Shown: positions 1 to 64,000 of the stretch, piece after piece | Layout: the number at the start of each line of letters is the position of its first letter | Position numbering within the stretch: position 1 is the stretch's first letter | NCBI GenBank assembly: GCA_022072455.1 | Contig: JAJVHY010000012.1 | Span: 233,236-297,235, forward strand | Direction of reading: 5' to 3' | Origin: Verrucomicrobiia bacterium | GTDB taxonomy: Bacteria; Verrucomicrobiota; Verrucomicrobiia; Palsa-1439 | Length of the DNA stretch: 64,000 bases | Made by a program: the position numbers and the translations under genes | The notes under the pieces: generated by a model | The model's input: only the letters and a program-made list of their open reading frames with translations | What the model was told of the DNA's origin: nothing | Database searches by the model: none

Positions 1-1773
1 CCAGCTCGGCGCGTTCTGCAACCGCACCGCCGGCACCCAGTCGCGGCCGAAGGCGATGCTGCCCCACGACTCGCCGGGCGCGAGTTTTTCCTGGCCGACG
101 TAATGCGCGAGACCGCCGCCGTTCACGCCGATGCAACCGGTCAACATCAACGCGTTGATCGCGGCGCGGTACATCAGGTTGCCGTGATACCAGTGATTGA
201 TGCCGGCCCCGATGATGACGGTGCATTTGCCGCCGGTCAGTTCCGCTGTGCGCGCCCATTCGCGGGCGAACCGGATCACCATGTCGCGGCTCATGCCGGT
301 GTATTTCTCCGACCAAGCCGGCGTGTACGGCGCTTCGGTGTCATAATCGAGGGCGACATCGCCCGGCAACCCGCGCGGCACGCCGTATTGCGCCATCAAC
401 AAATCATAAACGGTCGTGACCAACACCGTCTTGCCGTCCTTCGTCTGAAGGCGACGAACCGGTACGGTGCGTTGTAATTCGTTACCGGCGCCGAAATCGT
501 CCAACTGGACTTGCGCCACGTCATCGCGGGCGTCGAGAAAACTCAACGTCGGATCAATCTCGCTGCCGTCAACGGCGTCTTTTAGTTGGAGATTCCACTT
601 GCCGGGTTCTTTGCTCCAGCGCGCGCCGACGCTGCCTAACGGCATCTTCGGTTTCTTCGCCGTCGCGTCCCACATCAAAAATTGCCAGTCGCCGTTCTCG
701 ACATCCTTGTACGTTTCAAGTCGGTTGGCGCGGAGATATTGGCCGGGCCGGTACTGTCCGGCGGTGCTGCCGGGCGTCAGTTCCACCAGAATCGGTGAGT
801 CGGTGTATTTCTTGGCGTAATTGATGAAATACGGGACCGGCTTCTCGTGGTGAAATTCTTTCAGCAACACGTGATTGACCGCCATCCACCACGCGCCGTC
901 CTGGCCGGCATTGATCGCCACCCATTCGTCGGCGTACTTGGCGACCTGATTGAAATCGGGCGCGAACACCCACATCTTCGAGCCGTTGTGCCGCGCTTCG
1001 GCGGCGAAATGACAATCCGGCGTGCGCGTCATGTTGAGATTTGATCCCATGACGGCCAGCAGCTTGGCGTTGTACCAATCCGCGCTCTCGGCCACATCGG
1101 TCTGTTCGCCCCATGTCTCCGGCGAAGCCGGCGGCAAATCGCAGTACCAGTCGTAAAACGACAGGGAAATGCCGCCCATGAGTTGCAGCATCCGCGCGCC
1201 GGCGGCGTAGCTGATCATGGACATCGCCGGGATCGGCGAGAACCCGGCAATCCGATCCGGGCCGTGCTTCTTGATGGTGTAAATGTTCGCCGCCGCCATG
1301 AGTTCGAGCACCGTGTCCCAGTTGGTGCGACGGAAACCGCCTTTGCCGCGAGCGACTTGCCAGCGGGCGCGCGATTCGGGATTCTCAACGAGTGATTTCC
1401 AAGCGGCGACCGGGTCTTCATGTTCCGCACGGGCTTTGCTCCACAAATCCAACAACGCGCCCCGGATGTACGGGTATTTCACCCGCAACGGGCTGTACAG
1501 ATACCACGAAAACGAAATGCCGCGCTGGCAGCCGCGTGGTTCGTACGGCGGCAGGCCGGCTTCGAGGTCGGGATAATCCAGTTGCTGCATCTCCCAAGTG
1601 ACAATCCCCTCTTTGACGTAGATGGCCCAACTGCACCCGCCGGTGCAGTTCACGCCGTGCGTGCTGCGCACGACCTTGTCGTACTGCCAGCGGTTCCGGT
1701 AGAACTCCTCCCAACCGCGCAGCTTCGGGTCGCACTCGTCCTTGATCCAATTGACGGCATTTCTCAAACTCAT
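1..1773 (-). CDS. narG: respiratory nitrate reductase alpha subunit NarG, N-terminal ~590 codons; the 3' end runs off the window
   Basis: Minus-strand translation from the ATG at 1771-1773 stays open to position 1. It gives MSLRNAV...[29 protein letters not shown] (FS0 His/Cys cluster motif) and [21 protein letters not shown]...[16 protein letters not shown], which matches the NarG/type II DMSO-reductase family. The upstream stop overlaps the start as ATGA. Confidence 0.85.
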
Positions 1774-2612
1774 GACTTACCTCGTGAAGATTGTTCCTGC
1801 GTCAACGACCGGCGCACCCCGCGCAGCCGTCCGCGCCAAATCGTGTCCAACAACACCAACCCCAACACCGCGCCTCCCAGCCCGCACAACAGGAAATTCA
1901 ACTGCGACGCCGCCACGCGTTGCGTGCCGGCCATGGATTGTTTTTCGAAAAAAGCCACCAACGAGTGGATTTCCTTCTCATCGAGCGGATGCTTCTCATA
2001 CACCGCCCGCATCGTCACCGTGCCCGGCGCCGCCAACCACGCGCTCAACCCCGCCCGGCCTTGCAACCGCTCATAAACCCGCATCAAATCCGGCGCCAGT
2101 TTCCCGCCACCCAGCCCGCCGACACCAGCCGCCGAGTGACACGAAATGCACGCCGGCCCGCCGTTTTTCAGAGGTTGCGTCCCGCGAAACAGCGCCAGTC
2201 CCCGTTCCACGTCCACCGGTGTGAACGGCGCGGAGGAAACCTGCACGCCGCGAAACTGCGACACTTCCAACGCCGACTCCGCCTCAATCAAATCCAGCAA
2301 CAACCCCGCCCGTTCCGCCGAGATTCCCGGCGCCGGCGGCATCACCACGCCCCGCGCTTCCTCGACCAACTTCAACGCATACGGATCACCGGCGGTGATC
2401 TTCGACTGCGGATTCAGAATAAACGCCTGCAACCAGTCCCGGTCCTTGCGCTGCGTCACACCCTTCAGATCCGGCCCCGTCAACCGCCCACCGCCGATGG
2501 TGTGGCAGCTCACGCAGTTCTGCTTGAAATACGTCGCCGTATCCTGCGCCGTCACGTTCCCCGCGATCCCGGCCACCAGCGCCACCGTCACGGATAAAAT
2601 GATTCTCCTCAT
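1770..2612 (-). CDS. membrane-anchored diheme cytochrome c, NarC-like
   Basis: 281 aa with a signal peptide [15 protein letters not shown]. It has two CxxCH motifs (CVSCH, CISCH) and a C-terminal TM helix. Its stop overlaps the narG start (ATGA), as in Thermus narCGHJI. Confidence 0.8.
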
Positions 2613-3088
2613 CGTTTTCCTCCTTTGACCGGCAATAATCCGGGTCGTCCGCCCTGCAACAGGCAATGCACTTTGCCTTGCAACTCCCGGCCTGGGCACG
2701 CCTGTGCCACAAAATCCGCCAGCGTCCAACTGGACAGCACCTTGATGATGGCCTGATGCAGTTCCGCGCCGGCCTGATGAAACGCGCAAGTCTTGGTAAG
2801 ATCGGGAGTGTCCTGACAGAAATCACCATGGATCGCGCCCTGACACGCCTCGACAACGGCGAGCAGCGTGATCTCTTTCGGCACGCGGTTGAGGGTCACG
2901 CCACCGGCTGGGCCGCGTTGCGCGCGGAGAATCCCGGCGCGGACCAGATGCCGGGAAATTTTGGTCAGATACGTGGGCGATTCCGCGAGCGACTCGGCGG
3001 CGAGTTTGAGCGACGCAAATGCGCCGGCCGCCTCGCGTTCGAGGTGCAGCAACAACCGCAGGGCGGTGACGGAAGTCTGAGTGAGCAT
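2609..3088 (-). CDS. Rrf2 family transcriptional regulator (NsrR/IscR-like)
   Basis: 159 aa. The N-terminal HTH LTQTSVTALRLLLHLER and a three-Cys cluster (CQGAIHGDFCQDTPDLTKTC) are typical of the Rrf2 family. Its stop overlaps the cytochrome c ATG (ATGA). Confidence 0.75.
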   Translation of the reverse strand: MLTQTSVTALRLLLHLEREAAGAFASLKLAAESLAESPTYLTKISRHLVRAGILRAQRGPAGGVTLNRVPKEITLLAVVEACQGAIHGDFCQDTPDLTKTCAFHQAGAELHQAIIKVLSSWTLADFVAQACPGRELQGKVHCLLQGGRPGLLPVKGGKR

Positions 3089-3103
3089 TGGTAATCTCGT
3101 CTA

Positions 3104-3159
3104 TTGCGGATAACTGTTATCGCTATTAGCTTGATTTCTCCGGCAACGCAAGCTAATAG
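3104..3159. promoter_or_regulatory. two adjacent palindromes in the divergent promoter region between the Rrf2-nar operon and the Moco genes
   Basis: A perfect 11-bp inverted repeat, CTATTAGCTTG (3123-3133) and CAAGCTAATAG (3149-3159), with a 15-nt spacer. An imperfect palindrome GCGGATAAC-T-GTTATCGC sits at 3104-3122. Confidence 0.4.
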
Positions 3160-3194
3160 TTTTCCGAAAGCCTGTTATTGTTTCAATCAACGCT

Positions 3195-3533
3195 ATGAAA
3201 ACCAACTCCGCTAAATCATCCCGGCGCCCCCCGCCGAAGCATTACCGGCAATTTAAGAAGCAATTCCCGGCCGTCGTCGAAGCCTACGAACGTCTCGGCG
3301 AAGCCTGCCACTGGCATGGCCCGCTCGAACCCAAGATGCGCGAGTTGGTCAAGATCGGCATCGCCATCGGCGCCGGACTGGAAACCGGCACGCGCGCCCA
3401 CACCCGACTCGCGCTCGACGCCGGCGCGACTCCTGAAGAAATCCGCCACGCCGCGTTGCTGGCCACCACCACCGTCGGTTTCCCCTCGATGATGCGCGCG
3501 ATGACGTGGGTCAACGATGTGCTGGAGAAGTGA
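3195..3533 (+). CDS. carboxymuconolactone decarboxylase (CMD)/AhpD-like family protein
   Basis: 112-aa ORF. The segment ELVKIGIAIGAGLETGTRAHTRLALDAGATPEEIRHAA is typical of the CMD/AhpD core. Confidence 0.6.
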   Translation: MKTNSAKSSRRPPPKHYRQFKKQFPAVVEAYERLGEACHWHGPLEPKMRELVKIGIAIGAGLETGTRAHTRLALDAGATPEEIRHAALLATTTVGFPSMMRAMTWVNDVLEK

Positions 3534-3997
3534 TGCCGGCCATTTGCCACCTCTACATTTCCCCCGGCCACAACTATCGCGGCCACCACGGCCAGCCGGC
3601 CGGGAAACATCCCGTCGTCGAAGTGGACAGCGTCGAATGCGTGGCCAGTCAGGGTCTCGTCGGTGACCGGTATTTTGCCGAAAAAGATGATTTCAAAGGC
3701 CAGATCACCTTCTTCGCCCTCGAAGTCCACCGGCAACTCTGCGAGAAGTTTGGCCAACCCGGAACGCCTCCGTCGGTCTATCGGCGCAACGTCATCACCG
3801 AAGGCGTCAACCTCACCACGCTCATCGGCCAGGAATTTGAACTACAAGGCGTCCGGTTCCTCGGCACGGAAGAATGCAAACCGTGTTACTGGATGGACCA
3901 AGCCGTCGCCCCCGGTGCCGAAGACGCCATGCAAGGCCGCGGCGGTCTCCGCGCCAAGATCCTCACCACCGGCACCCTCCACCGCGATGGCCACTGA
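3533..3997 (+). CDS. MOSC domain-containing protein (YiiM-like)
   Basis: MPAICHLYISPGHNYRGHHGQP...ITEGVNLT...KPCYWMD resembles the MOSC beta-barrel. The start overlaps the previous stop (TGATG). Confidence 0.6.
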   Translation: MPAICHLYISPGHNYRGHHGQPAGKHPVVEVDSVECVASQGLVGDRYFAEKDDFKGQITFFALEVHRQLCEKFGQPGTPPSVYRRNVITEGVNLTTLIGQEFELQGVRFLGTEECKPCYWMDQAVAPGAEDAMQGRGGLRAKILTTGTLHRDGH

Positions 3998-4967
3998 TCA
4001 ACACGGCCGCACCATCAACTACCTGCGCGTGTCGCTGACCGACGCCTGCAACCTGCGCTGTGTCTATTGCATGCCGGAACACATGACCTTCCGCCCCGGC
4101 AGCGCCCTGCTCCAAGACGACGAACTCCTCATGCTCATCGGCCTGTTCGCCGAACTCGGCTTCGAGAAAATCCGCTTCACTGGCGGCGAACCAACGTTGC
4201 GCCGTAACCTCGTCGAACTCATCCGCACCACCGCCAATACGCCCGGCATTAAGTCCGTCGGCCTCACCACCAACGGCATCCTCCTCGACTATCTCGCTCG
4301 GCCGCTCCGCGACGCCGGCCTCGACCGCGTCAACGTCAGCCTCGACACATTGGACGAAGCGCGCTTCCGTCAAATCACCCGGTGGGGCAACCTACGCGAC
4401 GTGCTGGCCGGTATCGAAGCCGCCGAACGCGCCGGGTTGCGCATCAAGATCAACGCTGTCCCCGTTCACGGTTTCAACGACAACGGCGACGCTGCCGAAC
4501 TGGCCCGTCTCACACTTGATCGGAATTGGCAGGTGCGGTTCATTGAAATGATGCCCTTGGGCGGCATCGCGCAGTTCCAACAAGCCAACGTCATCACCGA
4601 AGCCCAACTCCGCCAGCGCATTGACACCGCACTCGGCCCGCTTGCCCCCGAGAACAACGGCCAACTCGACGGCGAAGCCCGTGTCTACCGGCTCAAGGGC
4701 GCGAAAGGTACGGTCGGCTTCATTAGTCCCGTCAGCAATCCATTCTGCGCCGGCTGCAACCGGCTGCGCCTCCTGGCCGACGGCATCTTGCGCCTTTGCT
4801 TGCTGCGCGAGAACGAAGTGGACTTGGGAAAGCCGCTCCGTGCCGGTTGGAGTCGCGACCGGCTTAGCAAACTCATCCGCGAGTCTGTCCACCAGAAACC
4901 GTGGGGACACGGCCTCGCCGACAACTCAATCGCCCTCAACCGCGCCATGTCGGAGATCGGCGGCTGA
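3988..4967 (+). CDS. moaA: GTP 3',8-cyclase MoaA (molybdenum cofactor biosynthesis, radical SAM)
   Basis: Has the CNLRCVYC radical-SAM motif, the FTGGEPTLR motif, and a C-terminal CAGCNRLRL second cluster. It overlaps the MOSC gene by 10 nt. Confidence 0.9.
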
Positions 4968-5168
4968 TTTCTGTTGCCCAAGCTGCGCCTTGGCCGCCGC
5001 AGTCATGACGGAGGAGGCTTGCCGGTGCCGCGCTTGCCGGATAGACTGCCGTCACCGAAAGGAAGATTTGATCGAAACCAAGAACCATTAACTGAAAATT
5101 TAATTCGCGTAGCTTCGGCTGCTGTTCTCCACGAAACGGACAATTTCGACTTCAAGGACGGCGCTCGA

Positions 5169-5193
5169 AGACACGCCCCGCAAGGGCGTGTCT
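5169..5193. terminator. perfect 10-bp stem hairpin AGACACGCCC-cgcaa-GGGCGTGTCT downstream of moaA
   Basis: Seen directly in the sequence. There is no U-tract after it, so it may be Rho-dependent, or a junction element of the inserted R-M island. Confidence 0.35.
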
Positions 5194-5392
5194 GAAAGCG
5201 TTCCTTGAAGGGCATGTCCGTGCCTGTGGAGGAGCGTGAGTAGGTCACGCCCCTTCGTTTTTTAGGCACGAGCATCCTTTCAGGGAAGCCATCCGCAGAC
5301 AGGGCTAAGCACGCAACCCCAAGCCCATGTCTGCAAACGTCAGAGTTGTCTGCGTGTTGCCGGTCGTGTGGGCATCGAGGCGTTAGCCGGCG

Positions 5393-6973
5393 ATGCCCAC
5401 GTTGCACTGGCACAAACGCGAGGAAGCGGTGCGGGCGGCGACTCGTGCGCCGTACCGGCTGCTGGAAGCATTGCCGGAGTTGTCGTATGGCGACGCGGCG
5501 AGCGAGAACCTGCTGATTCAGGGCGACAACCTCGACGCTCTCAAAGCTCTGTTGCCGTACTATGCCGGGCGCGTCAAATGCGCCGCGATTGATCCGCCGT
5601 ACAACACCCAGAGCGCGTTTGCACAGTACGACGACAACCTGGAGCATTCGATCTGGCTCTCCACGATGTACCCGCGCCTCGAACTACTCCGCGACCTGCT
5701 CGCCGATGACGGCTCGATCTGGGTTTGCATGGATGACAACGAAGCGCACTATCTGAAAGTTGTCATGGACGAGGTCTTTGGCCGAAAGAATTTCGTCGCT
5801 AATGTGGTGTGGCAGAAAAAATCTTCGCCACAAAGCAATGCGACTTGGCTCTCCGACAGTCACGACCACGTCTTGTGTTACGCCAACAACAAGGAAATCT
5901 GGCGGCCAAACAAGCTGCCACGAACGGAAGACCAAAACGCAATCTACAAGCACTCCGACGAATTTGACGGTATCAATTCCGACGGCAGCTTCTATGGCCG
6001 AGGGCCTTGGTTTCCCGGTGACTTCACGTTGAGTCTCGCATCTGGGCAACGCGGGAAGCAGTTCGCAAAGACCGGTGAGAGTGCGAACATTTATCCCATC
6101 ACGACTCCTTCAGGCAGAGAGGTTCTTCCCGCAAAAGGACGCGCTTGGGCATATACGCAAGAATCGTTTGCGCGACTTCTGCGCGAACATCGCGTCTTTT
6201 TCGGTCAGCGCGGGAGCAACAAGCCGTGCATTAAGCGCTTCTTGACCGAGATACAAGATCGCGGAGTTGTACCCATGACTACATGGCATTACTCCGAAGT
6301 GGGTGAGAACCGCATCGCCATGCAGGAAGTCAAACAGTTCGATGAGAATAGCCCATTTGCCACACCGAAACCAGAAGCGCTCCTTATGCGCATTGTCACC
6401 ATCGGCACAAATCCCGGCGACATCGTGCTCGATTCGTTTCTCGGTTCCGGCACGACGTCGGCGGTAGCGCACAAGATGGGGCGGCGGTGGATCGGGATTG
6501 AGTTGGGCGAACACGCGGTGACGCATTGTGTGCCACGCTTGAAAAAAGTCGTGGATGGTGAGCAAGGTGGCATTTCGGAGGCGGTCGGTTGGAAGGGCGG
6601 CGGCGGATTCCGGTTTTGCCGGCTCGGCCCGCCGATCTTTGACGAGAACGCGCATATCAATCAGAGCATCCGGTTCCCGGTGTTGGCGGCGCACGTTTGG
6701 TTTTCGGAGACGCACACGCCGCTGGTGAAAGCGGGCAAGTCGCCGTTGCTGGGCGTTCACAAGGAAACCGCATACTACCTGTTGTTCAACGGCATTCTTG
6801 GCGACCAGAGCAGGGATGGCGGGAACGTGCTGACCGGTAAGTTGCTGGCGAAGTTGCCGAAACACAACGGGCCGAAGGTGATTTACGGAGAATGCACCAG
6901 TTTGGGCGAGGATCGGTTGCGGCGCGAGCAGGTCGCCTTCAAACAGATCCCCTACGACGTGAAACACCGGTGA
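5393..6973 (+). CDS. mod: type III restriction-modification system methyltransferase (Mod), N6-adenine
   Basis: Has the DPPYN catalytic motif and the FLGSGTT AdoMet motif. It is followed by res. GC is about 55-58%, lower than the genome background. Confidence 0.85.
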   Translation: MPTLHWHKREEAVRAATRAPYRLLEALPELSYGDAASENLLIQGDNLDALKALLPYYAGRVKCAAIDPPYNTQSAFAQYDDNLEHSIWLSTMYPRLELLRDLLADDGSIWVCMDDNEAHYLKVVMDEVFGRKNFVANVVWQKKSSPQSNATWLSDSHDHVLCYANNKEIWRPNKLPRTEDQNAIYKHSDEFDGINSDGSFYGRGPWFPGDFTLSLASGQRGKQFAKTGESANIYPITTPSGREVLPAKGRAWAYTQESFARLLREHRVFFGQRGSNKPCIKRFLTEIQDRGVVPMTTWHYSEVGENRIAMQEVKQFDENSPFATPKPEALLMRIVTIGTNPGDIVLDSFLGSGTTSAVAHKMGRRWIGIELGEHAVTHCVPRLKKVVDGEQGGISEAVGWKGGGGFRFCRLGPPIFDENAHINQSIRFPVLAAHVWFSETHTPLVKAGKSPLLGVHKETAYYLLFNGILGDQSRDGGNVLTGKLLAKLPKHNGPKVIYGECTSLGEDRLRREQVAFKQIPYDVKHR

Positions 6974-6985
6974 GGCTGACCAATC

Positions 6986-9574
6986 ATGTTTGAACCAAAA
7001 CCGTATCAGAAGACAACGATTGCCAAGCTTGCGGAGTTTCTGGACGCCGCCCGGTTTGGCGACGCGAAGGAAGCGTTCAACGGCATTCCCCGGCTCGTGC
7101 CCGACGAGTGGCGCAAGGGATATGTGCCGTTGCCGAAGCTGCCGGAGACGCCGTATGTCTGCCTGCGGTTGCCGACGGGCGGCGGCAAGACGTTCCTGGC
7201 GGCGCAAGTGGTGAAGGTGGCGGCGAAGTATCTGAAGCGGGAGAAGAATCCGCTCGTGCTCTGGCTCGTGCCCTCGGATGCGATTCGCCAGCAGACGTTG
7301 GAGACGTTGCACAATCCAACGCATCCGAACCGGGTGCAGCTTGACGCGGATTTCGAGGGCCGGCTGCGCATTGTGGACATCGCGGATTTCAGTTTGTTGA
7401 CGCCACAGGATTACCGGGACAAGGCGTGCCTCATCATCGGGACGTTCGCCGCGCTGCGGGTGAAAAGCACTACCGGGCGCAAAGTGTACGACCATCGCGA
7501 AGATTTAGAACCGCATTTTGCCAGCGTGCCGGCGAACACGCCGGGGCTGGATTGCCAGACAGAAGGCGCGGACCAGGGCAAGATCAAGTATTCCTTCGCC
7601 AACATTCTGGCATTGCTCCATCCGCTGGTGATTATCGACGAAGCGCACAACATGGACACGCCCTTAAGCGAGGAAGTCTTGCAGCGGGTCAACGCGGGGT
7701 GCGTGATTGAGTTCACCGCCACGCCGGCCATTGACAGCAATGTGCTGCATTTCGTCTCGGCGTCCGTCTTGAAAGCCGAGAAGATGATCAAGCTGCCGAT
7801 CATCCTGACCGAGCACCCCACGTGGCAGGAGGCGTTGACGGATGCGGTATTGCGGCGCGAGAAGCTGGCTGAACCGGCCCGGAAAGAACCGGACTTTCTG
7901 CGTCCGATTGTGTTGATTCAGGCGGAGAGCAAAGAGAAAGAGGTCACGGTCAAGGTGGTCACAGATTATCTTGTCGAGCATGAGAAGATTGACCGGGAGA
8001 GGATCGCCATCGCGACCGGTAATCAACGGGAGTTGGATGGAATCAACCTGTTCGACCCGGCGTGCCAGGTGGAGTTCGTCATCACGGTGCAGGCATTGAA
8101 AGAAGGCTGGGATTGTTCGTTTGCGTATGTGTTTTGCTCACTGGCCACCGTTCACAACAAAAAGGACGTGGAACAGTTGCTTGGGCGGGTTTTGCGGATG
8201 CCGTACGCGAAAGAGCGCGCGAACAAGGAATTGGAACGCGCCTACGCGCATGTGTCAAAAACCAGTTGGCCACTGGCCATCAATCAAATGCACGACCGGT
8301 TGGTCAGCATGGGGTTTGATGAAGTCGAAGCCGCCAAGTATGTCCAACAGGAAGCGCAGCCGCCGTTGATTTCGCCGTCGTCCGTTCCGAAACAACTGAC
8401 GTGGATGATGCGCGAAGCGCCGCAACTCGCGGGGCTGCCGGAGGACGTCCGGTCGAACGTGAGCGTCACCACTACCGCCACCGGGACGTACGAGGTCACG
8501 CTTCACGGCGTGATGACGGCAGAAGCGGAAGCCAAGCTGGTCGCGGCCATGCCGACGGAAGAGCGGGAGGCCGTTCGCCAGACCTTGGCCGCGCGCCGCG
8601 AACAGATTTTGGAGAAGCCACCGGAGCCGGTGATCACAACGCCATTTCGCGTGCCTCAGTTGTGCGTCTGGGTGGACGGCGAACTGGAACTGGTCAATGA
8701 TGAGCATTTTCTGACGCCAAGCAGTTGGAGTTTGTTGGATTATCCGGCCGAGTTGAGCGAGGCCGAGTTTAAGATTGAGGAGCGGTCGGACAGCTACCTG
8801 ATCGATATTCAAGGCCGGCGCTTGGTGGAGCGCCATCTCGGCAGCCAGTCCGCGTTGGCGTTTGACGATGTGCCGACGAATGTGACCGATTTACAGTTGT
8901 CCCGCGAGTTGGAAAAGGAGTTGCGCCGGCCTGGTATCCGCCCGGAAATGCTGCTCGAATTCATCCGCCGGACGGTGCGCTGGCTGGTGGACAGTCGGAA
9001 GATGAGTGTTACGACCCTCATGCGCGCGCAGTTTGGGTTGGCGAAGGTGTTGGCTGCAAAGATCGAGGCGTACCGGCAGAAAGCGCTCGACGCCGGGTAT
9101 CAACTGCGCCTATTCGCAGAAACGGCGCAAGTCGAAACGAGCTACAAGTACGAGTTTGTCTTCCCGGAGGATTACCCGGCGACAACTTTCTACAAGGGCG
9201 GGTTCAAGTTTCCCAAACATCTCTACGGTGAAGATTTTGTTGGCGAATTCGACACGACGCCGGAGTTTGAATGCGCGAAGGCTCTGGAAATGTGCCCGCA
9301 GGTGAAACGTTGGGTGCGCAACGTCGTCGGACTGTTCCCGCTTCCGTTGGCGAAGGGCAATTTTTATCCCGACTTTGTCGCTGAGTTGGTGGATGGCCGC
9401 ATGTTGGTCGTTGAATATAAAGGCGAACACCTGATCGAGCACGAGCAGCAGAAGAAAAACATCGGCGAGCGATGGGAAGGCAAGAGCGGCGGCAAGGCCT
9501 TGTTTCTGTGGGCGGTCAAGAAAGACGCCCACGGCCGGGATGTGAGCCGGCAATTACAGGACAAGGTCAAATAG
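6986..9574 (+). CDS. res: type III restriction endonuclease Res subunit (SF2 helicase-like)
   Basis: Has a PTGGGKT Walker A motif and an IIDEAHN DEAH box. Its size of 862 aa and its position 13 nt after mod fit Res. Confidence 0.85.
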   Translation: MFEPKPYQKTTIAKLAEFLDAARFGDAKEAFNGIPRLVPDEWRKGYVPLPKLPETPYVCLRLPTGGGKTFLAAQVVKVAAKYLKREKNPLVLWLVPSDAIRQQTLETLHNPTHPNRVQLDADFEGRLRIVDIADFSLLTPQDYRDKACLIIGTFAALRVKSTTGRKVYDHREDLEPHFASVPANTPGLDCQTEGADQGKIKYSFANILALLHPLVIIDEAHNMDTPLSEEVLQRVNAGCVIEFTATPAIDSNVLHFVSASVLKAEKMIKLPIILTEHPTWQEALTDAVLRREKLAEPARKEPDFLRPIVLIQAESKEKEVTVKVVTDYLVEHEKIDRERIAIATGNQRELDGINLFDPACQVEFVITVQALKEGWDCSFAYVFCSLATVHNKKDVEQLLGRVLRMPYAKERANKELERAYAHVSKTSWPLAINQMHDRLVSMGFDEVEAAKYVQQEAQPPLISPSSVPKQLTWMMREAPQLAGLPEDVRSNVSVTTTATGTYEVTLHGVMTAEAEAKLVAAMPTEEREAVRQTLAARREQILEKPPEPVITTPFRVPQLCVWVDGELELVNDEHFLTPSSWSLLDYPAELSEAEFKIEERSDSYLIDIQGRRLVERHLGSQSALAFDDVPTNVTDLQLSRELEKELRRPGIRPEMLLEFIRRTVRWLVDSRKMSVTTLMRAQFGLAKVLAAKIEAYRQKALDAGYQLRLFAETAQVETSYKYEFVFPEDYPATTFYKGGFKFPKHLYGEDFVGEFDTTPEFECAKALEMCPQVKRWVRNVVGLFPLPLAKGNFYPDFVAELVDGRMLVVEYKGEHLIEHEQQKKNIGERWEGKSGGKALFLWAVKKDAHGRDVSRQLQDKVK

Positions 9575-9676
9575 CCGCCGTCACCTCCATTGGTGTGCGT
9601 TTGTGGCTAAAATTCCTCTCGTCCGGAAAAATCCGTGTGCATCCGTGTCTATCTGTGGCTACATTGCCGGCCTCAC

Positions 9677-10172
9677 ATGGGCAAACAGACCAATATTTCC
9701 GTCGCTCAAGCCGAACGACTGATTCGTCGCGCGATGAAGCCGGCCGCGACCGTCACCGTCCCACTGGCCGACGCGGTCGGCGAAGTGCTGCGCGAACCAT
9801 TGCGCGCCGACCGACCCATGCCGCCGTTCGACCGCGTGATGATGGACGGCATCGCGTTCGCGTTCACGGCGTGGCAACGCGGCGGCCGGGAATTTCACAT
9901 CGAGGGGACTCAACCGGCCGGCAAGCCACCGCTCCGCCGGCGCAGTCCGGTGGGTTGCATCGAGGTGATGACCGGGGCCATGTTGCCGGACGGCTGCGAT
10001 TGCGTGGTCCCGGTTGAGGAACTCGAAACGCGGTCGGGTTGGGTGCGTGTTACCGGCAAGGTTTCGCGCGGACAATTCATTCACAAGACCGGCAGCGATG
10101 CGCAGCGCGGCAAAGTGCTCGTGCCGGCCGGCAAGGTGCTCGATGGGCCGACAATTGCCGTCGCGGCGTCCA
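9677..10172 (+). pseudogene. moeA: truncated moeA (molybdopterin molybdotransferase), N-terminal ~165 codons only
   Basis: ...PFDRVMMDGIAFAF...CIEVMTGAMLPDGCDCVVPVEEL...GPTIAVAAS matches the MoeA N-terminal domains. After codon 165 the frame enters unrelated low-GC sequence, where the LGIAEV...GDEL continuation should be. Confidence 0.7.
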
Positions 10173-10742
10173 CAATGCAGAATCCTCAGCACTGTTACTG
10201 GAGGAAAAGGGATTTACAGCAACGACTGCCGGTGGGTTCGACTCCTACGATTGTGGAGGTAACCAGATCCATCAAAAGCTTTATAAACCTAATAATCATC
10301 AATAGAACACCATGACGTACACTGACGCAGACTCCGAACTAATTCGTCTCACACAACTCCAGATCAACACAGGGGCAACTAGAATTAAGCTACCTAGGCA
10401 CTTAGTGGAACAAGTCAGCAATGAAGTTATCGTAGAGATCCGGAGACTGTGCAAGTTGAACGGTGTGACTGTCGAACTTAAGATGTAGCGTTAGTGAGCA
10501 TTCGACTCTCACGCTCGCAGGATAGATTTTCATGGCATCCTAATCTAGTTCATATTTCATCGTGACAATATTTCAGCGTGATAGTTGCCCGTCGTGAGAC
10601 ATTTAGTTAAACTGCCGCCTTTTCCAATAAGCCTGCCGTCGCAAGGTCGCTCGCTAAGATGTCCCGGAGCTTGGCAAGATCGCGCAACCACCCTATTATT
10701 TGTTCAAAGCTACTTCCAATTGCCACCCCATCCTCTCACACC
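10173..10742. other. low-GC (~45%) non-coding scar/island replacing the 3' two-thirds of moeA
   Basis: There is an abrupt composition drop and no ORF of 60 aa or more. One 58-aa ORF sits at 10312-10488. Confidence 0.5.
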
Positions 10743-12854
10743 ATGCTCGATTCGGCCCAACGCCACCGGCTTCTCGAACAGCACTTTGGCTTTCGGGAAT
10801 TTCTCGAAGGCCAGGAGCGCGTCATCGAAAACATCCTCGACGGGCAGGACACGCTCGTCATCATGCCCACCGGCGGTGGCAAATCACTCTGCTACCAGTT
10901 CCCGGCGCTCGCGCTCGAAGGCATTACCGTCGTCGTCTCGCCGTTGATCGCGTTGATGAAAGATCAAGTGGACGCGCTCACTGCGAAAGAGATACCGGCG
11001 ACGTTCATCAACTCCTCGCTGGCCCAGTCCGAAATTGACGCCCGCATCGCCGGCATGCAACGCGGGGAGTACCGGCTTGTCTATATCGCACCGGAACGGT
11101 TCAAGAGCGACCGGTTTACCAAGGCGCTGGCCCCACTCTCCATCGCGCTGTTCGCAGTGGACGAGGCCCATTGCATTTCGCAATGGGGCCACGACTTCCG
11201 GCCGGATTACATCCGCCTGAAATGGGCGCTCAAGGAACTCGGCCAACCCCAAGTCATCGCCCTCACCGCCACGGCGACGCCGGAAGTCCGCGCGGACATC
11301 ATCGAACAACTCGCGCTCGGCAAGTTCGGCCGGCAAGAACCGCAAATCTTCGTCACCGGTTTTGCCCGGCACAATCTCACGCTCGCGGTCGCCCACGTGA
11401 AAGGCAAGGCCGCCAAACTCGAACGAATCCAAGACATCATCCACCAGCACAAAACCGGCATCGTTTACTGCGCGACCCGCAAGAACGTCGAAAAGGTCGC
11501 CGCCGAACTAGGCGTGAAGTGCATCGCGTATCACGGTGCGATGACACCTGAGCAACGCAACAAGGCGCAGACCAAGTTCATGAACGGCGATTGCGATGTG
11601 GCGGTGGCGACGAACGCCTTCGGCATGGGCATCGACCGGGCCGACTTGCGCTTTGTCATGCATTTCGACATTCCGGGCAGCGTTGAGGCTTACTATCAGG
11701 AGGCCGGTCGTGCCGGCCGCGATGGCGAACCGGCCCACTGCGAAATTCTCTACAACTACGCCGATGTGCGGACACAGGAGTTTTTTATCGAAGGGGCGAA
11801 CCCGACGCGCGCCATCATCACCAGCCTCTACCTCTCGCTCCTGAATCTTTGCAAGCGCGGCCCGCTCACTATGTCCATTGACGACATTGCCGAGCAACTT
11901 CCCGGAGTAAAAAACGGGATGGCGGTCGGCAGCGCGTTGTACCAACTTGAACGGGCGGGCTTCATCGCGCGCGACTACGAATCCGGTAACCGCACCTACA
12001 CGACCCGTCTTGTCGAGCCGGTCAAACGCCTCGAAGACTTGCCGATTGACTTCGACCGGCTAGAAGCCAAACGCTCGCGCGACCTCGCCAAGCTCCACAA
12101 GATGATCGCCTACGCGGATCACCACGATTGCCGGCATAATTTCATCCTCGATTACTTCGGCGACACCGAGGCTAGTCCGCACTGCACCGTCTGCGACAAC
12201 TGCGTCACGCATACCGGCAAAACCGCGCCACGCCTGCCGACCGAAGCCGAAACGATCAACATCCAAAAAGCCCTCAGTTGCGTCGCGCGCGTGAACGGCC
12301 GGTTCGGCCGGGCGCGCATCGCACAGACGTTGACCGGCTCGCGCTCGAAGGAAGTCGTGGATGCCCGGCTCGATCAACTCTCGACGTACGGCCTGCTGTC
12401 CGCCGAAGGCTCGGATTACGTCTGGGCGCTGCTCGACTCCCTGATTCGGGCCGGCTGCATCGCCGTCGGTGGCGACCGCTACCCCACCCTCGCCATCACC
12501 GAACTCGGCCGGCAAGTGATGTTGAAACAGACCACCATCCCTTTGGCCATGCCGGCACCCAAGGTGGGAGCGACCTCAGCGCCGCGACCTGCTCGCAAGA
12601 AGACCGCCGACAAACCGGCAGCGGACTACGATGCCGGCGTCTTCGAGGCCCTCAAAAAATGGCGCCGGGAAAAAGCCGCCCAACAAGGCATACCGGCTTA
12701 CCTCATCTTCCCGGACAAAACACTCCAGGAACTCGCGCGCGTCTTACCGGAAGCGACGGCGGATTTGCTCAACGTGCGCGGGATCGGCCCGGCCAAAGCC
12801 CAGCGCTTCGGTGCCGAAACACTTGCCGTCATCGCCAACAATCGACCGGCGTAA
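10743..12854 (+). CDS. recQ: ATP-dependent DNA helicase RecQ
   Basis: Has PTGGGKSLCYQ, a DEAH box (AVDEAHCISQWGHDFR), Zn-binding cysteines and a C-terminal HRDC domain. Confidence 0.9.
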   Translation: MLDSAQRHRLLEQHFGFREFLEGQERVIENILDGQDTLVIMPTGGGKSLCYQFPALALEGITVVVSPLIALMKDQVDALTAKEIPATFINSSLAQSEIDARIAGMQRGEYRLVYIAPERFKSDRFTKALAPLSIALFAVDEAHCISQWGHDFRPDYIRLKWALKELGQPQVIALTATATPEVRADIIEQLALGKFGRQEPQIFVTGFARHNLTLAVAHVKGKAAKLERIQDIIHQHKTGIVYCATRKNVEKVAAELGVKCIAYHGAMTPEQRNKAQTKFMNGDCDVAVATNAFGMGIDRADLRFVMHFDIPGSVEAYYQEAGRAGRDGEPAHCEILYNYADVRTQEFFIEGANPTRAIITSLYLSLLNLCKRGPLTMSIDDIAEQLPGVKNGMAVGSALYQLERAGFIARDYESGNRTYTTRLVEPVKRLEDLPIDFDRLEAKRSRDLAKLHKMIAYADHHDCRHNFILDYFGDTEASPHCTVCDNCVTHTGKTAPRLPTEAETINIQKALSCVARVNGRFGRARIAQTLTGSRSKEVVDARLDQLSTYGLLSAEGSDYVWALLDSLIRAGCIAVGGDRYPTLAITELGRQVMLKQTTIPLAMPAPKVGATSAPRPARKKTADKPAADYDAGVFEALKKWRREKAAQQGIPAYLIFPDKTLQELARVLPEATADLLNVRGIGPAKAQRFGAETLAVIANNRPA

Positions 12855-12862
12855 TTTCGATT

Positions 12863-13822
12863 ATGCGCCTACTCCTCCTCGCCCTGCTGCTCGCCGGCAA
12901 CCTTTACGCGTACAATCCGTTGACAGCGACCGGCACCAACTCGATCACAACCCTCGACCTGACGGTGAAAGACTCCGCCCGGGGCCGGGAGATTCCGGTC
13001 CGCGTTTATTTACCGGCCGCGAAGTCGCCCGCGCCGGTCGTGCTTTTCAGTCACGGTTTGGGTGGTTCCCGCACCGGCAGTGCGTTTCTCGGACAACACT
13101 GGGCGGCGCGCGGTTATGTGGTCGTTTACCTGCAACATCCCGGCAGTGATACCGGTGTGTGGCACGACCAGCCGCGCGAAAAGCGCCTGGCCGCCATGCG
13201 CGAGGCCGCCAGTCTGGAGAATTTTCTTTTGCGCGTGAAAGACGTGCCAGCCGTGCTGAATCAACTGACAACGTGGAACAAGACGGCCGCGCATGCGTTG
13301 GCCGGACGGCTCGATCTCGACCGCGTCGGCATGGCGGGTCATTCGTTCGGGGCCGTGACGACGCAAGCCGTCAGCGGGCAACATTTTCCCTTGGTTGCTG
13401 AGAGTTACACCGACTCGCGCATCAAAGCCGCGATGCCCATGAGCCCGAGTACTCCCCGCGCCGGAAATCCCGCGACCGCGTTCGGTAAGGTGAAAATCCC
13501 CTGGCTGCTGATGACCGGCACGAAAGACACTTCAGTGATTGGAAATGCCACACCGGAGTCGCGCCGCGCCGTTTATCCGGCGTTACCGGCGGGGGGGAAA
13601 TATGAACTCGTCCTCGACCGGGCTGAGCATTCCGCCTTTACCGACCGGCCGCTGCCGGGTGACAGCGAGCGGCGGAATCCGAATCATCATCGCGCTATTC
13701 TCGCGATCAGCTCGGCGTTTTGGGACGCGTACCTGACCGGCAATGCGGAGGCGAAAACCTGGCTTGATGGGGCCGGCCCGCGCTCCGTATTGGAGCCGAA
13801 AGATGAATGGCAGCGGAAGTAA
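12863..13822 (+). CDS. secreted alpha/beta hydrolase (dienelactone hydrolase/PAF-AH-like)
   Basis: Has the signal peptide MRLLLLALLLAGNLYA and the GHSFG nucleophile elbow. Confidence 0.65.
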   Translation: MRLLLLALLLAGNLYAYNPLTATGTNSITTLDLTVKDSARGREIPVRVYLPAAKSPAPVVLFSHGLGGSRTGSAFLGQHWAARGYVVVYLQHPGSDTGVWHDQPREKRLAAMREAASLENFLLRVKDVPAVLNQLTTWNKTAAHALAGRLDLDRVGMAGHSFGAVTTQAVSGQHFPLVAESYTDSRIKAAMPMSPSTPRAGNPATAFGKVKIPWLLMTGTKDTSVIGNATPESRRAVYPALPAGGKYELVLDRAEHSAFTDRPLPGDSERRNPNHHRAILAISSAFWDAYLTGNAEAKTWLDGAGPRSVLEPKDEWQRK

Positions 13823-13828
13823 CCGCTG

Positions 13829-14977
13829 TTAAATCTTCACCCATTTCCGGGTCTGCGCGGATTTTTCGACGGCTTCCAAGACGACTTGGTTGGCGAGTCC
13901 ATCGGCGAACGTCGGTTGGACGCTGCGCTTATCCACGACGGCATTCACGAAGTCGGCCACCGTGTGCACGAAGGTGTGCTCATAGCCGATGATGTGGCCG
14001 GGCGGCCACCAGTGGTTCGCGTAGGCGTGGGTACCTTCGGTGACGAGGATGTCGCGGAAACCGCGCCGGTCGGCCGGGTCGGCTTCGTTGTAATACTTGA
14101 GCCGGTTCATGTCCTCGAAATCGAAATAGAGACTGCCCTTGCTGCCGTTGATTTCGACTTGGATGCCGTTCTTGCGACCAAGCGCGAAGCGGGTGGCTTC
14201 GAGATTGGCGAGCGCGCCATTCTTGAACTTGCCGATGAACATCGCGGTGTCGTCGACCGTGACCTTCCCCATTTTCTTCGAGCCGGTCGCGCTGAGGCCG
14301 CCTTGTTCGGTCGGCAACGGGCGTTCTTTGATGAACGTCTCCATCTGACCGCAGACTTCAGAAAATTCGCCGACGAGATAACGGGCGATGTCAATGATGT
14401 GGGCGTTGATGTCGCCGTGGGTGCCGCTGCCGGCGATCTTGCTCTGCAACCGCCACACGAGCGGGAAATTCGGATCCACAATCCAGTCCTGCGCATACCG
14501 GGCCCGGTAGTGGAAAATTGTGCCGAGGTCGCCCGCTTCAATCATCTTCTTGGCTTGCACGAGCGCTGGAATCCGCCGGTAATTGTGGCAGATCATGTTG
14601 ACGACGCCGGACTTCTTGACGGCATCGACCATCTGTTTGCCTTGCTTCACGTCCATCGCGAGCGGTTTTTCACAAAGGATGGCTTTGCCGGCCTTCGCGG
14701 CGGCAATGGCGATCTCGGCGTGCGTGTCGTTCGGCGTGTTGATGTCGACGATGTCGATCGTCGGATCGTTGACGACATCGCGCCAGTCGGTGACGAATTG
14801 ATCCCAGCCCCACCGGAACGCGGCTTGGGAGACACCGGCTTTGTCGCGGCCACAAATCATTTTCATGATGGGGCGCGCTTTGAGATCGAAGAATTTGTCA
14901 GCCTTGAGCCAGGCATTCGAGTGCGCCTTGCCCATGAATTTGTAGCCTATCATTCCAACATTGAGTGTCTTAGCCAT
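13829..14977 (-). CDS. Gfo/Idh/MocA family oxidoreductase
   Basis: Has an N-terminal Rossmann motif VGMIGYKFMGKAHSNAW and the EKP motif. Confidence 0.8.
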   Translation of the reverse strand: MAKTLNVGMIGYKFMGKAHSNAWLKADKFFDLKARPIMKMICGRDKAGVSQAAFRWGWDQFVTDWRDVVNDPTIDIVDINTPNDTHAEIAIAAAKAGKAILCEKPLAMDVKQGKQMVDAVKKSGVVNMICHNYRRIPALVQAKKMIEAGDLGTIFHYRARYAQDWIVDPNFPLVWRLQSKIAGSGTHGDINAHIIDIARYLVGEFSEVCGQMETFIKERPLPTEQGGLSATGSKKMGKVTVDDTAMFIGKFKNGALANLEATRFALGRKNGIQVEINGSKGSLYFDFEDMNRLKYYNEADPADRRGFRDILVTEGTHAYANHWWPPGHIIGYEHTFVHTVADFVNAVVDKRSVQPTFADGLANQVVLEAVEKSAQTRKWVKI

Positions 14978-15043
14978 GTGATGTCTCCCGTGGAAATGGG
15001 TTGAGATTTCGCTGCAAACATCATACACCGTGCGTCAAGAACC

Positions 15044-16126
15044 ATGAACCAATCCCACATTAAACTCTTCATTCCCGGCCCCGTCGAAGTCAGTCCCGAA
15101 ACCTTCTGCGCCATGAGCCAACCGATGATTGGCCATCGCGGCAGCGGCTTCCAAGACTTGTACGCGTCCATTCAACCGCAATTGCGGAAACTGCTGTTCA
15201 CGCAGAACCCCATTTTCCTCTCAACCTCCTCCGCTTGGGGCGTGATGGAGGCGGCAGTACGCAACCTTACCAGCAAGAAAGTGCTCAACTGCTGCTGCGG
15301 CGCGTTCTCGGACAAATGGTTCGATGTGAGCAAACGGTGCGGCAAAGAGGCCGACCAGATCAAAGTCGAATGGGGTCAGCCGATCCTGCCGGAAATGATT
15401 GATGCCAAGTTGAAGACCGGCCAGTTCGACGCACTCACGCTGATTCACAACGAGACATCCACCGGCGTGATGAACCCGCTCGCTGATATTGCCGCCGTGA
15501 TGAAGAAATATCCGGACGTGATGTTCATCGTGGATTGCGTCAGCAGCATGACCGGCGTGAAGATCGAGACCGACGCACTCGGCATTGACGTACTGCTGGC
15601 CGGCACCCAGAAAGCCTGGGCGTTACCCCCCGGCCTCGCCATTTTTGCCGTCAGCGACCGGGCTTTGCAGCGCGCCGCGACCGTACCGGGGCGCGGGTAC
15701 TACTTCGACTTTCTCGAATTCAAGTCGAACCACGACAAAAACATGACGCCGTCCACGCCGAGCATTCCGCACATCTACGGATTGAAATTCAAACTCGACC
15801 AGATCGAGAAGGAAGGCTTCGAGAACCGGCTCGCCCGGCATCTCAAGATGGCGACCATCACCCGCGACTGGGCCAAGTCCCGCGGCTTCGAGATGTTCCC
15901 GAAGGCCGGCTACGAAGCCATCACGCTCAGTTGCGTGAAGAACAACAAAAATATCGACGTCGCCAAACTGCAAAAGGCGCTCAAGGACAAATATAAAGTC
16001 CTCATCGACGGCGGCTACGGCCAGATCAAAGGCAAGAGCTTCCGCATCGGCCACATGGGCGACGAAACCCCGGCCACAGTCACCGAACTACTTGGCCAGA
16101 TTGACGATTGCCTGAAAACGCTGTGA
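15044..16126 (+). CDS. class V aminotransferase (serine-pyruvate/alanine-glyoxylate type)
   Basis: IPGPVEVSPETF at the N-terminus, a PLP-fold core, and a size of 360 aa. Confidence 0.75.
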   Translation: MNQSHIKLFIPGPVEVSPETFCAMSQPMIGHRGSGFQDLYASIQPQLRKLLFTQNPIFLSTSSAWGVMEAAVRNLTSKKVLNCCCGAFSDKWFDVSKRCGKEADQIKVEWGQPILPEMIDAKLKTGQFDALTLIHNETSTGVMNPLADIAAVMKKYPDVMFIVDCVSSMTGVKIETDALGIDVLLAGTQKAWALPPGLAIFAVSDRALQRAATVPGRGYYFDFLEFKSNHDKNMTPSTPSIPHIYGLKFKLDQIEKEGFENRLARHLKMATITRDWAKSRGFEMFPKAGYEAITLSCVKNNKNIDVAKLQKALKDKYKVLIDGGYGQIKGKSFRIGHMGDETPATVTELLGQIDDCLKTL

Positions 16127-16596
16127 ACCGCGACACCATACTCGCCGCCGTCGCCGCCTTGATGCACCACCGGTTCGACGTGACCGGCGAGTTTGATAAA
16201 AGTTTCGAGGGGCTGGTTGTTGATCTCTACCTGCCCGCGCCGTTGAACTGCATCGTGCAATACGACGACGCCCGGCACTGCACCCGGCAACGGGCATTGA
16301 CGTTCGCCGACTACCCAGCCGATGCCCCGCTCAACTTCGACGTCCGCCGGTACCGTGCCGACCAAGAACCCGGGGACACCGACCTCGCCCGGCAAGACGT
16401 GCTCATTGATCTCTTACCGGCCAAACACGGGCTGAATCCGACTGTGCGCATCCGGCACGATGAAGTCGCCGAGTTACCGGGAACGCTGGAAGAACGCCTC
16501 GCGGCAATTCTCGCGCGCCGGTTTGCCTACCATGCCGGGACAACGTTTCACTTGATGCTCGAAAACGCCGGCGCCAAACCCCATCGGACTTTATGA
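16108..16596 (+). CDS. hypothetical protein
   Basis: 162-aa ORF that overlaps the aminotransferase gene's end. The start is uncertain. Confidence 0.45.
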   Translation: MPENAVNRDTILAAVAALMHHRFDVTGEFDKSFEGLVVDLYLPAPLNCIVQYDDARHCTRQRALTFADYPADAPLNFDVRRYRADQEPGDTDLARQDVLIDLLPAKHGLNPTVRIRHDEVAELPGTLEERLAAILARRFAYHAGTTFHLMLENAGAKPHRTL

Positions 16597-17222
16597 AACA
16601 CTACCTGATCCTGACCCTCCTTTGTCTGACTGCTTGCCGGGCCACCTACTACGCCGCTTGGGAAAAACTGGGCCGGGAAAAACGCGACATCCTACGCAAT
16701 CGCGTCGTGGACGCGCGCGATGAACAGAAAGAGGCCTCCCAACAATTCAAAACCGCCCTCGAACGCATGAAAGAAATGTACGGCTTCGACGGCGGCAAAC
16801 TGGAAGCCGCGTACAACCGGTTCAAGGGCGAGTACGAGGATTGCGAAAGTCGCGCCACGAAAGTCCGCAGCCGGATCAAGGACGTGGAAACCGTGGCCGG
16901 CGATCTGTTCAAGGAATGGGAGCAGGAACTCCGCGACATTTCCGACCCGACCATGCGCGGCGACAGCCGGCGCAAACTCGACGACGCCCGCAGCAAGTAC
17001 GCACAACTGCTCACCACCATGAAACGCGCCGAGACGAGCATGAGTCCGATCCTGACCAAGTTCCGCGACAACGTGCTGTACTTGAAACACAATCTCAACG
17101 CCCAAGCCATCGGCGCGTTGAAAGGTGAAAGCGTCAAAATCGAAGGTGACATCACGCGCCTGATCGCCGACATGAACGCCGCCATCGCCCAAGCCGAAGC
17201 ATTCATCAAGACGTTGAATTAA
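16593..17222 (+). CDS. lipoprotein with coiled-coil (DUF2959-like)
   Basis: Has the lipobox LLCLTAC after the signal peptide and is rich in K/E/R helices. Confidence 0.6.
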   Translation: MKHYLILTLLCLTACRATYYAAWEKLGREKRDILRNRVVDARDEQKEASQQFKTALERMKEMYGFDGGKLEAAYNRFKGEYEDCESRATKVRSRIKDVETVAGDLFKEWEQELRDISDPTMRGDSRRKLDDARSKYAQLLTTMKRAETSMSPILTKFRDNVLYLKHNLNAQAIGALKGESVKIEGDITRLIADMNAAIAQAEAFIKTLN

Positions 17223-17233
17223 TCCGCGCCGTT

Positions 17234-17285
17234 GTAGCCGCACCCTTCAGGGTGCGTTCGGGCGCAGGCTAAAGCCTGCGGCTAC
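17234..17285. terminator. three-way junction/twin-hairpin structure between convergent genes
   Basis: An outer stem GTAGCCGCA/TGCGGCTAC encloses the hairpins GCACCC-TTCA-GGGTGC and GCAGGC-TAAA-GCCTGC. Confidence 0.4.
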
Positions 17286-17902
17286 ACCGGGCGACGGAAC
17301 AGAGTCGGATCGGCAGCGTCCGCGCGGAAACCGACGGCCTGCAAATACCGCTGGTGCGATTTCAGCACGCTGCGCGTCACCAACGTCTGCCCCCCCTGTT
17401 TCAACCACGTCTCCCGCAACTGCGAAAAAACAAACCCGGCATTCTTCAAATCCCGGTAGCTCGGGATCACGTAATCCATCTGGATCAGCACTGTGCCATC
17501 CGCTTGAACCTCGTACGCCAGCAACTTCACCGGCATGAGATTGCGCAACACGAATACCGACTGCGGATTCGCGAGTTTCTCCCAAGCGAATCCCGGGTAA
17601 TAGCGCTCGATGTCCGCCCGGTAAAACTCCAGAAATTTGTCGCGAAAAACCGATTGCGGGTGCAGTTCGGCCAAGGTGAAATAGTCCTGTTGCCGGGTCA
17701 GTTGGATCAGATGATAGATGTTGATCGCTACGATGAACCCGTTAAGCAACGCGACCGGCACTGAGTGCAGCAGCACGCCGTACGTCGTGAACACCACGCC
17801 GCCGATGAGGTTGAGCCAGCGAAGCCGCCAGATGTTCCCCATCATCATCGAAACCGCGATCAATGCCGAACCGACGTAGCCAATGAGTTCGATCCAATTC
17901 AT
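17282..17902 (-). CDS. YgjV-like inner membrane protein with a C-terminal soluble domain
   Basis: The N-terminal ~75 aa form three TM segments (IELIGYVGSALIAVSMMMGN...), followed by a ~130-aa soluble domain. Confidence 0.55.
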   Translation of the reverse strand: MNWIELIGYVGSALIAVSMMMGNIWRLRWLNLIGGVVFTTYGVLLHSVPVALLNGFIVAINIYHLIQLTRQQDYFTLAELHPQSVFRDKFLEFYRADIERYYPGFAWEKLANPQSVFVLRNLMPVKLLAYEVQADGTVLIQMDYVIPSYRDLKNAGFVFSQLRETWLKQGGQTLVTRSVLKSHQRYLQAVGFRADAADPTLFRRPV

Positions 17903-17907
17903 AAGCC

Positions 17908-18669
17908 TCAGTAAAACACCCGCCAGAGAAATAGTCCATGCGCCGGTGCTGTCTCCACCAACGCCGTCCTCTTCTTCCCGGCCATCACGGCGCGCAATTC
18001 CTCGACCGTCATCCGTCCCTCGCCGACTTTCACCAACGCCCCGACGATGCTCCGCACCATCTTGTAAAGAAACCCATCCGCACGCGCCGTCACCGTCAGC
18101 AAGTTACCCCGCTGCGTGATCGTCAACTTCGTCACGTGTCGAACCGGCGTATCGATCTCGCGCATCGGGTTCGCCGACAATGCACTGAAATCATGCCGGC
18201 CCACAATCAACTTCGCCGCCCGCCGCATCGCCCTGACATCCAGTGGCCGGGGATGATGCCAGGCATACCGGCGCAGGAACGGATCCGCGACGATGCCGGT
18301 ATCAATCTGATACCGGTACTCTTTCCCCGTCGCCGAAAACCGCGCGTGAAACTTTTCCGCCACGCCGCGCACGCCGGTCACCCGAACATCCGCCGGCAAG
18401 TTCGCGTTCAACGCTCGCAGGATCGTCAGTGGCGGGTGAGAAGTGGTTAGCGCCACGCTCGCGACCTGCGCCCGCGCATGCACCCCGGCGTCTGTCCGTC
18501 CCGACCCGTGGAGCGAAACCGGCTGCCCGACCAACTTGGCGAGAGCACCCTCAATCAACTCTTGCACCGAAGCCTGATTCGATTGTCGCTGCCAACCTCC
18601 GTAGGCGGTACCGTCGTAGGCAACAGTTAGTTTGTAGCGGCGCTCTATGAGCGCCGATGTCGTTTTCAT
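17908..18669 (-). CDS. truA: tRNA pseudouridine(38-40) synthase TruA
   Basis: LTVAYDGTAYGGWQRQ...GSGRTDAGVHA contains the catalytic Asp motif. Confidence 0.9.
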   Translation of the reverse strand: MKTTSALIERRYKLTVAYDGTAYGGWQRQSNQASVQELIEGALAKLVGQPVSLHGSGRTDAGVHARAQVASVALTTSHPPLTILRALNANLPADVRVTGVRGVAEKFHARFSATGKEYRYQIDTGIVADPFLRRYAWHHPRPLDVRAMRRAAKLIVGRHDFSALSANPMREIDTPVRHVTKLTITQRGNLLTVTARADGFLYKMVRSIVGALVKVGEGRMTVEELRAVMAGKKRTALVETAPAHGLFLWRVFY

Positions 18670-18685
18670 TATTCTCCGACGTCGG

Positions 18686-19102
18686 TCACAGACCGCCGCT
18701 ACAGTTCTGCGCATCGAGGTAACTCTGGAGCATGAGTTGCGCGGCGAGTTGATCGACTTTTTCTTTGCGGTCTTTCCGGCGGACGTTGCCTTCGAGCAAC
18801 ACGCGCGTCGCCTGTGCGGTCGTCAATCGCTCGTCCCATTTGACCACCGGTAAAGTCGTGGCTTCTTTGAGCGTCGCGATGAAGGCTTCGACGCGTTCTG
18901 TCTGCGGACTGGCCGAGCCATCCAACCGGCGCGGCAAACCGACAAGAATCTTGCCCGCCTCACGCTCTCCGGCAACGCGCAGCAATTCCACGATACTGGT
19001 CACATAGCCGATGGATTGCGCAATCGTCCCGGTCTCATCACTGATTGCCAGCCCAATCCGCTTCGCACCTTGATCAACGGCCAGTACGCGCATGTTCAGC
19101 AC
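18686..19102 (-). CDS. ruvX: Holliday junction resolvase-like RuvX/YqgF
   Basis: VLAVDQGAKRIGLAISD at the N-terminus, and a size of 138 aa. Confidence 0.85.
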   Translation of the reverse strand: MLNMRVLAVDQGAKRIGLAISDETGTIAQSIGYVTSIVELLRVAGEREAGKILVGLPRRLDGSASPQTERVEAFIATLKEATTLPVVKWDERLTTAQATRVLLEGNVRRKDRKEKVDQLAAQLMLQSYLDAQNCSGGL

Positions 19103-19113
19103 CCACCATTGGT

Positions 19114-19578
19114 CTAAAGTTCTCCAGCTTCCTTCAGCAAACGTGCTTTCAAGTCGGCGGAAACAAAGAAAGTCGTTTCAGCCTCCAGTTGGTCAAACGT
19201 CTCGCGCAAGGAACCGATCAGGCGGATGCGCTTGGCTTCCATCAGGACTCCGAGCACCCCAATGGCCCGCAGCCCTTGTTCGCGCGCCACCGTTCGACCG
19301 GCAATTTCATCCATCAACAGGTAATCGGCGTGAACTTCCTGCGCGAGCACAATCGCCTCAGCTTCACCGCGATCAAGGCGCGGCAACCAGCGCGTCACCT
19401 CCGCGGGATTGGCAACGGCTCGGACTCGAAAGAAATCAGGAAGGTCGTGGTGGTAGCGGCGCAGTTCCGCCTCAACGGCCACGGGGATCAGCACTTCGCC
19501 GAAAAGCGAACGCAGAAGTCCAGCTTGTCCAATTGAGATCAGCGCAGAAAGTGGGGACGTGTCACTGACAACGATCAC
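19114..19578 (-). CDS. PIN-domain (DUF3368) toxin-like protein
   Basis: MIVVSDTSPLSALISIG...EAEAI is typical of the DUF3368 PIN fold. It overlaps the upstream small gene by 4 nt. Confidence 0.65.
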   Translation of the reverse strand: MIVVSDTSPLSALISIGQAGLLRSLFGEVLIPVAVEAELRRYHHDLPDFFRVRAVANPAEVTRWLPRLDRGEAEAIVLAQEVHADYLLMDEIAGRTVAREQGLRAIGVLGVLMEAKRIRLIGSLRETFDQLEAETTFFVSADLKARLLKEAGEL

Positions 19579-19820
19579 GACACGGGATGCTCCCGGAGTG
19601 TGCGCAAATCGGCTTCAAACTCGGCCACATCGTAATTCATCGGTACTCGGCGCCGTCCCAGCACACGCATGAACTCCGGTTGGGAGACACCCGCAATGCG
19701 CGCCGCTTGACCGAGCGTGGCCCGGCGGTCGGCATAAAGCCCAACCGCCAAATCAAGCCGCCCTTGTTCGGGCGATAGATCCACACCGCGCAGCAAGTCA
19801 TCGTCAATGGCAATGTTCAC
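19575..19820 (-). CDS. UPF0175 family antitoxin-like protein
   Basis: 81 aa with an HTH-like C-terminus. Its pairing with DUF3368 is the canonical type II TA arrangement. Confidence 0.6.
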   Translation of the reverse strand: MNIAIDDDLLRGVDLSPEQGRLDLAVGLYADRRATLGQAARIAGVSQPEFMRVLGRRRVPMNYDVAEFEADLRTLREHPVS

Positions 19821-20184
19821 AATGGGAAACTACACACTTCCGAACCGGCACGCAAGTATCCACAAGTTCAGCAATCATGGGCATTTGCTCTCGTGAGTTG
19901 ATAAGTTGTCACAAGTCGTGTGCTGATCGCGATTGATGGTAGCGGAACGCAGGGCGAGTCCCCCGAGATAGTGCAGCCGGCCGCCGGCTTCAGGGATTGA
20001 CTGCGTCAGTGGGATGGAACGGAGATCACGGGTGGACCACATCCCGGCGGGTCGGCTGCGGTGGCCGTGCGACTTCATACTGGTGATCCTGTTAGCTGCG
20101 TTTATCGCGCTGGCGTCGGTGTGGGTCAATCCATTGTTCAGAAACCGTCAGCCATCACAATGATCAACTACCAGAACGCGCCTG

Positions 20185-21246
20185 TCACAACAACTTCCGG
20201 TACTTCGCCTGCGTCGCCAACTGTTTAACCACCTCGCGCACGCGCTGACTGTCGGCCTTCCGGCACACCAACGTGGCGTCGCCGGTCTGGACAATCACCA
20301 AATCACTGACCCCAACTGCCGTGATGATCTTGCCGGTGTCGTTGACGATGACGCAATTCTTGGCATCCACGCCGACAAACTCCCCGCGCGTCGCGTTACC
20401 GGCGTCGTCTTTCACTTGGTGCCGTTCAATCGCCGCCCAATCACCCACGTCGTCCCAAGCAAAATCACCCTTTGCGACGACGACATTGCCGGCTTTCTCC
20501 ATCACGGCGTAATCAATCGAAATCTTCGTCATCTTCGCGAACTCGCGTTTCAATACGCGCGTAAACGCCGGCGTACCGACCGCCGCCTGAATCGCCCGGC
20601 AACCCGCGGCAATGTCTGGTTGATGTTTTGCGAGCGCTTCGCTGATCGCCCCGACCGACCACACGAACATGCCGGCATTCCAAAGGTATTCGCCGCTGGC
20701 GAGAAACTGTTCCGCCGTCGCCCGGTCGGGTTTCTCGACGAACCGTTTCGCGCGTGAAATCCGCCCGGTAATCGACTCCCCGAGTTGCACATAGCCATAG
20801 CCGGTATGCGGTGACGCCGGTTGAATTCCGATCGTGATGAGCACGTTCTCGCGGACGGCATATTCGAGTGCATCTTTCACCACCCGCCGGTATTGCGCCA
20901 TATCCGGGATATACGAGTCCGCCGGTACGACCACCATGACGGCACTCGGGTCGTGTTTTCCAATGATCGCGGCAGCGAGTCCCACGCAGGGTGCCGTGTT
21001 GCGGCCAACCGGCTCGGCAATGATGTGTTTGACCTTGGGGAGTTGTTTGCGGACGAGTGGAACTTGATCCGCTGTCGTAACGACCACCATCCGCGACGGC
21101 GCCACCACGCCCCGCAACCGCGCGACGGTCTGCTGAATCATCGTCCGTTTTCCGACAATGGAAAGCAGTTGTTTGGGCCGGGTCCGTCGGCTCATCGGCC
21201 AAAACCGTTCACCAACCCCGCCGGCCATGATGACCGCCCAATTCAT
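20185..21246 (-). CDS. manC: mannose-1-phosphate guanylyltransferase (GDP-mannose pyrophosphorylase)
   Basis: AVIMAGGVGERFWPMSR...PKQLL nucleotidyltransferase motif, and a size of 353 aa. Confidence 0.85.
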   Translation of the reverse strand: MNWAVIMAGGVGERFWPMSRRTRPKQLLSIVGKRTMIQQTVARLRGVVAPSRMVVVTTADQVPLVRKQLPKVKHIIAEPVGRNTAPCVGLAAAIIGKHDPSAVMVVVPADSYIPDMAQYRRVVKDALEYAVRENVLITIGIQPASPHTGYGYVQLGESITGRISRAKRFVEKPDRATAEQFLASGEYLWNAGMFVWSVGAISEALAKHQPDIAAGCRAIQAAVGTPAFTRVLKREFAKMTKISIDYAVMEKAGNVVVAKGDFAWDDVGDWAAIERHQVKDDAGNATRGEFVGVDAKNCVIVNDTGKIITAVGVSDLVIVQTGDATLVCRKADSQRVREVVKQLATQAKYRKLL

Positions 21247-22034
21247 CGTTTGACCTCTTTGATCAGCGGCGCGACGAAGCGGGCGACCTTTTTGGCGTCG
21301 CGGCCATTCTGGGCGATTTGATTGACGATGGCGCTGCCGACAACACAGGCGTCGCCATCCATCGCCACCGCGCGCGCTTGTTTTGGATTGGAAATGCCGA
21401 AACCAATCGCGACCGGCAACTTCGAGTACTGGCGAATCACAGCGACTCGGTCACGAATCGTTGTCGCCACTTTCGACTGCATGCCGGTCACCCCTTCCCG
21501 GGAAATGTAATAGATGAATCCCCCAGCCTGTTTGACCAACGTGCGGATGCGGTTCGTCGGCGTCGTCGGCGCAATGAGGACAATTGGATGCACGCCGGCC
21601 TTCGTCAACGTCTGCTGAAACGCCGCGCCCTCTTCGGGCGGCAAGTCGAGCGTCAGCACCCCATCAACCCCGGCCCGGCAGGCTTCCTTGGCAAAGTTCT
21701 TCACGCCATACCGATGCACGAGGTTGAAATAGATATAGAATACGATTGGAATTTCGCAGCCCTGCCGGCGCAGGTTACGGACGAGATCGAGCACCCCGCG
21801 CAACGTCGTCCCCGACTTCAACGCACGTTCGGCTGCGAGCTGGTTCACAACGCCGTCTGCGAGCGGATCGCTGAACGGCACCCCGAGTTCGAGCACGTCC
21901 ACGCCGATGCGTTCGAACTCGCGCGCCAACGCGCCGGTCTGTTTCAGATTCGGATCGCCCGCCGCAATGTAGGCAACAAACCCTTTTTTCCCGAGGGTGC
22001 GCAGAGCGCGAAACTTTTGGTCAATACGATTCAC
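21243..22034 (-). CDS. trpA: tryptophan synthase alpha subunit
   Basis: FVAYIAAGDP, ELGVPFSDPLADG, and GFGIS motifs. Confidence 0.9.
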   Translation of the reverse strand: MNRIDQKFRALRTLGKKGFVAYIAAGDPNLKQTGALAREFERIGVDVLELGVPFSDPLADGVVNQLAAERALKSGTTLRGVLDLVRNLRRQGCEIPIVFYIYFNLVHRYGVKNFAKEACRAGVDGVLTLDLPPEEGAAFQQTLTKAGVHPIVLIAPTTPTNRIRTLVKQAGGFIYYISREGVTGMQSKVATTIRDRVAVIRQYSKLPVAIGFGISNPKQARAVAMDGDACVVGSAIVNQIAQNGRDAKKVARFVAPLIKEVKR

Positions 22035-22752
22035 AAGTGTTGCGTTCGTAAATAAACCGCAGCCCTTCGAGGGTCAACAATGGATTCACGTACTGAATCT
22101 CCGGCAACTTCCTCGCAATCAACTCGCCGTATCCGCCGGTCGCCACCACCACGGCGCGGCGCATCCCGGGTTCCCGCCGCAGACCCGCCAGGATCTCTTT
22201 CACCAATCCGCGATACCCCACGACCGCGCCCACCATCATCGCCCCGACCGTGCTTTTCCCGACCAGCGAACGCGGTTCAGTCAAATCAATGCGCGGCAAC
22301 AACGCCGTGCGCTCATAAAGGTAATCCGTCATCGCTGCCAATCCCGGCGCGATCACGCCCCCGATGTACTCACGATGCGGGTTCACGATATCGAACACCA
22401 ACGCCGTCCCAAACCCGACCACGATGGCCGGAGCGCCGTACAAATTGACCACGCCCACCGCATTCGCCAACCGGTCCGCGCCGATCTCCTGCGGTTTCGG
22501 ATACCGGATCCCCACCCCAAGATTCGTGCGCGCGTTCACCATGATGGGCTTGACCGGCAACCACGCGCGCAACTTCTTCGTCGCCGCCGGCACCACCGAC
22601 GACAACACCGCGCCCTCATACCGGCCCACGGCGTGTGGAATCCCGGCCAACTTTGCGGTCGGCACCACCATCACGCTCTTAATCCGCCGGCCATCCGTGA
22701 TCGCGAACCGCGCATTCGTATTCCCGACTTCAATCAATAAAATCCGCTTCAT
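22021..22752 (-). CDS. coaX: type III pantothenate kinase
   Basis: LLIEVGNTNARFA N-terminal motif and GTALVFD. Confidence 0.85.
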   Translation of the reverse strand: MKRILLIEVGNTNARFAITDGRRIKSVMVVPTAKLAGIPHAVGRYEGAVLSSVVPAATKKLRAWLPVKPIMVNARTNLGVGIRYPKPQEIGADRLANAVGVVNLYGAPAIVVGFGTALVFDIVNPHREYIGGVIAPGLAAMTDYLYERTALLPRIDLTEPRSLVGKSTVGAMMVGAVVGYRGLVKEILAGLRREPGMRRAVVVATGGYGELIARKLPEIQYVNPLLTLEGLRFIYERNTCESY

Positions 22753-23624
22753 TCCCGCTCCAAAGTCAAATCCGCTCCGACGATCCGCTCGATCTTCCCA
22801 CTATCCCGCCGAATCAACAATGCCCCATCTTCATCCAACGCCTGCGCATGTCCCTCGATCCGCCGGTCCCCCATCCGGATCGCGATTTGTTTCCCCACCG
22901 TCGTACACAACCGCGCCCACTCCGTCGAGATCCGCGCAAAATCCTCGTCCGCCTGCCGGTACAATTCATCCAATTCCTGCAACAACTCCGCCGCCAACCC
23001 TGGTCGGTCCTCCGTCACCAGCGAAGTCGCGTGCAGTTCCGCCGGTAAATCTTTTGCCTGACAATTCACATTCACCCCAATCCCCAAGATCGCCACCCCA
23101 TCGCGCGCCTCCGTCAGAATACCGGCCAACTTCCGGCCATGCAACGTCACATCATTGGGCCACTTGATCCGCGCCTCCTTGCCGGCCACGCGCGCCACCG
23201 CCACGCTGGCCGCCACCGTCAACCGCGTCAACGGAAACCGGGGCCGCAGCAATACCGAAAACCACAACCCCTTCCCGCGCGGCGAACTCCAGACCCGCCC
23301 ATGCCGGCCGCGCCCCTTCGTCTGCGACTCGGCAAACACCACCAACCCTTCCCCGCGGTGCCCATCGGCCAGGCGCGCCACGACATCATTCGTCGAAGCC
23401 GTCTCCTCAAACACCAAAATTTCCTTCCCGATCATCTGGGTTTTGAGCCGCGCCCGCAAATCATCCGCGATCAACCGATCCGGCGACTCCACCAGCCGGT
23501 ACCCCAAGTGGGCCCGCTGCTCGACCACATAACCGAGCTGCCGTAACTCCGCTAACACCGCCGCCGGCAGTTTCGTCACATACTCATGCCGGTAGAGTTG
23601 CGCTAGCGCTTCAGTCAGATTCAT
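22749..23624 (-). CDS. birA: biotin--[acetyl-CoA-carboxylase] ligase BirA
   Basis: QTKGRGRHGRVWSSPRGKGLWFS biotin-binding motif. It has an N-terminal winged helix. Confidence 0.85.
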   Translation of the reverse strand: MNLTEALAQLYRHEYVTKLPAAVLAELRQLGYVVEQRAHLGYRLVESPDRLIADDLRARLKTQMIGKEILVFEETASTNDVVARLADGHRGEGLVVFAESQTKGRGRHGRVWSSPRGKGLWFSVLLRPRFPLTRLTVAASVAVARVAGKEARIKWPNDVTLHGRKLAGILTEARDGVAILGIGVNVNCQAKDLPAELHATSLVTEDRPGLAAELLQELDELYRQADEDFARISTEWARLCTTVGKQIAIRMGDRRIEGHAQALDEDGALLIRRDSGKIERIVGADLTLERE

Positions 23625-24055
23625 GTCGTCAACCGCTCGATTATCTCTTTTTCGCCCGGAAACTCCCGCAGTAATTTCGTCCGATCGCCCATTTCAAAAT
23701 CCTGAAAATCAAACCCCGGCGCGACCGTGCACCCGACCAAGGCAAATTCGCCGGTCACCGTCGCCCCAAACCACCGCCCCGCCGGCACGACCGCCTGCGG
23801 ATTACCGGCGCTCAACGCAATGCTCGGCGCGCCCAACACATGCACCGTCAACGGACTGCCGCCGTAGAAATGCCAGACTTCATCCGACTTGATCCGATGC
23901 AATCGCGAAACCGCCCCCGCCGGCAAGAGGAAGTAAATTGCCGTCGAGGCGGACCGGTTTCCGGTCATTGTCGTCGCCCGGTAAGTCTCCCGGTAAAAGC
24001 CGCCTTCGGGATGTTTCACCAGTTTCAGTTTCTTGATCCAATCTTGGGCGGTCAT
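23621..24055 (-). CDS. cupin-fold protein (DUF985-like)
   Basis: HPEGGFYRETYR...WHFYGG is typical of DUF985 cupins. Confidence 0.6.
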   Translation of the reverse strand: MTAQDWIKKLKLVKHPEGGFYRETYRATTMTGNRSASTAIYFLLPAGAVSRLHRIKSDEVWHFYGGSPLTVHVLGAPSIALSAGNPQAVVPAGRWFGATVTGEFALVGCTVAPGFDFQDFEMGDRTKLLREFPGEKEIIERLTT

Positions 24056-24897
24056 TGGGGCGGCTCGCGCACGATCAGGAATGGCCGGACGCGCTCCAAC
24101 AATTTCGGTCCCATGCCGTTGACGCGGAGTACATCGTCGACGCTCTTGTAAGGTCGGCCGGCAATGATCGCGGTGGCGAGTTTTGGGCCGATGCCGCTGA
24201 TGGTCTGCAACTCGCGCGCGGTGGCGGTATTGAGATCAACACTGGCCGGTTCAACGTTCTTGCCGGCGGATTCGCGGAGGAGTTCTTTGAGTTCTTGGTC
24301 ATCTTCGCGCTGGAGCGCGCGGAGCCTTTCGATTTCCTTCGGATCGGTCGCGGCCCACGCACCCTTGTGTTGGCGCATTGCTTCGAGTTCGAGGCGTTGC
24401 AACTCCTTGTAGGTCTCCAGTGTTTTCTCGCCGTTGGGGCCGGTGCGTTTTGCGCCGTAGGCCCGGGCGTGACCGTTCTCGACCAGCAAGCGCGCGAGGT
24501 CTTGACCGGAAGCGGTGATGACAAAGGCATAGACGCGCCCGCCCGGCGAGCGGCCGAGCGCGCTGGCAAATGCGGTGTAGACCGTGAACGGTTTGCACAA
24601 CGCTTCTTCGGTAAATTTCTTCGCTTCCCGACCAAACTCGAAAACCTTCTTGGCGTCGGTAATGCCGTAGTACCGGGCTTGTTCACGCACGCGCTTGGCA
24701 TCGGCATCCGTCGTCGCGACCGACTCCGGGCAGTCCACGAAATAGAGGCGGAGATGCATATGGCGTTTACCGGCTTCGACGACAAAACTGTCGCCATCGT
24801 TGGACGGATTCTCAACGAGCCGCACATCGGTGAATTTCTCCAACTCGAGCGCAAACCCATGGACGGTGAGGAGCAACAAAATGAACAGGATTCTCAC
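24052..24897 (-). CDS. secreted thermonuclease (SNase-like) fused to a ComEA-type helix-hairpin-helix domain
   Basis: Signal peptide, SNase core (DGDSF...LYFVDCPE), and C-terminal VDLNTATARELQTISGIGPKLATAII HhH. Confidence 0.65.
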   Translation of the reverse strand: MRILFILLLLTVHGFALELEKFTDVRLVENPSNDGDSFVVEAGKRHMHLRLYFVDCPESVATTDADAKRVREQARYYGITDAKKVFEFGREAKKFTEEALCKPFTVYTAFASALGRSPGGRVYAFVITASGQDLARLLVENGHARAYGAKRTGPNGEKTLETYKELQRLELEAMRQHKGAWAATDPKEIERLRALQREDDQELKELLRESAGKNVEPASVDLNTATARELQTISGIGPKLATAIIAGRPYKSVDDVLRVNGMGPKLLERVRPFLIVREPPQ

Positions 24898-25735
24898 GGC
24901 AGCACCTCCAACGATAAATCCACGGCCCGCGCGGAATGCGTCAAGGCGCCGACGCTGATGTAGTCCACGCCAGTTTCGGCAATCTGACGCACCGTCGCCA
25001 CCCGCACGCCACCGCTGGCTTCCAGTTTGGCGCGCCCGGCCACCAACTCGACGGCGTCCCGAAGTTCGTCGAGCGTCATGTTGTCGAGCAGGATGTGATT
25101 GGCACCCGCCGCGACCGCCCGCTCCACGTCCGTCAACGTATCGGCTTCAATGATGACCGGTAGTTCGGGACGCTGGCGGCGAATGGCTGCGACGGCTTCT
25201 GCCAAAGCCGCCGACCCACGCGCATCGAGAATCGCCCGGTGATTGTCTTTGATCATCACTGCGTCGAACAACCCCAGCCGGTGATTCGTGCCGCCGCCGA
25301 TCGCGACTGCGTATTTTTCCAACACGCGCAACGTTGGCGTCGTTTTCCGCGTGTCGAGGATCTCCGCCTTCGTGCCGGCAATCGTAGCGACGAATTGCCG
25401 GGTGAGCGTGGCGACACCGGAGAGGCGTTGGAGAAAATTGAGCGCGGTGCGTTCGCCGGTCAGAATCGCGCGGGTCGGGCCGGTGATCTCGCAGATGCGT
25501 TGGCCGGTATCCGTGAGTTCGCCTTCGAGGACCAAGGTCGTGAGTCGCGCCCCGAGTTCGTTGAAGACTGCTTTCGCCAACGGCAAACCGGCAATGACAC
25601 AGGGTTCTTTGGCGATGATGTGCGCCGTGCCGCGCCGATCGGCCGGCACCGTGAACTCCGTCGTCACGTCACCGCCGCCGACGTCCTCGGCGAGGGCCGC
25701 GCGCACCAGATTCTGAATGAGTTCGGCCGGCAAAT

Positions 25736-25739
<4 letters not shown>
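24894..25739 (-). CDS. nadC: nicotinate-nucleotide pyrophosphorylase (carboxylating)
   Basis: [19 protein letters not shown] and IKDNH motifs. Confidence 0.9.
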
Positions 25740-27784
<2,045 letters not shown>

Positions 27785-27796
27785 TGCCGGCAGAGC

Positions 27797-28570
27797 TTAC
27801 AGTGTCTCCAGTAGCCAATCCACTGTCTCGCCGATCACGCGCTGTTCCCAAATGTGTTTGCGAAACGGATGATCGGCGCCGGGAACGAGCACTTTTTTCA
27901 CGATGCGTTTGTGGTGGAGCAGCGTCTTCTCGTACATGTCGGAGTGCTGATGCGGTACGGTCGCGTCGCGGGTGCCGTGGACGAGCAAGACCGGGCAGCG
28001 GGTTTTCACGATTTCGCGCAACGGCCGCATCTCCGCGAATTGCCGGATGAAACCGACGCCCACCAGGTTGCCGTCGTGATCCGTGATGCCGGTCTGCGCG
28101 AGGGAGGCCACCGCTTCGGGGGTGGAGAGATTATCGAGGATCCCGGCCCCTTCGGCGACCGGTGCCCAGAGCGTCATAGTTTTGAAGCGCGTGCGTTCCC
28201 GGCCCACGACCATGGCGGCGACAGCCGCCCCCATGCTCATCCCAACGAGGGCTAACCGGCGGGAGTTGATCCGGCGGTGCCGAGCCAGATAGCGGAGCGC
28301 TTCCAAGGCATCGGCGACTTGCGAGCGGATGGTCAGATCTTCGGAATCACCGGCACTATCGCCCGAACCGCGAAAGTCGAACCGCAAACTGGCGATGCCA
28401 TGGTCGGCCAATTTGCGGGAAAGTTTGACGAACATGCGATGGGTTTCGGATTTCGTGCCGGTAAAACCGTGCAGCAGCAGCGCGGCCGGGGCACGCCCAC
28501 GGCCGTTCGGCAGGTGGAGCATGCCGACGATTTGCTGGCCTTTTGAGTCGAAGACAACAGGCGTTTCCAT
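27797..28570 (-). CDS. alpha/beta hydrolase
   Basis: GMSMGA nucleophile elbow. Size is 257 aa. Confidence 0.7.
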   Translation of the reverse strand: METPVVFDSKGQQIVGMLHLPNGRGRAPAALLLHGFTGTKSETHRMFVKLSRKLADHGIASLRFDFRGSGDSAGDSEDLTIRSQVADALEALRYLARHRRINSRRLALVGMSMGAAVAAMVVGRERTRFKTMTLWAPVAEGAGILDNLSTPEAVASLAQTGITDHDGNLVGVGFIRQFAEMRPLREIVKTRCPVLLVHGTRDATVPHQHSDMYEKTLLHHKRIVKKVLVPGADHPFRKHIWEQRVIGETVDWLLETL

Positions 28571-28608
28571 GGGATGGCAGTTTAGGGTTGAATGTTCCGA
28601 GTTGAAAG

Positions 28609-29427
28609 TTGAAAAGAATCTTTATGCCAATTGAATGCGATTATCACATGCACACCCCGTTGTGTCAGCACGCGGCGGGGCCGATGGAAGCGTACGTGGA
28701 ACGAGGCATTGAACTCGGGTTGAAGGAAATCGGGTTTTCCGATCACAATCCCCTGCCGGAGGGCCGCGGTGCGAAGGTGCGGATGTTGGAATCGGAACTC
28801 GAGTATTACGTGAACCGCGTGCAGGAGCTGCAGTTTCAGTACCGGGGTAAGATCGTGGTGCGGCTCGGGCTGGAATTGGATTTTGTCGAGGGATTGGAAG
28901 ATTATCTCGCCGCACAGATTGCCCGGTATCCATGGGATTACATCATCGGGTCCGTGCATTATTTCGACCGGGCCTGCGAGATCGGGTCGTGGACACGGAT
29001 GTACCCCGGCACGGCCGACCAGCAGTGGATCCGGTATGGCGAGCAAGTGAAGAAACTCGCCCGCAGTGGTTTGTGCGACATCATCGCGCATCTCGATGTC
29101 GTGAAACGTTCGACCAAACAGCCGAGTTCAGCCGGTTTGGATGCGCTTACCGGCGCGTTGGAAGAGATTGCTCGGGTCGGGGTGTGCATGGAGATCAACA
29201 CATCCGGCTACCGGCACAAAGAATTGAATACGCCGCAGCCGTACCCGAACCTGGCGTTTGTCGAACAGGCGCTGAAGCTGGGCATTCCCTTGACGGTGAA
29301 TTCGGACTCCCACGCGCCGGATCAGGTGGGGACAATGTTCCCAAAGATCGAGGAGTTTCTGCGGTTGCGCGGTGGCCGGCAATTATGCCGGTTTGAGAAA
29401 CGGCAGCGCAGTTTCTATGCGCTTTAG
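28609..29427 (+). CDS. hisK: histidinol-phosphatase, PHP family
   Basis: DYHMHTPLCQHA and GFSDHNPLP PHP metal motifs. Confidence 0.8.
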   Translation: MKRIFMPIECDYHMHTPLCQHAAGPMEAYVERGIELGLKEIGFSDHNPLPEGRGAKVRMLESELEYYVNRVQELQFQYRGKIVVRLGLELDFVEGLEDYLAAQIARYPWDYIIGSVHYFDRACEIGSWTRMYPGTADQQWIRYGEQVKKLARSGLCDIIAHLDVVKRSTKQPSSAGLDALTGALEEIARVGVCMEINTSGYRHKELNTPQPYPNLAFVEQALKLGIPLTVNSDSHAPDQVGTMFPKIEEFLRLRGGRQLCRFEKRQRSFYAL

Positions 29428-29885
29428 CCGGCCGCCGGCTCGGGCCGGAACGTCGTGACCACCATATAGATTCCGACACCGACGCAGATCGCACTGTCAG
29501 CAATGTTGAAGGCCGGCCAGTGATAGGATTTGACGTAGAAATCGAGAAAGTCCACCACGTGACCGTACCGGAAGCGGTCGGTGACATTACCCAAGATCCC
29601 GCCGGCAATCAGGCCGAACGCGATCTGACAACTGGGCCGGTGAATCTGAAAAGATTTCCGAAAGACGAACAAGCCAATCAACGTCGCGATGGAGATGATG
29701 GCCAGTACCATGTTCGAATCGTGAAACAGCCCCCACGCGGCACCAGAGTTACCCCAATTGACAAGTCGGAAAAAACCGGGGATGACCACGACCGGATAGT
29801 TGGGGTCAACCGTGTGCAAAATGGCAAGTTTGGAGAGCTGGTCGAGGACCGCGATCAGGATGGCGATGGGAACGAGCCGCCTCAA
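29424..29885 (-). CDS. lspA: lipoprotein signal peptidase II
   Basis: LVNWGNSGAAWG and FNIADSAI motifs. It has four TM segments. Confidence 0.9.
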   Translation of the reverse strand: MRRLVPIAILIAVLDQLSKLAILHTVDPNYPVVVIPGFFRLVNWGNSGAAWGLFHDSNMVLAIISIATLIGLFVFRKSFQIHRPSCQIAFGLIAGGILGNVTDRFRYGHVVDFLDFYVKSYHWPAFNIADSAICVGVGIYMVVTTFRPEPAAG

Positions 29886-30525
29886 TCCTTATCCTCGGAC
29901 TCTTCCTTTTCGTCCGCCTCGTCGGCGGCATCGCCGAACACCGCCGTGGTTTGCATCGGCCGGCGGCGATCCTTCTCGATCAAGGATTGGCATTGTACAC
30001 AGTTCTTTGCAAACGGCACGGCTTCGAGACGTTCCTTGCGAATCGGTTTCTCGCACATTTCGCAGATGCCAAACGTGCCGGCTTCGAGGCGCTTGAGGGA
30101 TTCTTCAATCTCGTAGAGGGCTTCCTGCTCATTCGAGACGAGGCTCAACGCAAATTCGCGGTCGAAATTATCAGTGCCGGCATCGGCCATGTGCATGCTG
30201 TAGCCGCTCAACTCACCGGACGTGTCGCGCGCGGTCCGCTTGAGATTGTCACTCGCCAAAAAGTTCACGCCATCAATCAAATGATCGCGGAGTTCAACCA
30301 GCAAGCGCTTGTATTTCGCGGCGTCGCCTTGGGAAAGTTTCAGCTTCTTCGGCTCCACGAAGACGTCTTCCGCCGGTAACACCGGCGCCTTGACGGGCTT
30401 GGTCGGTTTGACCGGCTTGACCACCTTGGCGGCTTTGGTCTTCGGCGCGGGCTTGGCTTTAGCTTTGGCTTTGGCTTTGGCTTTGACTGGTTTGGTCGGC
30501 TTCTTGGCTTTGGTTTTCTTCATGA
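29882..30525 (-). CDS. DksA/TraR-family C4 zinc-finger protein with a Lys/Ala-rich histone-like N-terminal tail
   Basis: CEMCEKPI...CVQC zinc finger at the C-terminus. The N-terminus is KKTKAKKPTKPVKAKAKAKAKAKPAPKTKAAKVVKPVKP. It lies between ileS and lspA. Confidence 0.7.
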
Positions 30526-30528
30526 CAC

Positions 30529-33294
30529 TTAAATCTTCTGGGTTACGGCGTCCACGCAGCGTCCGCACAACTGCGGATGCGCCTCTGTCGCGCCGATGTC
30601 GGACGTGTACCGCCAACACCGCGAACATTTTTGCCCGGCGGCAGGGGCAACCATTACTTGCAAATCCGTCCCTGTCAACTGACCGACCTTCGCTTGCGAG
30701 ACAATCAACACAGTCTCCAGGACCGGCCCAAACTTTTCCAGCAACTGCTGCGTCGCGGCGTTGTCGGCGCGAATTTCAACCTGCGCTTCCAATGACTTGC
30801 CAATCGTGCCGGCTTGGCGCGCTTTTTCCAGTTCCAACGCAGCCACGCGGCGCACGTCGAGCAACTTCGCCCACCGCGCCTCCAACTCGCTGTCGCGAGC
30901 TACACCGGCTTTCGGGAACGACGCCAAGTGCACTGAGTCCGTCGCGCGCCCCGGCAAAAAGCTCCACACTTCCTCGGCCGTGAACGGCATGATCGGCGCG
31001 AGCAACTTCGCCAACGTCGCCACCGTCGCGTGCATCGCGGTCTGCGCGGAGCGTCGTCCCGGCGACGAGGGCGCAAGCGTATACATGAGGTCTTTTGTGA
31101 CGTCAACGTAAAAGCTGGACAATTCCACGGCACAAAATGCGTTCACACCGTGGTACACCCGGCGGAACTCAAACCGCTCGTACGCCTCGGTCAAATCACC
31201 CACCAATGCGTCTAACCGTGACAGCAACCAGCGATCGATCTCGGCCATTTTTCCGACCGGCACCGCGTCCTTGGCGGGCTCAAAATCGTAAAGATTCGCG
31301 AGCAGGATGCGCAGCGTGTTGCGGATCTTCCGGTACGTGTCGCTCACCCCTTCAAAAATCTCATCCGACAACGGGATGTCGCCTTGGTAATCCTCAGAAG
31401 AGATCCAGAGCCGCAGCACATCGCCGCCATATTTATTGATGTAGTCCTCGGCGTTGGCGGGCCGCCCAGCCGACTTGGAAATCTTCTGCTTCTTGCCGGT
31501 CTCCTCGACGCGCACGACGAGGAAACCGTGCGTGACCACCGTCTTGAACGGCGCGTGTTTCTCCGTCGCCATCGCGGTCATCAACGACGACTGGAACCAC
31601 CCGCGATGCTGGTCGCTGCCTTCGAGATAAACGTCGGCCGGATGCGCGAGTTCCTCGCGTTGCTTGAGCACCGCCCGGTGACTCACACCCGACTCGAACC
31701 ACACGTCCACGATGTCCGGGGACTTCTCCAGCTTGCCGGAGCCGCAGGCCGGGCATTTCACCTCGCCGAACAACTCCTGCGCCGAACGCTCAAACCAAAT
31801 ATCCACGCCGTCCTTCACGACCTTCTCGCGGAACTTCAAAATCAGCTCGCGACTCAACAGAGGCTTCTTGCAGTCGCCGCATTGCAAGAACGGCAGCGGC
31901 ACGCCCCAAGCCCGTTGCCGGGAGATGCACCAATCAGGCCGTTGCTCAATGGTCCCGCTGATGCGGTTCGCGCCCCAGCTCGGTACCCAGTTGACGCTTT
32001 TCGCCTCGGTGAGCGCGCTTTGCCGGAGGCCGTTGTGATCGAGCGCGATGAACCATTGCTCGACCGCGCGGAAAATGACCGGATTCTTACAGCGCCAGCA
32101 ATGCGGGTACGAATGCGTCAGGTCGGCGCTACCGGCCAGCGCGCCCAAAGTGCGCAGATGTTCGACAATCGCTTTGTTCGCCTTGAAGATGAACTGCCCG
32201 GCAAACTGCCCGGCATCCGCCGTGAACACGCCTCCGTCGTCGACCGGCGCGAGCGCATCCAATCCATATTTTTGGCCGATCTCATAATCTTCCGCCCCGT
32301 GACCGGGCGCGGTATGCACGAGACCTGTCCCCTGCTCCAGCGTCACATGCGGCGACAGGATAAACGGTGAATCCCGGTCAATGAAGGGATGCCGGGTTTT
32401 GATGCCTTCGAGTTTGCTCCCCGGAAATTTCTCGATCACCGCCAACTCGACGCCGCACGCCTTGCCGACTTGTTCGACGAGCCCTTCGGCTAAAAGCCAC
32501 GTTTCATTGCCGGCCTTGACGCGCACATACGTGAGGTCGGACTTGACCGCAATCGCCAGATTCGCCGGCAACGTCCACGGCGTGGTCGTCCAGATGAGCG
32601 CGAACTCGTTCTTCAAATCCTTCAACGGGAACTTCACGAAAACCGAATGCGACAGGTGGTCGGCGTATTCGACTTCCGCCTCGGCCAACGCCGTCCGGCA
32701 CGTCGCGCACCAGTGCACCGGCTTTTTGCCCCGGTACACGTAGCCATCCCCCACCATGTCCGCGAGCGTCCCGATGATCTCGGCTTCGTACTCGGGCGAC
32801 ATCGTGAGGTACGGATGCTCCCAATCGCCAAACACGCCGCAGCGCTTGAACTGCTTCCGCTGAATATCAATGTACTTCGCCGCATAATCGCGACACAGCT
32901 TGCGCAACTCCGCCTGCGAAATTGTTTTCGCCTTCTCGCCGAGTTCCTTCTTCACCTTGAACTCGATCGGCTGCCCGTGACAATCCCAGCCGGGCACGTA
33001 CGGCGCGCGGAAGCCCTGCATCGTCTTATATTTGACGATGATGTCTTTGAGGATTTTGTTCAGCGCAGTGCCGATATGCACGTCGCCATTGGCAAACGGC
33101 GGCCCGTCGTGAAGGACGAACAGCGGTGCCTCTTTGCGCGCGGCCTGGATCTGCTCATAGAGCTTGCCGGCTTCCCACTGCGTGAGCATGACCGGCTCCC
33201 GCTGCGGCAAGTTCGCCTTCATCGGGAACTGCGTCTGCGGCAGATTCAGCGTGTCTTTGTAATTCGTCTGGCTCAAGGGCGGCGAAAGTATCAC
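30529..33294 (-). CDS. ileS: isoleucine--tRNA ligase
   Basis: HIGTALNKILKD (HIGH) motif, KMSKS, and C-terminal zinc-binding cysteines. Size is 921 aa. Confidence 0.95.
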   Translation of the reverse strand: MILSPPLSQTNYKDTLNLPQTQFPMKANLPQREPVMLTQWEAGKLYEQIQAARKEAPLFVLHDGPPFANGDVHIGTALNKILKDIIVKYKTMQGFRAPYVPGWDCHGQPIEFKVKKELGEKAKTISQAELRKLCRDYAAKYIDIQRKQFKRCGVFGDWEHPYLTMSPEYEAEIIGTLADMVGDGYVYRGKKPVHWCATCRTALAEAEVEYADHLSHSVFVKFPLKDLKNEFALIWTTTPWTLPANLAIAVKSDLTYVRVKAGNETWLLAEGLVEQVGKACGVELAVIEKFPGSKLEGIKTRHPFIDRDSPFILSPHVTLEQGTGLVHTAPGHGAEDYEIGQKYGLDALAPVDDGGVFTADAGQFAGQFIFKANKAIVEHLRTLGALAGSADLTHSYPHCWRCKNPVIFRAVEQWFIALDHNGLRQSALTEAKSVNWVPSWGANRISGTIEQRPDWCISRQRAWGVPLPFLQCGDCKKPLLSRELILKFREKVVKDGVDIWFERSAQELFGEVKCPACGSGKLEKSPDIVDVWFESGVSHRAVLKQREELAHPADVYLEGSDQHRGWFQSSLMTAMATEKHAPFKTVVTHGFLVVRVEETGKKQKISKSAGRPANAEDYINKYGGDVLRLWISSEDYQGDIPLSDEIFEGVSDTYRKIRNTLRILLANLYDFEPAKDAVPVGKMAEIDRWLLSRLDALVGDLTEAYERFEFRRVYHGVNAFCAVELSSFYVDVTKDLMYTLAPSSPGRRSAQTAMHATVATLAKLLAPIMPFTAEEVWSFLPGRATDSVHLASFPKAGVARDSELEARWAKLLDVRRVAALELEKARQAGTIGKSLEAQVEIRADNAATQQLLEKFGPVLETVLIVSQAKVGQLTGTDLQVMVAPAAGQKCSRCWRYTSDIGATEAHPQLCGRCVDAVTQKI

Positions 33295-33381
33295 CTGTGA
33301 AAAGCAGTGTCAACGAAACCGCCACCCGGAAAGCATCTTGCTGGCGGCGCTGGCTTCGTGGTAACGTCCCCGCCGCATTGG

Positions 33382-33669
33382 ATGAAACCCAGTAAAAAAA
33401 CCGCCGCACCCAACGAGCCGAGTTTTGAACAGGCCGTCGAACGCCTCGAAAAAATCGTGGCCGACATGGAGAATGCGGAGTTGCCGCTCGACGACATCCT
33501 CAAACAATACGAGGAAGGCACGCGGCTGGTGCGGTTCTGCGCGCAAAAACTCGACGAAGCCGAGAAGAAAATCGAACTTTTGCAGAAGAAATCCGACGGC
33601 TCGGTCACGTTGAAACCTTTCGAGCCGGCCGCCGCGGACGACGACGACAAGGAAGCCAAGCTGTTTTAA
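33382..33669 (+). CDS. xseB: exodeoxyribonuclease VII small subunit
   Basis: SFEQAVERLEKIVADMENAELPLDD is the XseB signature. It sits immediately upstream of dxs. Confidence 0.8.
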   Translation: MKPSKKTAAPNEPSFEQAVERLEKIVADMENAELPLDDILKQYEEGTRLVRFCAQKLDEAEKKIELLQKKSDGSVTLKPFEPAAADDDDKEAKLF

Positions 33670-33681
33670 GGAGATACCCCG

Positions 33682-35619
33682 ATGGGACGTTACCTCGAAA
33701 TGATCAATTCGCCGACGGACTTGAAACTCCTGACGCTGGACCAACTCACCACGTTGGCGCAGGAGATCCGTGAGGAATTGGTCACCGTACTCAGCAAATC
33801 CGGTGGCCACCTCGGCCCGAACCTCGGCGTCGTCGAATTGTCCATTGCGATGCACAAGGTCTTCAACTCGCCCAAGGACAAATTCGTCTGGGATGTCAGC
33901 CATCAAGTCTACGTCCACAAACTCTTGACTGGTCGGCGCCATAACTTTTCCAAAATCCGCCAGACCGGCGGCCCCATGGGCTTCGCGCTCCGGGAAGAAA
34001 GTCCGCACGATTGCTTCGGCGCCGGCCACGCCGGCACGGCCTTGTCGGCGGCGCTCGGCATGGCCACCGCCCGCGACCATAGCGGCACCGACGAACAGGT
34101 TGTGGCCGTCATCGGCGACGCGGCGTTGACCTGCGGCGTCACGTTCGAGGCGCTCAACAACATCAAACATTCCACCCGCCGACTCATCGTCATCCTCAAC
34201 GACAACGAATGGAGCATCGCCAAAAACGTCGGCGCCATCTCCGATTACCTCAACCGGATCGTCACCCACCCCCGGTACGCTGCCGCCCACAAAAAATGGG
34301 AATCCTTCCTCAACCGCCTCGGCCCCGACGTCGCCAAAGTCGAAGCCAAAGTCGAGGAAGCCTTCAAGAGCCTGCTCGTCCCCAGCGTTCTCTTCGAGGA
34401 ATTCGGCCTCCGCTACCTCGGGCCGATGGACGGTCACAACCTGCCCAAACTTATCGAAACCCTCGAATGGGCCAAGAATCAGGACACGCCGCTCCTGCTC
34501 CACATCCAAACCGTCAAGGGCAAAGGCTACGAGAAAGCCCTCGAAGACCCGCAGACCTTTCACGGCACCGGCCCGTTCGACGTCGGGACCGGCAAAGGCC
34601 CCGCCAAGAAGGAAGGCGCCCCGCCGAACTATCAGGACGTCTTCGGCGAAGCCATGGTCCGCTTCTGTGACGTGAACAGCAAACTCGTCGGCATTACCGG
34701 CGCGATGCCCACGGGCACCGGCCTCATCAAATTGCAGAAAGCCAAACCCGACCGGTATTTCGATGTCGGCATCGCCGAAGAACACGCCGTCATCTTCGCC
34801 GCCGGCATGGCCACCATGGGCTACAAACCCGTTTGCGCGATCTACTCGACGTTCCTCCAACGCGCTTACGACTGCATCATTCACGACGTTGCGCTCCAAA
34901 ACCTCGACGTCATTTTCTGCATGGATCGCGCCAGTCTTTCCGCCAACGACGGCCCGACGCACCACGGCCTCTTCGACATCGCCTATGGCCGCTGCATTCC
35001 CGGCGCGACGCTGATGTCGCCCAAGGACGAAGACGAACTCTGCGACATGATGTGGACCGCGCTCCAACATCACGGCCCGATCATGATCCGGTATCCCCGC
35101 GGCACCGGCGAGGGCGTCCCGATCAAACAAAAGCCGGCTGTCCTGCCCATCGGCAAGGCGGAAGTCCTCCAACACGGCACCGATGTCGCCATCATCTTCT
35201 ACGGCGCCATGCAAACGATGGCCAAAGAAACCGCCGCCGCGCTCGAAGCCGAAGGCAAGTCCGTCGCCATCATCAACGCCCGGTTCGCCAAGCCGATCGA
35301 CCGCGACATGCTCGAAAAATACGGGCACATCGCCAAGGTCGTCTGCACCCTCGAAGACCACGTCCTGATCGGTGGCTTCGGCACCGCCGTCATGGAAACG
35401 CTCAGCGAGATGCGCATCCCCACGCCGGTCGTGCGCGTGGCCTGGCCGGACAAGTTCATCGAACACGCCACACAGCCGAAGGACTTGCAGGACAAATATC
35501 ACGTCAACTCCGCGACCGCCGTCGCGAAAATCAAGGACGCGCTCGCGCATGTGGCCCAGACGGTCGATCACACCCAGAAGTTCCGCGTCCTCGGCGCGGC
35601 CAATGCGCGCACGGCATGA
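33682..35619 (+). CDS. dxs: 1-deoxy-D-xylulose-5-phosphate synthase
   Basis: GGHLGPNLGVVEL, GDGA, and TPP-binding motifs. Size is 645 aa. Confidence 0.95.
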   Translation: MGRYLEMINSPTDLKLLTLDQLTTLAQEIREELVTVLSKSGGHLGPNLGVVELSIAMHKVFNSPKDKFVWDVSHQVYVHKLLTGRRHNFSKIRQTGGPMGFALREESPHDCFGAGHAGTALSAALGMATARDHSGTDEQVVAVIGDAALTCGVTFEALNNIKHSTRRLIVILNDNEWSIAKNVGAISDYLNRIVTHPRYAAAHKKWESFLNRLGPDVAKVEAKVEEAFKSLLVPSVLFEEFGLRYLGPMDGHNLPKLIETLEWAKNQDTPLLLHIQTVKGKGYEKALEDPQTFHGTGPFDVGTGKGPAKKEGAPPNYQDVFGEAMVRFCDVNSKLVGITGAMPTGTGLIKLQKAKPDRYFDVGIAEEHAVIFAAGMATMGYKPVCAIYSTFLQRAYDCIIHDVALQNLDVIFCMDRASLSANDGPTHHGLFDIAYGRCIPGATLMSPKDEDELCDMMWTALQHHGPIMIRYPRGTGEGVPIKQKPAVLPIGKAEVLQHGTDVAIIFYGAMQTMAKETAAALEAEGKSVAIINARFAKPIDRDMLEKYGHIAKVVCTLEDHVLIGGFGTAVMETLSEMRIPTPVVRVAWPDKFIEHATQPKDLQDKYHVNSATAVAKIKDALAHVAQTVDHTQKFRVLGAANARTA

Positions 35620-35630
35620 GTCGGCTAGTC

Positions 35631-35685
35631 GAACGGGCGTCTCGCCCGTTCCTGTGCCGATAACGAACGGGCGAGACGCCCGTTC
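35631..35685. repeat. two consecutive 21-nt perfect hairpins that are reverse complements of each other (GAACGGGCG-TCT-CGCCCGTTC and GAACGGGCG-AGA-CGCCCGTTC)
   Basis: Seen directly in the sequence between dxs and tlyA. It is REP-like, or a terminator. Confidence 0.5.
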
Positions 35686-35689
35686 CACT

Positions 35690-36409
35690 ATGAAGCGCGA
35701 ACGTTTAGACATTACGATGGTCGTTCGCCAACTGGCTGACAGTCGCGAAAAAGCCAAGCGCCTGATCCTGGCCGGCGCCGTTCGCATCAACGGCCAGCTC
35801 GCCGGCAAACCCAGCGACTTGGTGGACGAAACCGCCACACTCACCGTTGCCGCCGCGGAAAAATACGTCAGCCGTGGCGGCTACAAACTCGAAGCCGCCC
35901 TCGCCGCTTTCCCGGTCGATTGCAAAGATAAAACCTGCCTCGACCTCGGCGCCTCGACCGGCGGTTTCACCGACTGCCTCCTCCAACACGGTGCCGCCTG
36001 TGTCCACGCCGTGGATGTCGGCAAAGGCCAACTCGCCTGGAAACTCCGGCAAGACCCCCGCGTCATCATCCACGACGAACTCAATGCCCGGCATCTGACC
36101 GGCGACCCGGTGGACCTCATCACCATTGACGTCTCGTTCATCTCCCTCACCAAAGTCCTGCCGGCGGCGGTCGCGTGTCTCAAACCGGGCGGGCACCTCA
36201 TCGCCCTCATCAAACCCCAATTCGAAGCCGGCCGGAGTGATGTCGGCAAAGGCGGCGTCGTCCGCGACCCGGTAGTTCACGAACGCGTCAGAGCCGAAAT
36301 CGAGCAATTCGGAGTCGGCCTCGGTCTGCGATTGCTTGGCAGCGTCGAATCGCCTATTCTCGGCCCGGCAGGAAACAAAGAATTCCTCATCGGATTCGCC
36401 AAACCGTGA
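35690..36409 (+). CDS. tlyA: TlyA family rRNA (cytidine-2'-O)-methyltransferase
   Basis: An S4-like N-terminus, and CLDLGASTGGFTD FtsJ-type AdoMet motif. Confidence 0.85.
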   Translation: MKRERLDITMVVRQLADSREKAKRLILAGAVRINGQLAGKPSDLVDETATLTVAAAEKYVSRGGYKLEAALAAFPVDCKDKTCLDLGASTGGFTDCLLQHGAACVHAVDVGKGQLAWKLRQDPRVIIHDELNARHLTGDPVDLITIDVSFISLTKVLPAAVACLKPGGHLIALIKPQFEAGRSDVGKGGVVRDPVVHERVRAEIEQFGVGLGLRLLGSVESPILGPAGNKEFLIGFAKP

Positions 36410-37284
36410 ACCAGAGCGTCCCCAAAACCATTGGCATTGCCGGCAACCTCGGCAAACCGGAATCGCGTGACCGACTCTTCGAGCTTTTGAACCTGCTCAA
36501 TCACACCCAAGTCACCACGCTGCTCGAACAGGAAGCCGCCGCGCTCGCCGGGCGGCCCCACGACGCCCAACCGCTCCGCGCCATCGGCACCAAGGCCGAC
36601 CTCATCATCGTCCTCGGCGGCGACGGCACCATCCTGCGCGTCGCCCGGGAACTCGAAGGCGCGACGACCCCGTTGCTCGGCATCAACCTCGGCAGCCTCG
36701 GCTTTCTCACCAGCGTCCCCAGCCACGATTTGCCGGCCGCCGTCCAACAAGTGCTGACCGGCGCGTACGCGATCAGCCAGCGGTTCACCATCGAAACCAC
36801 CCTCCTGCGCAACGGCCACCGTCTCGAATCACACCGGGCACTCAATGATGCCGTGGTCTCGCGCGGCGCGTTCTCGCGGATCGTCCGGCTGCGGGTGTCC
36901 ATTGATGACGAGTGGTTGACAGAATACGTCTGCGACGGCATGATTTTCGCCACGCCCACTGGTTCAACGGCGTACTCGTTGAGCGCCGGTGGGCCGATTT
37001 TGTTACCGCAGGCGCGGGCGTGCATCTTGACGCCGATTTGCGCGCATGCGTTGAGCAATCGGCCGATCGTGGCCGGCGAAGATTCGGTGGTGCGCTGCCA
37101 GGTTGCCGGGGCGGCCGGCGAATTGCTCCTGACTATTGACGGCCAGGTCCAGATGCGGATGCAAGTCGGCGATGAAGTGGAAGTGCGCCGGTCGCCGCAC
37201 CCGGTCCGGTTGGCCACGCTGACCGGGCAAACATATTTCGACGTACTACGCCAAAAACTCAAGTGGAGCGGATCGAATGTCTAA
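36406..37284 (+). CDS. nadK: NAD kinase
   Basis: GGDGT motif and NDAVV. Confidence 0.9.
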   Translation: MNQSVPKTIGIAGNLGKPESRDRLFELLNLLNHTQVTTLLEQEAAALAGRPHDAQPLRAIGTKADLIIVLGGDGTILRVARELEGATTPLLGINLGSLGFLTSVPSHDLPAAVQQVLTGAYAISQRFTIETTLLRNGHRLESHRALNDAVVSRGAFSRIVRLRVSIDDEWLTEYVCDGMIFATPTGSTAYSLSAGGPILLPQARACILTPICAHALSNRPIVAGEDSVVRCQVAGAAGELLLTIDGQVQMRMQVGDEVEVRRSPHPVRLATLTGQTYFDVLRQKLKWSGSNV

Positions 37285-37744
37285 AATCAATAAAGTCGCC
37301 GCGTTACTGCGCGCCGACCGCATCAATCTCAACATCCAAAGCCAAAAGAAAAACGACGCCCTGCGCGAAGTCGCCCAGCAACTCGGCAAAACCGGCTGCG
37401 TGACCGACTTCGACGCATTTTTCGCGGAAATCCTCGAACGCGAACGCGTCAGCAACACCGCGCTCGGCCATGATGTTGCGATTCCCCATGCGCGCACCGA
37501 ACAATGCCGGGAAATCCTGATCGCGGTCGGCCGCAACACCAACGGCATCAGCTTTGACGCCAAAGACGGCCAGCCGGTGCGCTTGATTTTCATGATCGGC
37601 ACCCCGAAGCAGATGGTCACGGAATACCTCCGCGTCGTCGGCAACCTCGCCCGCCTCCTCCGGCAAGACACCCTCCGGCAAGCCCTTCTCGATGCCCCGG
37701 ACGTGGACACATTCATTCAACTCATCGACCAAGCCGAAGGCTGA
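37277..37744 (+). CDS. PTS EIIA type-2 domain protein (PtsN-like nitrogen regulatory protein)
   Basis: The HDVAIPHAR active-site His region is typical of EIIA-Ntr. Confidence 0.75.
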   Translation: MSKINKVAALLRADRINLNIQSQKKNDALREVAQQLGKTGCVTDFDAFFAEILERERVSNTALGHDVAIPHARTEQCREILIAVGRNTNGISFDAKDGQPVRLIFMIGTPKQMVTEYLRVVGNLARLLRQDTLRQALLDAPDVDTFIQLIDQAEG

Positions 37745-37753
37745 CCGCGACAC

Positions 37754-38386
37754 CTACGGAATCGGATTCACGCCGCCGTTACTCACCACCGCCGCCAACC
37801 GGTCCAGCGCCTCCGCCATCGTCTCGGGCGGACTGCCGGCCCAATGACCGGGATTGGCCGGCGAATACGCGCCGGTACTGAACGCTTGCCCATTGCCGGC
37901 TTTCAACGTCCCATCCGCCCACGTCGCCGCCACCGTCAACCCATCGCTGCCGATCAGCGTCCGCAACTGCGGATTGAGAAACCCCTGCCCCGCCCCGTCG
38001 TTGAGTTGCGCCCCCGGATCGTCCACGCCGGGAATGTAACCGCGAAACCCGACGATCGGCTGGCCGGCCGCATTGCAGAGGGCATGCTGGGCGGTGTTGA
38101 GGACCGGCGTGTTGGTCGCCGAATTGTTCACCGAGTTTTTTACTCCGACGTGCCCGGCATTGATGATGTCCTGTTCATCGCACAGCAACGCCCCGGTCAA
38201 GGGACTGGTCAACGCCGCATCAAGCCGCGCCTTGTCGCCGGGCACAAACTGCGCCGCTTCCGACCCGGTAAAGACCGGGTCAGTCTCCGGCACGTCGATC
38301 AAGTCCTTGAGGCCGGTGAATTGGTTGCGGAGTTCCGCCGACGTGAGCGGCGAATTGGGCGCCGGTAAGAGTGGGTCAAAGGGCAT
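37754..38386 (-). CDS. hypothetical protein, phage tail-fibre-like
   Basis: 210 aa, Gly/Asn/Thr-rich. The C-terminal ...NPGHWAGSPPETMAEALDRLAAVV resembles tail-fibre motifs. There are no enzymatic motifs. Confidence 0.55.
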   Translation of the reverse strand: MPFDPLLPAPNSPLTSAELRNQFTGLKDLIDVPETDPVFTGSEAAQFVPGDKARLDAALTSPLTGALLCDEQDIINAGHVGVKNSVNNSATNTPVLNTAQHALCNAAGQPIVGFRGYIPGVDDPGAQLNDGAGQGFLNPQLRTLIGSDGLTVAATWADGTLKAGNGQAFSTGAYSPANPGHWAGSPPETMAEALDRLAAVVSNGGVNPIP

Positions 38387-38480
38387 GGTTTCTTAGCCAC
38401 AGATTCACACGGATGAAACACAGTGGGAACTCCGGTATCTGTGCCCATCTGTATTCATCTGTGGCTACCTTTCACCGCTA

Positions 38481-39377
38481 TTAGCCTCCCACAATCACGG
38501 TGGCCTCGGCGCTCCATTGGCCCATGCGTTGGTCGCCGACCCGGTAAATCGCCCGGTACTGCCACTTCGTCGGCGTCGTCGGAATCGGGAACGTGTCCAC
38601 GTAGCCGGGCGTGGTATCAATGGCCAGCAACCGCCAGCCTTGTCCGTCGCCCCGGTCGACTTCGATTTCGCACTGGTCGAGGAACGCCGCCTTCCCGCGC
38701 CACGTCCAGCCGACCGTCACAGCCGCCGGCGCACGGGTGAGCTTGAGCACGGGACCGAACACATTCCAATCGGGCGCACCATCTTCGCTGCCGACCATCC
38801 CGAGGTCGCTGATGATCGCCTCCGTGCAGGTGGGTTTGTTGCGGATGTCCCGGACGAGCGTGAAGACGCGTGTCAACGCCCCGGCCTCGACCGGCGTCGC
38901 GCCCGCGGGACCGGTAAACGTGGGCAACGCCATCGCCCCCGGCAACGTCCCAAACTCCGCGTCCGCGACGGCATCGGTGCAGGACTTGGAGAAGGTGCGC
39001 ACTGCCGGCAACCACGTGCCGATTACGTAGATCAACCAGTCACAATCCGCCTGCGCGGCAGTGACCTGCCCCGCGGCCAACGTCAACGTCGTGGCGTAGA
39101 GCGGGAGTTTGTTGCGGAAATTTCCGAGCCAAAGGACTTGGTCGGCGTTGCCGGAAGGGAAGTAGGAGTTATGCGTCATGCGTTGTTTCCTTTTGGTTGG
39201 GGGTGGAGTGGGAGCGGCCGGCGGGACATAACCCGGGTCGCCCGGTTCGAGCAGATAACTGGGATCGCCCCAGTAGGCGTTTGGGTCGTCGAGATGCGTC
39301 CCGTCGTCCAAATGGATGGTTCTCATAAAGTGCGGCGGCGGTTCCCCCAACTCCGCGGGGAGCCGCGGCGAATCCAC
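38481..39377 (-). CDS. hypothetical protein with a C-terminal fibronectin-III-like domain
   Basis: 298-aa ORF with a GTG start at the edge of the repeat array. An alternative ATG is at 39326. The C-terminal ...TPTKWQYRAIYRVGDQRMGQWSAEATV is FN3-like. Confidence 0.5.
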   Translation of the reverse strand: MDSPRLPAELGEPPPHFMRTIHLDDGTHLDDPNAYWGDPSYLLEPGDPGYVPPAAPTPPPTKRKQRMTHNSYFPSGNADQVLWLGNFRNKLPLYATTLTLAAGQVTAAQADCDWLIYVIGTWLPAVRTFSKSCTDAVADAEFGTLPGAMALPTFTGPAGATPVEAGALTRVFTLVRDIRNKPTCTEAIISDLGMVGSEDGAPDWNVFGPVLKLTRAPAAVTVGWTWRGKAAFLDQCEIEVDRGDGQGWRLLAIDTTPGYVDTFPIPTTPTKWQYRAIYRVGDQRMGQWSAEATVIVGG

Positions 39378-39673
39378 GGGGAGCCCGGTTTAGAGCACGG
39401 GGAGCCCGGTTTGCGATTGGGGGCGCCGGGGTTGCGGCTGGGGGAACCCGGAAAATCGTGCGGGGAGCCCGGTCTGGAGCAAGGGGCGCCGGTTCGGCCG
39501 CTGGGGGAGCCCGGAAAACTGTTGGGGGAGCCGCCGCTGGCGTTAGGGGAGCCCGGAAAATGGTGCGGTGAGCACCCCCAACTCCAGACCCGGCTTCCCC
39601 AGCCGTTAGGTGAGCACCCCGCGCCGTAGCAGCGGCTCCCCCAACGATTAGGGGAGCCGGTTTTGGGGCGTTG
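39357..39673. repeat. tandem array of about sixteen 21-bp direct repeats with a near-palindromic core GGGGAGCCCGG
   Basis: Units are seen at 39357, 39378, 39399, 39420, 39440, 39462, 39483, 39503, 39525, 39546, then double-length units at 39567, 39609 and 39651. There are no spacers, so this is not CRISPR. Confidence 0.8.
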
Positions 39674-39910
39674 ACGGCTGCTTTCAGCGGATTTTGGGCT
39701 GTTTCAGGCACGCGCGCACCCTACCGGAAGGCAAAAATCGCTTCCTCTAAGATTCCCGCATTCGTCTCTAAGATTCCGCGGGCGGGCTCCGGCGCTTCGG
39801 ATGCCACTCCGGGCTTGTCCCGGTCACCCCGCGTTCCTGCGTCGTTCCGGTAAGAGCCACGCCGGACTGAAGTTGACCGGTCCGCCGAACTCTGGAGTGT
39901 AAAAGGCGTG

Positions 39911-40045
39911 TTGCCCAAATCGAAATTTGGGCGTTTTGGTGTAGCGGCGCTTCTGTGAAGCGCCAAGTTTCCTCGAGAATTGAACGACCCGCGCTTCGCA
40001 GAAGCGCGGCTACAACCGGCAAATGCATTTGGGCAAAACGCCCTC
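39911..40045. ncRNA. candidate structured RNA or REP cluster
   Basis: Contains the hairpins GCCCAAAT-CGA-ATTTGGGC, GGCGCTTC-TGT-GAAGCGCC and CGCGCTTC-GCA-GAAGCGCG, and the palindrome CAAATGCATTTG. An enclosing long-range pairing GGGCGTTTTGGTGTAGC...GCTACAA...CAAAACGCCC surrounds them. Confidence 0.3.
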
Positions 40046-40347
40046 AAGCGTTGACCCCGGTGAACTGGCGTTGACCGACCTCAATTCGCACGCAGTGCGA
40101 GCGGTCGTGATGCCGGGTCAGTGAAACTTTCTAGCTGAAGGCCGACAGCAGACCTGTCACGCCAAAGCCTCGGCGAAGGTGGAAAGCCGGTAGCTATTTC
40201 CCGCGCTTCCCCCTCACTGGGGCCGGTCAACAGGGGGGAAACTATCGTGAACTCACTTCGTCGCGAATTTGCAGACTCATGTGTCCCCTGTCTCAGCATA
40301 CGCGAAGCTTGAAGACTTCTTCTCGCTACAGGATACTCCCAACTTCA

Positions 40348-41328
40348 ATGGAGCAATTTGGTGCAGAGATAAGTAACCCAGTTTCGACGGGGGGCGCCGG
40401 AAACAATTTCGAGTGCCACGTCCAAACGCTGTTTGCGGTTTTGATGCTGGCTGGAGGCGTGTGCCCCTGCCTGCCGAACTGGCCGGCCAGCAGAATCCAA
40501 TTGCAAGGCAAACATGACGGTTACCAAACCGATGATGTCATCGTTTTCGCCCGCAACCCTGACAGCGGACAGGAAGCCAAATTACTGGGTCAGATACGGC
40601 TTTCGGTTGCCATCACGAAGAAAAACAAGAAGTTTGGAAAGGTCATCCGCCGTGCGCTGGAGGATTTTCGGAACCCGCAGCTATTCAACGAGAAAACTGA
40701 CGCAATTGCATTGATTACTGGCCCGTTAAGCGCGAGCGATAATGAAAGCGTTCGTTCCCTTCGTGACTTAGCACAGTACGCTCCGACCGCGAAGGATTTC
40801 CTTGGTAAATTCGAATTGGCTAAGTTCATGAGCGAAACGAAACGGCAGAAGTTCCGAGCTATCCGGGCCCAATTGAAGGCCGCGAATGATGGAGAAGATC
40901 TGCCCGAAGATGAGCTGTGGCGTTTCATGAAGAGTTTTCACTTTCTGAGCTACGATTTGGAATTCTCATCGGGAGCCACGCTGTCGCTGATCCAGTCGGT
41001 CCTCGCACAATTTGGGATTCGCGACGTTGCTGGCCTCTGGGGAAAAGTGAATGAAGAAGTTCGTATGTGCAACCAAAATGCCGGAACGCTGCTGTGGGAT
41101 AATGTCTCCGAAGATCTCCGTCAAACCTTCTCGAAGCGCATTGTGTCGACGCCGGCGCGAGACGAACGTACTCCTCCCGCAGAACAGGATTCGCAGAAGC
41201 AAGTGGTCGAACGTGTACAAGGTGTGCAGGCTGACGCAATGGTGATCGCTGCGCTTGCCGGTGGATTTAACGATAAGAAGAAGGCAGATCTCGAAAGCCT
41301 CAACAAGCTGGTGGGTGGCGATGATTAA
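40348..41328 (+). CDS. hypothetical protein (gene A of the low-GC cassette), possible PD-(D/E)xK-like nuclease N-terminal domain
   Basis: 326 aa at GC ~50%. The N-terminal spacing E(FECHVQ)...D(TDDVIVF)...EAK(QEAKLLGQI) fits the nuclease core pattern. Its stop overlaps the gene B start by 8 nt (ATGATTAA). Confidence 0.55.
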   Translation: MEQFGAEISNPVSTGGAGNNFECHVQTLFAVLMLAGGVCPCLPNWPASRIQLQGKHDGYQTDDVIVFARNPDSGQEAKLLGQIRLSVAITKKNKKFGKVIRRALEDFRNPQLFNEKTDAIALITGPLSASDNESVRSLRDLAQYAPTAKDFLGKFELAKFMSETKRQKFRAIRAQLKAANDGEDLPEDELWRFMKSFHFLSYDLEFSSGATLSLIQSVLAQFGIRDVAGLWGKVNEEVRMCNQNAGTLLWDNVSEDLRQTFSKRIVSTPARDERTPPAEQDSQKQVVERVQGVQADAMVIAALAGGFNDKKKADLESLNKLVGGDD

Positions 41329-43903
41329 GAACCGTGAAGAACTGATTTCGGCCTTGCAGGATGTCTCACTGTTACCGAACTCTCCGCTTAAGCAAAAGGA
41401 CGGAAGATGGCGGGTCGCTGAACGCGTTGAGACGTGGAAAGCTATCGGCCCCAAAATATTTGATGAGCATTTAGATCGACTCAAAAAAGTCGCAGTCGAT
41501 GTACTGCGGGAACGTGATCCTCAGTTCGAATTGAAACCCGAGCAGCGGTACGCAGCAAGCATGCACGGGAAGGTGTTGGAGCATTCGCAGACGCTTAGGA
41601 AGGGATTAGCTGAAACATTAGCTCTAATGGGCAGTCTTCCCCAAGTCTTAACGTCCTGCACACACACCAAACCCGAAAACACAGCTGCTCTAGCGGTTCG
41701 AGAGATACTGCAAGATGCAGATTGGGTACTGTGGGCGAGTCTTAATCCCCAGTTGCCGTTGCTTGCAGAAGCCGCACCGGACGAATTTCTTCATCAGGTT
41801 CAAAAGGCCTTAATCAAGCATCCTTCGCCATTTCTGGAAGTGTTTTCGCAAGAAAGAAACGGAATTGCCGGCAGGAACTACCTGACTGGTCTTCTATGGG
41901 CTCTTGAGACGCTCGCTTGGAATCCAAGCCTTCTAACACAAGCTATCGTTATCCTAGGCGATCTGGCTGCAATCGACCCAGGAGGAAATTGGGCAAACCG
42001 TCCGTTCAATTCAATCGTAGACGTACTCTTACCATGGCATCCACAAACCTGTGCCGACATCTCGAAGCGAAAAGCTGCTGTTGTCGCGCTATTGCGCGAT
42101 CATCCCAAGATTGGATGGAAGCTGCTACTCAGCTTATTGCCAAAGGGTCATGAAACCACTTCTGGCACACAGAAGCCTTCATTCAGAAGTTTTATTCCTA
42201 CTGAATGGTCGGAGAAAGTTACAAACCTTGAATACTGGGACCAAGTTAAAGGCTATGCAGAACTGATAGCGAAATTAGTTTTGGAAGATCGATCTAAGCT
42301 GACTGAAGTTGTGGAACATTTTCCCAATTTACCAGAGCCGTCCCGTTCTAAGATCCTTGAGCACTTACGCTCGAAAAAGATTGCCGATTTACCGGAGTCT
42401 GAACGTTTGCCTGTATGGGAAGCCTTGATGGATCTTGCCGCCAAGCATCGAAATTTTGCCGAGTCGGACTGGGCTCTTCCGAAAGAGTATGTCATACAGT
42501 TAGAAGAAATAGCGGCGACATTGTCTCCAGCCGATCGCACGCTGCTATATCGGCGCCTCTTCAGTAGCCGTGATTTCGAATTGTATGAAAAGCTTGGCGA
42601 CTATGCTGAGCAGGAAAGACAACTAGACGAACGTCGCCGTCAAGCAATCGGAGAAATTCTGGAACAAGGCGCTCTAAATGGAATTCTTCGCTTTGTTCGT
42701 CAAGTCCAGTCTCCCGAAAAAGTCGGAAGTGCTCTTGCGTTCGTTGACTTCGACGAAGTCGGTGAGGGGTTGATTCCGAATTATCTTGAAACGAAAGACC
42801 AATCTCTTGGCCCGTTTATGCGGTCTTTTGTTTGGACGCGCTTTTACGTTAAGAAATCACCCTGGCTTGATAGCTTACCTGTGCAGAATTGGTCTCATGA
42901 GCAAAAGCTTCACTTGTTGCTTTTCTTGCCATTCGTCCCTGAAGTTTGGGACAGAGCACGACAGCTTATCGAGGACGTGTCGCTCTACTGGAGAAATGCC
43001 AATGTCCGTCCTTACGGACTTAAAGAACATGCGAAAACAGCTGTTGAGTGTCTTCTCGACAATGGTCGTCCGCTCGCCGCGATATCCTGCCTCTATGTGA
43101 TGATCAACGAGGGAATTCCGTTTTCCGCGAATCTTGCAATAGCTGCGCTGAAGCAAGCTACAAGTACGAAGCCCAAGGAAGATAAATTCGACACCCATCA
43201 GGTGCTTGACGTAATCAAATGGCTGCAGGCTAATCCAGATGTCGAGGAAGTGTTGCTTGCAGCAGTGGAATGGAGCTACCTATCTCTTTTGAGAGAGCAT
43301 TCAGGCGTAACGCCTAAGACGCTAGAGCGCCACCTAACTCGAGATCCAAAGTTTTTCTGTGAAGTAATTGGATACGCTTTTCGTTCCGAAAAAGAACGGA
43401 ATACGGACCGGCAGGCGACGGAAAAGGAGAGAAACATTGCACAAGGTGCTTATCGATTGCTTCATGAATGGAAGAGCATACCAGGAACGAAACCAGACGG
43501 CTCTTTTGATGAAAAGCTATTTGACCAATGGCTCCAAGAGGTAAGGAGAATAACAAGTAAATCGGGACATCTCGGAATCGCGTTGGATCAAATAGGCAAA
43601 GTACTCGCCCACGCACCGCCGAGCCCTGATGGTCTTTGGATACATAGCGCGGTTGCTGAAGTCTTGAACGCAAGAGATGCCGAAGAAATGCGCGCAGGGT
43701 TCTCTTGTGAGCGCGTTAATATGCGTGGTGTCCACTGGGACACCCAAGGCAAGCAGGAACGAGAGATTGCGGACGACTACAATCGAAAGGCAGATGCGCT
43801 AGATGAAAAGGGGTTTGCCCGAATTGCTGCTGCCGTTCGCGGAATTGCCAAGAGTTTTGAGCGGGAAGCGGAACTGGACATTCGCCGCACAATTGAAGAG
43901 TAA
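41321..43903 (+). CDS. hypothetical large alpha-helical protein (gene B of the low-GC cassette)
   Basis: 860 aa at GC ~46-50%, Trp/Leu-rich and helical. It has no Walker A, DExH or other NTPase motif. Confidence 0.55.
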   Translation: MIKNREELISALQDVSLLPNSPLKQKDGRWRVAERVETWKAIGPKIFDEHLDRLKKVAVDVLRERDPQFELKPEQRYAASMHGKVLEHSQTLRKGLAETLALMGSLPQVLTSCTHTKPENTAALAVREILQDADWVLWASLNPQLPLLAEAAPDEFLHQVQKALIKHPSPFLEVFSQERNGIAGRNYLTGLLWALETLAWNPSLLTQAIVILGDLAAIDPGGNWANRPFNSIVDVLLPWHPQTCADISKRKAAVVALLRDHPKIGWKLLLSLLPKGHETTSGTQKPSFRSFIPTEWSEKVTNLEYWDQVKGYAELIAKLVLEDRSKLTEVVEHFPNLPEPSRSKILEHLRSKKIADLPESERLPVWEALMDLAAKHRNFAESDWALPKEYVIQLEEIAATLSPADRTLLYRRLFSSRDFELYEKLGDYAEQERQLDERRRQAIGEILEQGALNGILRFVRQVQSPEKVGSALAFVDFDEVGEGLIPNYLETKDQSLGPFMRSFVWTRFYVKKSPWLDSLPVQNWSHEQKLHLLLFLPFVPEVWDRARQLIEDVSLYWRNANVRPYGLKEHAKTAVECLLDNGRPLAAISCLYVMINEGIPFSANLAIAALKQATSTKPKEDKFDTHQVLDVIKWLQANPDVEEVLLAAVEWSYLSLLREHSGVTPKTLERHLTRDPKFFCEVIGYAFRSEKERNTDRQATEKERNIAQGAYRLLHEWKSIPGTKPDGSFDEKLFDQWLQEVRRITSKSGHLGIALDQIGKVLAHAPPSPDGLWIHSAVAEVLNARDAEEMRAGFSCERVNMRGVHWDTQGKQEREIADDYNRKADALDEKGFARIAAAVRGIAKSFEREAELDIRRTIEE

Positions 43904-44367
43904 ACGAACACGCGTTAATTCGAAAATCCGAACCCAGGTCAACTCCCCACCTCCCACACGATAACTCCTTGATGATCTCCGGGCGAAGCTGTCTGCTGTC
44001 AGCGGTCAGCTATCAGCTGTCGGTGGTCAGCGGTCAGCATTCGGCGGTTGACGGGGTTCGTGGGGCAACAACTCACAACTATTGCATCGAGTTTAAGAAG
44101 CTCGACGTGAATTAAGGCCGGTTGGTTTGGTTCAAGACGCACAGCGAACTCGCCCGCCATGCCTAAGGCCCCCAGAAAACCGACCACCCGGCACTGCGGC
44201 CTGTTCGATTTTGACTGAAAACGGTCAAAAATGTCAGCGGCCGACACAATTGTACTTCTTTCTTGCCGTAATAGCTCGGAATCTTCCGCGGCACATTGAT
44301 TGCTGAAAATGGGCCGCGCGGCTGCAATGGCCGCCTCTGAAAACTCGGTAACTCGAAAGGATTCATT

Positions 44368-45090
44368 ATGGACGACATGCAGGCGAAGATCGCGCAGTAC
44401 AAAGCGCTGCAGACTCAAACCCGCCGCTGGCGATTTGGCGGCGTGGTGGCGATCCTCCTGGTCGTGGGCGGCTGTATGTGGCACGTCCGCACCCGGGCGC
44501 TCGCGTTGGTGGATAACGGTCCGACGCACGATCGGTTTGTGGCGGACTTGAAGAAGGGGTTGACCCATGACGTTGTGCCGGTCGCCCAGCGATTGACGAT
44601 GGAAACCCTCAACCGGCTCGGCCCGGCGGTTCAGAAGGAAATGGAGAAGCTCGAAACCCGGTTGCCGGAAATCACCGACCGCGCGGAAAAGGAAATGGCC
44701 TTGCTGCGCAAGAACCTGCCGGAGCGGGCGGAGAAGGCGTTGAAGCCGACGTTCGGCAAAGCGCTCGACAGCCGGTTGGCCGTCTGGAAGAAACAATACC
44801 CGGATCTGACCGCCGAGCAGTTGAGTGCCGCGAGCGGCCGGCTGGTCAATGAAGTCCACGATCGCATGGCTAACGTCGCCTCGGTCGTCGTGCTGCCCTA
44901 TGAATCGTCGTTTGAGAAGATCACCGCGCATCTCGACGAAATCCGCCGTCTGGAAGCCGGCCACCCCGAAGTCGATCCGTGGGATCTGGCGATCGTCTCC
45001 GTCGGCCTGTTGCACGAACAACTCATGAAGTACAACCCGCAAGCCCGGCAACTCTTCGTTGCCTCGCTCGACAAGCAGGAGGTCAAATGA
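44368..45090 (+). CDS. hypothetical single-TM membrane protein
   Basis: 240 aa with one TM segment (WRFGGVVAILLVVGGCMW) and a coiled-coil-rich region. Confidence 0.5.
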   Translation: MDDMQAKIAQYKALQTQTRRWRFGGVVAILLVVGGCMWHVRTRALALVDNGPTHDRFVADLKKGLTHDVVPVAQRLTMETLNRLGPAVQKEMEKLETRLPEITDRAEKEMALLRKNLPERAEKALKPTFGKALDSRLAVWKKQYPDLTAEQLSAASGRLVNEVHDRMANVASVVVLPYESSFEKITAHLDEIRRLEAGHPEVDPWDLAIVSVGLLHEQLMKYNPQARQLFVASLDKQEVK

Positions 45091-45773
45091 GCACCCCGGA
45101 AACCACCGCGACTTCTTTCGTCGATGAACAACTGGCCGACGCCGAGCGCACGTTCAAGAACACACGGCGCGCGACCCTCATCATCTGCGGGGCCGTCGGC
45201 TTGTACGCCATCGGGGTGACGGCTTGGTTGCACAACAACGTTCTTCAACCCACCGCCGCCGCGGACATCGCGACGGCCCATGCGGTGGAGATCGTTCAAC
45301 AGAGCGGTGCCGCGTTGTCCGATCAAATCGTCCATGAAGTGCCGGCAGTCATCGCATCGGCGCCGGATTATCTGCTCGAACAGATGCCGGACTACCGGGC
45401 GCAGTTGGAAAACAAGTTCGAACAAATGCTCGCCGCCTACGGCCAGCAATTCGAGCCGGAAGTCGAAGCGTTCCTCGACCAGTTCTTCAACGAACACCGG
45501 GAACAAGTCCAGGCGATCCTCGCCGCCGTGAATGATCCGAAGATGACCAAGCGGTTCGGCGATCAACTCGAGCAGGAGTTGCTCTCGTACTTGAAGACGC
45601 CGAACGCCCGCGGCGAATCGGTGTTGGATCTGCTGGACCACGGCCGGGTCGTGCTCGAAGACGTCGAGCACCGGCTGGACCGGCTGGCCCATGCGAAGAA
45701 TCTCAGCGCGGAAGAAATCAAGTTGCGTCGGATTGTCGCCGCCACGCTGAAGACGGCTCACGCCAACCTCTAA
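45087..45773 (+). CDS. hypothetical single-TM membrane protein (partner of the previous gene)
   Basis: 228 aa. Its ATG overlaps the upstream TGA (ATGA). It has one TM segment (ATLIICGAVGLYAIGVTAWL). Confidence 0.5.
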   Translation: MSTPETTATSFVDEQLADAERTFKNTRRATLIICGAVGLYAIGVTAWLHNNVLQPTAAADIATAHAVEIVQQSGAALSDQIVHEVPAVIASAPDYLLEQMPDYRAQLENKFEQMLAAYGQQFEPEVEAFLDQFFNEHREQVQAILAAVNDPKMTKRFGDQLEQELLSYLKTPNARGESVLDLLDHGRVVLEDVEHRLDRLAHAKNLSAEEIKLRRIVAATLKTAHANL

Positions 45774-45968
45774 ACGCACCGGTCATTCAGAGCAAAGCAG
45801 GACGCCCGGCAAAACGCCGGGCGTTCTCTTTTTTGCTGAGTTGGCCGGCACGCGGCACCGTCAATCCGTCGCTCAAGGGCGAAACGTCCACTTGTCCGAT
45901 TGACCGTAGAACTGAACTGCTAGGAAATTGCTTTTGCGGAGGGGGCCAGAACGAGCGGCAGCAGGGGG

Positions 45969-46595
45969 TTAACGCGGCTTCCCGGAGCGGCAGCTTGCGC
46001 CACTGTTGCGGGCGCGTTTCTTTTTCCCAGACCCATTCCGCCCGGCGCCATTCTGGCCGGGCTTCTTCTGGCGCGGCCACTTTCGCCGCGCAGCCCGGCG
46101 TCGGTACTCCGTCGGCGTCAGGCGGGTGAGGCGTTTGAACCAGAAGTAAAAGTCCGGCCACGACTGGAAACCGGCTTCGTCGGCCACGGTGCTGACTTTC
46201 TTATTGAAGTCGAGCAGGAGATCCTTCGCGCGTTCGATCCGGCGGGTCGCGACATAGCGCGAGAACCGATAGCCGGTGGTTTTCTTGAGCTGACCGGAAA
46301 ACGGGCCGGGCGAGAGCCCGGCGTGCCGGGTCACTTGTTCGAGCGTCAGCCGGTCGGTGAGGTGGGCTTCGATGAAGGCGAGGGCGTGCTGGAAGGCGGA
46401 CGGCTCGTAGCGGTAGGCTTCCCGGCGGTGGTACCGGCTGAGTTCGCCATGCCGGTCCGCCAGCGCCAGACACCGGGCGCGATGCGCCGCGAGCGCGGCG
46501 GGGGACCGCGGCGGGGACACCACACCGCCCTCCCGGCCCGCCCGGGAAGAGTGCTCGTGCTCGCGACCTCGCCTGACCGTGGTTTCCATCCGCAC
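45969..46595 (-). CDS. AraC-family HTH transcriptional regulator (HTH domain only)
   Basis: LTLEQVTRHAGLSPGPFSGQLKKTTGYRFSRYVATRRIERAKDLL is an AraC-type double HTH. Confidence 0.6.
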   Translation of the reverse strand: MRMETTVRRGREHEHSSRAGREGGVVSPPRSPAALAAHRARCLALADRHGELSRYHRREAYRYEPSAFQHALAFIEAHLTDRLTLEQVTRHAGLSPGPFSGQLKKTTGYRFSRYVATRRIERAKDLLLDFNKKVSTVADEAGFQSWPDFYFWFKRLTRLTPTEYRRRAARRKWPRQKKPGQNGAGRNGSGKKKRARNSGASCRSGKPR

Positions 46596-46699
46596 CGCAC
46601 CGGCAACTGCCGAACAGAAACCTCACCGTCAGCACCACCCACCTACCGGGCGCATTTCTTACCGAAGTGATTGGGGATTGCCAAGCTGGTTTGCGGAAG

Positions 46700-47030
46700 A
46701 CAGGAGTCAGGAGGCAGTAGGCAAAAGACAGTAGGCAGAAGTCAGAAGTCAGAAGTCAGGAGTCGTGAACATCCGCCTGCCCTGAATGCGTTCGGGGTGA
46801 ATGGCTACTCCCACTTTTCGTCTTTCGTGTCATTTCGTGCATTCCGTGGTTAACCGGAGCAGCGGGGGCAGTGGGCAGAAGACAGTGGGCAGAAGTCAGG
46901 AGGCAGTATTCGTGAATCCCACCGGCTCATCTGCCGGTCGCGGCGCAGAGGCCGCTCCCACTTTTCGTCTTTCGTGTCATTTCGTGTATTCCCGCCGTCG
47001 CCTGGCCTTTGGCGTGCATTCCGTGGTTCT
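46700..47030. repeat. tandemly duplicated ~160-bp element upstream of cimA/leuA
   Basis: Each copy has a CAGNAGN heptamer tract (x9 at 46701-46763; x6 at 46869-46910). Each also has the conserved block CTCCCACTTTTCGTCTTTCGTGTCATTTCGTG(C/T)ATTCC(GTGGTT) (46808-46851; 46955-46992, with the tail at 47014-47028). Confidence 0.75.
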
Positions 47031-47094
47031 ATCCCTTCCCCTCTGCCTCCTCCCCGAATTCGCGAGTCAAACCCAGCATTGACGACACCGGCCG

Positions 47095-48684
47095 TTGGTT
47101 TTAGTCTCTGCCCCTGTGAATAAAACAGTCGCCATCTATGATACGACGTTGCGGGACGGAACGCAGGCGGAGGGCATCTCGTTTTCGAGCGCCGACAAAA
47201 TCCGCATCGCGGAACGGCTCGATACGTTTGGCATCAGTTACATCGAGGGCGGCTGGCCAGGCTCGAATCCGAAGGACATGGAGTTCTTCACCGAAGCCGC
47301 GAAACGGAAATTCAAGACCGCCCGCATCGCCGCGTTCGGCAGTACCCGGCGCGCCAAGACCAAGTGCGCCGAGGACCCGCAGATCGCGACCTTGCTGGCG
47401 GCGAATACCCCGGTCGTCACCATGGTCGGCAAGACGTGGTCATTGCACGTCCGCGAAGTCATCCGCACCACCCCCGAGGAAAACATCGCGATGGTGGCGG
47501 ACTCGATCCGGTATTTCAAAGAGCTCGGCAAGGAAGTCATTTACGACGCCGAACATTTCTTCGACGGCTACAAGGATGATCCCCGGTATTCCCTCGCGAC
47601 GTTGACCGCCGCGCAGGAGGCCGGCGTGGACATGGTGGTACTCTGCGACACCAACGGCGGCACCATGCCGAGCGAAATCAGTCGCGTGACCGGCGAAGTC
47701 CGCCGGGCCGTCAAATGCGCGGTCGGCATTCATACTCACAACGATAGCGGGTGCGGCGTCGCGAATGCGCTGGCCGCCGTCGAAGCCGGCGCGACCCAGG
47801 TCCAGGGCACGATGAACGGTTACGGCGAACGCACCGGCAACTGCAACTTGATCACCGTGATGCCGTGTCTCTTTTTGAAGATGGGCTACACCGGCATCCC
47901 GCCCGAACAACTCCGGCATCTGCGCGAGTTGTCCACGTTCATTGACGATCTTGCCAACGTCCGCCCCGACATCCGGCAACCGTTCGTCGGCGCCACGGCC
48001 TTCGCCCACAAGGGCGGCATCCACGTCAACGCCATCGAGAAAGTCGCCCGCAGCTACGAGCACATCGAGCCCGAACTCGTTGGCAACCGGCGCCGGGTGC
48101 TCGTCAGCGACATGAGCGGCCGGAGCAACATTTTGATGAAGGCGCACGAGCTGGGCATGGACTTGAACAAGGACACGCCGGAAGTCCGCGCCATTCTCAA
48201 GCAGCTCAAGCAGCTCGAACATGCCGGCTACGAATACGAAGCCGCCGACGGGAGTTTTCACATCCTCGTCCAGAAGCTGTTGAAGAAACACAAACCGTTT
48301 TTCCAGTTGTTGCATTACCGGGTCAGCATGATCCGCGACGCGGGCGACACGGGCAACGTGGTCGAGGCCACCGTCAAACTCGACGTCGCCGGCAAGGTTG
48401 TCCATCAGGTCGCCGAAGGCGACGGCCCGGTCAACGCGCTCGACAAGGCGTTTCGCGCGGCGTTGATGGAATTCTTCCCGGTCATCGCTGAAGTCCGGCT
48501 GGTGGACTACAAGGTGCGCATCCTCGACAGCGGCACCGGTACCGCCGCGAAGACGCGCGTCATCATCGAGAGCACCGACGGCAAGGAAACGTGGGGGACG
48601 GTCGGCGTCCACGACAACATCATCGAGGCCAGTTGGGAAGCTTTGGTGGACTCGGTCGAGTACAAGCTCTTCAAGACCCAATAA
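47095..48684 (+). CDS. citramalate synthase/2-isopropylmalate synthase family protein (CimA-like)
   Basis: IYDTTLRDGTQ, HTHNDSGCGVANALAAVEAGA, and the C-terminal LeuA dimerisation domain. The start may be the GTG at 47116. Confidence 0.85.
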   Translation: MVLVSAPVNKTVAIYDTTLRDGTQAEGISFSSADKIRIAERLDTFGISYIEGGWPGSNPKDMEFFTEAAKRKFKTARIAAFGSTRRAKTKCAEDPQIATLLAANTPVVTMVGKTWSLHVREVIRTTPEENIAMVADSIRYFKELGKEVIYDAEHFFDGYKDDPRYSLATLTAAQEAGVDMVVLCDTNGGTMPSEISRVTGEVRRAVKCAVGIHTHNDSGCGVANALAAVEAGATQVQGTMNGYGERTGNCNLITVMPCLFLKMGYTGIPPEQLRHLRELSTFIDDLANVRPDIRQPFVGATAFAHKGGIHVNAIEKVARSYEHIEPELVGNRRRVLVSDMSGRSNILMKAHELGMDLNKDTPEVRAILKQLKQLEHAGYEYEAADGSFHILVQKLLKKHKPFFQLLHYRVSMIRDAGDTGNVVEATVKLDVAGKVVHQVAEGDGPVNALDKAFRAALMEFFPVIAEVRLVDYKVRILDSGTGTAAKTRVIIESTDGKETWGTVGVHDNIIEASWEALVDSVEYKLFKTQ

Positions 48685-48693
48685 CTTCGCGGC

Positions 48694-49665
48694 ATGCGTC
48701 CCCTCCTCCTGATCTTCTGCGGCGTCTTTGGTTTGGTGGCGTTCAGTCACGCCAGCGAAACTCTTGGCGACGGCGCCCGCGTCATTGTCACCGAAGAGAA
48801 CGACAAGTTCATCAAGCCGAGCACCGACAAACATTACACCCAGGGGCTGCACCTGACCGTCCTCTGGCCGGATGAACGCGTTCCCTTCTGGGGCAATCCC
48901 TTGTCCCACCTCCCCAACCTCGGCGTGGCGGAACCGACCCGCAAATACGGTTTCCGCATCGGCCAGGACATCTACACGCCGGAGGACACCGCCGCCAGAA
49001 CTTTGATCGTGGATGACCGGCCGTATGCCGGCTGGCTCTACTTGGGCTTGATCCGCGAAAGCCGCGGCACGGTGGGACGCGGTATTCCCGTGGTGGACAC
49101 GTTGACGGTGGATGCGGGCGTCATCGGCCCCCTCGCCCAAGCCGACAGTTCGCAAATCTGGTTTCATGGTCTGATTGAGGTGGATCAACCCAACGGCTGG
49201 CGCAACCAACTCGATGATGAACCGGCGTTCCTCATCAACTACAACCGGAAATTCCTCCTCTGGGATTCCGCGCCGCCCACCGACGCCTTCCACGTCCAAC
49301 TCCTGCCCCACGTCGGCGTCAAAATCGGCACCATCGAAACCTCGGCCACGCTCGGCACCACCCTCCGGTTCGGCGCCAACTTCCCCAATGAATTTGCCAA
49401 AGCGTCGCCCGCCCGGCTCGGCTGGTATGTCTTCGGCAGCACCGAAGCCCGCGCCGTCGCCTACAACACCTTCCTCGACGGCAACCTCTACCACGACAGC
49501 CACAGCGTCAGCAAAGAGCCGGTCGTGCTGCGCCTCCGCGCCGGCGTGGCGGTGATTCTCTACCGCATCGAACTGAGCTACACCTATAACTATCTCACCC
49601 ACGAATTCAAAAAGCAGGACACATACGACGCCTACGCGTCCCTGAACCTCACGTACCACTTCTGA
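48694..49665 (+). CDS. outer-membrane beta-barrel protein (DUF2219/lipid A deacylase-like)
   Basis: Has a signal peptide and alternating amphipathic strands. It ends in an aromatic residue (…LNLTYHF). Confidence 0.55.
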   Translation: MRPLLLIFCGVFGLVAFSHASETLGDGARVIVTEENDKFIKPSTDKHYTQGLHLTVLWPDERVPFWGNPLSHLPNLGVAEPTRKYGFRIGQDIYTPEDTAARTLIVDDRPYAGWLYLGLIRESRGTVGRGIPVVDTLTVDAGVIGPLAQADSSQIWFHGLIEVDQPNGWRNQLDDEPAFLINYNRKFLLWDSAPPTDAFHVQLLPHVGVKIGTIETSATLGTTLRFGANFPNEFAKASPARLGWYVFGSTEARAVAYNTFLDGNLYHDSHSVSKEPVVLRLRAGVAVILYRIELSYTYNYLTHEFKKQDTYDAYASLNLTYHF

Positions 49666-50584
49666 GTCGCTCGTAGACCTCGTCCAACGCCGCGTCGTTC
49701 CCCACCACCAACGCTGACTCCAGCATGATCCAATAAACCTCCGCCCGCGACACCTTCGCCCCCGGCCCTGACAGCCGCAACCGCGCCAACGTTTTCAACC
49801 CGATCCAAATCGGCCAGATACAGGCCAACCGGAGCCGCTTCTGAGTTGCCGGGATCGCCAACGTATAGCGCCACCCCGCCTCCAAGTGTTCCGCCGCCGC
49901 CGCCAACCCCCCGGCCTCATCCACAACATACTGCCGGCCCAACGCCAAATCCTTCTCCCGGTCCCGCAAAATATTCACCAGTTGCAGTCCTTTCCCGAAC
50001 CGGATCCCGTCGGCCACGCTCAACCGCTCCAGCCCCGGCAAATGCGCCTGACACATCTTCGTCCAAAACTCGCCCACACACCCGGCCACCAGGTACGTAT
50101 ACCGGTCCAGTTCCTCCGCCGTCAGCGGCGCGCCGGGAAACCGTTCCAGATCAAAAATCTGCCCGGTGATGATGGTCGTCAACAATTCCCGGATCAGCGC
50201 CTGATCCGCCGCCGCCAACTCCGTCACCCGCCGGTCACACTCATCCAAGCGTTCCAACAACACCCGCTCCGCCGGCAACGCCTGCTGTCCCGCCAATTCG
50301 CGCACCGACTGAATTCGCCCCGCGCGCATCTCCCGCAACAACTCCAACCGCCGCGCCGCCGGCACCACCGCGGTATCCGCAATCGTATCGCTCGCGCGCG
50401 CCAACAAGTAGGCCAACGAGATGGGCGGCCGAATTGCCGGCGGCAAAATCCGCAGCGTCAGATAAAACGACCGCGACACCTCCCGTAACAACGCACTCAG
50501 TAGATCCTGTGACACGGCCGCGAGTGTAAGAGAATCCCCGGCATTTGGCAAACGCCCCTCCGGCACACTTGACCCTGCCGGCAA
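49649..50584 (-). CDS. squalene/phytoene synthase family protein (HpnC/HpnD-like)
   Basis: REVSRSFYLTLRILP and DxxxD-like LARASDTIAD motifs. Confidence 0.75.
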   Translation of the reverse strand: MPAGSSVPEGRLPNAGDSLTLAAVSQDLLSALLREVSRSFYLTLRILPPAIRPPISLAYLLARASDTIADTAVVPAARRLELLREMRAGRIQSVRELAGQQALPAERVLLERLDECDRRVTELAAADQALIRELLTTIITGQIFDLERFPGAPLTAEELDRYTYLVAGCVGEFWTKMCQAHLPGLERLSVADGIRFGKGLQLVNILRDREKDLALGRQYVVDEAGGLAAAAEHLEAGWRYTLAIPATQKRLRLACIWPIWIGLKTLARLRLSGPGAKVSRAEVYWIMLESALVVGNDAALDEVYERLRSGT

Positions 50585-50603
50585 CCAGTGTTAAGAGGGA
50601 CGC

Positions 50604-50882
50604 ATGCGCGGGTTCGCAATCAATCTCACGGCTGCCGCCATCATCGCCGCACTGACCGGCATCGTTGGCGTTTGCAACCGCGCCTGCGACGACACTGACG
50701 AACACGCCGACAGCGTCGAGATGAGCCACTGCGCGACCCATTGCGTCTGTCACAGCTACAGTCTCCCCGCGCCTGTCCCGGTCGTGGTCGCCCCACACAC
50801 CCCGCAGTTCCACCGGCTGCACGACGAGCAATTGGACCTGCCGGTTGTTGTCGCCGACATCTTCAATCCTCCCAAAGCCTGA
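50604..50882 (+). CDS. small Cys/His-rich putative metal-binding protein preceding the czc operon
   Basis: 92 aa with an N-terminal hydrophobic segment and the motif HCATHCVCHSYS. Confidence 0.45.
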   Translation: MRGFAINLTAAAIIAALTGIVGVCNRACDDTDEHADSVEMSHCATHCVCHSYSLPAPVPVVVAPHTPQFHRLHDEQLDLPVVVADIFNPPKA

Positions 50883-50938
50883 TTCGTCTCCCGTCGTGTC
50901 GTTGAACCCAGGAGTTGTGTGTCCATCGGAGATGAACT

Positions 50939-52123
50939 GTGTCCTCAAAACTTGTCGTATTGTTGCTCGTGTCAGCCGGGATGGCCCGCGCTGACGGCTT
51001 GACGCTTTCGAATGCCCTCGCGACCGCGATGGCCGGCAACCCCGAACTGCGGGCGGCCCGGCTCCAAATCGCCGTCGCCACCGGCCGCGCCCAACAAACC
51101 CGCGCGTGGCCCAATCCCGAACTCGAACTCAGCGCCAGCGACATGCCGGCGAATGCCATCGGCTTGGCCCGCGCCAAAAACATGGTCGGCATTTCGCAAA
51201 CTGTCCCCTTCCCCGGCAAGAAAGCGCTCGACGGACGAATCGGCCGCCAGGAAATCACCGTCGCCGAATCCGAGTCCCGTGACCGGGAACGCGAACTGAT
51301 CCGCGCCGTGAAATCCGCCTTCTACCGGACACTTGCGACGGGCAAGAAACTGGCCGTCGCCCAGCAATTGCTGGAACTGACCGACTCCCTCGGCAAAGCC
51401 GCATCCCAACGCGTCGAATCCGGCGCCGCCGGCAATCAGGAGCGGCTGCGGGCCGAGATCGAGCACGAACGCGCCCGGCTCGATGTCGCCGCCGCCCGCC
51501 GCGAATGGGCTGACGCCCAGCGCGACCTGGCGCGGCTGCTGGGGCAACCGCCCGGCGAATTGGCCGGTGAGTTACGCACTGACGTTCCGGCCTTGATCGC
51601 GGAGCCCAACCGGCGCACCGCGCAAGCCAACCGCGACCGGGCCGAACTGGAATGGCAGCGCGCCCGGCTCGACGCCCTGCCGGACGTGACGTTCGGCGTG
51701 GCCGGCGGCCGCGACACAGCGGCCAACGAAAACTTGGTGGAATTTCGCGTTTCCCTGCCGTTGCCACTCTTCGACCGCGGCCAAGGCCGGCATCGCGAAG
51801 CCCGCGCCCGCGCCGAACTGGCCCGGGCCGAGCTCACCGCCACCGAACACCGGTTGGCGCAAGAACTCGCGGGGGTTGACCACCGGTTGCAGGTGGCCGG
51901 CGAGCAAGTCGCGGCGTACCGGGAGCGCATTGTGCCGAAGGCCGAAGAAGCGTTGCGGCTCGTGCAGACCGGGTTTGCGGCCGGCAAGTTCAGCTTCCTC
52001 GAATTAGTGGACACCCAGCGCACCGTGGCCGAAGCGCGGCTGGGCTATTTGGATCAGCTGCTCGAATTGAATCTCGCTCTCGCTGAGTGGGAAATGTTCG
52101 CAGGCACCCAAGTGAAGGAGTAA
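50939..52123 (+). CDS. czcC: heavy-metal efflux outer membrane factor (CzcC/TolC family)
   Basis: Has a signal peptide and two OEP repeats. Its position before the membrane fusion protein and RND genes fits CzcC. Confidence 0.8.
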   Translation: MSSKLVVLLLVSAGMARADGLTLSNALATAMAGNPELRAARLQIAVATGRAQQTRAWPNPELELSASDMPANAIGLARAKNMVGISQTVPFPGKKALDGRIGRQEITVAESESRDRERELIRAVKSAFYRTLATGKKLAVAQQLLELTDSLGKAASQRVESGAAGNQERLRAEIEHERARLDVAAARREWADAQRDLARLLGQPPGELAGELRTDVPALIAEPNRRTAQANRDRAELEWQRARLDALPDVTFGVAGGRDTAANENLVEFRVSLPLPLFDRGQGRHREARARAELARAELTATEHRLAQELAGVDHRLQVAGEQVAAYRERIVPKAEEALRLVQTGFAAGKFSFLELVDTQRTVAEARLGYLDQLLELNLALAEWEMFAGTQVKE

Positions 52124-52129
52124 CCAGAT

Positions 52130-53398
52130 ATGAAAATCAATGTAGGGTGCGCTATTGCGCACCATCTGAAAATCAAACGCAGAATTTGGTGCGCAATAGC
52201 GCACCCTACACTCGCTGTCTTGCTACTAGCCGGCTGCGGCAAAAAACCCGACACGCATGATGGCCACGATCACAGCGGGCATGCGCACGGCGAAGACTGG
52301 TGCGCGTCGCACGGCGTGCCGGAATCGAAATGCGGCATCTGCAATCCCGGCGCGCTGCAAACCGGCACCACGCTGCAAGTCCGTCTGCCGGCGACCAACT
52401 CGGCCGCTCTCGTGGGCATCGCAACTGCCACGCCCACGACCGGCGCGGTGAGTGACGGCATCGAGTGCTACGCCGAGTTGACGTTCAACCAAAACAAACT
52501 CGCGCAGCTCACGGCGCCGGTCAGCGGGATTCTCCGCGAGGTGACGGCGGACTTGGGCGACGTGCTCACGGAAGGGCAACCGGCCGCGCGGATCTGGTCG
52601 GCGCAGATTGCGGAGACGGTGGCGCGGGCGGTGTTGACGCATCAGACTTTGGAGCGCGAACGGAAGCTTCGCGCGGGCGGGATCACCGCCGGCAAGGATT
52701 TGCAGGAGGCGGAGGCGGCGCACCGGGCGGCGTGTCAACAGGCGCGGACGTTGGGGTTTTCGGAGGAAGACATCGACGCGATGGGGGCGAATCCCGACGA
52801 GCCGGTGTTGCTGGAAGTGCGCGCCCCGTTTGCCGGCGAGATCATTGAACGCAACGCCGTCCGCGGCGCGCTGGTGGAAGCCGGCAAGCCCCTGTTCACG
52901 CTGGCAGATCGGACGACGATGTGGGCGATGTTGAACTTGCCCGAGTCCGCGCTCGCACGGGTGCAGGTGGGCCAGCCGGTCGAGTTGACCGTGGATTCGT
53001 TGCCGGGGCAGGCGTTTACCGGCGCGGTGACGTGGGTGAGCGCGGAGGTGGATGAACGAACGCGGTTGGCGCGCGCGCGGGCGGAGATACCGAATCCAAC
53101 GGGTGGGCTGCGGGCGCGGATGTTTGCCCGGGCGCGCATCGTGACCCGGCAAGCCGCGGCGGCGATGTTGTTACCGGCAACGGCGGTGCAGACGGTGGAT
53201 GGCCGGTCGGTGCTGTTTGTGCGGGCCGCAGCGGATCTTTACGAGGCGCGCGTGGTGACGGTGGGCGCGAAACGGAATGGGCACGTGGAAGTGTTGACCG
53301 GGGTGAAGGACGGGGAGCCGGTCGTGGTGGAGCAGGCGTTTACGTTGAAGTCGCAGTTGCTGCTGTCGCGATTGGGGGCGGGGTGTGCCCACGAATAG
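52130..53398 (+). CDS. czcB: efflux RND periplasmic adaptor (CzcB/CusB-like) with a His-rich N-terminus
   Basis: Lipobox LLLAGCGKK and a His-rich segment DTHDGHDHSGHAHGEDWCASHG. It carries the MFP beta-barrel/lipoyl domains. Confidence 0.8.
   Translation: MKINVGCAIAHHLKIKRRIWCAIAHPTLAVLLLAGCGKKPDTHDGHDHSGHAHGEDWCASHGVPESKCGICNPGALQTGTTLQVRLPATNSAALVGIATATPTTGAVSDGIECYAELTFNQNKLAQLTAPVSGILREVTADLGDVLTEGQPAARIWSAQIAETVARAVLTHQTLERERKLRAGGITAGKDLQEAEAAHRAACQQARTLGFSEEDIDAMGANPDEPVLLEVRAPFAGEIIERNAVRGALVEAGKPLFTLADRTTMWAMLNLPESALARVQVGQPVELTVDSLPGQAFTGAVTWVSAEVDERTRLARARAEIPNPTGGLRARMFARARIVTRQAAAAMLLPATAVQTVDGRSVLFVRAAADLYEARVVTVGAKRNGHVEVLTGVKDGEPVVVEQAFTLKSQLLLSRLGAGCAHE
52142..52209. repeat. 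22-bp perfect inverted repeat GTAGGGTGCGCTATTGCGCACC / GGTGCGCAATAGCGCACCCTAC (24-nt spacer) embedded in the 5' end of czcB
   Basis: Seen directly in the sequence. Each arm is itself palindromic (GTGCGC-TATT-GCGCAC). It produces the duplicated CAIAH peptide in the predicted signal peptide. Confidence 0.7.
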
Positions 53399-53404
53399 GT
53401 CATT

Positions 53405-56400
53405 ATGTTGAACTGGATCATTGATTTTTCGCTGAAGAACCGGCTGCTGGTGTGTTTGCTCGCGGTTGGGTTGGTGGTGGTGGGCGGGCGGGCGTTGTCG
53501 CGGTTGCCGATTGATGCTTTCCCCGATACGACACCGGTGCAGGTGCAGATCAACACCAGCGTGCCGGCGCTGAACCCGGTGGAGGTCGAGCAACAAATCA
53601 CGATCCCGATCGAGCAGGCGGTGAGCGGGTTGCCGGGGTTGCAGAATGTGCGCTCGATCTCGAAGTTCGGCTTGTCGCAGGTGGTGGTGACCTTTGTGGA
53701 CGGGACGAGTATTTATCTGGCCCGGCAATTGGTGACGGAACGGTTGCAGAGCGTGGAGTTGCCGGAGGGGATGGCGCGACCGGAGTTGGGGCCGATTTCG
53801 ACGGGATTGGGCGAGGTGTTTCACTATGTGGTGCGGTCGAGTAATCCGCAGCGGTCGTTGACGGAATTGCGGGAGATTCATGATTGGCTGGTGAAACCGC
53901 AACTCCGGCAGGTGCGCGGGGTGGCGGAGGTGAATTCGTGGGGCGGCTTCGAGAAGCAGTATCACGTGGTGGTGGAGCCGGAACGGTTGCTGAAACACGG
54001 GTTGACGTTGGCGGATTTGATCGAGGCGTTGCAGGCCAATAACCAGAACGTGGGCGGCGGGCAGATCGTGCGCGGCGGGGAATCGTTGTTGGTCCATGGC
54101 GTGGGGTTGACGACGAATCCCGAGCAGATCGGCAACATCGTCATCACGGCGCAGGCGGGCAGCCCGGTGCGGGTGCGGGATGTGGCGACGGTGCGGGTGG
54201 ATCATGAGATCCGCCGGGGGGCGGTGACGGCGGGCGGCAAGGGTGAAGCAGTGTTGGGGTTGGGGTTCATGTTGATGGGTGAGAATAGCGCGGTGGTGAC
54301 GCGGGCGTTGAAGGCGAAGTTGACCGAGGTGCAGGCGACGATGCCGGCGGATGTGGTGCTGGAAGTGGTGTATGACCGGACGGAGTTGGTGGAAAAGGTC
54401 ATCGGGACGGTGAAAGAGAATTTGTTGGCGGGGGCGTTGTTGGTGGTGGCGTTTCTGTTCATGTTCCTCGGCAATTTGCGGGCGGGGTTGATCGTGGCGG
54501 CGGCGATTCCGTTGTCGCTGTTGTTCGCCGGGAATTTCATGTTGCAGGCCGGCATTGCGGCGAGTTTGCTCAGTCTCGGCGCGATTGATTTCGGGCTGAT
54601 CGTGGATAGCTCGGTGATCATGGTGGAGAATTGCGTCCGGCATGTGGCGAACGCCGGCCGGGATGTGGGAGCGGCGTCCCCGCCGCGACCGGGCGAAGGG
54701 AATCGCGGCGGGGACGCCGCTCCCACAACACCAGAGCGGAAATCCCGCCTCGAAATCATCCGCGACGCGGCCATCGAAGTCCGGAAGCCGACGATGTTCG
54801 GGGAGTTGATCATCATGATCGTGTTCCTGCCGGTGCTGACGCTGGAAGGGATCGAGGGGAAGATGTTCCGCCCGATGGCGTTGACGATGATTTTTGCGTT
54901 GGCGGGATCGTTGATCTTGTCGCTGACGTTGATGCCGGTGCTGGCGAGTTTGTTGTTGCCGAAAAAGATGGCAGACCGCGAGCCGTGGTTGGTGCGCGTG
55001 GCGCACCGGGTGTATACGCCGGTCTTGGATTGGGCATTGCGGTGGCGGACGGTCACGTTGGTGGCGGCACTGGCGTTAGTGGCCGGGGCGGCAGCGTTGG
55101 CGACGCGGCGGGGCGGCGAGTTTTTGCCGAAACTCGGCGAACAGGCGCTGGCAGTCAGCACGGTGCGGCTGGCCGGGGTGGCGGTGGATGAGGCGGTGGG
55201 GTTGAATGACCGGATTGAGCAGGCGTTGCTAGCGAAGTTTCCCGACGAGATCGAACACATCTGGACACGACTCGGAACGGCGGAAGTGGCGACCGACCCG
55301 ATGGGCATCGAGTTGTCGGACTTTTTCATCGCGCTCAAACCGCGCCAGCAGTGGAAACAGGCGCGCACGCAACCGGAGTTGGTGGAAGCGATGCGGGAGG
55401 TTTTCAATCAAGTGCCGGGGATGACGGCGGCGTTCAGTCAGCCCATCGAGATGCGAATGAACGAGATGATTGCCGGGGTGCGGGGAGACGTGGCGGTGAA
55501 GATTTATGGGGATGATCTGGCGGTGTTGGGCGAGTTGTCGGAACAGGTGCAAGGCGTCATGACGGGATTGCGCGGCGCGGTGGAGGTGGCCGGCGAGCAG
55601 TTGACCGGACAGCCGGTGTTGGAGGTCAAGGTGGATTCGGAGGCGAGCGCGCGGTTTGGCGTTTCGACGCGGGATGTGTTGAGTATCGTGGAAGCGGTCG
55701 GGACGAAACAGGTGGGCGAGGTGCGGGAGAGTCAACGACGGTTTCCGTTGGTGGTGCGCTTGCCCGACCGGCAACGGACGGATCCGGCGGCGTTGGCGAC
55801 CACGTTGATTCCGACGGCAACGGGACCGGTGTTGCCGTTGGAGCGGGTGGCAAAGATTGCGTTGACAGAAGGCCCGGCCACGATCAACCGGGAATGGAGC
55901 CGGCGGCGGACGGTGATTCAGTGCAATGTGCGCGGCCGGGATGTCGCGAGTTTTGTCGCGGAAGCGAAGGCGCAGATGCCGCAGTTGCCGGAAGGTTACA
56001 CGGTGGAATGGGGCGGGCAGTTCGAGAACATGGAACGGGCGAACCAGCGCTTGCTGTTCGTGGTGCCGGTGGCGTTGGGTTTGATTTTCGTGCTGCTGTA
56101 TTTGAGCCTGAAATCGTTTCGCGATGTGCTGATCGTCGCGACCGGCATTCCGATGGGCGCGGTCGGCGGGGTGTTGGCGTTGTGGGTGCGGGACATGCCG
56201 TTCACGGTGAGCGCAGGGATTGGGTTTGTGGCGTTGAGCGGCGTGGCGATGTTGAATGGGCTGGTGCTGGTGACGTTCATCAAACAGAAACTCGCCGCCG
56301 GGACGCCGCTCGAAACGGCCGTGCGCGAGGGGTGCTTGGTGCGGTTGCGGCCGGTATTGATGACGGCGTTGGTGGCGGCAGTCGGGTTTATTCCGATGGC

Positions 56401-56533
56401 GGTGAACGTCGGAGTCGGCGGCGAGATTCAACGTCCGTTGGCGACGGTGGTCATCGGCGGCATCATCACCGATACGGTGCTGACGCTGCTGGTGTTACCG
56501 GTGTTGTATTGCGGTGGTCGCCGCCGCGGGTAA
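53405..56533 (+). CDS. czcA: heavy-metal efflux RND transporter (CzcA/CusA, HME family)
   Basis: 1042 aa with 12 TM segments. It matches the CzcA-like N-terminus MLNWIIDFSLKNRLLV and has the conserved periplasmic loops. Confidence 0.9.
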   Translation: MLNWIIDFSLKNRLLVCLLAVGLVVVGGRALSRLPIDAFPDTTPVQVQINTSVPALNPVEVEQQITIPIEQAVSGLPGLQNVRSISKFGLSQVVVTFVDGTSIYLARQLVTERLQSVELPEGMARPELGPISTGLGEVFHYVVRSSNPQRSLTELREIHDWLVKPQLRQVRGVAEVNSWGGFEKQYHVVVEPERLLKHGLTLADLIEALQANNQNVGGGQIVRGGESLLVHGVGLTTNPEQIGNIVITAQAGSPVRVRDVATVRVDHEIRRGAVTAGGKGEAVLGLGFMLMGENSAVVTRALKAKLTEVQATMPADVVLEVVYDRTELVEKVIGTVKENLLAGALLVVAFLFMFLGNLRAGLIVAAAIPLSLLFAGNFMLQAGIAASLLSLGAIDFGLIVDSSVIMVENCVRHVANAGRDVGAASPPRPGEGNRGGDAAPTTPERKSRLEIIRDAAIEVRKPTMFGELIIMIVFLPVLTLEGIEGKMFRPMALTMIFALAGSLILSLTLMPVLASLLLPKKMADREPWLVRVAHRVYTPVLDWALRWRTVTLVAALALVAGAAALATRRGGEFLPKLGEQALAVSTVRLAGVAVDEAVGLNDRIEQALLAKFPDEIEHIWTRLGTAEVATDPMGIELSDFFIALKPRQQWKQARTQPELVEAMREVFNQVPGMTAAFSQPIEMRMNEMIAGVRGDVAVKIYGDDLAVLGELSEQVQGVMTGLRGAVEVAGEQLTGQPVLEVKVDSEASARFGVSTRDVLSIVEAVGTKQVGEVRESQRRFPLVVRLPDRQRTDPAALATTLIPTATGPVLPLERVAKIALTEGPATINREWSRRRTVIQCNVRGRDVASFVAEAKAQMPQLPEGYTVEWGGQFENMERANQRLLFVVPVALGLIFVLLYLSLKSFRDVLIVATGIPMGAVGGVLALWVRDMPFTVSAGIGFVALSGVAMLNGLVLVTFIKQKLAAGTPLETAVREGCLVRLRPVLMTALVAAVGFIPMAVNVGVGGEIQRPLATVVIGGIITDTVLTLLVLPVLYCGGRRRG

Positions 56534-57985
56534 TCAGAACGTCTTGCGGAGGTTGCTCGGAAGGATGTTCAGTTCGTTCCGGTATTTGGCGACTGTGCGC
56601 CGGGCAATCGGGATGCCTTTTTCTTTGAGCAACGCGACGATTTCCTGGTCGGAAAGCGGTTTGAGGGGGTCTTCTTTTTCGACGAGTTGCGCGATGGCAT
56701 CTTTGACGCTGGTGTTGCTGAGGGTACCGCCGGAGGCGGTCGCGAACCCGGGCGTGAAGAAGTATTTCATCTCGAACAAGCCCTGCGGGGTCTGCATGTA
56801 CTTGTTCGCCACGGCCCGGCTGACGGTGGTTTCGTGGACGCCGACAACTTCGGCGACTTGCGCCATGGTCAACGGTTTGAGATGGGCGATGCCTTTGTCG
56901 AAGAAGTCGCGTTGCCGGTCGAGGATGACTTTGGCGATGTTGCTGATGGTCTGCTGGCGCTGGTGGATGCTCTTGATGAGGAACTTGCCGGCGCGGATTT
57001 TTTCTTTGATGTACTCTTTCGCATCACCGAGCTTATCGCCGCTGGCCATCAATTCTTTGTAGGTGTTGCTGATGCGCAGATGCGGAATCTGTTCGCTGTT
57101 GAGCAGGATCACGTAATCATCGTCCACGCGTTGAATCACCACGTCCGCCGCCACGTAATGGTGCTGGTCGGTGCTGAACAACCGGCCCGGGCGCGGTTCG
57201 AGCGTCGCGATGAAATTGGCCAGTTGTTGGACTTGGTCAACCGACAGGCCCATCACGCGCGCGATTTCGGGGTACCGTTTCTTACCAAGATCTTCAAGGT
57301 GTTGGCCGACGATCTGCGCTTCGATGGAATCGGCTTTCCCGAGGCGGTTCAACTGGATCAGGAGGCATTCCTTCAATGACCGCGCCCCGACTCCAACCGG
57401 ATGAAAAGTCTGAATCAATTCGCTGGCCGCCTGAAGTTGCGCGAGCGGAATGCCGGAACTGATGGAAATTTCTTCGAGCGGGGTCAGCAGATAACCGTCG
57501 TCATTGATGCTGCCGATGAGCAATTCGACGACTTTGCGCTGGTCGGGCGCGGTGTTGGCGAAGTTCAACTGCGACAGCAAATGTTGCTGGAGGGATTCTT
57601 GCTGGACGATGGAATCAAAAAAGTGCTGGCGTTGTTCTTCGGCCTCGGTCGAGCGGCCATGGAAGGTGTTCGTCTGCGAAAAATACTCGCGCCATTCTTC
57701 GTCGAGTTTCGCGAGCGCCTCGAACTCCTCCTTGAACTCCTTTTCATTCTTCTCGCGCGCGTCATCGGCGATTCCGGTCTCGTCGCTGCCTTCCATCTCG
57801 ACCCGCGGGCTATCGTCTTTCGATAATTCTTCGAGCAATGGATTCTGCTGCATTTCCTCGTGGACGAGCTGATTCAGTTCCAACGCCGACACTTGCAACA
57901 GATGGAGACTTTGCTGCAGTTGCGGCGCGAGAATCTGCTGCAACGACAAACGCTGAACTTGTTGTAAACCGGGACCTTGAGCCAT
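56534..57985 (-). CDS. rpoN: RNA polymerase sigma-54 factor
   Basis: Has a Gln-rich N-terminus, the HTH, and the RpoN box ARRTVAKYR. Confidence 0.9.
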   Translation of the reverse strand: MAQGPGLQQVQRLSLQQILAPQLQQSLHLLQVSALELNQLVHEEMQQNPLLEELSKDDSPRVEMEGSDETGIADDAREKNEKEFKEEFEALAKLDEEWREYFSQTNTFHGRSTEAEEQRQHFFDSIVQQESLQQHLLSQLNFANTAPDQRKVVELLIGSINDDGYLLTPLEEISISSGIPLAQLQAASELIQTFHPVGVGARSLKECLLIQLNRLGKADSIEAQIVGQHLEDLGKKRYPEIARVMGLSVDQVQQLANFIATLEPRPGRLFSTDQHHYVAADVVIQRVDDDYVILLNSEQIPHLRISNTYKELMASGDKLGDAKEYIKEKIRAGKFLIKSIHQRQQTISNIAKVILDRQRDFFDKGIAHLKPLTMAQVAEVVGVHETTVSRAVANKYMQTPQGLFEMKYFFTPGFATASGGTLSNTSVKDAIAQLVEKEDPLKPLSDQEIVALLKEKGIPIARRTVAKYRNELNILPSNLRKTF

Positions 57986-58082
57986 TGCGCTTCATATATA
58001 ACCGCCCAAGTCGGCAAGTAAAGGGCGAAAACATTTTCCGTGCCGATTTCCGCAGGGAAATGATTCACATGCGGACAACCTT

Positions 58083-59282
58083 TTGTTACCGTCCGCGCCC
58101 ATGCAGGATATTCTCAGCAAACTCGCCCAAACATCTGGCCTCACCGTCACCGGCGGCAAAATCCGCCGCACTTCGTCCCGCTTCTGCTTTGGCGTCGAAC
58201 ACGGCGATTACAACGGCACCGAACTGTTCGGCGTCGGCACGGACCGGTTCATCTGGATGGCCTACAAACCAAACGCCACCGGCCGCATCCGGCTTTTCAG
58301 CGACAACTTCCCGGCCGACGGCATCATTGATTTTCGTCCCGGCGAAACGCCCCCGCCCCGCTCCGTCTCCGATTCGTGGGCGCGGTTTCCCCTGGGCGTT
58401 GCCCACATTTTGCGGCGCGCGGGATTTCCCATCACCCGTGGCTTCGACGCCGTCCTCCACGCCAACATTCCCGGCGGCGGCATGTCCCGGTCGGCCTCCC
58501 TCATCCTGAACCTGATGCTGACCCTCCTCGAAGCCAACGGCCTCCAGGCGAAAACCGACATGCAGCTGATTGACCTCTCGCAAGCCGTCGAAAACGATTA
58601 CATCGGCTCACCGAGCGGCCAACTCGACCAGATCATGATCTACTTCGCGAAAGCCGGCATGGGCACTCACTACAACCCGGCCACCCGCGCGATCACTTAC
58701 GTCCCTCTCGGCAAGGGCGCGCTGGATTTCCGGATCGTCAGCCTCGATACCGGCACGGTGCGGCCGGGCTTGGAAAAGTCCACCTACAAAATCCGCCGCG
58801 CCGAATGCGACGAACTTGCCCGGCTCGCCGGCCTGAAATGTCTGGCGGAAGTCCGTGACGAAGCGACGTACCGGCAGATTGCGGAACGGTTCCCGAAATT
58901 GGCGCCGCGGCTCAACTACATCTATCACGCCCAGCAACGCTTCTACCGGCTGCTCGACGCTTGGAAAAGCGGCGACATCGAAACCGTGGGATCGATCTTC
59001 CGCCAAGACGGCTTCGGACTGCGTGATGACTATCAGATTTCCGGTCCTGAATTGGAAACGATGTGCGACATCGCCCGCACCGTTCCCGGCGTGCTCGGCG
59101 AACGCATGCTCGGGGGCGGCGACAAAGGGGCCTCCGGCGCCATCGTCCGCGCCGAGAGCGTCGCGGCCTTGAAACAGGCCGTGGACACTGAATACCCCCG
59201 CCGGCAACCCGCCTATGCCCAGAAGTATGCCGTCCACGTCTGCAATCTGGTAGACGGCATTGCCGTCATGCCGGGAATTTAG
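58083..59282 (+). CDS. GHMP kinase family protein (galactokinase-like)
   Basis: IPGGGMSRSASL GHMP motif. Size is 399 aa. Confidence 0.7.
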   Translation: MLPSAPMQDILSKLAQTSGLTVTGGKIRRTSSRFCFGVEHGDYNGTELFGVGTDRFIWMAYKPNATGRIRLFSDNFPADGIIDFRPGETPPPRSVSDSWARFPLGVAHILRRAGFPITRGFDAVLHANIPGGGMSRSASLILNLMLTLLEANGLQAKTDMQLIDLSQAVENDYIGSPSGQLDQIMIYFAKAGMGTHYNPATRAITYVPLGKGALDFRIVSLDTGTVRPGLEKSTYKIRRAECDELARLAGLKCLAEVRDEATYRQIAERFPKLAPRLNYIYHAQQRFYRLLDAWKSGDIETVGSIFRQDGFGLRDDYQISGPELETMCDIARTVPGVLGERMLGGGDKGASGAIVRAESVAALKQAVDTEYPRRQPAYAQKYAVHVCNLVDGIAVMPGI

Positions 59283-59623
59283 CCCGGCGGCCAGTTCAAG
59301 GAGCGCCCGCCGAGCAGATGCACGTGCAAGTGCGGCACACTCTCGCCAGCATCCCGCCCCTTGTTGACGACCAACCGGTAACCGGTTGAATCAATCCCCT
59401 CGTTACGCGCAATCTGCGCCGCGACCGTCAATAGATGCCCGAGCAACGCTTCATCACCGGTCACTGCCGCGCCGACGTTGGCGATGGCTTTTTTCGGGAG
59501 AACCAAAATGTGGACGGGCGCCTGCGGGTTGATGTCGCGGAATGCCAACGCCCGGTCATCCTCGAAAACAATCTGGGCCGGGATTTGCTTGGCGATGATC
59601 TTGGCGAAAATGTTGTCAGCCAT
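59279..59623 (-). CDS. HIT family protein
   Basis: HLHVHLLGG histidine triad. Confidence 0.85.
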   Translation of the reverse strand: MADNIFAKIIAKQIPAQIVFEDDRALAFRDINPQAPVHILVLPKKAIANVGAAVTGDEALLGHLLTVAAQIARNEGIDSTGYRLVVNKGRDAGESVPHLHVHLLGGRSLNWPPG

Positions 59624-59626
59624 AGT

Positions 59627-60184
59627 TTACTCCATCACTTCCACATACAACGTCCCAGCCCGGCTCACTTGCCGGACCCGCTCCCGCACAAACCCAATGA
59701 TCTCATCCGCCAACACCCGGCAACTCTCGCCCCACCGGCGCGCGCCCCGCAGGCGCATCACGCAGGCGCGCAGCCCGCGCAGTTGGACGAGTTCGAGGTC
59801 GTCATCCACCACAGCGGTCAGTTCCGAGTCGAGCCGCCGGTAAAAACCGAGTTCAAAGTCCGCGCTTTCGGTCAGCCGGTCGAGGCGAATCTCGGCAAAC
59901 TGCCGGCGTTGTTCATAGGCGCGGGCGATTTCGTCGAGATCGAGCATCGTCAGCACCGCGTTGACGAGTTCCGCGATCTCACTGGCGGCAATCGTTTGCT
60001 GGCGACAGGTGTCCGTCGTGTAAAGATGGATGGCCGACGCGATGGATTCCGCGAGCAGGTGCTCGGCCAAGCCCGCGGTGGCGACGGCGTTTTGGATGGA
60101 CGCCGCCAACCGGACGTTGTCGAACGGCGCCAACCGCCCCGCGGCGTCACGCACCCACGCGATGTCTTCGCGAAGCTGAATCAT
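59627..60184 (-). CDS. hypothetical protein
   Basis: 185-aa ORF immediately downstream of nrdR (4-nt overlap). Confidence 0.5.
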   Translation of the reverse strand: MIQLREDIAWVRDAAGRLAPFDNVRLAASIQNAVATAGLAEHLLAESIASAIHLYTTDTCRQQTIAASEIAELVNAVLTMLDLDEIARAYEQRRQFAEIRLDRLTESADFELGFYRRLDSELTAVVDDDLELVQLRGLRACVMRLRGARRWGESCRVLADEIIGFVRERVRQVSRAGTLYVEVME

Positions 60185-60663
60185 CGCTTCCTCCGCCGCG
60201 TGGATTTACCGGGGCGTTTGACCATGCGCTGGATCTCGTGAATGAACTGCTCGGCATCGTGAAACTGCCGGTACACTGACGCGAACCGCACATACGCAAT
60301 CTCGTCGAGTTTGCGCAGGTGCTTCATCACCCGTTCCCCAATCTGTTCGGAGGTGACTTCCCGGCCATATTCGTTTTCGAGTTCCGTGATGATCCGCTCC
60401 ACGGTCGCTTCAATCTGCTCGGTGCTGACCGGCCGTTTCTCGCAGGCCCGCTCGATGCCATTGCGAAGTTTGCGCCGGTCAAACTCCTGGTAATCGCCGG
60501 TCCGTTTCTTGACCCGCATCGGCTCATGAAAAACCTGCTCGTAGGTCGTAAATCGCGTCCCGCAATCCAGACATTCACGCCGACGCCGAATCTGCGCGCC
60601 GTCGCTGCTGCTGCGCGAGTCAATGACTTTGTCGTCCTGCTCTCCACATTTGGGGCAACGCAT
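60181..60663 (-). CDS. nrdR: transcriptional repressor NrdR
   Basis: MRCPKCGEQDDKVIDSR...CLDCGTRFTTYE zinc ribbon plus an ATP-cone. Confidence 0.9.
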   Translation of the reverse strand: MRCPKCGEQDDKVIDSRSSSDGAQIRRRRECLDCGTRFTTYEQVFHEPMRVKKRTGDYQEFDRRKLRNGIERACEKRPVSTEQIEATVERIITELENEYGREVTSEQIGERVMKHLRKLDEIAYVRFASVYRQFHDAEQFIHEIQRMVKRPGKSTRRRKR

Positions 60664-60743
60664 GAAGAAATCGCAATCACTCCTGCCGGAGTCTCGTAAC
60701 ACGCGCTTCCCGGTGGGTCAAGAGTGCGTTATCCTGCCGGCGC

Positions 60744-61565
60744 GTGAAACGCGTCATGCACTACCTCCTCACCATTGTTATCCTTCTGGTCGGCTGGTGT
60801 CTCTTCCTGGTCTGGCGTGAACCCAGCATGATTTACTACCCGGACAAAACCCCGTTCCGCACCCCGCCCGGCGTGACCGACTTGGCGTTGACTGCGAGCG
60901 ACGGCGTGAAGATTCACGGCTGGTTCGTCCCCGGCCCCACCAACGCGCCACTGACCGTCCTCTTCTTCCACGGCAACGCCGGCAACCTTTCCCACCGCGA
61001 CGAGAAGATCGCCATCCTCCGCGAACTCGGCGCCAACGTCTGCATCATAGATTACCGGGGTTATGGACGAAGCGAAGGTCACCCCCATGAACAAGGCACT
61101 TACCGGGATGCACAGGCGGCTTACGATCACCTCACCAAAACCCAGCACCGCGACCCGCGCACCATCATCATCTATGGCGAATCCCTCGGCACCGGTATCA
61201 GCGTTGAACTGGCCGCGCGCGGCCCGGTCGGCGGCCTCATCCTCGAAGCCGGGTTCACCTCCATCCCCGATGTCGCCCAAGAACTTTTCCCCTTCCTCCC
61301 CGTCCGGTATCTCGTCCGCAACAAATACGAGTCCCTCCGCAAGATCACCGGCGTGACCGCTCCCGTGTTGCTCCTCCACAGCCGCCAGGATGAAGTCTTC
61401 GGCTACCGGCACGCCGAACGGCTTTACGCCGCCGCGCACGAACCGAAGCGGTTGGTGGAACTGCGCGGCGGCCACAACGACGCCTTTGTCCAGAGCTTGC
61501 CGGTCTATCGGGGCGCGCTGAAAGAGTTCTTCGCGAAGCTTGCCGCCTCCGCCGACTCTCGCTAA
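60744..61565 (+). CDS. alpha/beta hydrolase (BEM46/esterase-like) with an N-terminal TM segment
   Basis: GESLG nucleophile elbow and a FHGNAGN oxyanion region. Confidence 0.7.
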   Translation: MKRVMHYLLTIVILLVGWCLFLVWREPSMIYYPDKTPFRTPPGVTDLALTASDGVKIHGWFVPGPTNAPLTVLFFHGNAGNLSHRDEKIAILRELGANVCIIDYRGYGRSEGHPHEQGTYRDAQAAYDHLTKTQHRDPRTIIIYGESLGTGISVELAARGPVGGLILEAGFTSIPDVAQELFPFLPVRYLVRNKYESLRKITGVTAPVLLLHSRQDEVFGYRHAERLYAAAHEPKRLVELRGGHNDAFVQSLPVYRGALKEFFAKLAASADSR

Positions 61566-61576
61566 TCTACGCGGCC

Positions 61577-62110
61577 ATGAAGAAAACTCTGGCCCTGCTC
61601 CTCTTCGTCGGCGCGAGTGTCGTCCCGGCCTTCGCCCAAAGCACCGCGTGCCCCGTCCGCCTTTCCGCCATCGTGACCTACGACGCGGCGGAAGATTTCC
61701 CGACGCGGATCAAAATCGGCAAACGCAACCTCGTCAGCGAGCCGGAAAACAAACTGGTGCTGATACTCGACCAAGACACCCCGGCCTTGCGGCTGGTCGA
61801 AATTGACAGTGAGACAAACGAAGTGGCGGTCCTCGCCGAATCGACAATCTGCGTCTTCCTCCCCGGCAATCACTTCGCCGGCGACTTGGAATTCGACTCC
61901 CTGGAAATCACGCACGAGAACGATGATTTCGCCGGTGAAGCGAAACTGCAACTCCGCGGCCAGTTTTCCGTGGATGACGAAGGTAATCCCTATCGAATTA
62001 TCAAGGCCGCGCTGTTGGGGGTGCTTGACGACCCGCTATTGCCGGCAATGATCAAAGGCGATTTCACATCTGACGGTCGCGGCTTCGATGCCGACGAGGC
62101 CGGTCTCTAA
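61577..62110 (+). CDS. secreted hypothetical protein
   Basis: Has the signal peptide MKKTLALLLFVGASVVPAFA. Size is 177 aa. Confidence 0.55.
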   Translation: MKKTLALLLFVGASVVPAFAQSTACPVRLSAIVTYDAAEDFPTRIKIGKRNLVSEPENKLVLILDQDTPALRLVEIDSETNEVAVLAESTICVFLPGNHFAGDLEFDSLEITHENDDFAGEAKLQLRGQFSVDDEGNPYRIIKAALLGVLDDPLLPAMIKGDFTSDGRGFDADEAGL

Positions 62111-62128
62111 CCCCCCCGAAGGAAATCC

Positions 62129-63364
62129 ATGGCTGAGATTCAACCGTTCCACGGCGTGCTGTACAACACCGCACGCGTCAACCCCGCCGACGTCCTGACC
62201 CAACCCTACGACAAGATCACGCCCGAAATGCGCGAAGCGTACCTCAAACGCTCGCCCTACAACCTCGTGCAGATCGAACTCGGCAAGGAACAGCCCGGCG
62301 ACAACGACACCACCAACAAATACTCGCGCGCCCGCGATCTTTACCAGCAATGGCTCAAAGACGGCGTGCTCCGGCGTTCGAACAAGCCGGCCTTGTATTA
62401 CCTCGAACAGGAATTTGCCGCGCCCGACGGCTCCGGACGGAAAACCCGCACCGGTCTCATCGCTCGCGTCCGGCTCCATCGCTGGGACGAAGGCGTCATC
62501 CTGCCGCACGAGCACACCTTGTCGAAACCGAAGGCTGACCGGATGGCGTTGCTCAAGGCGGTCGGTTCGCAGCAAGGCCATATCTTCATGCTCTATCCGA
62601 AGCCGGCCAAACCCGTCCTCGCCCGCCCCGCCGGCAAGCCGACGCTCGAATGTGTGGACGACTACAGCGTGACCAACCGGGTCTGGGAAATCACCGATCC
62701 CGCCGCGATTGCCGGCGCGCAGGCCGCGCTGCGCGATTTGAAGTTCTACATCGCCGACGGCCATCACCGGTACGAAACAGCCCTCGCCTACCGGGACGAG
62801 ATGCAAACGGAAGCCGGCAAGTTCGTCATGGCGACGCTGGTTGATATGAGCGATGCCGGCCTCGTGGTCTTGCCGACGCATCGCACCATTGCCAATCTGA
62901 CCGGCTTCGACCGGCAGAAGTTTCACGCCCAACTGGCGCCGCAGTTTGAAATCACACCGCAGACCAAACTGTCGCTCACCGGCCACACCATCGGGATGTT
63001 TGATGGCCAAGGGTATTTCACGTTGCGGCCAAAAAACCCCGCCGCGCTGCGGCCCTTGTTTGCGAACAAGCCGCCGCTGTGGGATACGTTAGATGTGGCC
63101 ATTCTCCACGTTGCCATTTTGGAAGCGTTGCTGGGCATTGACGAAAAACGCCTCGCCGAGGAAGCCAACGTCAGCTACTGGCGCGAACCGGAAAAAGCCG
63201 TCGCCCAAGTCCAAGCCGGCAAAGCGCAACTCGCGTTCTTCCTGACGCCGACGCCGGTGCCCGACGTGAAAGCCATCGCCGACGCCCGTTCACGGATGCC
63301 GCAGAAGAGCACCGATTTTTACCCCAAGCTCCTTTCCGGAATGACGATTTACGAGGTCCGGTAA
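62129..63364 (+). CDS. DUF1015 family protein
   Basis: FYIADGHHRYETAL and PTHR motifs are typical of DUF1015. Confidence 0.7.
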   Translation: MAEIQPFHGVLYNTARVNPADVLTQPYDKITPEMREAYLKRSPYNLVQIELGKEQPGDNDTTNKYSRARDLYQQWLKDGVLRRSNKPALYYLEQEFAAPDGSGRKTRTGLIARVRLHRWDEGVILPHEHTLSKPKADRMALLKAVGSQQGHIFMLYPKPAKPVLARPAGKPTLECVDDYSVTNRVWEITDPAAIAGAQAALRDLKFYIADGHHRYETALAYRDEMQTEAGKFVMATLVDMSDAGLVVLPTHRTIANLTGFDRQKFHAQLAPQFEITPQTKLSLTGHTIGMFDGQGYFTLRPKNPAALRPLFANKPPLWDTLDVAILHVAILEALLGIDEKRLAEEANVSYWREPEKAVAQVQAGKAQLAFFLTPTPVPDVKAIADARSRMPQKSTDFYPKLLSGMTIYEVR

Positions 63365-63367
63365 CGC

Positions 63368-63760
63368 ATGATTTCGTTGCGCCAAGACCAGCCCAAGGGA
63401 CACAAACACACGAAGGAAGATCTCCAATTCGAGATTCACTTCTTCGAGGGCGTGGCACAACGGGATCCCAAATATATCGAAGCGCTCCAGATTCTCGGTG
63501 ACGCCTACACCAAGACCGGCCAGTGGAAAAAAGGGTTGGCCGTGGACAAACGCCTCGCGAAACTTTGTCCGGATAATCCACTCGTCTTCTATAATCTGGC
63601 GTGCAGCTATTCGTTGTTGGGCAATGTCGATGCCGGCTTCGCCGCGTTGGAACGCGCCGTCAAACTCGGCTACCGCGACGGCAAATGGTTGGTGAAAGAC
63701 CCCGACCTCGATAATCTCCGGAAAGACAGCCGCTTCGAGGCGATCCGTCGCCAGCTTTAG
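63368..63760 (+). CDS. TPR repeat protein
   Basis: Tetratricopeptide-like helices (ALQILGDAYTKTGQWKKGLAVDKRLAKLCPDNPLVFYNLACSY). Confidence 0.6.
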   Translation: MISLRQDQPKGHKHTKEDLQFEIHFFEGVAQRDPKYIEALQILGDAYTKTGQWKKGLAVDKRLAKLCPDNPLVFYNLACSYSLLGNVDAGFAALERAVKLGYRDGKWLVKDPDLDNLRKDSRFEAIRRQL

Positions 63761-63768
63761 GCCGCCGG

Positions 63769-64000
63769 TGAACATCCAGTTCCAGTCCAACCTGAAACCC
63801 AAAGCCGCCCTGGGTTGTCTGACCTTGTTTCTGCTGCCGTTTTTTCTGGCCGGTTTCGGCATCATCGCTGCCGGCGCGCGCAAAGTATTCCGCGGCGAAA
63901 AAGATGGCTGGTTGATCATTGGCTTTGGGTTGTTCTTTGCGGCGTTTGCTGGCGGATTCTACTGGCTGGGTATTCGCGGCACGAAGGATTCGGCACTCCA
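63769..64000 (+). CDS. membrane protein, N-terminal fragment (continues beyond window)
   Basis: GTG-initiated frame encoding two TM helices (LGCLTLFLLPFFLAGFGIIAAG...LIIGFGLFFAAFAGGFYWLGI). It runs open to the window end. Confidence 0.4.

What the first reader, a model, noticed from the sequence alone, without database searches (positions are those of the whole stretch)
37754..39377. Two orphan tail-fibre/FN3-like hypothetical genes with no other phage genes nearby
- Both proteins are Gly/Thr/Pro-rich and have no enzymatic motifs.
- The first ends in a ...EALDRLAAVV-type tail-fibre C-terminus. The second ends in a fibronectin-III-like domain.
- They are wedged between housekeeping genes (ptsN-like on one side) and a tandem repeat array. 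No capsid, terminase or integrase gene is present.
- They could be a receptor-binding or adhesin module, a remnant of a tailocin/GTA-like element, or a target of a diversity-generating system located elsewhere.
Basis: inference. Interest (0 to 1): 0.55.

Follow-up and report, generated by a model that had tools for sequence, protein, structure and literature searches.

The report
Repeat-array-led fibre gene cassette, Verrucomicrobia
The two 'orphan phage-like' genes are not prophage debris: together with the neighbouring tandem repeat they form one copy of a multi-copy Verrucomicrobia cassette, undescribed in the libraries I searched, in which a strictly 21-base-phased repeat array sits in front of a conserved FN3 protein gene, here followed by a mosaic fibre-like gene.

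Summary
Both ORFs are real genes: A at 37754-38386 (-), and B at 38481-39326 (-), 281 aa rather than 298. B ends in an FN3 fold. A belongs to a small mosaic family with collagen and tail-fibre-type repeats. No phage, tailocin, reverse transcriptase or template repeat lies in the 64 kb, and neither protein has relatives in phage collections.

The main result is that the 'flanking' tandem repeat belongs to gene B.
- B's family has 307 loci in reference genomes and 2288 50%-identity clusters. Every named source is Verrucomicrobiota, apart from a few MAGs with odd labels.
- It is multi-copy and scattered among unrelated housekeeping genes.
- All 43 loci analysed carry a 21-bp-period array just upstream. 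Array sequences differ between loci, and about 44% have dyad-symmetric cores.
- 17 of 61 relatives carry a perfect 7-8-nt microsatellite inside a mini-ORF behind a sigma70-like promoter. The window copy has only a degenerate remnant.
- A strong hairpin usually follows B. An A-type gene follows in about 12% of loci.

Most likely this is a self-contained expression cassette for a non-Sec structural protein pair, controlled by a long repeat-bearing leader. The mechanism is inferred. No curated family matched and my literature searches found no description of the architecture. Interest 0.64.

The parts
37754..38386 (-). Gene A (210 aa, PCFJNLEI_01772): mosaic fibre-like protein. It has a conserved N-terminal module (about residues 1-33, helix 16-30), a variable middle and a conserved C-terminal module (about residues 150-210).
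   Evidence: ORF. 100% match to P0001, and 5 paralogues in the same MAG. Family alignment and mosaic paralogues. No Pfam, PHROG, NCBIfam, PADLOC or PDB hit. An HMM of the N-module finds it next to B in 10 of 80 loci.
38394..38467 (-). Stem-loop filling the B-A spacer, with 22-nt arms at 38394-38415 and 38446-38467. It is terminator- or attenuator-like but has no U-tract.
   Evidence: Inverted repeat, 82% complementary. RNA fold -39.3 kcal/mol, z = -4.87, 0 of 200 shuffles as good. Unrelated but equally strong stem-loops occupy the same place in 7 other B-A loci. Strong hairpins or terminators follow B in about 8 of 12 loci without A.
38481..39326 (-). Gene B (281 aa, PCFJNLEI_01773 / MCG3148330.1). 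Layout: conserved N-peptide (residues 1-36), disordered basic linker (37-49), invariant internal Met50 (39179-39177), helical domain (about 60-175) and FN3-like domain (about 191-281, 38484-38756).
   Evidence: Start fixed by 94% homologue coverage and by the deposited 281-aa protein. Alignment A1. Model with pLDDT 81.6. FN3 Foldseek hits. The codon pattern shows frame 0 is coding throughout and the N-peptide is the most conserved segment.
39329..39664 (-). Array of 16 units of exactly 21 nt, ending 2 nt before the B start codon. The core is CCGGGCTCCCC, or its reverse complement in 5 units.
   Evidence: TRF periods 21 and 63. All 5 exact core copies in the 64 kb lie here, in 21-bp register. 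Unit table. Lag-21 self-identity is 0.49 against about 0.26 background, and the same period is seen in 43 of 43 related loci.
39665..39900 (-). Upstream leader remnant; the boundaries are approximate and inferred. It holds the conserved stop motif TAG-GGTGCGCG (TAG at 39723-39721). The stretch 39741-39790 aligns with the (CGGAACGG)n microsatellite of relative L007. In the window that stretch holds no perfect microsatellite, only two 21-nt GGAATCTTAGAG copies. A degenerate CGGAACG remnant lies at 39829-39850.
   Evidence: Sequence. Alignment with L007 and L006. Motif and layout in relatives. No consensus sigma70 promoter detected in the window copy.

Best explanation
Window 37754 to about 39900 (minus strand) is one copy of a self-contained cassette. 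Every named source of it is Verrucomicrobiota, apart from a few MAGs with odd labels. Its order is: long 5' leader, then a 21-nt phased repeat array (16 units) running up to the start codon, then gene B, then a strong stem-loop, then gene A.

**What the proteins probably are (inferred)**
- B has a conserved N-peptide, a helical domain and an FN3 domain. A is a mosaic fibre-like protein. Both lack a signal peptide.
- I infer they are structural partners. B would be the invariant component, perhaps the more abundant one. A would be the exchangeable fibre or tip that docks through its conserved N-module.
- They would act at the cell surface or in a released particle.

**How expression is probably controlled (inferred)**
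- The array is transcribed as part of the leader, because only 2 nt separate it from the ATG.
- It acts as a cis-regulatory device at the nucleic-acid level.
- In relatives, a sigma70-like promoter drives a mini-ORF holding a perfect 7-, 8- or 14-nt microsatellite. Depending on repeat number, that ORF either stops at a conserved TAG just after the microsatellite or runs stop-free through the whole array to the B start.
- I therefore propose that ribosome transit (or its absence) across the array sets B expression by translational coupling or anti-polarity. Microsatellite slippage would give ON/OFF phase variation.
- The window copy has lost the perfect microsatellite and has no AUG-led upstream ORF. 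It is probably a fixed, non-switching version.

**Shown versus inferred**
- Shown: the anatomy, the family-wide conservation and the non-phage context.
- Inferred: the structural role, the B-A partnership and the frame-gated mechanism.
For: **Family and context**
- 526+ homologues, 307 confirmed loci in reference genomes with up to 6 per MAG, and 2288 50%-identity clusters.
- In an all-against-all comparison of neighbours, only B itself is conserved.
- Upstream neighbours are unrelated housekeeping genes ending 460-1260 bp away. Downstream genes are diverse.

**Array**
- The best lag is 21 in 43 of 43 loci. Mean identity is 0.495 at lags 21, 42 and 63 against about 0.26 background and 0.29-0.32 in controls.
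- Arrays hold 4-18 units and end 0-430 nt (usually under 200 nt) before the ATG.
- Distant B-analogues also have arrays.
- Two orthologous arrays (B 90% identical) show no indels. Their substitutions split 11/11/11 by codon phase but cluster at fixed positions within the 21-nt unit. This indicates constraint on a nucleotide motif, not on a peptide.

**Transit by ribosomes**
- At least one forward frame is stop-free over the array and its flanks in 43 of 43 loci. The figure is 31 of 43 for reverse frames and 61% for dinucleotide shuffles.

**Microsatellite and mini-ORF**
- 17 of 61 loci carry at least 4 perfect copies of a 7-8-nt unit, downstream of a TTGACA-type promoter and an ATG, followed at once by TAG or TAA.
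- Leader ORF outcomes are about 6 read-through to near the B start, 6 immediate stop and 3 intermediate.
- The unit sequence differs between two orthologous leaders at the same position.

**Unit boundaries and B-A linkage**
- A hairpin or terminator follows B.
- An A-type N-module lies directly downstream of B in 10 of 80 loci.
- B or a B-analogue with an array lies upstream of 5 of 7 independently sampled A-family genes.
Against: - No experiment or transcript data exist. The transcription start site is unknown.
- The window copy has no microsatellite, no AUG-initiated upstream ORF and no consensus promoter. The frame-gating idea therefore cannot apply to it literally.
- Only about 28% of relatives carry a microsatellite.
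- No repeat-number polymorphism was seen within a population. Contigs from different samples were identical.
- Stop-free frames are common in 62%-GC repeats, so the 43/43 result is only moderately significant, and the loci are phylogenetically non-independent.
- About 44% of arrays have a clearly dyad-symmetric core with half-sites about 10.5 bp apart. That points to a DNA-binding protein rather than ribosome transit.
- About 85% of B loci have no A-type gene, so the partnership is not obligatory.
- The A model was too poor to test a fibre fold (pLDDT 53.6).
Confidence: 0.45

Rival explanations
1. The array works as double-stranded DNA. It would be a phased platform of operator-, iteron- or centromere-like sites, on which a cooperative DNA-binding protein coats one face of the helix and represses, roadblocks or activates B. 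The binder could be an unidentified host factor, or B itself acting in cis.
For: - The period is strictly 21 bp, two helical turns, in 43 of 43 loci.
- Perfect dyad arms of at least 6 bp occur in 19 of 43 consensus units, against 5% of shuffles.
- In the best cases 8-bp half-sites alternate in orientation every 10-11 bp.
- Cores are conserved and spacers are free to vary, both between repeats and between orthologues.
- There is no G-U over A-C excess that RNA hairpins would leave: 238 against 323, with an expected ratio of 0.90.
- The window array RNA is not unusually structured (z = -1.65).
- Known analogue: ParR on the 11-bp iterons of parC, which also autoregulates (PMC2241845).
Against: - Array sequences differ between paralogues in one genome, so each would need its own binder.
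- The only conserved neighbour is B. B has no recognisable DNA-binding domain, and its variable segments are short (residues 37-49 and 1-12). The FN3 loops are conserved.
- About half the arrays, including the window's, have no significant dyad.
- No HTH, RHH, Rep or ParB gene is consistently adjacent.
Confidence: 0.25
2. A and B are fibre or adaptor parts of a phage-derived particle (tailocin, extracellular contractile injection system or GTA-like agent) whose main structural cluster lies elsewhere in the genome. This would resemble the satellite tail-fibre and head-spike loci of RcGTA. It concerns the role of the proteins and is compatible with either reading of the array.
For: - Neither protein has a signal peptide (the sequences show this directly).
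- A's family has tail-fibre-type modularity, with collagen and fibre repeats.
- FN3 domains are common in phage tail proteins.
- There are weak PHROG 'minor tail protein' hits for B-analogues and a 'tail collar' hit over the N-part of an A homologue.
- The genome carries multiple variant copies.
Against: - There are no relatives in 2.9 million IMG/VR contigs or 50,697 GenBank phages.
- There are no PHROG hits for the window proteins.
- No phage-like gene lies within 64 kb.
- No phage-like genes were seen around the loci whose neighbours were Pfam-annotated or scanned.
- The foldseek and PHROG matches rest on generic FN3 and collagen parts.
- Most B loci have no fibre gene.
Confidence: 0.2
3. 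The array is protein-coding. It would encode a 7-residue-repeat polypeptide, either as a separate upstream protein or as an optional N-terminal extension of B.
For: - The period is a multiple of three.
- The forward strand has fewer stops than the reverse strand: 93 against 197. The +2 frame has only 16 stops in 43 arrays.
- In L086 gene callers place a 182-aa ORF over the array, with ATGA overlaps at both ends.
- The B frame stays open far upstream in about a quarter of loci.
Against: - Arrays show no consistent GC3 or codon periodicity, whereas B bodies show 0.62/0.49/0.82 at codon positions 1/2/3.
- Orthologous substitutions are uniform across codon phases, 11/11/11, against 8:2:1 in the adjacent coding sequence.
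- The open frame differs from locus to locus.
- The window copy has no AUG in either open frame.
- Conserved cores with hypervariable spacers, and dyad symmetry, are not coding-like.
Confidence: 0.06
4. The genes are targets of a diversity-generating retroelement located elsewhere.
For: - Only by analogy: fibre-like proteins are frequent DGR targets.
- An Avd-like 23S_rRNA_IVP gene sits between the B-analogue and the A-like gene in L086.
Against: - There is no template-repeat-like second copy of any part of 37754-39377 in the window.
- No reverse transcriptase was found among the scanned genes.
- The C-termini of A and B are their conserved parts.
- The differences between paralogues are whole-module swaps, not adenine-specific point variation.
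Confidence: 0.03

Closest known systems
Simple-sequence-repeat contingency loci of adhesin genes (for example the 7-bp repeats upstream of hmw1A/hmw2A in Haemophilus influenzae; PMC8262952)
   Same: - A perfect short tandem repeat whose unit is not a multiple of 3 lies in the 5' region of a gene for a surface-type protein.
- Relatives sit in different repeat-number or frame states.
   Different: - Here the repeat lies inside a mini-ORF about 400-700 nt upstream of the gene, and a second, 21-nt phased array follows it.
- The unit sequence turns over between close relatives.
- The window copy has no perfect repeat.
- No length polymorphism within a population was observed.
Iteron or centromere-like arrays bound cooperatively by small DNA-binding proteins (R1 parC/ParR, 11-bp iterons that double as operator; PMC2241845)
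   Same: - Helically phased repeats lie directly upstream of the regulated gene.
- Many arrays have dyad cores.
- The sequence is specific to each element.
   Different: - There is no replicon or partition context, and no RHH, HTH, ParB or Rep gene.
- The arrays are chromosomal, multi-copy and much longer (up to 18 units).
- The arrays run up to the start codon and are apparently transcribed.
Leader-peptide attenuation and translational coupling (upstream ORF whose translation state controls the downstream gene)
   Same: - A short ORF follows the promoter.
- The alternatives are early termination or read-through to a stop overlapping or next to the downstream start. There is an ATGA at the B start, and the leader ORF ends between -65 and +4 in four loci.
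   Different: - There is no amino-acid-sensing codon run and no alternative terminator/antiterminator pairing.
- The switch would be genetic (repeat slippage) rather than metabolic.
- No terminator-like site lies in the window array.
Phage tail fibre genes and satellite fibre loci of gene transfer agents
   Same: - A has a modular N-anchor, variable shaft and C-terminal domain, with collagen and fibre repeats in homologues.
- An FN3-containing partner gene is adjacent.
- There are no signal peptides.
- The genes sit away from any structural cluster.
   Different: - No detectable homology of the window proteins to any phage or PHROG family.
- The family is absent from viral collections.
- B is a huge cellular family that usually occurs without a fibre gene.
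Intercistronic stem-loops that set subunit ratios in pilus and fimbrial operons (major subunit gene, then hairpin, then minor subunit genes; from general knowledge)
   Same: - A very stable stem-loop lies immediately after B and before A, in every B-A locus examined.
   Different: - No chaperone-usher, sortase or type IV pilus genes are present.
- The proteins have no signal peptide or pilin features.

Membership tests
Phage tail fibre / receptor-binding protein (gene A) | Sequence homology to characterised phage fibre families | tested here: not met
   - The window protein has no PHROG hit at E <= 1.
- There is no tblastn hit in 50,697 phage genomes, none in IMG/VR and none in PDB.
- Homologues hit PHROG fibre families mainly through collagen repeats.
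Phage tail fibre / receptor-binding protein (gene A) | Location within a tail or baseplate gene module | tested here: not met
   - All identified genes within the 64 kb are housekeeping, transport or regulatory.
- The same holds around the related loci whose neighbours were annotated or scanned.
Phage tail fibre / receptor-binding protein (gene A) | Trimeric fibrous fold | tested here: inconclusive
   - The monomer AlphaFold model has pLDDT 53.6. Only the N-terminal helix (residues 16-30) is confident.
- No multimer prediction was available.
Fibronectin type III domain (C-terminus of gene B) | Seven-stranded beta-sandwich superimposable on FN3 domains | tested here: met
   - Residues about 195-279 have block-mean pLDDT of about 78-93.
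- The top 50 PDB hits are overwhelmingly FN3-containing proteins (probability 1.00, rmsd 2.3-4 A over about 90-105 residues).
- BFVD gives the same result.
Fibronectin type III domain (C-terminus of gene B) | Match to Pfam fn3 (PF00041) at the gathering score | tested here: not met
   - B has no Pfam hit.
- A distant B-analogue scores 23.7 bits, below the cut-off of 25.
Prophage / tailocin / GTA remnant | Capsid, terminase, portal, sheath, baseplate or integrase genes, or att/tRNA borders, nearby | tested here: not met
   - No tRNA is present.
- None of the scanned ORFs matches such a family.
- GC content is native (0.62-0.64) across A and B.
Diversity-generating retroelement target | Variable repeat at the 3' end with a cognate template repeat and a reverse transcriptase | tested here: not met
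   - There is no second copy of any segment in the window.
- The C-termini are conserved.
- The rest of the genome was not available.
Simple-sequence-repeat contingency (phase-variable) locus | Perfect short tandem repeat in the promoter or 5' ORF | tested here: not met
   - For the window copy there are only degenerate remnants at 39741-39790 and 39829-39850.
- The feature is met in 17 of 61 related loci.
Simple-sequence-repeat contingency (phase-variable) locus | Repeat-number polymorphism within or between populations that changes expression | tested here: inconclusive
   - Contigs from the same population were identical or broke at the repeat.
- Two related loci have 5.6 and 8.6 copies.
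- Frame states are spread over the three classes.
- No expression data exist.
Iteron / centromere-like operator array | Helically phased repeats adjacent to the regulated gene | tested here: met
   - The period is 21 bp in 43 of 43 loci.
- The window has 16 units in exact register.
Iteron / centromere-like operator array | Cognate sequence-specific DNA-binding protein encoded alongside, in a replicon or partition context | tested here: not met
   - No conserved neighbour other than B was found.
- B and A have no DNA-binding domain hits.
- The setting is chromosomal.
Known structured RNA families (Rfam) | Match to a covariance model at the gathering score | tested here: not met
   - There were 0 matches in the whole window.

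The most novel reading that the evidence does not exclude
The 21-nt phased array, together with the microsatellite-bearing mini-ORF, is a previously undescribed class of bacterial cis-regulatory leader. A hypermutable repeat would choose the reading frame. Only one frame is stop-free across 4-18 phased repeats and delivers ribosomes to the start of the downstream gene. Alternatively, the array nucleates a locus-specific nucleoprotein filament.

This leader would control a large Verrucomicrobiota-wide family of non-Sec FN3 proteins. With exchangeable fibre proteins such as A, these would build an unknown surface or released structure.
Probability: 0.3. Interest if true: 0.8.

Novelty: new variant of a known kind. 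Interest (0 to 1): 0.64.

Why it matters
- Verrucomicrobiota are abundant in soil, freshwater and gut. Most of their multi-copy 'hypothetical' families are unexplored.
- The finding gives a precise sequence definition of a recurrent unit: promoter, optional microsatellite mini-ORF, 21-nt array, FN3 gene, hairpin. The unit can be recognised in hundreds of genomes.
- It makes two questions directly testable in culturable relatives. First, what a strictly two-helical-turn, three-codon-multiple repeat array does in a 5' leader. Second, whether environmental, non-pathogenic bacteria use repeat-driven phase variation for surface structures.
- It also reassigns many 'phage-like orphan' annotations to a cellular family.
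- It explains why assemblies of these genomes often break at these loci.

Tried and rejected
**Searches that found nothing**
- Pfam, PHROGs, NCBIfam, PADLOC and PDB sequence searches of A and B: no family.
- Rfam on the window: nothing.
- IMG/VR and GenBank-phage searches: nothing.
- Literature searches for 21-bp repeats or tandem repeats in Verrucomicrobia: nothing relevant.

**Ideas tested and rejected or left weak**
- RNA-hairpin reading of the dyads. There is no G-U over A-C excess, and the window array is not unusually stable as RNA.
- Ordinary coding reading of the array. There is no GC3 periodicity, and orthologous substitutions are uniform across codon phases.
- Co-variation of B with array sequence. 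Arrays simply diverge faster than B, so this is uninformative.
- Conserved regulator next door. Upstream neighbours are unrelated housekeeping genes.
- Shared cargo downstream. The genes are diverse, many encoding secreted repeat proteins, and a terminator usually follows B. They are probably just neighbours.

**Attempts that failed**
- Fetching the loci of the four other A paralogues of this MAG: not on record.
- Looking for microsatellite length variation in metagenome contigs: the scan only re-found the source contigs.
- The structure of A: too low confidence for a fold search.
Full report
**1. The observation**

The region holds two adjacent minus-strand ORFs.
- Gene A is 37754-38386, 210 aa. 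It is identical to the deposited 'hypothetical protein PCFJNLEI_01772' of a Verrucomicrobiae MAG.
- The mechanical ORF for gene B runs to 39377. Homologues cover only 94% of it, and the deposited protein PCFJNLEI_01773 (MCG3148330.1) has 281 residues. B is therefore 38481-39326.
- On the left, 9 nt from A's stop, lies a convergent PTS EIIA(Ntr)-type gene. Further left are NAD kinase, TlyA-like, Dxs, XseB and IleRS.
- On the right lies a tandem array, then a low-GC island.
- Pfam scans of 21 flanking genes gave only housekeeping, efflux or regulatory functions, or no hit. There is no tRNA and no Rfam family.
- The 'Gly/Thr/Pro-rich' description is only mildly true.

**2. The proteins**

Neither protein matches any Pfam, PHROG, NCBIfam, PADLOC or PDB sequence family.

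*Protein B.* The AlphaFold model built on 19 homologues has mean pLDDT 81.6.
- Residues 1-38 are a short N-terminal segment.
- Residues 39-54 are a disordered basic linker.
- Helices lie at 60-77, 85-125, 150-162 and 169-175.
- Residues 195-279 form a beta-sandwich. Foldseek hits to PDB and BFVD are all FN3 domains. The helical part finds nothing.
- Across 43 orthologues and paralogues, residues 13-36 (consensus ...DPNLRWGxPSYxLEPGDPGYVPP) are the most conserved segment. Third codon positions there vary normally, so the N-peptide is truly translated.
- Met50 is invariant and follows a Lys/Arg-rich stretch. Most of the wider family is annotated as starting there.
- B has no signal peptide.

*Protein A.* Its family is small, with 32 hits.
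- It has a conserved N-module of about 33 residues and a conserved C-module of about 55 residues.
- The middle is interchangeable: collagen GXY runs, ETDPVF..GDKAKLD repeats, GHNVSELTNDAGY repeats or globular inserts.
- Five paralogues in the same MAG are module mosaics of each other.
- PHROG tail-fibre hits appear only for the collagen-bearing homologues. There is one weak 'tail collar' alignment over the N-part.
- The A model was too poor to use (pLDDT 53.6).
- No relatives of A or B exist in IMG/VR or in GenBank phages.

**3. The family context changes the picture**

- B has 526+ homologues at 90% clustering and 2288 representatives at 50% clustering.
- A pattern scan of one genome per species returned 307 confirmed loci. 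All are in Verrucomicrobiota MAGs or a few with odd labels. Up to six copies occur per genome, and many sit at contig ends.
- An all-against-all comparison of every ORF in 80 loci found only one conserved thing besides B: the non-coding DNA just upstream.
- The nearest upstream genes end 460-1260 bp away and are unrelated housekeeping genes.
- Downstream genes are diverse.
- B is therefore a dispersed, self-contained unit.

**4. The array**

- TRF on the 1 kb upstream of B reported period-21 repeats (or 42, 63, 84, 147) in nearly all of the 61 loci scanned.
- In the 43 loci where the start codon could be fixed, self-identity over -400 to -20 peaks at lag 21 in 43 of 43. The mean is 0.495 at lags 21, 42 and 63, against about 0.26 elsewhere and 0.29-0.32 in control regions.
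- Arrays have 4-18 units and end 0-430 nt, usually under 200 nt, before the ATG.
- The repeat sequence is locus-specific. It is still alike when the B proteins are more than 80% identical, and at background similarity below about 65%.
- Perfect dyad arms of at least 6 bp occur in 19 of 43 consensus units, against 5% of shuffles. Arrays with arms of 4 bp or less (19 of 43), including the window's, show none.
- In the clearest arrays, 8-bp half-sites alternate in orientation every 10-11 bp.
- In the window the array is 16 exact 21-nt units, 39664-39329, ending 2 nt before the ATG.
- All five exact copies of CCGGGCTCCCC in the 64 kb lie there, in register.
- Distant B-analogues not detectable by BLAST also carry the array. 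They share the N-peptide / basic-Met / helical / FN3 layout and sit upstream of A-type genes in L085, L086 and L097.

**5. Is the array coding, RNA or DNA?**

*Against ordinary coding*
- Arrays show no consistent GC3 pattern, while B bodies show 0.62/0.49/0.82.
- In two orthologous arrays (B 90% identical) there are no indels. The 33 substitutions split 11/11/11 over codon phases, yet cluster at fixed positions of the 21-nt unit.

*Against sense-strand RNA hairpins*
- Mismatched dyad positions are G-T 238 against A-C 323, with an expected ratio of 0.90.
- The window array RNA folds no better than shuffles (z = -1.65).

*For passage of ribosomes*
- At least one forward frame is stop-free over the array and its flanks in 43 of 43 loci. 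The figure is 31 of 43 for reverse frames and 61% for dinucleotide shuffles.
- There are half as many stops on the forward strand.

*Conclusion*
- The array is constrained as a nucleic-acid motif.
- At least in the window it is transcribed, because there is no room for a promoter between it and the ATG.
- It is kept open to translation in some frame.

**6. The leader**

- In 17 of 61 loci a perfect microsatellite lies 400-750 nt upstream of B. Units are 7 or 8 nt, with 4-17 copies. A 14-nt unit occurs in L091.
- It lies just downstream of a TTGACA-N17-type promoter and an ATG. A stop follows at once, usually TAG within the motif TAG[TC]GCGG.
- Of the three frames through the microsatellite, typically one stops at once, one stops within about 50-130 nt, and one runs through the whole array to between -70 and +170 of the B start.
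- The ATG-initiated mini-ORF is found in each state in about a third of loci. Read-through examples are L021 (ending in the TGA of the ATGA at B's start), L050, L061 and L075. Early-stop examples are L012, L057, L071 and L072.
- Two orthologous leaders carry different units, (CAGAGGT)n and (CGCGGTT)n, at the same place.
- The window aligns with the leader of L007 but has only degenerate remnants where L007 has (CGGAACGG)6.8. It retains the TAG-GGTGCGCG motif at 39723-39711.
- The window has no AUG-led upstream ORF and no consensus promoter.
- I found no within-population length variation. Contigs from different samples were identical or broke at the repeats.

**7. The 3' end and the link to A**

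- The 94-nt B-A spacer is almost entirely a stem-loop: -39.3 kcal/mol, z = -4.87.
- Seven other B-A or analogue-A spacers have unrelated but equally strong stem-loops (z from -2.75 to -9.9). C/A-rich 7-nt repeats often follow them.
- In 12 loci without A, about 8 have a strong hairpin right after B. Three or four of these are classic hairpin-plus-U-tract terminators.
- An HMM of A's N-module finds it directly downstream of B in 10 of 80 loci and nearby in 3 more.
- Starting from A-family genes instead, 5 of 7 independent loci have B or a B-analogue with an array immediately upstream.
- The pairing is recurrent but not obligatory.

**8. Interpretation**

*Well supported*
- A and B are not prophage debris.
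- 37754 to about 39900 is one copy of a conserved, dispersed cassette. The tandem array is an integral, family-defining part of it.

*Inferred*
- B is the invariant component and A the exchangeable fibre-like component of a non-Sec structure.
- The leader and array control expression.

*Preferred mechanism* (about 30% for the specifics; 0.45 for the explanation as a whole)
- Ribosome transit across the array couples leader translation to B.
- Microsatellite slippage gives phase variation in the relatives that carry a microsatellite.
- The window copy would be a locked version.

*Main rival* (about 25%)
- The array is a helically phased DNA platform for a cooperative binding protein, as in parC/ParR (PMC2241845).
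- The dyad cores argue for this. The lack of any adjacent DNA-binding gene and the locus-specific sequences argue against it.
- The two readings are not exclusive.

*Other rivals*
- A role in a phage-like particle encoded elsewhere cannot be excluded without the genome (about 20%).
- DGR targeting and a coding array are unlikely.

**9. Novelty**

- No curated family matched, and none of my literature searches returned a description of either protein family or of the array.
- The pieces have precedents. These are simple-sequence-repeat contingency loci such as hmw1A (PMC8262952), iteron-like operator arrays, leader-ORF coupling and intercistronic hairpins.
- The combination and the strict 21-nt rule across a family of this size appear undescribed.
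- I rate it a new variant of a known kind (repeat-controlled surface-gene cassette). There is a real chance that the array represents a new regulatory principle.

Noticed in passing
window 40000-44000 (ORFs 40279-41328 + and 41255-43903 +): A low-GC island (0.47-0.54 against about 0.61) lies directly next to the cassette leader. It has a 349-aa ORF and an overlapping 882-aa ORF. The 882-aa protein matches phrog_18693 (unknown function) at E = 1.9e-112 over its whole length, but matches nothing in Pfam, NCBIfam or PADLOC. It is likely a horizontally acquired two-gene island, and it may have truncated the cassette's upstream leader or promoter.
   Followed up: partly
window 43987-44048, 46696-46764, 46869-46899; also 46800-47000: Degenerate heptamer arrays occur in intergenic regions: AGCTGTC x7, GAAGTCA x10 and CAGTGGGCAGAAGA x2. 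A duplicated roughly 45-nt block ('ctcccacttttcgtctttcgtgtcatttcgtg') is also present. The same kind of 7-nt repeat builds the stem-loops after B in L009 and L019. It looks like a REP-like intergenic element shared by these bacteria.
   Followed up: partly
L054 vs L056, about 390-530 nt upstream of B: Two orthologous leaders have conserved flanks and B proteins 90% identical. At the same position they carry microsatellites with unrelated units, (CAGAGGT)n and (CGCGGTT)n. The presence of a repeat is conserved but its sequence is not, which is unusual for contingency loci.
   Followed up: partly
L002/L003/L004, about 420-510 nt upstream of B (locus of P0056): Four near-perfect palindromes, CCGGGAAnnTCCCGG, are spaced 22-24 bp apart. 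They lie upstream of the 21-bp array and downstream of a response-regulator (GerE-type) gene. This looks like a separate transcription-factor site cluster.
   Followed up: no
window 39326 and 39179 (B codons 1 and 50); same in relatives and in B-analogues of L085, L086, L097: Both Met1 and the invariant Met50 sit in an ATGA context. Met50 is preceded by a purine-rich Lys/Arg-coding run. Distant analogues keep the same 'short N-peptide, basic residues, Met' layout. This suggests two translational start sites (long and short isoforms) as a conserved feature.
   Followed up: partly
L086/L087 1129-7863: One analogue cassette lies next to a type II CRISPR-Cas locus (Cas9-like HNH/RuvC, Cas1, Cas2). 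A 23S_rRNA_IVP (Avd-like four-helix-bundle) gene is inserted between the B-analogue and the A-like gene. A small XRE-type HTH ORF abuts the array.
   Followed up: no
L001 (6160-9591), L088 (1-1081), P0140 locus: Large Ser/Thr protein kinase genes (twice) and a histidine kinase (once) are the upstream neighbours of B cassettes. In the 59-locus survey only 2 kinases and 2 response regulators appeared, so this is probably chance.
   Followed up: partly
L080 array (5572-5845) vs L057 microsatellite (5452-5536): The 21-nt unit of L080 (CCAGCTCCTGGTCGACGGCTA) contains the exact 8-nt microsatellite unit of L057 (TCGACGGC). Both MAGs are Chthoniobacteraceae. This may hint that arrays and microsatellites exchange sequence.
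   Followed up: no
window 30453-30485: A (TTGGCT)5.5 hexamer repeat lies between the ORF at 29951-30379 and the 3' end of the IleRS gene.
   Followed up: no

Follow-up and report, generated by a model that had tools for sequence, protein, structure and literature searches.

Phased 21-bp repeat arrays before an FN3-domain gene family of Verrucomicrobiota point to an undescribed control element

What is an array of short, exactly spaced repeats doing directly in front of a single bacterial gene? The array in question lies in a 64,000-nt window, the whole stretch of Verrucomicrobiia DNA analysed here, and a sequence-only reading had left its role divided between a cis-regulatory binding-site array, a translated extension of the neighbouring gene and the remnant of a replication or partition site. 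We compared the locus with 80 Verrucomicrobiota loci comprising 450 kb of related DNA. The same arrangement, with differing repeat sequences, stands before nearly every relative of the gene, which points to an undescribed control element. The array is best read as a non-coding cis element of the downstream gene.

The array is confirmed and far beyond chance. Cut in steps of 21 from position 39357, the segment 39357–39671 resolves into 15 in-phase 21-bp slots. Ten consecutive direct units fill 39357–39566, with 0–3 mismatches to GGGGAGCCCGG and five of them perfect; each joins an 11-bp core, GGGGAGCCCGG on the plus strand and CCGGGCTCCCC in gene orientation, to a 10-bp variable part. Five more slots (39567–39671), identified from the slot register and an inverted-repeat search, continue in the same phase. 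Variants of the form GGTGAGCACCC occupy the slots at 39567 and 39609, reverse-complement units those at 39588 and 39630 (recovered also as inverted repeats I1, I2, I4 and I5), and the final slot, at 39651, holds one further direct unit. With the direct units, these five slots form long imperfect inverted repeats. An array described at the outset as sixteen direct repeats is thus present, but as 15 slots of which 11 are direct copies.

Nothing else in the window resembles it. TRF called a period of 21/63 at 39398–39532, and identity at lag 21 across 39357–39566 reaches 0.58 (z = 6.4), where the window background is 0.30 ± 0.04 and the maximum elsewhere in the window 0.46; no second lag-21 array occurs within the 64 kb. 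At up to 2 mismatches the core has 39 matches in the window, the array itself counted, against 36.8 expected, which is the chance rate elsewhere. Between the array and the start codon lies a segment of about 28–30 bp (39327–39356, minus strand) with an inverted partial unit, GGTTCCCCCAAC, at 39339–39350 (I8, I9). On the far side, 63 bp beyond the array, two copies of CTCTAAGATTCC stand 21 bp apart (39736–39777) in the main-array register; we assign them tentatively to the same element, the chance of sharing its phase by accident being 1 in 21. A low-GC island (40279–43903) adjoins the array.

Across the family, the arrays are fixed in place and spacing while their sequences are locus-specific. 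Directly upstream of a family gene lie 79 of the 83 lag-21 arrays in the 450 kb, and in about 60 of 66 homologous upstream regions autocorrelation is highest at lags 21, 42 and 63, with the array kept in homologues down to 38% protein identity. Array length has a median of 288 bp (IQR 234–343 bp), with the distal edge at −343; the gap to the ATG has a median of 41 bp and a 25th percentile of 2.5 bp, spans about 0–90 bp overall, and vanishes in about a quarter of loci, where the array reaches the ATG. A single phase is kept in 56 of 60 arrays, and 555 of 565 confident blocks are in phase. Units within an array differ at 30–55% of positions (they are 45–75% alike); substitution is frequent, and indels hardly occur. 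Nor are there shifts of 3 bp, an absence that argues against a reading-frame constraint on the spacing. The exact 21-bp period claimed from the window alone extends from its 15 slots to about 60 homologous loci with almost no indels, a pattern that marks unit spacing as constrained.

Other features accompany some of these arrays. Just distal to them lies a conserved motif, TA(A/G)nGCGG, and in one third of loci a perfect 7–8-bp microsatellite of 4–17 copies, which the window's own locus lacks. An AAAAC-N-GTTTT palindrome sits between array and ATG in 12 of 66 loci, all of one subclade, and is not found in the window. Searching for GGGGAGCCCGG-N10-GGGGAGCCCGG gave no match in viral contigs and 39 in metagenomes; the latter are short, near-perfect repeats of 3–7 units with no family gene nearby, which appear to fall within coding sequence, and we rejected them as unrelated. 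We found no description of the array element in Rfam, Pfam or the searchable literature.

The array adjoins a gene of its own family. This gene (38481–39326, minus strand), delimited by homologue starts and domain prediction, encodes 281 aa from an ATG at 39326 (MRTIHLDD...) and not from the GTG at 39377; homologues cover 94% of the 298-aa ORF that the GTG would open. The original description of an array abutting an FN3-like gene start was right about adjacency, the array ending about 28–30 bp from the ATG, and wrong about the start codon. Its FN3 assignment was also borne out, by structure prediction and comparison, for the C-terminal domain. From its N terminus the protein comprises a conserved peptide (DDPN..WG.PSY.LEPGDPGY), a Lys-rich disordered linker, an invariant Met50, a helical domain and the FN3 domain. 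That last domain was the sole match in Pfam, PHROGs, PADLOC, NCBIfam, a PDB sequence profile and Foldseek against PDB and viral structures, and these searches placed the protein in no known family. A profile search against PDB sequences returned nothing, and domain, profile and predicted-fold searches recognised no DNA-binding domain. The family is Verrucomicrobiota-specific and large, with 2331 cluster representatives and thousands of members in the phylum; 245 chromosomal relatives of the gene occur in varied contexts, several per genome.

No other neighbour shares this constancy. A Pfam search of 105 ORFs neighbouring on the upstream side found unrelated housekeeping genes, which indicates that the array goes with the gene downstream. 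The next gene on that side (37754–38386, minus strand; 210 aa) is a weakly conserved partner with no match in Pfam, PHROG, PADLOC or NCBIfam. About 50 aa of it recur in the gene downstream of the family member in locus L006, and in about 8 of 80 loci a related small gene comes next after the family member; beyond it we found no candidate for a conserved operon partner. Neither of the two genes downstream of the array has partition NTPase or centromere-binding adaptor domains. Two loci (L002/L007 and L132–L135) have XRE-type HTH genes immediately upstream of the array, but phmmer found no relatives of them in other loci, and a cis-encoded regulator of this type was rejected. Promoter searches were equally bare: the window's array and its surroundings yielded no sigma-70-like promoter, promoter-like sites across the family are not enriched by position or strand, and the segment 39327–39356 holds no Shine-Dalgarno-like sequence at the usual distance and has no room for a sigma-70 promoter. 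Because the arrays reach or nearly reach the ATG, the promoter must sit within the array or upstream of it, and at least some of the array is probably transcribed.

The repeat unit is inherited with its gene and yet turns over. Unit sequence is common to loci at or above roughly 80% protein identity (16–20 of 21 positions) and lost at lower identity. At 90% identity, 4 of 21 consensus positions differ, and co-resident paralogues at 72–74% identity carry unrelated units. Over the family, the conservation profile of the unit consists of one contiguous conserved block and one variable block. Dyad symmetry is moderately enriched: unit consensuses average 6.8 of 10 symmetric pairs against 5.6 when shuffled, and 17 of 47 reach at least 8 pairs, a score that about 3% of shuffles attain. 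The symmetry is weak in the unit of the window itself. Copy number is stable over short times. Homologous loci with identical proteins from different samples have identical arrays in two sets (L003/L004/L005 and L125–L127), and the arrays of L128 and L129 differ by 3 substitutions over 527 bp, with the same length and no indels. The suggestion that the array behaves as a VNTR found no support in these three near-identical strain sets, which show neither length change nor indels.

These properties make a set of phased protein-binding sites on DNA, operator- or iteron-like and controlling the downstream gene, our leading though still tentative account of the array. Each putative site would consist of a conserved core of about 11–14 bp, often dyad-symmetric, and a variable spacer. 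Two turns of B-DNA at 10.5 bp per turn measure 21 bp, so the spacing would put all sites on one face of the helix, where a protein, probably a dimer, could bind cooperatively along some 300 bp and set transcription of the downstream gene. Cooperative binding at phased sites is the mode of action of operator, iteron and centromere-type arrays. The most economical candidate for the binder is the downstream product itself, acting by autoregulation, because units differ between paralogues and no other neighbour is conserved. The iteron-like, cis-regulatory interpretation first offered for the window is compatible with the exact spacing, the division into core and variable spacer and the above-chance dyad symmetry. 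Several observations stand against a DNA-level array: we found no binder, the FN3 protein having no recognisable DNA-binding domain; dyad symmetry is moderate in the family and weak in the window; at least some of the array is probably transcribed; the promoter searches came back empty; and the C>G skew of the array is an orientation-dependent feature.

That skew bears on a second possibility, which we regard as real but doubtful: that the array is a transcribed 5′ leader of about 300–350 nt acting as RNA. In such a leader the 21-nt units, which are often short hairpins, would either offer a protein evenly spaced binding sites or serve to stabilise or insulate the message. A candidate for that protein is the product of the gene itself, by analogy with type III toxin-antitoxin systems, in which the repeat antitoxin RNA binds the toxin. 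In 53 of 58 loci the array has the C>G skew seen on the coding strand (mean −0.137 on its sense strand, against −0.147 in the coding region and −0.03 far upstream), stop codons are rarer on its sense strand than on the antisense, and related loci mostly keep unit orientation (12 versus 5). It abuts the ATG in many loci and stops some 28–30 bp short in the window, gaps so short that they leave no room for a promoter between array and gene; one could sit just distal to the array, where the TA(A/G)nGCGG motif and, in a third of loci, the microsatellite are found. A conserved repeat length with diverged, locus-specific sequence beside a conserved protein gene is also what ToxI/ToxN-type systems display. 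Yet tests for RNA structure went the other way. The arms show no wobble asymmetry (G:T 309 versus A:C 328), compensatory double changes within arrays are not in excess (127 versus 119 ± 9), and folding z-scores in the window are weak (−1.5 sense, −1.9 antisense). Antisense folds better than sense in 35 of 47 loci, although this whole-array comparison is confounded because the sense strand is C-rich. Neither strand of 37000–41000 has an Rfam match at E ≤ 1, no terminator-like site occurs on the minus strand at 39327–39357 or in the array, and the FN3 protein matches neither ToxN, AbiQ nor any other defence family in Pfam and PADLOC. Exact 21-nt spacing, which equals two DNA turns, has no obvious rationale in RNA. 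Hardly credible, by comparison, is that the array is translated, as a heptad-repeat N-terminal extension reached by frameshift or slippage or as a separate upstream ORF. The arithmetic invites it, 21 being 3 × 7, and long ORFs cover the array on both strands: the 180-aa minus-strand ORF (39169–39711) singled out by the sequence-only reading does exist, and a 370-aa plus-strand ORF also crosses the array. Some homologue gene calls (P0048, P0094) carry heptad-repeat extensions, and stops are absent from sense frame +1 in 29 of 47 loci and from +2 in 24. But of the three sense frames, the one that continues into the gene is open least often (stop-free in 12 of 47 homologues), the median in-frame stop lies about 100 nt upstream of the ATG in homologues and the stop in the window 51 nt upstream, and no sense frame is open in all loci. 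The heptad peptides of the over-called homologues are mutually unrelated, the units lack period-3 conservation (p < 0.05 in 1 of 42 loci), conservation within each unit falls in a single contiguous block, and slippage by 21-bp units cannot change frame. The proposed frameshift-prone extension is contradicted by homologues that start at the ATG, by frame-0 stops, by the missing period-3 signal and by the unrelated heptads; the array is non-coding.

Explanations in which the array does nothing for the gene, or once served another element, fare little better. A functionless minisatellite that arose once beside an ancestral gene, was regenerated by slippage or unequal exchange and travelled with the gene is improbable in our judgement. 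Recombination alone homogenises tandem repeats, and the units within an array are homogenised as in concerted evolution; the unit consensus changes at a roughly neutral rate (those 4 of 21 positions at 90% protein identity), and neither a binder nor an RNA structure was found for the array. Against drift of this kind, about 60 of 66 loci have retained the array, even at protein identities as low as 38%, at consistent length (the 234–343 bp interquartile range) and position. Indels are almost absent despite 30–55% divergence between units, copy number is stable among near-identical strains where active slippage would give the opposite, and such arrays are absent from the remainder of the 450 kb examined. 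An origin or partition site, the iterons or centromere of an integrated or defunct mobile element, is very unlikely. Its appeal lies in the resemblance to plasmid iterons and parC-type centromeres, with direct repeats about two helical turns apart and a locus-specific core, and in the low-GC island beside the array. But searches of Pfam, PHROG, PADLOC and NCBIfam found no Rep, ParA, ParM, ParB, ParR or TubZR genes, a DnaA box (TTATCCACA with at most 1 mismatch) is absent from 38900–40400, and there is no AT-rich stretch, 57% being the highest AT content of any 40-bp window. The other flank is housekeeping (NAD kinase, PTS EIIA), and the arrangement occurs at 245 chromosomal places, in varied contexts and several per genome, always with the FN3 gene. 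A conserved chromosomal family feature with housekeeping flanks and without Rep or Par proteins, DnaA box or AT-rich region gives no support to the defunct-element site once proposed for it.

A bolder version of the binding-site account is a speculation that we consider possible: the array and the FN3 protein may form a self-contained protein–nucleic-acid pair. The protein, or its oligomer, would line up along the repeats of its own locus, in DNA or in the mRNA leader, with one subunit per 21 nt; co-evolution of repeat and protein would keep co-resident paralogues orthogonal, and the distal 7–8-bp microsatellite would serve as a switch. If true, this would be a new class of autoregulatory or self-recognising module, with a logic like that of Rep–iteron, ParB–parS and ToxI–ToxN pairs and unrelated to all of them.

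Known repeat systems share parts of this design, and none shares all of it. Iterons of P1 RepA are 19 bp long at about 21-bp spacing, and those of R6K, RK2, F and pSC101 are spaced at 21–22 bp, usually in 3–9 units. Like such theta-plasmid and phage iterons, the arrays are direct repeats about two turns apart with a conserved core and a variable spacer, and their sequence is locus-specific and inherited with the gene directly adjoining. Unlike iterons, they come without a Rep-type initiator, DnaA box or AT-rich unwinding element, have about 15 units, and lie on chromosomes, several per genome, in varied housekeeping contexts, with a helical and FN3 protein as partner. Centromere or operator repeats in type II and kindred partition systems include R1 parC (10 × 11 bp), pSK41 parC (4 × 20 bp) and tubC; the heptad operators of the omega repressor belong in the same comparison. 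The arrays resemble them in lying in tandem directly upstream, with a phasing that allows cooperative coating by a small dimeric binder. They differ in having neither an NTPase (ParM, ParA, TubZ) nor a detectable ribbon-helix-helix or winged-helix adaptor, in unit length and number, and in lacking plasmid context.

Type III toxin-antitoxin systems (ToxIN, CptIN, TenpIN, AbiQ/antiQ) likewise place tandem direct repeats immediately 5′ of a protein gene, with repeat length conserved in a family and sequence locus-specific. Their repeats are 34–48 nt in 2–6 near-identical copies, whereas the arrays have about 15 units of 21 nt that are often degenerate, with no terminator before the gene and no RNA-structure signal, and the protein matches no ToxN, AbiQ, CptN or TenpN endoribonuclease, its fold being helical plus FN3. 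The distal microsatellites recall simple-sequence contingency loci and the STRR heptamers of cyanobacteria, perfect short-period intergenic repeats near the 5′ region of a gene. The 21-bp array, unlike these, is imperfect and shows no copy-number change among near-identical strains.

The arrays also leave a mark on the genomic record. Gene prediction across them yields spurious ORFs on either strand and over-called N termini, as the window and public gene calls both show. Many contigs bearing the gene stop at its start or no more than a few hundred bp away, which is consistent with arrays breaking assemblies.

For Verrucomicrobiota, the arrays offer a natural case of selection acting on spacing and not on sequence, only the geometry being conserved: 21 bp, about 15 units, few indels. 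The element could give access to gene regulation or nucleoprotein assembly in this phylum, whose regulatory biology is little known. If the adjacent protein is the binder, it would provide the first functional clue to an uncharacterised fold combination, together with a set of naturally orthogonal protein–repeat pairs.

A phased array of 21-bp repeats lies upstream of the minus-strand gene 38481–39326. Slicing the sequence every 21 bp from 39357 (region 38900–40100 inspected) set a single register of 15 slots, 39357–39671. Slots 1–10 (39357–39566) are direct repeats of an 11-bp core, GGGGAGCCCGG, followed by 10 variable bases; the core carries 0–3 mismatches and is perfect in five slots. Slots 11 and 13 start with GGTGAGCACCC, slots 12 and 14 hold the unit in reverse complement and were also returned by an inverted-repeat search as I1, I2, I4 and I5, and slot 15 is the direct unit once more. 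The sequence-only reading had counted sixteen direct repeats; the array stands, with 15 slots of which 11 are direct. It is confirmed by its slot register, by TRF (periods 21 and 63), by a lag-21 identity of 0.58 in the ten clean units versus 0.30 ± 0.04 in the whole window (z = 6.4), and by its uniqueness: no second region passed a lag-21 scan of the 64-kb window, where the core occurs beyond the array only at the chance rate.

The array abuts a member of a large gene family. The minus-strand ORF 38481–39377 encodes 298 aa and has at least 526 homologues, nearly all of about 280 aa, whose alignment begins at an internal ATG, 39326 (MRTIHLDD...). GTG 39377, which sits within the first repeat unit, was rejected as start codon, so 28 bp separate the array from the true start. 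An exhaustive profile search returned 2331 cluster representatives of the family; named relatives are all Verrucomicrobiota, with several paralogues per genome. The protein has no match in Pfam, PHROG, PADLOC or NCBIfam. Its AlphaFold model (mean pLDDT 82) comprises a conserved N-terminal peptide, a Lys-rich disordered linker, a helical domain (residues 60–175) and a C-terminal beta-sandwich that Foldseek identified as FN3; the rest of the model matched no solved or viral structure. Because Met50, directly after the linker, is invariant (window protein and homologous proteins P0123–P0270) and a large share of the family consists of ~230-aa proteins beginning at precisely this residue, the N-terminal peptide of 50 residues (DDPN..WG.PSY.LEPGDPGY) is either an extension confined to a subfamily or a part that is optional, and translation may start internally. 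Genes downstream of family members differ (homologous loci L003, 8998–16146, and L125, 2420 onward; the window). Their products include a 2382-aa SpvB/TcdB/RHS toxin-like protein and a large cadherin/Big_9 repeat protein; in the window the product is a 210-aa protein with no database match, whose N- and C-terminal motifs we take to be reminiscent of phage tail-fibre proteins. Such neighbours, though not consistently associated, hint that the family acts at the surface or is secreted.

The array is one instance of a conserved upstream element of this Verrucomicrobiota gene family, an element that is conserved family-wide, specific to the family and constrained in its spacing. We compared the contexts of homologues and, next, 80 loci of species-representative genomes. 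Upstream DNA was sufficient in 66 loci, and in about 60 of these lags 21, 42 and 63 were the top autocorrelation lags (400 bp 5′ of the start codon). A typical array measures 288 bp (IQR 234–343), with a distal edge near −343 and a median gap of 41 bp to the ATG; one locus in four has a gap of at most 2.5 bp. Across 450 kb of homologous loci, 79 of 83 lag-21 arrays lie directly 5′ of the family gene, and the two inspected among the four elsewhere both fall within translated repeats.

Unit sequences are locus-specific (for example GGTGGCGCAACACC, GGAGnCTCACCCC, TTCCCGGACGTCCGGGAA, GTGGGAATCCATTCCCAC and GGCGTGCGCGCC). Unit relatedness (16–20 of 21 positions) is confined to locus pairs at about 80% protein identity or more; below that, similarity is at the shuffled level, including between co-resident paralogues at 72–74%. 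A single 21-bp phase runs end to end in 56 of 60 arrays, 555 of 565 confident blocks keep to phase, and the phase shifts in only four arrays, mostly by 1 bp. Units of one array differ at 30–55% of positions, so that substitutions build up whereas indels do not, which is strong comparative evidence that selection acts on the exact spacing; a functionless minisatellite is much less likely than a DNA array or a leader RNA. Nor do the arrays behave as hypervariable VNTRs, since three sets of near-identical strains have equal array lengths and zero indels, with identical arrays in two sets and 3 substitutions over 527 bp in the third.

Other short repeats accompany many family genes. Immediately distal to the 21-bp array, 21 of 66 loci carry a perfect 7- or 8-bp microsatellite (4–17 copies; unit GCGCAAC(C/A) common to several loci), at about −620 to −190 from the ATG (L013, L018, L021, L036, L060, L008, L071, L079, L026, L054, L069 and others), and 130 kb of downstream control DNA contains none. 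A short motif, TA(A/G)nGCGG, usually follows these intergenic microsatellites, which are absent from the window's locus. In one subclade (12 of 66 loci, among them L011, L020, L022, L023, L024, L028, L031, L032, L036 and L038) the last 120 nt before the ATG hold, between array and start codon, a small conserved palindrome, AAAAC-N4-7-GTTTT, often with ATTTAC about 21 bp upstream. Its count in any other 120-nt zone is about 1, and it is absent from the window.

The window holds further features beyond the array. About 230 bp distal to it lies a nested 140-bp inverted repeat (39905–40043) without Rfam match, in which an outer pair, GGCGTGTTGCCCAAAT/ATTTGGGCAAAACGCC, encloses an inner one, TGTAGCGGCGCTTCTGTGAAGCGC/GCGCTTCGCAGAAGCGCGGCTACA; its first hairpin has a terminator-like score on the plus strand. 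A low-GC island (40279–43903; GC 0.47–0.54 versus 0.60), probably horizontally acquired, carries two plus-strand ORFs of 349 and 882 aa with no Pfam matches, the longer matching the C-terminal two thirds of the 1258-position phrog_18693 profile (E 2e-112). Directly behind the stop codon of the 882-aa gene is an imperfect GCNGTCA heptamer array (43987–44048, ~9 copies). The DNA between a divergent AraC-type gene (45969–46595, minus strand) and the next plus-strand gene contains two imperfect GNAGNCA arrays (46690–46765, ~10 copies; 46866–46906, ~6 copies), each followed by the same ~40-bp block, CTCCCACTTTTCGTCTTTCGTGTCATTTCGTG (46810–46848 and 46960–46992). In locus L034, GGGCAGT heptamers also make up a perfect microsatellite 5′ of the 21-bp array.

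The array is non-coding. ORFs do cross it in the window, as the sequence-only reading observed, but the frameshift-prone coding extension considered conceivable there does not hold. Homologues begin at the ATG. Of the sense frames, the one that runs into the gene is least open: it is stop-free over 330 nt in 12 of 47 homologous loci, with an in-frame stop at a median of about 100 nt upstream of the gene. N-terminally over-called homologues carry unrelated heptads (for example YGELRLG and RPxxxxV versus xxxxRAP in the window). Across the 21 positions of the unit, conservation lacks a period-3 component (p<0.05 in only 1 of 42 loci); its strongest harmonic corresponds to a single conserved block per unit. 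A coding repeat is thus much less likely than a DNA array or a leader RNA. Arrays yield long spurious ORFs on both strands (window 38517–39629 and 39169–39711; L005 707–1321) and lead public gene predictions to over-call N termini (homologous proteins P0048 and P0094).

We infer that the array acts either as operator-like DNA or as a repeat leader RNA, and tentatively prefer a DNA-level phased array of putative protein-binding sites. Two turns of B-DNA span 21 bp, so the exact spacing would place all sites on one side of the helix over 300 bp. Each unit joins a contiguous conserved core to a variable spacer, and unit consensuses have more dyad symmetry than shuffled ones on average (mean 6.8 versus 5.6 of 10 pairs; a score of 8 or more in 17 of 47 versus ~3% of shuffles); we count both for DNA. 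A transcribed repeat leader is somewhat less likely given that arm mismatches are symmetric (G:T 309, A:C 328), compensatory double changes within arrays show no excess (127 versus 119 ± 9), fold z-scores of the window array are weak (−1.5 and −1.9) and the array region has no Rfam match. It gains from the frequent extension of arrays to the start codon, which requires a promoter in or upstream of the array, from a sense-strand C>G skew of the arrays (−0.137) close to that of coding DNA (−0.147; far upstream −0.03), and from window and family searches that located no promoter on either side.

The family gene itself may supply the binder. Upstream neighbours are unrelated housekeeping genes, XRE-type HTH genes lie 5′ of the array in only two loci, and the FN3 gene is the sole gene always accompanying it, which makes its product the most economical candidate. 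We only infer this step, since the predicted fold shows no nucleic-acid-binding feature. That array and protein form a new self-recognising protein/repeat system is conceivable but less likely than not.

Known systems share parts of this arrangement. Like iterons, the array has direct repeats about two turns apart and a locus-specific core and adjoins its partner gene; unlike Rep-iteron origins, its locus lacks a Rep protein, DnaA box and AT-rich element. Position and phased sites recall parC or omega-type operator arrays, but unlike partition systems there are no partition proteins, and the origin or partition site envisaged from the sequence alone becomes much less likely. As in type III toxin-antitoxin loci, the array lies 5′ of a protein gene and keeps repeat length while sequence varies; unlike them, it has no ToxN-type protein and no terminator, and its repeats are not 34–48 nt. 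By their defining tests the array falls outside all three families. In kind it belongs with phased repeat arrays that adjoin a partner gene, and the instance itself is apparently undescribed, with no description in Rfam, Pfam or searchable full-text literature. The array is real and non-coding and, being conserved across the family, no lone curiosity.

Follow-up and report, generated by a model that had tools for sequence, protein, structure and literature searches.

A split gene pair for a Cap4-type nuclease and an alpha-solenoid protein: a probable anti-phage system from an unnamed, widely distributed family

The 64,000-nucleotide stretch of Verrucomicrobiia DNA analysed here (the window) carries a two-gene cassette, A and B, which is the split form of a widespread and unnamed family combining a Cap4-type nuclease with a helical-repeat protein, and most likely an anti-phage system. 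Taken as a whole, the cassette is read as a horizontally acquired effector-plus-sensor immune module devoid of a STAND NTPase, resembling Dsr1, DSR2 or Upx, and to this reading we assign a probability of roughly 60%. A first-pass annotation of this DNA had proposed a defence module, and this interpretation is supported by the fold of A, by the synteny of the pair, by the defence neighbourhoods of its homologues and by the lack of any match in PADLOC 2.0, Pfam and NCBIfam. The features discussed below map as follows.

40132-40153, no strand: left arm of the imperfect inverted repeat (22 nt, 19/22) flanking the low-GC segment.
40348-41328, + strand: gene A, 326 aa, Cap4-type PD-(D/E)xK nuclease domain, helical subdomain and C-terminal tail.
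40411-40413, + strand: E22 of A, acidic partner and conserved motif residue.
40531-40536, + strand: D62-D63 of A, acidic partners, invariant in the family.
40591-40599, + strand: codons of Q82-I83-R84, the catalytic Q-x-K position of the family, with Arg (codon CGG) instead of Lys.
41230-41325, + strand: residues 295-326 of A, two helices, homologous to the linker preceding the B module in fused proteins.
41321-41328, + strand: ATGATTAA, overlap of the B start codon with the A stop codon, 8 nt, read from the sequence.
41321-43903, + strand: gene B, 860 aa, alpha-solenoid of the HEAT/ARM-like type, lacking an NTPase and bearing a small beta-hairpin at its N-terminus.
41888-42049, + strand: residues 190-243 of B, its most conserved block (LWALETLAW ... 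AIDPGGNWANRP.NS ... LPWHPQT), invariant columns of alignment A3.
43991-44012, no strand: right arm of the 22-nt inverted repeat, lying within the (AGCTGTC)n tandem of 43987-44048.

The two + strand open reading frames and the 8-nt overlap described in the first-pass annotation were all found in place. The frame of A is open from position 40279, and the alignments of its homologues begin at the ATG at 40348. Since the start codon of B overlaps the stop codon of A, the sequence suggests translational coupling of the two genes. As for composition, A has 52.5% GC with a GC3 of 0.58 and B 48.7% GC with a GC3 of 0.46, compared to 59-68% GC and GC3 values of 0.69-0.83 in the neighbouring housekeeping genes. 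The pair had been called low in GC against a background of 65%; the anomaly with respect to the flanks stands, whereas the background does not, being 59.9% for the window overall and about 60-66% for the flanks. The anomalous GC3, together with identities of 44-53% across phyla, archaea included, speaks in favour of the horizontal acquisition already claimed. The A and B genes move between phyla, and a horizontally acquired, self-contained module is the best explanation for the cassette.

The 22-nt repeat bracketing this segment occurs in only two copies in the 64 kb, with none expected, and it scores 14.5 as an inverted repeat, where shuffled sequences reach 12 at most. The triplicate motif GTCAGCGG(T/C)C reported downstream was recovered in three copies against about 0.5 expected, two of which belong to the same (AGCTGTC)n tandem, and the TTGAC-N8-GTCAA hairpin is present at 44211-44228. 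The tandem array reported upstream also exists, as a 63-bp repeat at 39398-39532; it lies about 800 bp off, inside other open reading frames and with no link to the cassette. Both this array and the hairpin were rejected as parts of the system, as nothing supports either. No tRNA lies within the window, as had been stated, and no integrase was found among the open reading frames within about 5 kb of the cassette. Nothing informative came from scanning the locus for Rfam families, tRNAs, promoters and terminators, and the downstream 240-aa gene had no relatives in the genome contigs searched for an empty site.

Gene A encodes a nuclease domain at approximately residues 17-125, followed by a helical subdomain up to residue 265 or so and by a C-terminal tail. 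The core shows the order alpha-beta-beta-beta-alpha-beta and is accompanied by the extra helical subdomain of the Cap4 type, the combination that characterizes Cap4/DUF4297-like PD-(D/E)xK nucleases. The fold is that of the Cap4, LmuA, HamA and Avs3 DNase effectors. This kinship is visible at the fold level only: A hit no Pfam family at E<=1, the Cap4_nuclease model included, and a PDB sequence-profile search with A returned nothing meaningful. The PD-(D/E)xK assignment made from the letters alone was right as to the fold and wrong as to the motif. Specifically, the E-x-K it relied on, E76-A-K78, falls on positions not conserved in the family, whose conserved nuclease motif is E22 ... D62-D63 ... 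Q82-x-K84.

The family carries the catalytic D ... (E/Q)-x-K arrangement, while the window copy does not. In a census of about 165 A-family members the reading Q[IV]K is almost universal, against QIR in the window copy; K84 is conserved at 99% in a 149-sequence alignment, which makes the window copy a K84R variant. It also carries W104L, at a position conserved at 98%. Because an arginine replaces the catalytic K84, the window cassette may, on sequence grounds, be attenuated or inactive, and it would represent a possible attenuated or domesticated immune nuclease. Both substitutions, and the isolation of the cassette among housekeeping genes, would fit a decaying or domesticated remnant, in which the K84R nuclease is dead and the pair is inert or merely binds, even if the family may be defensive. 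We consider this explanation of the window copy unlikely. Both open reading frames run undisrupted over their full length, and the coupled overlap persists; A deviates at only 3/32 conserved columns, which corresponds to the 75th percentile of the family, and B retains 78/78 invariant columns of alignment A3, an alignment that includes the window sequence.

The product of B is a HEAT-like alpha-solenoid. The expectation that it would be wholly helical and free of NTPase, helicase and transmembrane motifs was confirmed: the protein is all-alpha, and neither Walker A/B nor helicase motifs nor transmembrane segments occur in it. Neither A nor B gave a significant match in Pfam, NCBIfam or PADLOC 2.0, the one sub-threshold match of B in these scans being DUF6630 (E 0.033), and B alone matches one unannotated PHROG. 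A PDB profile search with B identified no specific relative, the comparison with solved defence sensors gave no structural match, and tblastn of B against the GenBank phage collection found nothing. Two divergent homologues, P0022 (E 0.041) and the L104 protein (E 8.6e-5), weakly match positions 560-665 of the PADLOC profile PD-Lambda-4_A (Avs8A), downstream of the Avs8A NTPase. These roughly 105 positions map, in the two homologues only, to about residues 145-260 of B, a stretch containing the most conserved block; the window protein itself does not match the profile. Beyond these weak matches, B showed no significant similarity to validated sensors.

Most genomes encode A and B as a single polypeptide of about 1180 aa, and the window cassette is a minority split form of this family, which is not fundamentally a two-gene one. 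B homologues number in the thousands, in bacteria and archaea, and the family comprises thousands of sequence clusters in at least 582 species genomes. Among the best 148 A-family representatives, B is present in 93, whereas 25 consist of A alone and measure less than 360 aa; among 80 genome loci we counted 25 A-B fusions, 9 split pairs and 39 proteins in which B follows N2, a domain of unknown nature of about 400 aa. The split form recurs at 12 loci or more with an identical break point, and for this reason we rejected a frameshifted pseudogene. At three of these loci (L001, L002 and L004) the genes overlap by 8 nt or 4 nt; A and B keep their synteny outside the window, and overlap there as they do here.

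In addition to A and N2, the N-terminal partners of B include HetE-N (twice) and HTH_3 fusions, the latter of which could point to a regulatory role. The architecture is best explained by a swappable N-terminal killing domain joined to a constant solenoid of about 860 aa. The A domain also occurs away from B, being fused to Avs4 bodies in place of their N-terminal effector (PADLOC E 9e-184 and 2e-156, profile 161-1569) and to NACHT or nSTAND proteins. When the A family was aligned by hhalign with the N-termini of N2-B proteins, the sole match joined residues 289-315 of A to residues 374-400 of N2. As only the shared linker is matched, N2 was rejected as a diverged copy of A; a PDB sequence-profile search with N2 gave nothing meaningful. 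The same tail segment of A recurs where A and B are fused, for example in P0139 and P0011, and from its sequence we infer that residues 295-326 could act as a docking element between A and B.

The A/B loci share no conserved third gene. Defence-associated or type I restriction-modification genes lie near 18/80 loci, a raw count rather than an enrichment over a genome-wide baseline, with HsdR near 10 and HsdM near 7; several copies sit between hsdM and hsdR. SLFN/AlbA_2, RhuM, Fic and YhcG also recur as neighbours, and at other loci the neighbours include AbiE, PDC-S27, ABC-3C and RT-SLATT as well as transposases and toxin-antitoxin genes. Family copies were identified on conjugative plasmids and on IMG/VR contigs. 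The homologues are found repeatedly in type I restriction-modification or defence loci and on plasmids, as a defence module would predict. The scanned neighbours of the window cassette have housekeeping functions rather than belonging to a defence island. The proportion of loci with defence neighbours, the flanks of the window cassette, the lack of significant similarity between B and validated sensors and the pair of substitutions K84R and W104L count against the immune reading.

The comparison with known systems delimits the cassette. Hachiman, Lamassu, CBASS and Avs membership were all rejected, since each of these systems is defined by a partner or an NTPase that the cassette lacks. Specifically, the superfamily-2 helicase HamB of Hachiman is missing, B has neither helicase motifs nor helicase matches, in agreement with the first-pass annotation, and the flanks are housekeeping genes. 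There is no counterpart of LmuB, the SMC-like partner of LmuA, beside A, and B has no ATPase motif, no PADLOC Lamassu match and no structural match to SMC or Lamassu partners. As for CBASS, only the helical subdomain follows the A nuclease, SAVED and CD-NTase are lacking, and no PADLOC CBASS component was found in A or B. Avs proteins with N-terminal Cap4-type nucleases (SeAvs3, SeAvs7 and Avs4) differ from the cassette in that no STAND NTPase is detected here by Walker motif, Pfam, NCBIfam or PADLOC searches: the central P-loop NTPase of an Avs/STAND receptor is absent from A and from the all-alpha B. In addition, the sequence of B bears no relation to those of the Avs3, Avs4 and Avs7 sensors, and effector and sensor are separate genes in the window cassette.

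Closer in design are Dsr1, DSR2 and Upx, NTPase-free proteins combining an effector with a large repeat sensor, which are reported to detect the terminase or structural proteins of phages (PMC13581612, PMC13601566). There a single protein carries what is here split in two, and the effectors differ, being SIR2 in Dsr1 and DSR2, a C-terminal PD-(D/E)xK domain in Upx and an N-terminal Cap4-type nuclease in A. The SIR2 NADase effector and family-specific helical sensor that define Dsr1/DSR2 were not found, B giving no PADLOC match to the Dsr models. Kinship with Upx was rejected on account of the C-terminal position of its nuclease and the lack of homology.

By analogy with these NTPase-free proteins and with Cap4-bearing Avs proteins, whose reported action it parallels, the following mechanism can be proposed. 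B would keep A inactive, docked through the C-terminal tail of A, and would serve as sensor or regulator, recognising an infection cue that is most likely a conserved phage protein. Recognition would then lead to oligomerisation of the nuclease domains, as the analogy suggests, or to their release, and these domains would cut DNA non-specifically and abort the infection.

Direct, non-abortive defence is the alternative offered by a type IV-style restriction enzyme, in which B would bind modified bases, DNA ends or unusual structures directly and position A on foreign DNA. Several family copies are nested between hsdM and hsdR, a frequent site of Mrr- and McrBC-type enzymes, the effector is a DNase by fold, and the strongly conserved W/R/N loops of B might shape a pocket for a ligand. 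HEAT-like repeats, the class to which B belongs, are capable of DNA binding. Against this, B is acidic overall (pI 6.1) with no basic stretch, no known DNA-reader domain was detected in it, and a non-nuclease partner such as HetE-N would make no sense on a DNA-targeting reader, so that we regard such an enzyme as improbable. A mobile element's toxin-antitoxin or addiction module, with B neutralising a DNase toxin A and so stabilising the carrier DNA, is more improbable still: the overlapping pair on a low-GC insert between inverted repeats and the plasmid homologues beside partition and toxin-antitoxin genes would suit it, but the mostly fused polypeptide is a misfit with a labile antitoxin, and an 860-aa cross-phylum antitoxin with several unrelated N-terminal domains would be atypical.

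Within the immune reading, a further and only tentative proposal can be made, which we hold to be somewhat less than an even bet. B would be a new NTPase-independent pattern-recognition module employed by bacteria and archaea alike, maybe an offshoot of Avs8-like capsid sensors, detecting some conserved component of phages and firing exchangeable death effectors (the Cap4-type DNase, N2 or HetE-N), and the split A/B pair would show that effector and sensor can function as separate subunits linked through a short conserved tail. PD-lambda-4A/Avs8A is a STAND protein that senses the HK97 major capsid protein, and it combines a P-loop NTPase with an Mrr nuclease (10.1101/2025.07.02.662641), whereas B has no NTPase. 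If an immune role of the family were confirmed, a further phage-sensing receptor without a STAND NTPase would be at hand, with a bearing on how nucleases are activated without nucleotide-driven oligomerisation.

The literature searched holds no description of the A-B family, and the copies of Pfam, NCBIfam, PADLOC and PDB searched do not contain it, the PHROG match of B aside. The claim that the pair is undescribed thus holds for Pfam, NCBIfam, PADLOC 2.0 and this literature, and is not absolute. If confirmed, an immune role would reveal a large family missed by current defence annotation, archaea included. The split form, which separates effector from sensor, is convenient for biochemistry, and the alternative partners of B are leads to further uncharacterised effector domains; besides N2, these partners comprise a 216-aa protein.

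The cassette consists of two genes on the forward strand, present and overlapping as described in the first-pass annotation:

40348-41328, plus strand, gene A, 326 aa
41321-43903, plus strand, gene B, 860 aa

The overlap is the octamer ATGATTAA, in which the ATG of B overlaps the TAA of A. The first residue of every A homologue aligns to the residue encoded at 40348, so gene A does not begin at the upstream ATG (40279). The pair is foreign by composition: GC content and GC3 are 52.5% and 0.58 for gene A and 48.7% and 0.46 for gene B, as compared to 59-68% and 0.69-0.83 for the surrounding genes. The compositional anomaly claimed earlier is therefore real; the whole window, at 59.9% GC, lies somewhat below the 65% background given with it. 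The cassette lies alone amid housekeeping neighbours, with FtsJ/TlyA-type methyltransferase, NAD kinase and PTS EIIA genes upstream and a LeuA-like synthase gene downstream; no tRNA was found in the window, in agreement with the first reading, and Rfam gave no match at the cassette locus. The interval from the PTS EIIA gene to the cassette contains two minus-strand ORFs, 37754-38386 (210 aa) and 38481-39377 (298 aa), with a host-typical GC3 of about 0.80 and no Pfam match.

Gene A matched none of the Pfam, NCBIfam, PADLOC and PHROG models, and a profile search of 1.84 billion representative proteins defined an A family of 2152 clusters at E<=1e-3. In the comparison list for gene A, the values are 13.6 for SeAvs3, 12.2 for AbCap4, 11.0 for LmuA, 9.9 for EcCap4 and 9.1 for HamA. 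The fold of gene A is established, as are the fusions and genomic contexts reported below, and the effector belongs to an already known type. Specifically, the PD-(D/E)xK nuclease fold suspected previously was recovered, but not the E-x-K then pointed to: E76-A-K78 falls on non-conserved positions, and the conserved motif, Q-[IV]-K in almost all family members, reads Q-I-R in the window copy. Conserved residues of the family are E22, Q26, D62-D63, Q82 and K84; at position 84, where lysine is 99% conserved, the window gene carries a CGG codon (40597-40599). Of 32 conserved columns, window gene A departs from the family at 3, an unremarkable number, but the catalytic lysine is among them.

The absence of the catalytic lysine is a caveat on the candidate status of this copy. 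Because of K84R, it is possibly attenuated and may be an inactive remnant, a reading independent of the two other alternatives considered below; however, both ORFs are intact and gene B, itself one row of alignment A3, keeps all the invariant positions of that alignment.

Gene B showed no significant match to Pfam, NCBIfam or PADLOC. In the AF2 model (pLDDT 88.3), the protein forms a long alpha-solenoid and has a small beta-hairpin at its N-terminus; the pI is 6.1, and neither Walker motifs nor a TM segment were found, which bears out the earlier view of an all-helical protein lacking NTPase and TM motifs. Among the candidates scored, the number of B-family clusters at 90% identity exceeds 2883. 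The family matches phrog_18693 (E 1e-112), a PHROG of unknown function that covers the form in which B is fused to N2, an alternative N-terminal domain. Members occur in 24 plasmid records, in 11 IMG/VR contigs and at no fewer than 582 loci in one-genome-per-species contigs, spanning many bacterial phyla and the archaea Methanoperedens, Methanosarcinaceae and Methanovorans, with identities of 44-53%. This distribution points to extensive horizontal transfer.

Directly upstream of the ~862-aa B homologues there was always an A homologue (44-46% identity), and the split homologues share the break point of the window pair, with an 8-nt or 4-nt overlap. B is present in 93 of the 148 top A-family representatives, mostly in proteins of ~1175-1185 aa; another 25 consist of A only and are below 360 aa in length, and 16 carry long non-B extensions. 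The architectures among the 80 best genome loci were as follows:

N2-B fused, 39 loci
A-B fused, 25 loci
A and B split, 9 loci

A and B therefore belong together, usually as one gene, and the co-occurrence that the first-pass annotation had put forward as a check was found as synteny with an identical break point and, often, as fusion. When A was compared with N2-type proteins by hhalign, the only common segment was the last ~35 residues of A, which match the linker before the B module; the natural split therefore lies inside a conserved linker, and the A tail (residues 295-326) is a clear candidate for holding A on B.

Both domains have further partners. The A domain is also found on STAND receptors, as a variant N-terminal effector: the PADLOC Avs4 profile is matched from ~161 to its end by P0147 (1709 aa; E 9e-184) and P0245 (1585 aa; E 2e-156), with the A domain in place of Avs4's own effector, and P0252 (2191 aa), not recognised at all by PADLOC, combines it with a NACHT domain. 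The commonest partner of B is N2, a ~400-aa N-terminal domain unrelated to A and without a match in Pfam, PDB or PADLOC; in alignment A4 (P0022 residues 1-400) it shows invariant E27, D49, D57, E61, E78 and R96 and a nearly invariant K88. One N2-like fragment, P0328, runs on into a HEPN_AbiV domain, and N2 may be another effector.

Split pairs of effector and B also exist in another form, with HetE-N (PF20701), a separate protein of ~106 aa with a hydrophobic N-terminus. It is encoded immediately upstream of a B-module protein in which nothing but the linker precedes B (Buttiauxella plasmid pBTX_57, L013, 7474-7794 then 7800-10568; IMG/VR contig L099, 5459-5782 then 5797-8592). In addition, rhizobial plasmids and viral contigs carry B with N-terminal extensions containing HTH_3 and ~400 more unannotated residues (L012 6507-10577, Rhizobium tropici pRtrCIAT899b; L101, L103, L104), which RefSeq names 'helix-turn-helix transcriptional regulator'; the L012 copy adjoins an RT and SLATT pair and a Shedu fragment. 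At L073, a 216-aa protein (2290-2940) with no Pfam or PADLOC match precedes an 861-aa B protein at the place of A in the window, and is a candidate further effector. A large module that stays constant while its N-terminal domains are exchanged, with a proven immune effector type among them, is the hallmark of sensor-effector immune proteins.

Clustering of 765 adjacent ORFs from the 80 loci revealed no conserved third gene, and the system is therefore self-contained. The recurrent neighbours, with the number of loci for each, were:

type I R-M HsdR, 10
type I R-M HsdM, 7
SLFN/AlbA_2-HATPase_c_4, 4
RhuM, 3
Fic, 3
YhcG, 3

At least one of these occurs in 18 of the 80 loci, and in 10 of the 35 whose flanks extend for 5 kb or more on each side. 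Other loci have as neighbours AbiEi/AbiEii, an HNH gene and a transposase, a PDC-S27 ATPase, ABC-3C components and IS elements, or plasmid partition and toxin-antitoxin genes. As raw counts, these figures are supportive, not quantitative, evidence for an immune role; neighbours of this kind occur at homologous loci, but not in the window with its housekeeping flanks. Several loci (e.g. L043, L046, L048, L065, L084) have the gene inserted between hsdM and hsdR, as would agree with a restriction enzyme that senses DNA directly, a function that fits poorly with the acidic B and with HetE-N as alternative partner. A toxin-antitoxin module, compatible with the A/B overlap and the plasmid contexts, is at odds with the predominance of fused single polypeptides.

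An effector joined to a repeat sensor without NTPase is a design with precedents, Dsr1, DSR2 and Upx being NTPase-free sensors (PMC13581612, PMC13601566). By analogy with these and with the Cap4-bearing Avs3 and Avs7, we infer sensing, activation and docking by the A tail: B would hold the nuclease inactive and recognise an infection cue, recognition would favour the assembly of the A domains or set them free, and these could then degrade DNA and cause abortive infection. Neither the B module nor its N2 partner, nor the family taken together, is represented in PADLOC 2.0, Pfam or NCBIfam, and no specific relative was found in the PDB. Our literature search found no paper describing them, in line with the first reading, which could not assign the pair to any two-gene system by name. 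The family is well worth experimental validation.

A single, weak lead points to what the cue might be. Avs8A is a STAND receptor sensing HK97 capsid proteins (10.1101/2025.07.02.662641). Two divergent B-family proteins weakly match the same ~105 positions (560-665) of its PADLOC profile, PD-Lambda-4_A (E 8.6e-5 and 0.041), through residues 638-748 of the L104 ORF and 553-667 of P0022; window gene B does not match this profile. The matches fall on the most conserved block of B (about B residues 145-260), a weak hint that the conserved core of B might be related to the Avs8A region downstream of its NTPase.

The repeats at or near the cassette are:

40132-40153 and 43991-44012, 22-nt inverted repeat, 19/22 complementary
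43987-44048, imperfect (AGCTGTC)n tandem of ~7 copies, also scored at a 21-nt period, directly after gene B
39398-39532 (and 39504-39573), 63-bp tandem repeat, 2.1 copies, carrying GGGGAGCCCGG sub-repeats

The arms of the inverted repeat coincide with the GC drop and the GC recovery, and no other copy exists in the 64 kb, the number expected by chance being zero. At similar positions, L002 (280-296/4015-4031) and L009/L010 (L009 9881-9896/13930-13945) have inverted repeats whose sequences are unrelated, so that an A-B or N2-B gene is bracketed in three independent loci, each scoring above 60/60 shuffles; six other loci have none. These repeats could be mobile-cassette remnants or reflect long-range 5'/3' UTR RNA pairing.

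The three copies of GTCAGCGG(T/C)C reported at first are present, versus about 0.5 expected, and the (AGCTGTC)n tandem contains two of the three GTCAGCGGTC motifs together with the right inverted-repeat arm. The upstream tandem array also exists, but no link to the cassette was found: it lies ~800 bp upstream, within other ORFs that overlap on both strands (38517-39629, plus; 39169-39711, minus). Finally, a ~140-nt extended hairpin without an Rfam match was observed at 39905-40042, ~90 bp left of the left inverted repeat; it is single-copy in the window, is formed by one inverted repeat (39940-39963/39991-40014) lying inside another (39905-39920/40027-40042) and has an MFE of -76.8 kcal/mol (z-score -6.55).
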